Shown here: positions 1 through 18,086 of the stretch, piece by piece | How positions within the stretch are numbered: position 1 is the first letter of the stretch | Layout: every line of letters starts with the position of its first letter | NCBI GenBank assembly: GCA_019358935.1 | Contig: JAHHIK010000141.1 | Span: 1-18,086 of the forward strand | Length of the DNA: 18,086 bases | Origin: Tolypothrix carrinoi HA7290-LM1 | GTDB taxonomy: Bacteria; Cyanobacteriota; Cyanobacteriia; Cyanobacteriales; Nostocaceae | Reading direction: 5' to 3' | The notes under the pieces: generated by a model | What the model saw: only the letters and a program-made list of their open reading frames with translations | Databases searched by the model: none | What the model was told of the DNA's origin: nothing | Program-made: the position numbers and the translations under genes

Positions 1-159
1 TTGGTAGAATTTAGGTAATATTATCATTTGATAGGTCTTGTTGAGAATACCTGACCTATCTTTTTTTACCTTAAAACGGTCACACTGTCTTATTTCCGTT
101 GCTTCAGCCTCTTTGTCACCCCTTCAGCCCCTACACTCTACGCAAAGGATTTCTTAATT

Positions 160-263
160 ATGGCTTGGCAAACACGCGATGATTCGGTTCCCGGTAAAAT
201 CTACTTAATGAAAGCTATCGGCTACGGTGGAATAATCCCAGGTTGTTTGATTGGGCGATACAA
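160..263 (+). pseudogene. 5' fragment of a GIY-YIG/T5orf172-like nuclease gene, truncated by an IS5 remnant
   Basis: ATG at 160 reads MAWQTRDDSVPGKIYLMKAIGYGGIIPGCLIGRY. This resembles the G-x-I-Y-L...R-Y-K-I-G start of T5orf172/GIY-YIG proteins. The frame then runs into IS sequence and stops soon after. Confidence 0.45.
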
Positions 264-456
264 CACCGCTTCCAGGAACAGTCGATTATCTTTGGCTATC
301 CCCACCGACATAACCGTCTCGTCCTGGTAACAGGTCTTTGATCCTTTCCCACTGGTCATCCCGTAAGGCATAACGACGGCTTGTCATGGCGATCAAATCC
401 TTCTAGTTGGCTCGATTCCTACTTTATCTTTCTTTACATTAACTGATGACACGCCC
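255..456 (-). mobile_element. IS5-family (IS427-like) remnant: one end plus frameshifted transposase N-terminus
   Basis: The minus strand from ATG 387 reads MTSRRYALRDDQWERIKDLLPGRDGYVG, then after a 1-nt frameshift near 300 reads IAKDNRLFLEAVLYR, a typical IS5 transposase N-terminus. A TIR-like end GGGCGTGTCATCA finishes at 456 within a CTAG. Confidence 0.8.
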
Positions 457-781
457 TAGTTATCGTAAATAAAATCCTCAGAGTGTTTATCCTCTGGGGT
501 TTCGTTATTTCCAACTAATTCGACTTAACACAGTCGGTGCGAGTTTCTATCTCAAGACTGTATAAGTTGATGTGTGTTTCACCTATTAAGAATATAGAAG
601 GAAAGCTCATTTATGTTTAGCTTCTGTTGGAGAAATAAAGTAAAGCTTTATACACATATAAGCTTACGTGTGTTAATCCATTAGTTCTAGCTTAAAACTT
701 TTACTTGTAGCAGTCCTCTCTCTGCTACAGTCTTCTGACTTCATTGAAAACACACTAACTTATTTAGGAGATTGTAATTCC

Positions 782-1405
782 ATGCTAACTCTCGAAGCTA
801 TTGAAAATGTGTTGTCTGCACAAATCAAAGAACAGGCTTTACCAAAAGAAATCAAAAATCCAAAAGAGCTTCTTCAGAAATGGTCTTACTTTTCAAACCA
901 AGTACCACGGTTGCTCGGAGCGGTGCTTTCTCGTGTTAAAAATCCGGATATTCACTGCTTATATGCAAAAACTATCTATGGTGAGTGCGGCTCTGGAAAA
1001 AAGACAAAGGTACACGGTAGATTATTCACCAAACTTACTAATAATTCCCCTGATTTGGATTTTATTGTACAAAGTGTGGATCCGGAATTAGAACAAATTT
1101 TTGAAGAAGCTTTGGCTCACGTATCCCAGATGTCTCAGGATGAGTCAATTGGGTTCATAGTTGGGCTTGAAGCGCCTGCTTACGACATTCTGGATATCCT
1201 TAAAAAAGCTCTTGTTTTAGTCGGAGTAACTGAAAAAGTTGTAACTGGCTCAGAATATATGTTAATTCATGAACAGGTTGAAAAAGAACACCAGGAATCA
1301 GGACATGAGGCAATGGAAATTGCCATTAAAAATGGTAGTGATTTGAATCAAATCAATCAGGGTGGAAAATACGCTGTTATATTTTGGGAAAAGTGGTGGA
1401 ATTAG
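782..1405 (+). CDS. Heme-oxygenase-like diiron oxidase (HDO; CADD/TenA/PqqC-like iron-containing redox enzyme)
   Basis: 207 aa with an AGGAG RBS. The ligand pattern E68-H78 (GECGSG...VHGRLF), E130 (GLEAP) and H163-E167-H170 (IHEQVEKEH) matches the E..H..E..HxxxD/ExxH signature of HDOs. Confidence 0.8.
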   Translation: MLTLEAIENVLSAQIKEQALPKEIKNPKELLQKWSYFSNQVPRLLGAVLSRVKNPDIHCLYAKTIYGECGSGKKTKVHGRLFTKLTNNSPDLDFIVQSVDPELEQIFEEALAHVSQMSQDESIGFIVGLEAPAYDILDILKKALVLVGVTEKVVTGSEYMLIHEQVEKEHQESGHEAMEIAIKNGSDLNQINQGGKYAVIFWEKWWN

Positions 1406-1475
1406 TGAGCCAAAACACTATAAATAGGTATTTCTGCCGAAAGTTAGACTAGTTAATACTAGCAAATATCATTTT

Positions 1476-1524
1476 TTTATTCCGTAAAAATCTCACTAAA
1501 TTTGTTATATTTTTACGGAATAAA
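1476..1524. repeat. 16-bp perfect inverted repeat in the HDO-MFS intergenic region
   Basis: TTTATTCCGTAAAAAT (1476-1491) pairs with ATTTTTACGGAATAAA (1509-1524) across a 17-nt loop. Confidence 0.8.
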
Positions 1525-1620
1525 GATATGGTAAACTATCCAAATATGAGCCAAAAATTAAAAGTAAGTTGTTTTCCAAAAATAACAATATTTACCTGAC
1601 AACAAAAACATCACTATATT

Positions 1621-2865
1621 ATGGAAATGACAGTCAATCAAAACAAAAAAAATCCAGATTTTATCAAGCTGCTATTTGCCTCTTTTATATCGCAGTGTGG
1701 CAGCTATCTTCTCACCTTATATCTTGCAACTTTTGTATTTATTTCTTCTGGTTCACCAGTTAAATCATCTTTAGTTTTTATTTTTGCTTTTTTACCATCT
1801 GTACTAGTTAGCTCACAACTAGGCAGTTGGATTGACCGCTCTATCTCTAGATCATTCTTAATATATATAGAACTGTTATCAATTTTAACTAGTGCATTAT
1901 GTGGCATAGTTGTTGCTTACAAATTGCCACTTTTTATTCTTTGTATTGCATTGGGTATACGGTCTATTTTGACATTTACTAGTAGGACTGCTGCAACTAA
2001 GTGGCTAAAATGCATTACGCCTCTTAAACTACAGTCTTCACGTATGAAACTGCTGCTTTTAAGTTTCTTCTTATCTACAGTAATTGCTGGTATTTTAGCA
2101 GCACTTATATTACAATATAGTTCAATTAATTGGGTAGTTTTGCTAGATATATTGACTTATTCAATTGGCATAATAGTTTTACTTTCTCTACAAGACTTAC
2201 CAAGTTCGCTGCGCGAAAACTTCTTAAACTTACCTTTAGTAGATTCTAGTCTGACAAAAACAATCAAAAAGATTTTACAGACTCCAGAAATAAAAACAAG
2301 TTTTCTTTTTGTTTGCCTGTCTCAGGCAATTTTTCAAGGTGCTTATTCATCTTTAATATCAGTCCTTCCCATTTTAGGCTTTAACTTAAGTCCTAACGGT
2401 GTTGGAATGTTTCAGGTTGTAACTTCAATAGGAATAATTTTAGGCTTTCTAGTCAATTGGCATTACCCATCTTTATTAGAACAAAAAACAAAAATTCCTA
2501 GTCGTACCATCACTATTTTTCTGGTTGCAACTTTGTGTTTATTTTTAAGTACTCATACTAATTCTTTACCTTTAAGCCTATTATCTTTTTTTGGGTTTAA
2601 CTTTGCCTATGAGTTTATCTGGCTTTTCAATAATACTGAATTTTTCCGAGCTAGCCCCACTAATGATGTAGCTAGATATCAATTTACTTTGACAGCATGT
2701 GCATCACTCTTGATGTCAATATTCACTCTTGTTTATGCATTTGCCATTGAAACTTTAGGTCTTCCCAACGGAACCGTTGTATTTTTGATTATTAGTATTC
2801 TGTTAATGATTATCGTTTTTTACTATATAAGTCAGAATCTTACTTCCATTAGACAACAGAGTTAA
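1621..2865 (+). CDS. MFS transporter (probable exporter)
   Basis: 414 aa with about 12 hydrophobic segments. It has the N-terminal F.KLLFASFISQCGSY, a motif-A-like GSWIDRSISR after TM2, and a central hydrophilic linker. Confidence 0.88.
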   Translation: MEMTVNQNKKNPDFIKLLFASFISQCGSYLLTLYLATFVFISSGSPVKSSLVFIFAFLPSVLVSSQLGSWIDRSISRSFLIYIELLSILTSALCGIVVAYKLPLFILCIALGIRSILTFTSRTAATKWLKCITPLKLQSSRMKLLLLSFFLSTVIAGILAALILQYSSINWVVLLDILTYSIGIIVLLSLQDLPSSLRENFLNLPLVDSSLTKTIKKILQTPEIKTSFLFVCLSQAIFQGAYSSLISVLPILGFNLSPNGVGMFQVVTSIGIILGFLVNWHYPSLLEQKTKIPSRTITIFLVATLCLFLSTHTNSLPLSLLSFFGFNFAYEFIWLFNNTEFFRASPTNDVARYQFTLTACASLLMSIFTLVYAFAIETLGLPNGTVVFLIISILLMIIVFYYISQNLTSIRQQS

Positions 2866-2948
2866 TAATATACAGATAGCTCAACATCTGCTAATGAATT
2901 ACTTAGTAGATTTATCAACCAAAATGTAAACAAGTGGGAAAAACAAAA

Positions 2949-4202
2949 ATGGAAGCTACAATTATTTTTTTTGAACCAAAAGGTACTATTTTAGAAGTTG
3001 TTCGTGTTGCAAAAAAACGCAACTTTAAAGTGGTAGCATTAACCTCAAATGCATCATTAATACAGCAAGCTCCATATCCTTATAAAACAGCTGTAGAATG
3101 TATAGATGAAATTATCACGATTCCAAATTGGAGCAACTGGAATCAAATAATAGAAGTTATTGATAAAATACACGAAAAATCTCCAATTCGAGGAACATAT
3201 TCTGGAGTAGAACCTGCGGCTATCATTAATGCAACTATTAGAGAAAAATATGGACTGCCCACTATATCTCCTCAAAGTATAGAATTAATCATTAATAAGT
3301 TTACTCTACGCAATAAATTGCGGGAAATAGGTCTTTCAAAAATAAAAAATGTACATGGAAAGATTGTTGACAAGTGGACTAAATGGGAATTTAGCGGTTC
3401 CGCATATTTTAAGCCTGTTAGAGGTTTTTTTAGTGCGTGTGTTCAAAAATGTACAAATTTCGATGAACTGCAAATTGCTAAACAAAAGTGGCAAAATTTT
3501 GTGAGTAATGGCACTTCTTGGATTCATGACTATCTTAGCTCTATCAATGAATATCATTTAGAAGAGGCTTTTAATGGTGAATTAATGTCTGTTGAAGCTT
3601 ATACTCACGCAGGTCAATTTTATTCACTGGGGATATTGTCACGAATTTTATTTTCCCAAAATCCTGTAGTTGAAATGGGTTCATGTTTTCCATACCCACA
3701 TCCTCTGGCAGATAAAATCATAGATGTAGTCAAACAGGCACATGAAAAATTAGGAATTACCTATGGTGCTACTCATACAGAAGTTATAGTTAACGAAGCA
3801 GGTGAAATTGAAATAATTGATTTAAATCCTAGATTTGTTGGAGCAGATGTTCTTCAATCAATTAATTTTGCTTATGACATTGAAATTCAGGAACTACTTT
3901 TAGATATTGCTTTAGGGAATATTCCCAAAGTAGTCAATAATTGCAATAATTATTCTTGCTTGCAGTATATTCTTCCTCCGTCCTGTAACAAGTTGCTTTC
4001 TTTAACGTTTCCAACAGTGCCTGAAATTAAATTCTCTACTAACCTTATTCCTATAGGTTCAGATATTAAGAGTACAACTGAACAGACAGATGTTATTGGA
4101 TGCTTTTTAACAGTCATGCCTACATTTAAAGAGGCAATAAATTGTTCTCAAGAACTTCGTAAACAAGTATTAATAAATGACTCTCTAAAAGGTGTTTATT
4201 AA
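2949..4202 (+). CDS. ATP-grasp amide ligase (L-amino-acid ligase-like)
   Basis: Motifs seen: NKFTLRNKL, KPVRGFFSACV, LEEAFNGELMSVE, GATHTEV and IIDLNPRFVG. ATG 2949 is the preferred start; GTG 2934 is possible. Confidence 0.88.
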   Translation: MEATIIFFEPKGTILEVVRVAKKRNFKVVALTSNASLIQQAPYPYKTAVECIDEIITIPNWSNWNQIIEVIDKIHEKSPIRGTYSGVEPAAIINATIREKYGLPTISPQSIELIINKFTLRNKLREIGLSKIKNVHGKIVDKWTKWEFSGSAYFKPVRGFFSACVQKCTNFDELQIAKQKWQNFVSNGTSWIHDYLSSINEYHLEEAFNGELMSVEAYTHAGQFYSLGILSRILFSQNPVVEMGSCFPYPHPLADKIIDVVKQAHEKLGITYGATHTEVIVNEAGEIEIIDLNPRFVGADVLQSINFAYDIEIQELLLDIALGNIPKVVNNCNNYSCLQYILPPSCNKLLSLTFPTVPEIKFSTNLIPIGSDIKSTTEQTDVIGCFLTVMPTFKEAINCSQELRKQVLINDSLKGVY

Positions 4203-4443
4203 GTACTCACATCTAAAAAACCGCAAAATTTTTTCGGGGAAAAGGAAGCGATACCATTTGCTCTTGTAGGAACCTATATCCAGTTAAAGCGAAGCTAAAA
4301 TTTTGCCAATCGGGGAATTTTTGGTGGCTGGTCGAATGCGATCGCATCGCCAATTCCAAAGCAGCATGGTCAGTTCCGAGTGTGGCTGTCTACTGGTAGA
4401 TGGTTCAAGACATTCTAAAACCCCTTCTCCCTAGTCCCTCTAA

Positions 4444-4986
4444 CCCTCTTCTACCCTACAAACCATACAATCGTTAGCCACCGAGGGCAAAGATAATTGT
4501 CAATCAACTGACGGTTTTGGGACAAGTCGCCATTCTTTTATATATAACCAAGAGTCACTTGTCCCAACCACTGATACACAAAATACACCTAGTACTGAAA
4601 ATCTTCCTAATTGTCAATCAACTGACGGTTTTGGGACAAGTCCCCATTCTTTTATATATAACCAAGAGTTGCTTGTCCCAACTACTGATACACAAAATAC
4701 ACTGAGTACTGATAATTTTACTAATTGTCAATCAACTGACGGTTTTGGGACAAGTCCCCATTCTTTTATATATAACCAAGAGTCACTTGTCCCAACCACT
4801 GATATACAAAATATACTTCTTACGCAGAAATGGTCAAAGCCAGAGGATGTTGAAAATATCGCTAGCTTCTTAGCCGACTGCGAAAGCCGCGATATGCTAC
4901 GAGAATTACGAGAATGCGATATTCCACCTCTTGCCTTTAAGCAGGCTTGTAAGCACTTACGGGAGCAATGCGATTTTGTTAGATGA
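4444..4986 (+). pseudogene. 3' remnant of a longer gene, probably the C-terminus of a cyanobacterial plasmid replication (primase/helicase-type) protein
   Basis: The frame is open from 4444 to 4986 but has no convincing start. It encodes 38-aa repeats (NCQSTDGFGTSPHSFIYNQESLVPTTDTQN...) then WSKPEDVENIASFLADC...DIPPLAFKQACKHL. The Rep assignment rests on recalled resemblance only. Confidence 0.4.
4495..4816. repeat. 114-bp tandem repeat, ~2.8 copies, each with a nested palindrome
   Basis: Units start at 4495, 4609 and 4723 (AATTGTCAATCAACTGACGG...). Each holds TTGGGACAAG...TTATATATAA...CTTGTCCCAA. Confidence 0.95.
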
Positions 4987-5660
4987 ACCCAAAAAAGTGC
5001 GATCGCCAAGCCAACTTCTCAGTACTAAAAAATATTTATGACAATTTAAATAGTATTAGTACTTAAAAGCCAGAGATGGTTCGCTCCGAAGCTCGTCCGC
5101 GATCGGTGATTGGAGTACTGTGTTGTTGTTTTTGAATATTTATTGATAATGATAATCGAATAATCGGGTGGAGAGGCGAACATCGCCTCTCCACCTCCCC
5201 TTTCTTTATGATTATCATTCTTATATTATCTTTATTTACACAGACATATTGACAAAATGTAGATGTTTTTAATCTGTCAGGGAAAGCCACAAAAAAGGTA
5301 GGATTCCCGAGTAGCAATAGTTTTAATAAAGGAAAGCACCTACCAATGACAAAAAATATATATGCAAGTTTAGATTTAATCAAATCATTGTCGCATTTTC
5401 AAGATTTAGTTACGAAACCTCTGACAAATTTCTCGAAATTTTTTGTAATAATAAGCACTATTTTATCTGCTTACTGACGTAGACAGTTTATTGAATAAGT
5501 TATCAAATCATTGACCAGAAATCTTTTTGAAGACAATGATTTGATAATTTGTGATAGAAACTTACAGCTTACTTGTCATTTAAATTACTTTTTATCTCGG
5601 TATTAGTGATCCGCGATCGCACTTTTTTGGGTTCATCTAACAAAATCGCATTGCTCCCGT
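4959..5660. mobile_element. ~700-bp segment bounded by perfect 48-bp inverted repeats (MITE-like or invertible element)
   Basis: 4959-5006 (ACGGGAGCAATGCGATTTTGTTAGATGAACCCAAAAAAGTGCGATCGC) is the exact reverse complement of 5613-5660. There is no transposase inside and no target duplication is visible. Confidence 0.7.
5167..5206 (+). terminator. 13-bp perfect hairpin with a pyrimidine/T tail (possible intrinsic terminator)
   Basis: GGTGGAGAGGCGA-ACA-TCGCCTCTCCACC is followed by TCCCCTTTCTTT. Confidence 0.5.
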
Positions 5661-5785
5661 GTTCAAGAGCGCTTGTATAGAGATAAAGCGATCGCATCAG
5701 AATAGGTCATCCCCTGTTTTTTGGGAACATGGAATGTAAACAAGGACTATTATACCCTCTTGTATATGTATTAATATTTGCGTCG

Positions 5786-6117
5786 CCGTCTTGTCTAGGG
5801 GTATGTTTTCCGAACCGTCTTGTATATAGATACCCCGAAGGGGTGTCCGCCATGCGATCGCCAAGTTTATCCGTCTTGTCTAGGGGTATGTATATCTAAT
5901 CATCTTGTATATAGATACCCGGAAGGGGTGTCCGCCAAGCGATCGCCAAGTTTATCCGTCTTGTCTAGGGGTATATGTGTTTAACCGTCTTGTATATAGA
6001 TACCCGGAAGGGGTGTCCGCCAAGCGATCGCCAAGTTTATCCGTCTTGTCTAGGGGTATGTATATTTAACCGTCTTGTATATAGATGTCCCCGAAGGGGT
6101 GTCCGCCAAGCGATCGC
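5786..6117. repeat. 85-bp tandem array, ~4 copies (iteron- or centromere-like)
   Basis: Units start at 5786, 5871, 5956 and 6041. Each has two CCGTCTTGT-type sub-repeats, TAGGGGTAT, a GATACCCC-GAA-GGGGTGTC-type mini-hairpin and one HIP1 site. Confidence 0.95.
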
Positions 6118-6189
6118 GTCTCACAAGCAAACTCTACCACATCCGGCAATAAGGAACTGACGTAATAGACAGTTTTCAAAAGGATGGGC

Positions 6190-6235
6190 TTTAATCAACT
6201 CTCCACCAAACCCATTCGGTGGAGAGTTGATTAAA
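6190..6235. repeat. 18-bp perfect inverted repeat (hairpin or cruciform)
   Basis: TTTAATCAACTCTCCACC (6190-6207) pairs with GGTGGAGAGTTGATTAAA (6218-6235) across a 10-nt loop. Confidence 0.85.
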
Positions 6236-6379
6236 TCATCACGCCCAGGATACTGTCAATAATGGATTTCGTAAGCAATGGGTACAAAATAACGAAGCCT
6301 ATTGCAAGTTTTTTTTCAAAAAAGACTAAACCCTTTTTTATCTTCTAGTAACAGGTTAGCCTATTAACCTGCTATATAA

Positions 6380-7600
6380 TTAGTGGTTGTGGCAATCCTG
6401 ACAACCACGTTCGTAGTAGGAACGTAAAGAGGAAAAAGTTTTAAACAGCCAATTGCTACCAACCTCCCACTCTTCAATACAATTAAGCGTCATGTAATAC
6501 CCACTTTTATAAGCAGCAACACTCATGTTAACTGGGAAGCCAGTAGTAATCCTAGTAATTTGCATCGGAACACTCATCAAAGCCTCTAAGTGACTATTGT
6601 TATTTTTTCCAGTAAGGAAGTAAAATACAATCATCTGTACTAAAGAAGGAAGTAACAACAAGCGGTCTGACCATTTAGTAAAATGTAGCTTAATACGAAA
6701 ATAGCCAGTGGGAATACCCTCATCTTCATAGATATTACTCGATTCCATATCCAGTAATTCTGTTTCAGATAAAGTTAAATCACTATCCGAAATAGTAAAT
6801 AAAGTATTTGCTCCCAACTCTCTTCTTAAATAAACAAGCGTCATTCCCCAACGTTTGCCATCTTTTTCCAATATATCGACTGCTACCTCTGAATGATGCC
6901 GACCGTACTTTTGCTGTAGCGCCGCCACAGCTTTTGAATTTAAGTTATCTTTCCAAGTAGATTTTTCAAAAAAATCTTTAAAGTAGTATCCCGGACAATC
7001 AGTTTTTCCCGCTGCTATTAGTTCCGCTAAATCCGGTTCAGCAGCAATATATTCCTGTAAGGAAATCTCTAGTTCATCTTTGATATGAGGTGGCAACAAA
7101 CACCTTACCTCATCCAAACTCAAGGGATAGTCTAAATAGGGATGTCCCATCAATATATAAGGATCTGCCAAGTCCTGTAAACATTCAAGTACAAGCTGAC
7201 GGGCAAAATACTCGTTACCCTTATTTATCGGTTGCCCACTTAGTTCTTTTTCAACCGCAATGAGGGCGATCGCACTCAAAGAAAAATAAGCCGCATCATG
7301 CACGCAAGTAGGTAATTGCCCAAAAGGTTGAGTAAGCAATAAATCGAGGACTTCTCGTAGCACACCAATTCTCTGGGTATTAGATATATCTCCAAAATGA
7401 CGAATCCCAATTCCATCGGTATTTTCTAACCAAGCCTCATTTGTTACTTCTAGATGGCTACTATAATCAGCGGGCAAAGCGGGCACCTCACCCTGAGATC
7501 GCAGATAACTGTCTTCATCCTGCTGCAACCACATAAGAGCAAGCAAGGTTAGCTTACAGACAGCCATATTCCGCCGCAACCGACGTTCCAGTTTAGTCAT
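6380..7600 (-). CDS. Hypothetical protein (~406 aa), no family recognised
   Basis: Long uninterrupted ORF. ATG 7600 is preceded by a GGAG RBS (the track starts at TTG 7612). A small hairpin (6349-6374) follows the stop. Confidence 0.8.
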   Translation of the reverse strand: MTKLERRLRRNMAVCKLTLLALMWLQQDEDSYLRSQGEVPALPADYSSHLEVTNEAWLENTDGIGIRHFGDISNTQRIGVLREVLDLLLTQPFGQLPTCVHDAAYFSLSAIALIAVEKELSGQPINKGNEYFARQLVLECLQDLADPYILMGHPYLDYPLSLDEVRCLLPPHIKDELEISLQEYIAAEPDLAELIAAGKTDCPGYYFKDFFEKSTWKDNLNSKAVAALQQKYGRHHSEVAVDILEKDGKRWGMTLVYLRRELGANTLFTISDSDLTLSETELLDMESSNIYEDEGIPTGYFRIKLHFTKWSDRLLLLPSLVQMIVFYFLTGKNNNSHLEALMSVPMQITRITTGFPVNMSVAAYKSGYYMTLNCIEEWEVGSNWLFKTFSSLRSYYERGCQDCHNH

Positions 7601-7712
7601 AAACTTCTCCAATAATCACTATTTAGGCATAGATATCATCAAGATGCCCATAGAAATACAAACCACATCAAGTGCCAAGCACTTGAAACAAAAAGTCACA
7701 AATATTACACAC

Positions 7713-7883
7713 ATGAATACTATCTCTATACAGTTTAATCAACTAGATAAAATTTCTAGCCTGCTTAGGCAACATGGTGCAATAGTAATTGTAAAAAAAG
7801 GAACAAACAATCAACGAATAATTATCCTTAAGCGTCAACCAACAGTCGATATAGCAACAATCATAGGTGGTACACCACCTTAA
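7713..7883 (+). CDS. Small hypothetical protein (56 aa)
   Basis: MNTISIQFNQLDKISSLLRQHGAIVIVKKG... It is divergent from the 406-aa gene and co-oriented with ssb. No motif recognised. Confidence 0.4.
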   Translation: MNTISIQFNQLDKISSLLRQHGAIVIVKKGTNNQRIIILKRQPTVDIATIIGGTPP

Positions 7884-8231
7884 GAAGTACCAAGACTGCT
7901 TACAAAAGAAGATTTAGATAATTTGGAAATCGAGCAATTACAACATCTGGGGGAAATCCACAAAATACGCAACTATAAAAGGATGGGGAAACAAAAGCTA
8001 GCAGCAAAACTAGAAGGAAAGGCAACCAGGGAAGAAATACCATCCTAATTAAGTAAACACTTCGGTTTGAGAGTCCGCATCTGCACACCAAACCCCCCTA
8101 CAGATGCGGCTTACGTCAAAGTAAAAAACGTGGCTTGCGTCAAAGTAAAAATTACACATAATCAGTTAATAACCACAGAAGGAAGACTCATGCTTACGCA
8201 AATAAGAGCGGAAATATTAACAAGTACTCCT

Positions 8232-8603
8232 ATGAGCAACTTCCTCAACATAATCATGCTAGTTGGCAGATGCGGACAAGATCCCGAACTGAAGTATTTC
8301 GAGTCAGGCGCGGTAAAAGCAAGCATCAGCCTTGCTGTCAGACCTCCCTATAGAAGCGAACAAGCCCTCTGGTTCGATTTAGTCGCATGGGGTAATCAAG
8401 CAGAAATTATTGGAAATTACGTTCGCAAAGGAACTCAAATTGCGATTACAGGCGAGTTTGGGTTCGACCGCTGGGCTGATAGAAACTCCGGCGTGACAAG
8501 ACAACGACCGGTAATTACAGTCAATGCCATTGAACTACTGGGAGGACGCAAAGAAGAACAACCCAGCAACACCGAAACAGCGATTGCTAACGCCAATTTT
8601 TAA
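8232..8603 (+). CDS. ssb: Single-stranded DNA-binding protein
   Basis: OB-fold SSB motifs LNIIMLVGRCGQDPELKYFESG, WFDLVAWG.QAE...YVRKG.QIAITG and DRW.DR..G..R. The probable start is ATG 8232 (MSNFLN), not TTG 8067. Confidence 0.92.
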   Translation: MSNFLNIIMLVGRCGQDPELKYFESGAVKASISLAVRPPYRSEQALWFDLVAWGNQAEIIGNYVRKGTQIAITGEFGFDRWADRNSGVTRQRPVITVNAIELLGGRKEEQPSNTETAIANANF

Positions 8604-8673
8604 GAAAAGCAACCCCCAAGCGACCACATTCGCCTGGGGCAACAAACATCATTTATCTACATAGGTCAAAATT

Positions 8674-9099
8674 ATGATTAACAGCATTTGCACCACAACC
8701 ATCAAAACAATCAACCAAACTCACGACTCCTCTGGAAGTTTAATAGTGTTTGGAGTCATGGAATTCCACTATCGGTCTAAAGAAGGACCTACAGCAGACG
8801 AAATCCCTTATCGCAGTAAAGGTGCACCTGCTGTTATCATCAACGAACTTGGAGAAGCCACTCTGGGAACGGCAATAGGATTTATAGATTTACAAACAGA
8901 CGACAGAGGAACATACAAGGAAAAAATTGCCACATTCGTCATAAGACAATTTGCTCCTTCTTCAGGTAATCCATCGGAACAAAGTCTCAACTCTAAGGTT
9001 CAAAAGCCTGAAACTCCTGATTTCGCCAAGGAGTTAGTAGAAGCAAATGACAGTGTAGCAGACGAAAACAAAGACCAAGCTGATGATATCCCGTTCTAG
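8674..9099 (+). CDS. Divergent SSB-like protein with an acidic DDIPF C-terminal tip
   Basis: 141 aa with a beta-rich N-terminal ~95 aa, a low-complexity linker and the terminal QADDIPF (SSB-Ct motif). Confidence 0.65.
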   Translation: MINSICTTTIKTINQTHDSSGSLIVFGVMEFHYRSKEGPTADEIPYRSKGAPAVIINELGEATLGTAIGFIDLQTDDRGTYKEKIATFVIRQFAPSSGNPSEQSLNSKVQKPETPDFAKELVEANDSVADENKDQADDIPF

Positions 9100-9158
9100 C
9101 AGACGTACTTTCTGTTAGTGTTAAATTTGAAAACTGTAGTTAGCTGAAAATTAGAAAG

Positions 9159-9203
9159 TAATGCCAGTATGGACGCACAAATTCATACTGGCATTATTTT
9201 TTT
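9159..9203 (+). terminator. Rho-independent terminator of the ssb unit
   Basis: 13-bp stem TAATGCCAGTATG / CATACTGGCATTA followed by T7. Confidence 0.8.
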
Positions 9204-9523
9204 AAGGTTTAAGAACTGCTAATTGATAAAATTATTCTTTAGTATATTAAGTGAAGCGCCAAAACCACTGACACTCTCTCAAAGTGTATGTGGTCAGGAT
9301 TACGATTGTACACGTTTAGTCATGGTGATGTTCAAACTCTTTAAGAGTTTAATTTGACACTTGGATCTGCCAAGTTATCCCTCAGCAAAATTGCTGAAGG
9401 ATGGCGGTAGATGTTACAGGGTCGCTTATGAGAGAAATTTCCCAAAAACAGACGCACTGTGCCACACCAAAAGTTTTCCTGACAATACTGATTGATGTCA
9501 ACTCCTCTTACTCGACTACAGCT

Positions 9524-10687
9524 CTAAATCAGGGTTTCAACCTCCTGTAGCTTTTCTTGAAGGGCTTGGCGCAGTTCGGCAAGTCGGGGTTGCCCCAATT
9601 CTTTGGGATCAATCGATTGGATGGTTTTGATGGTTTTGTCCATCTGTTTGTCCTGCTTGGTTTTGGAATCAGGGGAATTGTACTGCAAAAGCTTTTGCTT
9701 GACTAGTGTTCTAGTCTGCGAGAGTGATAGTTTCTCTTGAACAACTTGCTGAGTTACCTGAGTGCAGATTGCCACAGCTTCAGTTTCATCAACATTCAGT
9801 GCGAGAGAGGAGAGTTTGTTGAGTTCTCTCGCTTTGCTGCTTTCCAGTCCAACAGAGCGAATGACACACTTGAGATCTTCTGCCAGTTTGAGTAGGGGAA
9901 AGATATTGTTGTTGATAGATACTGGATTTAGTTGTAGCCCCAGCAAAACTGAGACAATATCTTGTTCCTCAAGGTCTTTGAAGTCAGCCGTTTCTAGCCA
10001 CTGCTGTTGAGTTGTCATGTCGGCATCCTTAATCAGTGCAAGCTCCTCAAGGGTCTTGCTACGAATTCGTCGGTTAATGAAAGCATTAAGAAACTTTGGA
10101 ATCTCCTCTTCTCGGTCTTTGAAGTTGGGGTATTTATGAATGGTTAATCGAATCAGAGCAGTTGCTAAGTCAAGGTCATGAAGTTTTTCGGAGTGAATAC
10201 TGGTTACTAGTTGGCCTTCAAACACTGCAGCATCGTCCAGAGCATCCTCTTTGAGCAGAAACACAGCTTTTAGAGTTGTCATTCCAGCTAATGGAGCTGA
10301 TCGCCACCTAAGTTCTCCGTCAAATAGTTTGTACCGTCCACCAAGTTGTGGAATTAGCACAATTGGGTTTTTCTGCCCCTGCCTACGTAGACTCTCCACT
10401 CGTTCTTGAATTATCAATTTTGGGAAAGTTTGTCTAGGTTGAGTAGGGTCGGGATCGATGAGGTCGATCGCAATGTCGTGTATTCCGCCTTGGTTAGCTA
10501 GTTGATTGGTGAGTGACTCAATTTGTTGCTCTAATGCAGTTTTTTCTTCAGAACTCAATGCATTTGCTCGCAGTTGTGTAATTTCCGCTTCGAGTTCCTC
10601 TACCTGACTTTTAAGTTGGTGGATTTGCTGTGTCTGCCCTGCTTGCCCGAATAATTGACTCATCTCCACGGGTTTTTTGCTTGCCAT
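9524..10687 (-). CDS. parB: ParB-family partition protein
   Basis: N-terminal coiled coil, then IDPDPTQPRQTF, GQKNPIVL and DGELRWR (GxxR CTPase motif). It lies directly downstream of parA. Confidence 0.92.
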   Translation of the reverse strand: MASKKPVEMSQLFGQAGQTQQIHQLKSQVEELEAEITQLRANALSSEEKTALEQQIESLTNQLANQGGIHDIAIDLIDPDPTQPRQTFPKLIIQERVESLRRQGQKNPIVLIPQLGGRYKLFDGELRWRSAPLAGMTTLKAVFLLKEDALDDAAVFEGQLVTSIHSEKLHDLDLATALIRLTIHKYPNFKDREEEIPKFLNAFINRRIRSKTLEELALIKDADMTTQQQWLETADFKDLEEQDIVSVLLGLQLNPVSINNNIFPLLKLAEDLKCVIRSVGLESSKARELNKLSSLALNVDETEAVAICTQVTQQVVQEKLSLSQTRTLVKQKLLQYNSPDSKTKQDKQMDKTIKTIQSIDPKELGQPRLAELRQALQEKLQEVETLI

Positions 10688-10692
10688 TAAAA

Positions 10693-11550
10693 TTACTCCG
10701 TCATTAACTTGATTAGGCGCTCAACTATTGGGTTAAAGTCTTCACTTGCATCACATCCAGGTCGATACAAGTGTAGAGGTAGTCCTGCTCCACTAGCTTT
10801 GAGGTGGTAATTAGATTCTCTAATGTAAGGGAAGCAATGAATACCCATCTGTTGAATCAGGAAGGGGAGAGTTTTGGCTGGGTCAATGTCAGTTCTTGGT
10901 TTCCCTTTTTTGTCTAACCCCAGAATATCCCGGTGTGCCCCTACGTCGTATAAGTCCACCCGTGTAGGCACAAACCCCAAAATTTCGGGTTTGGGTTTGA
11001 GTCTTAGGTCATCCACTTTGCTGTAAAACCAATCCAAAAAGCCCGCGAAAGCTCCCGTATCTTTGTATTCTGGTTTGATGGGAACCAGTACATGCGTGCT
11101 TGCTGCTAGTGCCATTAACCCCATTGGCTCTAAAGAGGCAGGAGTATCAAAGATAATCAAGTCGCTCTTTAAGGGGAAGTCTTCCAATTTATCTTTGAAA
11201 GTGTAGTGACGGCGACTGTAATTGTATATTTCTCCGATGCTTTCTTCTAAAAATTTACCACCTTGTATAGCCGTTACGGTGGAAAGATGTTCAGTCCAAA
11301 GTGGAACAAGGGGGTAATCACCTTTGAATGTTTTTTTAAGGACAGTAGCAAGAGATTGCTCCATAGACGCAGGTGCAAGTCTTGCAAAAATGCACAATGA
11401 CCCATTTTGGTCGAGTTCTATCAGGGTGACTTTATACCCTTTGGCACCAACAGCATACGCTAAATGAGTTGCCATTGTGGTTTTCCCCGAGCCGCCCGCA
11501 TTGCTGGCGATTGTTAATCGAACCTGGGTTCGAGCAGGTTTTTTTTTCAT
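10693..11550 (-). CDS. parA: ParA-family partition ATPase
   Basis: Walker A SNAGGSGKTT, A' LIELDQNGSL and Walker B LIIFDTPAS. Confidence 0.93.
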   Translation of the reverse strand: MKKKPARTQVRLTIASNAGGSGKTTMATHLAYAVGAKGYKVTLIELDQNGSLCIFARLAPASMEQSLATVLKKTFKGDYPLVPLWTEHLSTVTAIQGGKFLEESIGEIYNYSRRHYTFKDKLEDFPLKSDLIIFDTPASLEPMGLMALAASTHVLVPIKPEYKDTGAFAGFLDWFYSKVDDLRLKPKPEILGFVPTRVDLYDVGAHRDILGLDKKGKPRTDIDPAKTLPFLIQQMGIHCFPYIRESNYHLKASGAGLPLHLYRPGCDASEDFNPIVERLIKLMTE

Positions 11551-11675
11551 GGAAATACCTTCTTAGGGGGAAGCAATTATTAAAATGCTCAACTAAATCG
11601 GGCAGGAGTCCCAACACAACCAGTTGCAAACTTGGTGTCGGGGACGCCAGACGCCTGCACTGGCTTCTCCGTCTT

Positions 11676-11697
11676 CCCTTCGGGACGCTGCGCGAAC
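11676..11697. repeat. Small dispersed repeat (SDR-like)
   Basis: CCCTTCGGGACGCTGCGCGAAC. Its core CGCTGCGCGAAC recurs inverted at 13772-13783. Confidence 0.5.
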
Positions 11698-11799
11698 AGC
11701 GCTGGCGAGAGGCTTGCCCGGTTTGATTTGGCGCGTCCTCCAACTGAATTCCCTCATAGGGGGAAGAAGGAGGAGGACAGCGACAAATCAAACAATTTC

Positions 11800-12960
11800 T
11801 TAACCTACTACGCACAGTCGTGAACTCCTTCTGACGAGTTTTACCGAGGACGGGGAAAACTGACCAATACGCGACCAATTGTGGTCGTAGATTGATACGT
11901 TTTTGGTTTTACCAGTATTAGTAAATCCACCGACCCATCCGTAAATGACAACTTTATTACGAGTCACCTTAACGTAATCGCCAGACCTAAACCCAAAGGG
12001 TGTAACCGTTCCCCCTTGGCGCTTTAAAACACCTCCAGTAGAGTACTGCTCTTGGTGCAGCTTTCTTCGGAACAATTTAGGACGAGTGATTACAATGAAT
12101 GGCGCTGGAGTAACTTTACATTCTCCTTCCCAATGATGTCCGTGAGTATTGGCGGCATGGAACTCTTTGTACTGAATGAAAGCACTAGAGGCGATTGCAA
12201 TAGCGTCATTCGCGTGTGTTTCTGGGGTCTGCTTAGATTTATCTTTTTTGTCTTTTACAAGCCTCAGTTGGGTACGAAACTTTTGGGTATCCAACGAATC
12301 CACCTCGATAACAGGAGCAATCTTAGCGGCTTGTTTTCTAAACCATTCTTGACCCACAGTTACAGGTGATATACCTTGACCATTTTTCTTGGTGTTGCCG
12401 CCACAAGTCTCGTCTCTAATTTCTGAGATGGAAATAATCTTAGACATTTCTGCTAGTATTCTTAACTCCATTTCACGGTTAGCTTTGATACTGGGAGGAA
12501 GTTTGGACTTTTTGCGGTGACTTCTTTTTTTACGGTGATTCCTAAGCTTAAAGGGCTTTTTACGGTCAATTCTTCGCCCTCTACGAGAGCGTCTTAACTG
12601 TGTGCGCTTCTCCATCTTTCCGGTTACTGATTGACGGTCTTTATTTTTCTTTTTAGATTTATAAAAACCAGGTAAGCAAGCATGGAAGATGGCAATTGTT
12701 GCTAGTTTGGTTTGAAAAGCTAGTCCTGTAAACGCCTTCCCCCTATCTGTTCCGGCTACTACTTCTTGTGTTTTGTAGCCAGATGGTTCGTGTAATAGCT
12801 GAACGTAAAAAACTCCAATTTTATTACGCTTACCTACCGCTTTACCACTTTGAATCCACTTTCTGCATCTTGCGGGTGTTGTGGGCATAAGTGGTCTGTT
12901 ATCTGGGGACACAACTGGGACGCGGGTAACTTTTTGTTGACTATTTTTTGGTTGTTTCAT
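11800..12960 (-). CDS. isrB: IsrB (RRXRR/PLMP, split RuvC, no HNH), an RNA-guided nickase
   Basis: RVPVVSPDNRPLMPT (PLMP domain), RuvC-I GTDRG, Arg-rich bridge helix RRSRRGRR, RuvC-II IRDE and RuvC-III THANDA. There is no HNH/CxxC insert between RuvC-II and RuvC-III; length 386 aa. Confidence 0.85.
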   Translation of the reverse strand: MKQPKNSQQKVTRVPVVSPDNRPLMPTTPARCRKWIQSGKAVGKRNKIGVFYVQLLHEPSGYKTQEVVAGTDRGKAFTGLAFQTKLATIAIFHACLPGFYKSKKKNKDRQSVTGKMEKRTQLRRSRRGRRIDRKKPFKLRNHRKKRSHRKKSKLPPSIKANREMELRILAEMSKIISISEIRDETCGGNTKKNGQGISPVTVGQEWFRKQAAKIAPVIEVDSLDTQKFRTQLRLVKDKKDKSKQTPETHANDAIAIASSAFIQYKEFHAANTHGHHWEGECKVTPAPFIVITRPKLFRRKLHQEQYSTGGVLKRQGGTVTPFGFRSGDYVKVTRNKVVIYGWVGGFTNTGKTKNVSIYDHNWSRIGQFSPSSVKLVRRSSRLCVVG

Positions 12961-12964
12961 GGGG

Positions 12965-13199
12965 ATAACCCAATTACTTGTGTTTAGGAAAAATCCAGTC
13001 CCTTCAGGCAGTCTGATGAGCGTTACTCTCGTTCACGACCGAGCCATACAGAGGGTCAGACTAGGGAAATATCCGACCGTGTAACCTCACCAAACCTCAA
13101 TGCCCTAACCAACTCTTACGATGCGTACCGATGAGCCTAGCGAACTAGGTTTTCCGCAAGCCTACACTGTACCCGAAGGTGTCAGTGTAGGTAGTTGAC
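12965..13199 (-). ncRNA. omega-RNA scaffold of IsrB
   Basis: ~235-nt non-coding, hairpin-rich tract directly 5' of isrB, starting GTCAACTACC. Stems include 13161-13191 (CCTACACTG...CAGTGTAGG), 13136-13149 and 13054-13078. Confidence 0.75.
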
Positions 13200-13602
13200 C
13201 CGTATTCAGTTATCGAGATGACTCCACAAGTATTCGTTGTGTCGCTAACTGCCTTTTGGGTAGTAGGCAACAACTGGGCATTTTTCAGGTCGATGCCTAA
13301 GACTCATGGACTTATTGGCTTTAGCCAATGGCTATGGTAAGTCGCGAGTAAACCTGAGTGGAAAATTGTTAGAGAAGAAATTTTTCTGACCAACTTAAAA
13401 ACCCCACTGCTCGTAATGAATTGGAGTTTCATAAGTTATTTATGCAGAAGTCAACTTCGGCAAAATGTTCCACTTAGTCGTCAGATTTTTGAGTTAATTT
13501 TCTGGTTTTAGGAGACTTTGCCACTCTCCCCCGTAAATCGGAATTTATAACCCTAAGTTGAGGTTGCTCCATTTTGAGCAAGGTTTAGCCCAAAATGCTG
13601 TG

Positions 13603-13668
13603 TTTTACTACTATTAGTAGTAAAACTAACGTTAGTTTCATGCTCTCAAGCAAAACTAACGTTAGTTT
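13603..13668. promoter_or_regulatory. Candidate parS/operator cluster
   Basis: The 16-bp palindrome AAACTAACGTTAGTTT occurs at 13623-13638 and 13653-13668. An overlapping IR TTTTACTACTA-T-TAGTAGTAAAA spans 13603-13625. Confidence 0.6.
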
Positions 13669-13755
13669 ATTCTACACTGATTGGTTGTCTACCACTTGTA
13701 TTAACCGAAAAAAGTTATGAGTAATTCTTAGGGGTTAATTGTGTTGAACTGATTT

Positions 13756-13995
13756 CAGAAGGCAGAAGTACGTTCGCGCAGCGACGACCTTCGCGCTCTT
13801 CGTCTCCAAAGGAGAAGGCACGCAAGCAAGGGCAATTGGATGGGAATTCAGACCCCACCCAATCTCACTGTGCAACAAATCAAAGATTTTGGCTACTTAG
13901 TCTTAAACCCGGTTTGGGCTTTGGCATTAGGGCGTACCTTGAAACTTTTTCTTCCCTTCTGCACCCCGCAGTATGCCCAGAGCCGCCCGAAGGGC
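13756..13995 (+). repeat. Degenerate MITE-like repeat with GGCAGAA heptamers
   Basis: It starts CAGAAGGCAGAAG. The core ATTGGATGGGAATTCAGACCCCACCCAAT (13835-13863) is homologous to the reverse complement of 14721-14749. Boundaries are approximate. Confidence 0.5.
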
Positions 13996-14072
13996 TGATA
14001 AAAAATATTCTCACAAATAGGAATAATTACACTGTAACTAGCTCAACTAGAAGAACTAGTAAGAGAATAAAA

Positions 14073-14465
14073 CTACTGTTTTCCTACTTCTGTTTTAGTC
14101 CAGCAGCATTCAAGGAAATAAGCTTTGTATTCAAGGGAAGCATTAAAGAGGCGAACATCCGAAACAACACGAACCATCCCATAAGGACGTAAATCATCTG
14201 AAGTATAATAGAGCCGAAATAAAGTATGCCCAAGCTGAGATAAGATATCTTCGCAATTTTTTAAATAGCCAATGTGTTCTGGTAAGGCATAGACAGAGTA
14301 GCCTACACAAATTCCCAGATCTCAAATTGCTCCTGTACCATAGGTAGGACAAGGAAATAAAGCAACATCGACAAATGACCTTTCAAGCATTCCCCGAATC
14401 ATACCGGAAGTGGCATGTTTAAACGCTCGTGGAGTGGCTATCTCATCGTATTGATTTTCGCACAT
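14073..14465 (-). pseudogene. 131-codon frame with a single internal TGA (unknown product)
   Basis: MCENQYDEIATPRAF...YGTGAI*DLGICVGYSVYALPEHIGYL...KTEVGKQ*, with the internal stop at 14322-14324. Confidence 0.35.
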
Positions 14466-14610
14466 TCTCGCTTACCGCCAATTTTTAATCTATTGGTTTA
14501 AAAATTAGTTAAATAAAAGTAGTTAGCCCTTGTTCTATTACCAGGAAGCGACAGGAATTACACTTGTAAAACAAATTTCCTACTCGGAAAAATTTATCCG
14601 CCTTCGGCGG

Positions 14611-14790
14611 AAGGCAGAAGGCAGAGGGCAGAGGGCAGAAGGTATAAATTATGTCTTTGATTCCGCCTTCTGGCTGGAGCCAACTGGGTATAAAACCCCA
14701 CCGTCTACACGGTGGATTCAATCGGTTGGGGTTTGAATCCCCATCCGATTGCTCCTTCAGCATAGCTGCCTCCTGCCCTCTGCCTTTCTT
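14611..14790 (-). repeat. MITE-like repeat with heptamer (GGCAGAA/GGCAGAG) inverted termini
   Basis: AAGGCAGAAGGCAGAGGGCAGAGGGCAGAAGG lies at one end and CTCCTGCCCTCTGCCTT at the other, with an internal hairpin at 14721-14749. Confidence 0.65.
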
Positions 14791-15060
14791 CAATAAGCAC
14801 AAGTGTAGATGCGTCCATAGCCTTAAAACAATCTTGATGGATGCATTTATCATATCCATTTCGGTAATTTTACGCTTGTAATTAGAATTAGATAAAGAAG
14901 TAAACAATTTTCTAAACCTGTTGTAGTGTAATTTTTCAAGTTGTTGAACGTCAGTTCTGCAACGTCTCATACAGCATTCTTTTTCAAAGCATTTTCATCC
15001 ATCACACCAGCATTTTGTCAATATTTATAGCAAATGCACAGTCAGCTTAATGATTTTTAG

Positions 15061-15100
15061 GTAGGTGCATACAAGAGTGCGATCGCGTAACGCACCCTAC
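15061..15100. repeat. GTAG-type REP-like palindrome containing HIP1
   Basis: GTAGGTGC...GCGATCGC...GCACCCTAC. Confidence 0.55.
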
Positions 15101-15182
15101 GTCTCAAGCCTCAACAACTATCCGATTTTCCGAGAGTTGTACGTGTTACAACTCTTATCGATTGCGCATTGTAGCCTCTTTG

Positions 15183-15486
15183 TCATCCCGCAATCTCACC
15201 ATCAATATGTGGGGCAACCTCTTGTTCAAAGAACTCAGAGTCTATTGCTTTAATTTTTCCTGCCATTTTTAGATGCCAACCAGCTTTTTTTGCAATGGCG
15301 ATCGCATGCTGCGGTCCCTTGTCTGGCGCTAAGCGTCCTAAGAATGCCAAGTATGGTGGTTCTTGATGTTGGGCAACAAAAGGATAATTTTCTAAATCAA
15401 TTCCGTGGTAGATTGTGCCTACGTAGTTCAGGTTTATTTGACGTTGCACGTTACTAATACTGACGTATGCTTGCTGCTTATGGTGG
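15183..15486 (-). pseudogene. Internal fragment of a family-4 glycosyltransferase
   Basis: HKQQAYVSISNVQRQINLNYVGTIYHGIDLENYPF...YLAFLGRLAPDKGPQHAI...LKMAGK. Both termini are missing. Confidence 0.85.
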
Positions 15487-15700
15487 GATGATTCCTAAGC
15501 GGGAAAACCTGAGTGCGATTAATCCGTCTCCCTCTGCTTCCACGCCGAAGCATCGAACGGTAAGACATCTTTTCTTTCACTCCTGCAATAGCTGTACCTT
15601 GCTTGGGGATAAACCCCATTAAAACCAGATGCGACATAAACTTCTAAAGTTATCTCTTAAATCCGTTTCTAACCCTACGGGTATAGAAACGGTAGTTCAA
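15487..15700 (-). mobile_element. Internally deleted second IsrB/IscB-type element
   Basis: It has the end TTGAACTACC plus a hairpin (15663-15700), an RBS region GGGTTTATCCCC like that of isrB, and a peptide KEKMSYRSMLRRGSRGRRINRTQVFPLRNH homologous to the IsrB bridge helix. Confidence 0.75.
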
Positions 15701-15980
15701 AAATTGAGTCGCCGCAACTAAATTTATTGTGTCAGATGATAAGCACCAATGCAGTTCTTCTGCTTTTCTTTTAACCTGAAGGTTTTTAAAATCTACCACC
15801 AAAGTTATGTTAATTTATGAGAACAACCGTAGATTGAGTTGTTCAATAGCATATGGGGTATGAGTGGGGGCTATGCGTACCCTAATCGCTTTTTGAAAAA
15901 TTAACCCCTATACAGGGTATATATAGGTTATTCTTAGGGTATATTTAATATATAAAGTTGTTATACCCCATTTGACCCCT

Positions 15981-16934
15981 ATGAAGAACATTCACGCGAA
16001 TCAAAAAATTTTTTGTGCAGGTTTTGATAATGGCTATGGAAGCGTCAAACTGTTGGTCGATGGTTTTGATGTGGTGAGAATTCCCAGTTACATCTCACGA
16101 GAAGACATGGAGGATGTACCCGGTCGGGTGGTTTATAACGGCAACGCCTACACTATTGGTGAGTCGGCTTTCCGCACTGGATACTACTTTGAACGGAATA
16201 CGGACAACAACATTAACAAAGTAAATAACGCCCTCATCACTTTATTGGGTGCGTTAGCTCACTTGCCATATCGTAAGGCTTGGCACTTAAAGCTCGTTGT
16301 TAGCTTGCATGACGTGGCTCTAACTGATGACTTGCTGAAAGTGCTTAATGGTGAATATCAACCTTTATTGGCTGGCAAGCTATCTGATATCAAAGTAGAA
16401 GTTCTCAAAGTCGTACCTGAAGGTATGGGTGCTCTGGTGGGTAGAAAACTCCCCAAAAAGTTAACTGTTGTAGATTTTGGGAATGGGACAACACTTTATT
16501 CTCGTTACAACCAAGGTAAAAGAGAAGTCCATACCCCCTACGCTGCAGGAGTGGAAGTTCTCATTGGTGAGATTGCCAAGAAGATGAAACCTCTCAACGG
16601 TGGTAAGCTTGGGGACTTATCGAAAATTCGCTTTTGTTTAGAAATGGGACACACCAAATACAGCCGCGATATTGATATCAAAGATGTTTACAGTGTTTGC
16701 TTAAAGGAATGGTATGAAAGCTATTTGAAAAAACCAGTCAATCTCGCTCTTGATGCCAAACACCAAGGGGATGACATTTGGGCGATCGGTGGCGGTTGCT
16801 TGCTTCCTGGTTTTAAAAAACTGCTCGTGCAGAACGGGTTTGAAATTCTAGACAACCCAGTAGAGGCCAATTCTTGTGGACTATTTCAAATGGCTAAAAC
16901 CATTGTCAACTCTTCTTCTACCAACGAAGCTTAG
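15981..16934 (+). CDS. parM: ParM/StbA-family actin-like ATPase
   Basis: Phosphate-1 GFDNGYGSVK, connect VVPEGMGA, phosphate-2 VVDFGNGTT and adenosine AIGGG. The probable start is ATG 15981. Confidence 0.9.
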   Translation: MKNIHANQKIFCAGFDNGYGSVKLLVDGFDVVRIPSYISREDMEDVPGRVVYNGNAYTIGESAFRTGYYFERNTDNNINKVNNALITLLGALAHLPYRKAWHLKLVVSLHDVALTDDLLKVLNGEYQPLLAGKLSDIKVEVLKVVPEGMGALVGRKLPKKLTVVDFGNGTTLYSRYNQGKREVHTPYAAGVEVLIGEIAKKMKPLNGGKLGDLSKIRFCLEMGHTKYSRDIDIKDVYSVCLKEWYESYLKKPVNLALDAKHQGDDIWAIGGGCLLPGFKKLLVQNGFEILDNPVEANSCGLFQMAKTIVNSSSTNEA

Positions 16935-16962
16935 CAATTACGAATTACGAATTATATTTATT

Positions 16963-17265
16963 ATGGTTTCTCAGCAAGATAAAACTCCAGAAAAAGTCCG
17001 AATCAAAGACAGCTATCGCGATCGCATCAAAGCAGAATCGCAACGATTGGGTAAAAGTTACCTTGAGACGCTATACTTTATTGTTGATTGCTACTTTGCG
17101 TTTAAGCAGGGCGTGTTACCAATACAGTCTGCGGTAGTTAACACCCATACAACCCCCATAGAACAAAATCAGCCTACTGTAGATGAGTCAACTCATACCC
17201 CAATTGACCCCCAAGTTGAATCCGTTGATGATGAGGAAACTTTTACGCTTGATTGGGAATTGTGA
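16963..17265 (+). CDS. ParR-like small DNA-binding adaptor (probable)
   Basis: 100 aa immediately after parM. It has an RHH-like N-terminus (EKVRIKDSYRDRIKAESQRLGKSYLETLYFIVD), a disordered linker and an acidic/hydrophobic tip (DDEETFTLDWEL). Confidence 0.6.
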   Translation: MVSQQDKTPEKVRIKDSYRDRIKAESQRLGKSYLETLYFIVDCYFAFKQGVLPIQSAVVNTHTTPIEQNQPTVDESTHTPIDPQVESVDDEETFTLDWEL

Positions 17266-17341
17266 ATGACTATAGATTACCAAACTACTGAGCGCTGCAC
17301 CGACTGTGACAAGTTCCGGCTCCGTGGTAGGAAGAATTGCG

Positions 17342-17853
17342 GGTAGTAATGCATAGTAATGATTTAATTTTGTAGACTAGCATTATAGTGATGAATAAAA
17401 TACCAGATAGCACCAATATGATTGTCCAGCATTTTGGAGAACGATAATGTTTTACGAACTAGTCGTCCTACTCGTTGTCGCAAGGTGTTGTTAAATCTTT
17501 CAATGTAGCTCGTTTTACCACTTTCACATGGACACTGCTTGGTGTCGTTTATTGGGTAAAACCTGTTCATAGGCTTCCCAAAAATCTGTGTAACACATTG
17601 CACATTGTCGATAGACAGGTGGTAGCGATTGCCATAATTGTTTTGCTGATTGGCGCTTGGCGATCGCCAATATGTACCCCAACAATTTCTCTGGTTGTAG
17701 CGTCGATTGCAAGCCAAATGAGCGTGTTTATTGGCTTTCGACCCTACATATGACCACATCTCATCCATCTGGATCATCAGCCTCTCTTTGTTTTTTTTTA
17801 GTCACTTCAACAGATTTAGGAACTTGGTAGTATTTCTGGTTGACGTAGTATTG
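17342..17853 (-). mobile_element. IS1-family element, 5'-truncated with a frameshifted transposase
   Basis: Peptides QYYVNQKYYQVPKSVEVTKKK, IQMDEMWSYVGSK, CYTDFWEAYEQVLP and GKTSYIERFNNTLRQRVGRLVRKTLSFSK are split over several frames. An A9 slippery run lies at 17791-17799 and a TIR-like GGTAGTAATGC at 17342. Confidence 0.88.
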
Positions 17854-17964
17854 GGGACTTCCAAATAATAAATTAATCAACAAAAACTAAGAAGCCACGT
17901 TGATCAAAGAATGATAATCATTTGAGGAGAGGAGAAAGGGGTTGCCGACGGCAACCACCTCTGA

Positions 17965-18086
17965 TACCATTTTATTTTAAATATGCTACAGATGGTAAAG
18001 AAGATTTATGCTGAGGAGATGGACAATGTGTGGGGTAGTTAAAATAGATATTACGGAATCCGTTGAAACTCTAAAAACACTATTAA
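17965..18086 (+). mobile_element. Left end of an IS630-family element (runs off the window)
   Basis: TIR-like TACCATTTTATTTTAAATATGCTACAGAT, a GAGGAG RBS, and ATG 18026 reading MCGVVKIDITESVETLKTLL, typical of cyanobacterial IS630 HTH N-termini. Confidence 0.6.

Follow-up and report, generated by a model that had tools for sequence, protein, structure and literature searches.

The window analysed here is an entire contig of 18,086 bp from a genome of 7.96 Mb. ORF calls and profile matches place parA, parB, an actin-like gene and ssb on it, and a search of a plasmid collection found relatives of its parA on plasmids; from this gene content and these relatives, the contig is likely to be plasmid DNA. 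The host gene parA (10693-11550, minus strand) is followed by parB (9524-10687), and upstream of parA lies an insertion with an isrB ORF of 386 aa (11800-12960, minus strand). The whole isrB element, a non-autonomous member of the IS200/IS605 family with ends set by empty alleles, is 1,607 bp long and occupies 11593-13199 on the minus strand. As the first-pass annotation had described, it is co-oriented with parA and lies between that gene and a palindrome cluster at 13603-13668. The cluster is host DNA outside the element and is likely parS or an operator. Its 14-bp palindrome is also found upstream of parA, at -24 to -507, in 4 of 12 homolog leaders (loci L073, L074, L075 and L085; L084, which has no upstream DNA, was left out of the count), and it is retained in the empty allele. 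Adjoining parAB at 15972-17265 (plus strand) is a ParM-type, actin-like gene followed by a small ORF, and this pairing with parAB is also present in several of the parA-homolog loci.

The isrB product matches RRXRR/PF14239 (E 2.7e-32), and its residues 9-380 are colinear with the DtIsrB chain 8dmb_P (E 6.4e-43), with a PLMP domain at residue 23 aligned to that chain. All three RuvC motifs are retained, as had been claimed: D72, E184 and H249/D252 are present, and a bridge-helix motif lies at 123. Among the best 120 of 416 homologs D72, E184 and H249 are conserved in 120/120 and D252 in 119/120. There is no Pfam match to an HNH domain in the protein and no insert between RuvC II and III. The DtIsrB match, the PLMP domain, the split RuvC and the missing HNH together uphold the identification as an IsrB OMEGA system; DtIsrB itself (PDB 8DMB; PMC9581776, in its accessible text) likewise has a PLMP domain and a split RuvC with an Arg-rich bridge helix, and lacks HNH. 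The protein differs from DtIsrB in having Q for N265, as do 27 of the best 120 of 416 homologs, and in an insert of about 12 residues after RuvC-I. IscB was considered and rejected, since NF040563 scored 69.5 bits, below its cut-off of 175 and over the N-terminal part only, and there is no HNH; IscB chains match no more than the N-terminal 185 residues.

A further difference from DtIsrB concerns the REC linker, where the Phe equivalent to F119 is deleted (one codon, between R146 and S147) and an N-to-H change lies two positions on. The description of the system as intact thus holds for the open frame and the catalytic residues and fails for this linker. Of the 119 other proteins among the best 120 of 416 homologs, 114 retain the Phe, and within these 120 its deletion is common only to the closest relative, P0002/L009, which is 85% identical. 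The F119A substitution lowered nicking by DtIsrB (PMC9581776, available text), and by analogy the missing Phe may lower activity here; we treated this residue as needed for full activity and not as a criterion of the IsrB family. Between the two Phe-deleted copies dN/dS is 0.086 at a dS of 1.05, within the range of 0.05-0.135 found for Phe-bearing pairs, one of which is saturated, and the branch-specific values are similar (0.22 and 0.25). Judged by these substitution rates, the two-member lineage is under purifying selection, and the loss of the Phe is an old lineage trait and no fresh lesion. The protein departs from 11 of 207 conserved columns, where the median is 4 and at least as many departures are seen in 7 of 120 proteins. 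On the whole, comparison with homologs suggests that this copy is probably a functional lineage variant, perhaps a weaker one. A second, distant isrB (46% identical) at G000:C148:652-1737 (L038) has an internal stop, and its 3' end is followed, by eye, by ATGA.

The ends of the element are given by four empty alleles, one a genome locus and the others contigs from three other studies, in all of which window position 13200 is joined to 11592. Both flanks without the middle were present in one genome among 100 relatives searched, whose locus L008 matches 13842-13202 and then 11593-9465 with a single letter between; locus L073, from the parA search, consists of the same BLAST pieces and was counted once. 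Contigs of X2, X3 and X4, which are 3 of 4 runs and belong to three studies, omit exactly 11593-13199, or 1,607 bases, with likeness set at 85 and short sides of only 23, 39 and 73 letters; one base at each of these joints can be assigned to either side. In X3 and X4 the sequence before 13200 runs into the parA leader as far as TCAA. There is no target-site duplication, and the joint carries a 1-base ambiguity. These alleles also demonstrate that the uninterrupted parA leader, proposed in the first-pass annotation as the target, exists in nature. The same annotation had offered the boundaries of empty alleles as a check on its reading; the flank on the guide side was placed correctly, and the 3' end was not, as the element does not stop near 11727 and continues to 11593. 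The ATCAA junction that it had proposed to look for in relatives was likewise not the one found, the empty alleles having another joint.

The fourth run, X1, which is possibly the source of the genome, carries the occupied allele. With the occupied allele confined to the likely source sample, against four empty alleles, no spread is visible. The empty joint was not seen in the X1 contigs, and contigs drop rare variants; in X6 no contig crosses the junction. Six records of the plasmid collection matched parA starts or isrB relatives, and none of them has this leader. The element flanks are 95-99% identical to the empty alleles, so the insertion is young, and the genome search found the element as a single copy. 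We place it in the IS200/IS605 family because it has subterminal hairpins at both ends and adjoins an unduplicated insertion motif of 4-5 nt.

The motif beside which the element lies is TTGA (11589-11592, minus strand), which belongs to the host and lies 42 nt ahead of the start codon of parA. It is next to the TAM-proximal end of the element (left end in TnpA terms), which comprises a subterminal hairpin and the terminal bases (11593-11643, minus strand). When the conserved end arm was used as an anchor, with no motif assumed, TTGA followed 10-13 nt past it in 28 of 30 anchored loci, the window included; the anchor was found in 30 of 43 loci and the other 13 were not counted. DtIsrB prefers an NTGA/TTGA TAM, in which its R323 and Q326 read G3 and A4, and an NTG TAM is given for four further IsrB orthologues (PMC9581776, as far as its available text goes). 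The equivalent residues here, R364 and Q367, are conserved in 119/120 and 118/120 of the best 120 of 416 homologs; the assignment follows the numbering of the 8DMB alignment, with the offset fixed on P17/P20. This locus therefore resembles DtIsrB (PMC9581776, same text) both in its TAM readers and in its flanking TTGA, which is the TAM measured for that enzyme.

In the first-pass annotation the element was thought to end near 11727 with ATCAA as the TAM, a reading that has next to no probability. TTGAT does occur at 11723-11727, where it had been correctly located, and BLAST similarity to relatives fades at about 11710-11730. ATCAA, however, lies 130 nt inside the element, where it forms the paired 3' arm of a predicted internal hairpin after the stop codon (11720-11799, minus strand); similar hairpins with varying arms occur in relatives, and the whole element end folds with a z of -5.5. 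None of the 30 anchored loci has ATCAA after the element end, and the empty alleles, all four of which resume at 11592/11593, rule out both the proposed end and the proposed TAM. The similarity breaks where it does because a repeat of about 71 nt is inserted in the element end at 11644-11714, in place of the 5-nt motif of most relatives, and it resumes in the terminal hairpin. This insert, which has 22 blastn matches in its own genome (self included), we take to be a small dispersed repeat; a search of the literature did not find a paper that defines it. L009 and L013 carry other inserts at this position, and short dispersed repeats are also present inside the omega-RNA scaffolds of L011, L023, L043, L047 and L052. 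With different repeats in three copies at the element end, and repeats in the scaffolds as well, these may possibly be insertion hot spots or tolerated sites.

The omega-RNA scaffold (12961-13199, minus strand) has a conserved start motif and a covarying fold and runs for 239 nt from 13199 to the ATG, in agreement with the earlier claim of a full omega-RNA-sized scaffold; it is shorter than that of DtIsrB, which measures 262 nt. Its topology is group-B-like, with S1-S4, SL1/2/4/5 and adaptor and nexus pseudoknots. DtIsrB has the same two pseudoknots in a group-B arrangement (PMC9581776), and the cyanobacterial CwIsrB and DsIsrB, of omega-RNA subgroup B2, share this pseudoknot topology and have an NTG-type TAM, by their description in the available part of that paper. 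The alignment held 18 of 24 scaffolds, six with long inserts being left out, and the 13 helices drawn include the two pseudoknots and exclude the SL7/SL8 region. In this 18-scaffold alignment 97.4% of cells are paired, and two-sided change is seen in 33 of 69 pairs, compared with 18.1 +/- 2.1 after shuffling (0/500) and 5-7 in slid controls, in a covariation test that leans towards the structure, which was drawn from the same sequences. All 69 modelled pairs are formed in this copy, and a single extra base that bulges from its adaptor pseudoknot is private to it. Folded as a single sequence, the scaffold gives a weak signal (z -1.70, with 10 of 200 shuffles doing as well), as expected because pseudoknots are left out, and Rfam gave no matches in the window at gathering thresholds, omega-RNA included. 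An IStron was rejected, as Rfam found no group I intron (0 matches) and the scaffold, the ORF and the element end fill the length of the element.

The predicted guide (13200-13219, minus strand) is host flank 5' of the scaffold, and its length of 20 nt is assumed from DtIsrB. The scaffold start at 13199 follows from a motif common to 29 loci, which were chosen by that motif, and the bases that precede it are unconserved across 28 loci, which fits a flank-derived guide. The first-pass annotation had read the guide from 13222 to 13200 on the minus strand, which is the correct reverse complement in the right flank, and its derivation of the guide from DNA 5' of the scaffold is supported by flank bases that vary among loci and are present in the empty alleles. 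Relative to the empty allele of L073, the guide has mismatches at 2, 18 and 22 from the TAM. The X4 contig has two differences over 13200-13272, and at most one is within the guide since the other is at 13264. No other match to the guide within 4 mismatches exists in its own genome, the best having 5.

That no tnpA accompanies the element was correctly stated in the first-pass annotation: the genome has seven Y1 TnpA matches, all on other contigs and several beside tnpB-like ORFs. Two elements, at G000:C19:61651 and G000:C129:5108, have ends that begin with the 10-base motif and the hairpin of the omega-RNA 5' end and continue into what resemble tnpB ends in reverse; the isrB element and these two may be served by one TnpA. 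Of the 19 relatives in which a crude ORF call gave an upstream ORF (two more have none), 16 have the nearest one co-oriented with the element, matching the read-through orientation bias with host transcription that is reported for iscB elements (bioRxiv 2023.03.14.532601, in the part available). Scans for promoters (2 found, 2.5 expected) and terminators (3 found, 2.9 expected) were at chance. A promoter-like site from that chance-level scan, at 13691-13664 on the minus strand, overlaps the palindromes and carries no weight as evidence. Expression of isrB from a putative par promoter is plausible; the 23 runs listed include no RNA run.

A role specific to the partition locus, as had been suggested for the element, is not borne out by its distribution. 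After removal of five duplicates and of the window itself, parA or parB was beside 0 of 42 related isrB loci, within flanks of at most 1.5-2.5 kb, and a full isrB was found at 0 of 13 parA-homolog loci, several of which have short upstream DNA. The only IsrB match at these 13 loci, in one of them, is a 50-aa remnant 1.5 kb away, which the window also has at 15488-15631. The older remnant on this contig (15486-15700, minus strand) consists of a hairpin resembling a scaffold start and a bridge-helix fragment of 50 aa, and is fused to what appears by eye, with no Pfam match, to be a fragment of a glycosyltransferase; in the empty-allele locus L073 it is at 2390-2533. A search of 388 other genomes of the family found the parA leader in one, and the remaining ParAs encoded in this genome share 25-28% identity, which restricts targets to the same plasmid lineage; the competing plasmids that had been named as targets would be only those carrying this leader. 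The location beside parA is likely incidental and due to chance, and parA is likely a bystander because any landing site would be targeted likewise.

We think it very probable that the element retains itself by RNA-guided nicking of its empty site, with parA as a bystander. The steps of transposition, expression, nicking and drive that we infer would be as follows. A Y1 TnpA encoded elsewhere in the genome would have placed the element in the parA leader, beside TTGA. Transcription from a host promoter farther up the leader, which may be the par promoter close to the palindromes, would run through the flank and the scaffold, and the 5' part of the RNA would thereby copy the flank as a guide. 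IsrB with its omega-RNA would then bind the flank and TTGA on excised or sister copies of the plasmid and, if it acts as DtIsrB does, place a nick 8-11 nt ahead of the TAM on the coding strand of parA. The occupied allele would be favoured because the nicked copy is either lost or repaired from the occupied one.

Alternatively, the element, its ends unchanged, could by now be weak or inactive cargo that landed, drifted to fixation in a clonal host and has begun to decay. The deleted Phe and its neighbouring N-to-H change, eight further conserved-column departures that are absent from the sister copy, the private pseudoknot bulge, the repeat inserted in the element end and the single copy in the genome all fit such a history, for which the older isrB remnant on the same contig is a precedent. 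We nonetheless regard it as unlikely. The frame is open with every catalytic and TAM residue in place, dN/dS has stayed low since the split from the sister copy (0.086 overall; 0.22 and 0.25 on the branches), the modelled RNA pairs are complete (69/69) and the near-identity of flanks and empty alleles marks the insertion as young.

Much less likely is competition tied to the par locus, in which element-free sister plasmids would partition poorly once bound or nicked 42 nt upstream of parA, and the guide would be supplied by the par promoter. In its favour, the target is the leader of parA, of which empty alleles exist, the element has the same orientation as parA and is downstream of conserved palindromes, and the spread of an IS among plasmid copies is driven by TnpB in a published case (PMC11870625, in its available text). 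Against this stand the absence of par genes beside the 42 related elements and of full isrB at the 13 parA loci, the abundance of TTGA (13.7 TTGA/TCAA per kb in this genome) and the lack of a near guide match elsewhere in the genome. Moreover, the guide would pair with the parA template strand, and, on the plasmid that carries it, the insertion comes between parA and the putative operator. It is similarly improbable that the Phe-less IsrB lineage, under purifying selection as it is, works mainly as a tight binder or slow nickase which, 42 nt upstream of parA, silences or destabilises element-free sister plasmids, a plasmid drive that would be based on nicking or binding and act through partition.

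Self-retention at the empty site, the reading that we prefer, has close parallels. In the available part of the 'peel-paste, cut-copy' study (bioRxiv 10.1101/2023.03.14.532601), TnpA excises elements scarlessly, TnpB and IscB cut the donor joint, the TAM is shared, and the guide is transcribed from outside the element. The isrB element resembles these IscB/TnpB elements in being non-autonomous, with a scarless empty site and a flank guide, and in that the TAM is the insertion motif and orientation is biased with host transcription (bioRxiv 10.1101/2023.03.14.532601). It is unlike them in that they make double-strand breaks (same source) whereas IsrB only nicks, and retention by IsrB is not among the cases in the part available. 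The work in which TnpB drives an IS through plasmid copies (PMC11870625) is similar in that the contig here is plasmid-like and the guide matches element-free sister copies; it differs in concerning TnpB and not IsrB, in using multicopy laboratory plasmids and, in the text available, in having no tie to a partition locus. Cutting of empty sites, plasmids included, is thus already published for TnpB and IscB. A 2026 review (PMC13565253), in its accessible portion, gives restorative homing for TnpB and IscB, and names IsrB only as a sequence-specific nuclease. A search of the literature by title, with subscription papers and bioRxiv supplements outside its scope, found no report of homing by IsrB, either in vivo or at a par locus.

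The element is an ordinary IsrB element, with its end and TAM now corrected, and it offers a clean natural test case and no new system. Its exact ends, matched empty alleles and Dt-like TAM make it suited to asking whether a nick alone can retain or spread an element, and the Phe-less variant could reveal to what extent the REC linker is dispensable in IsrB.

Elsewhere in the window, a three-gene cassette of low GC content (about 31-36%) at 782-4202 on the plus strand encodes a heme-oxygenase-like iron enzyme, an MFS transporter and an ATP-grasp ligase, and resembles a small-molecule biosynthesis unit. At 17364-17777 on the minus strand there is a fragment of an IS1-family transposase, which bears no relation to the isrB element.
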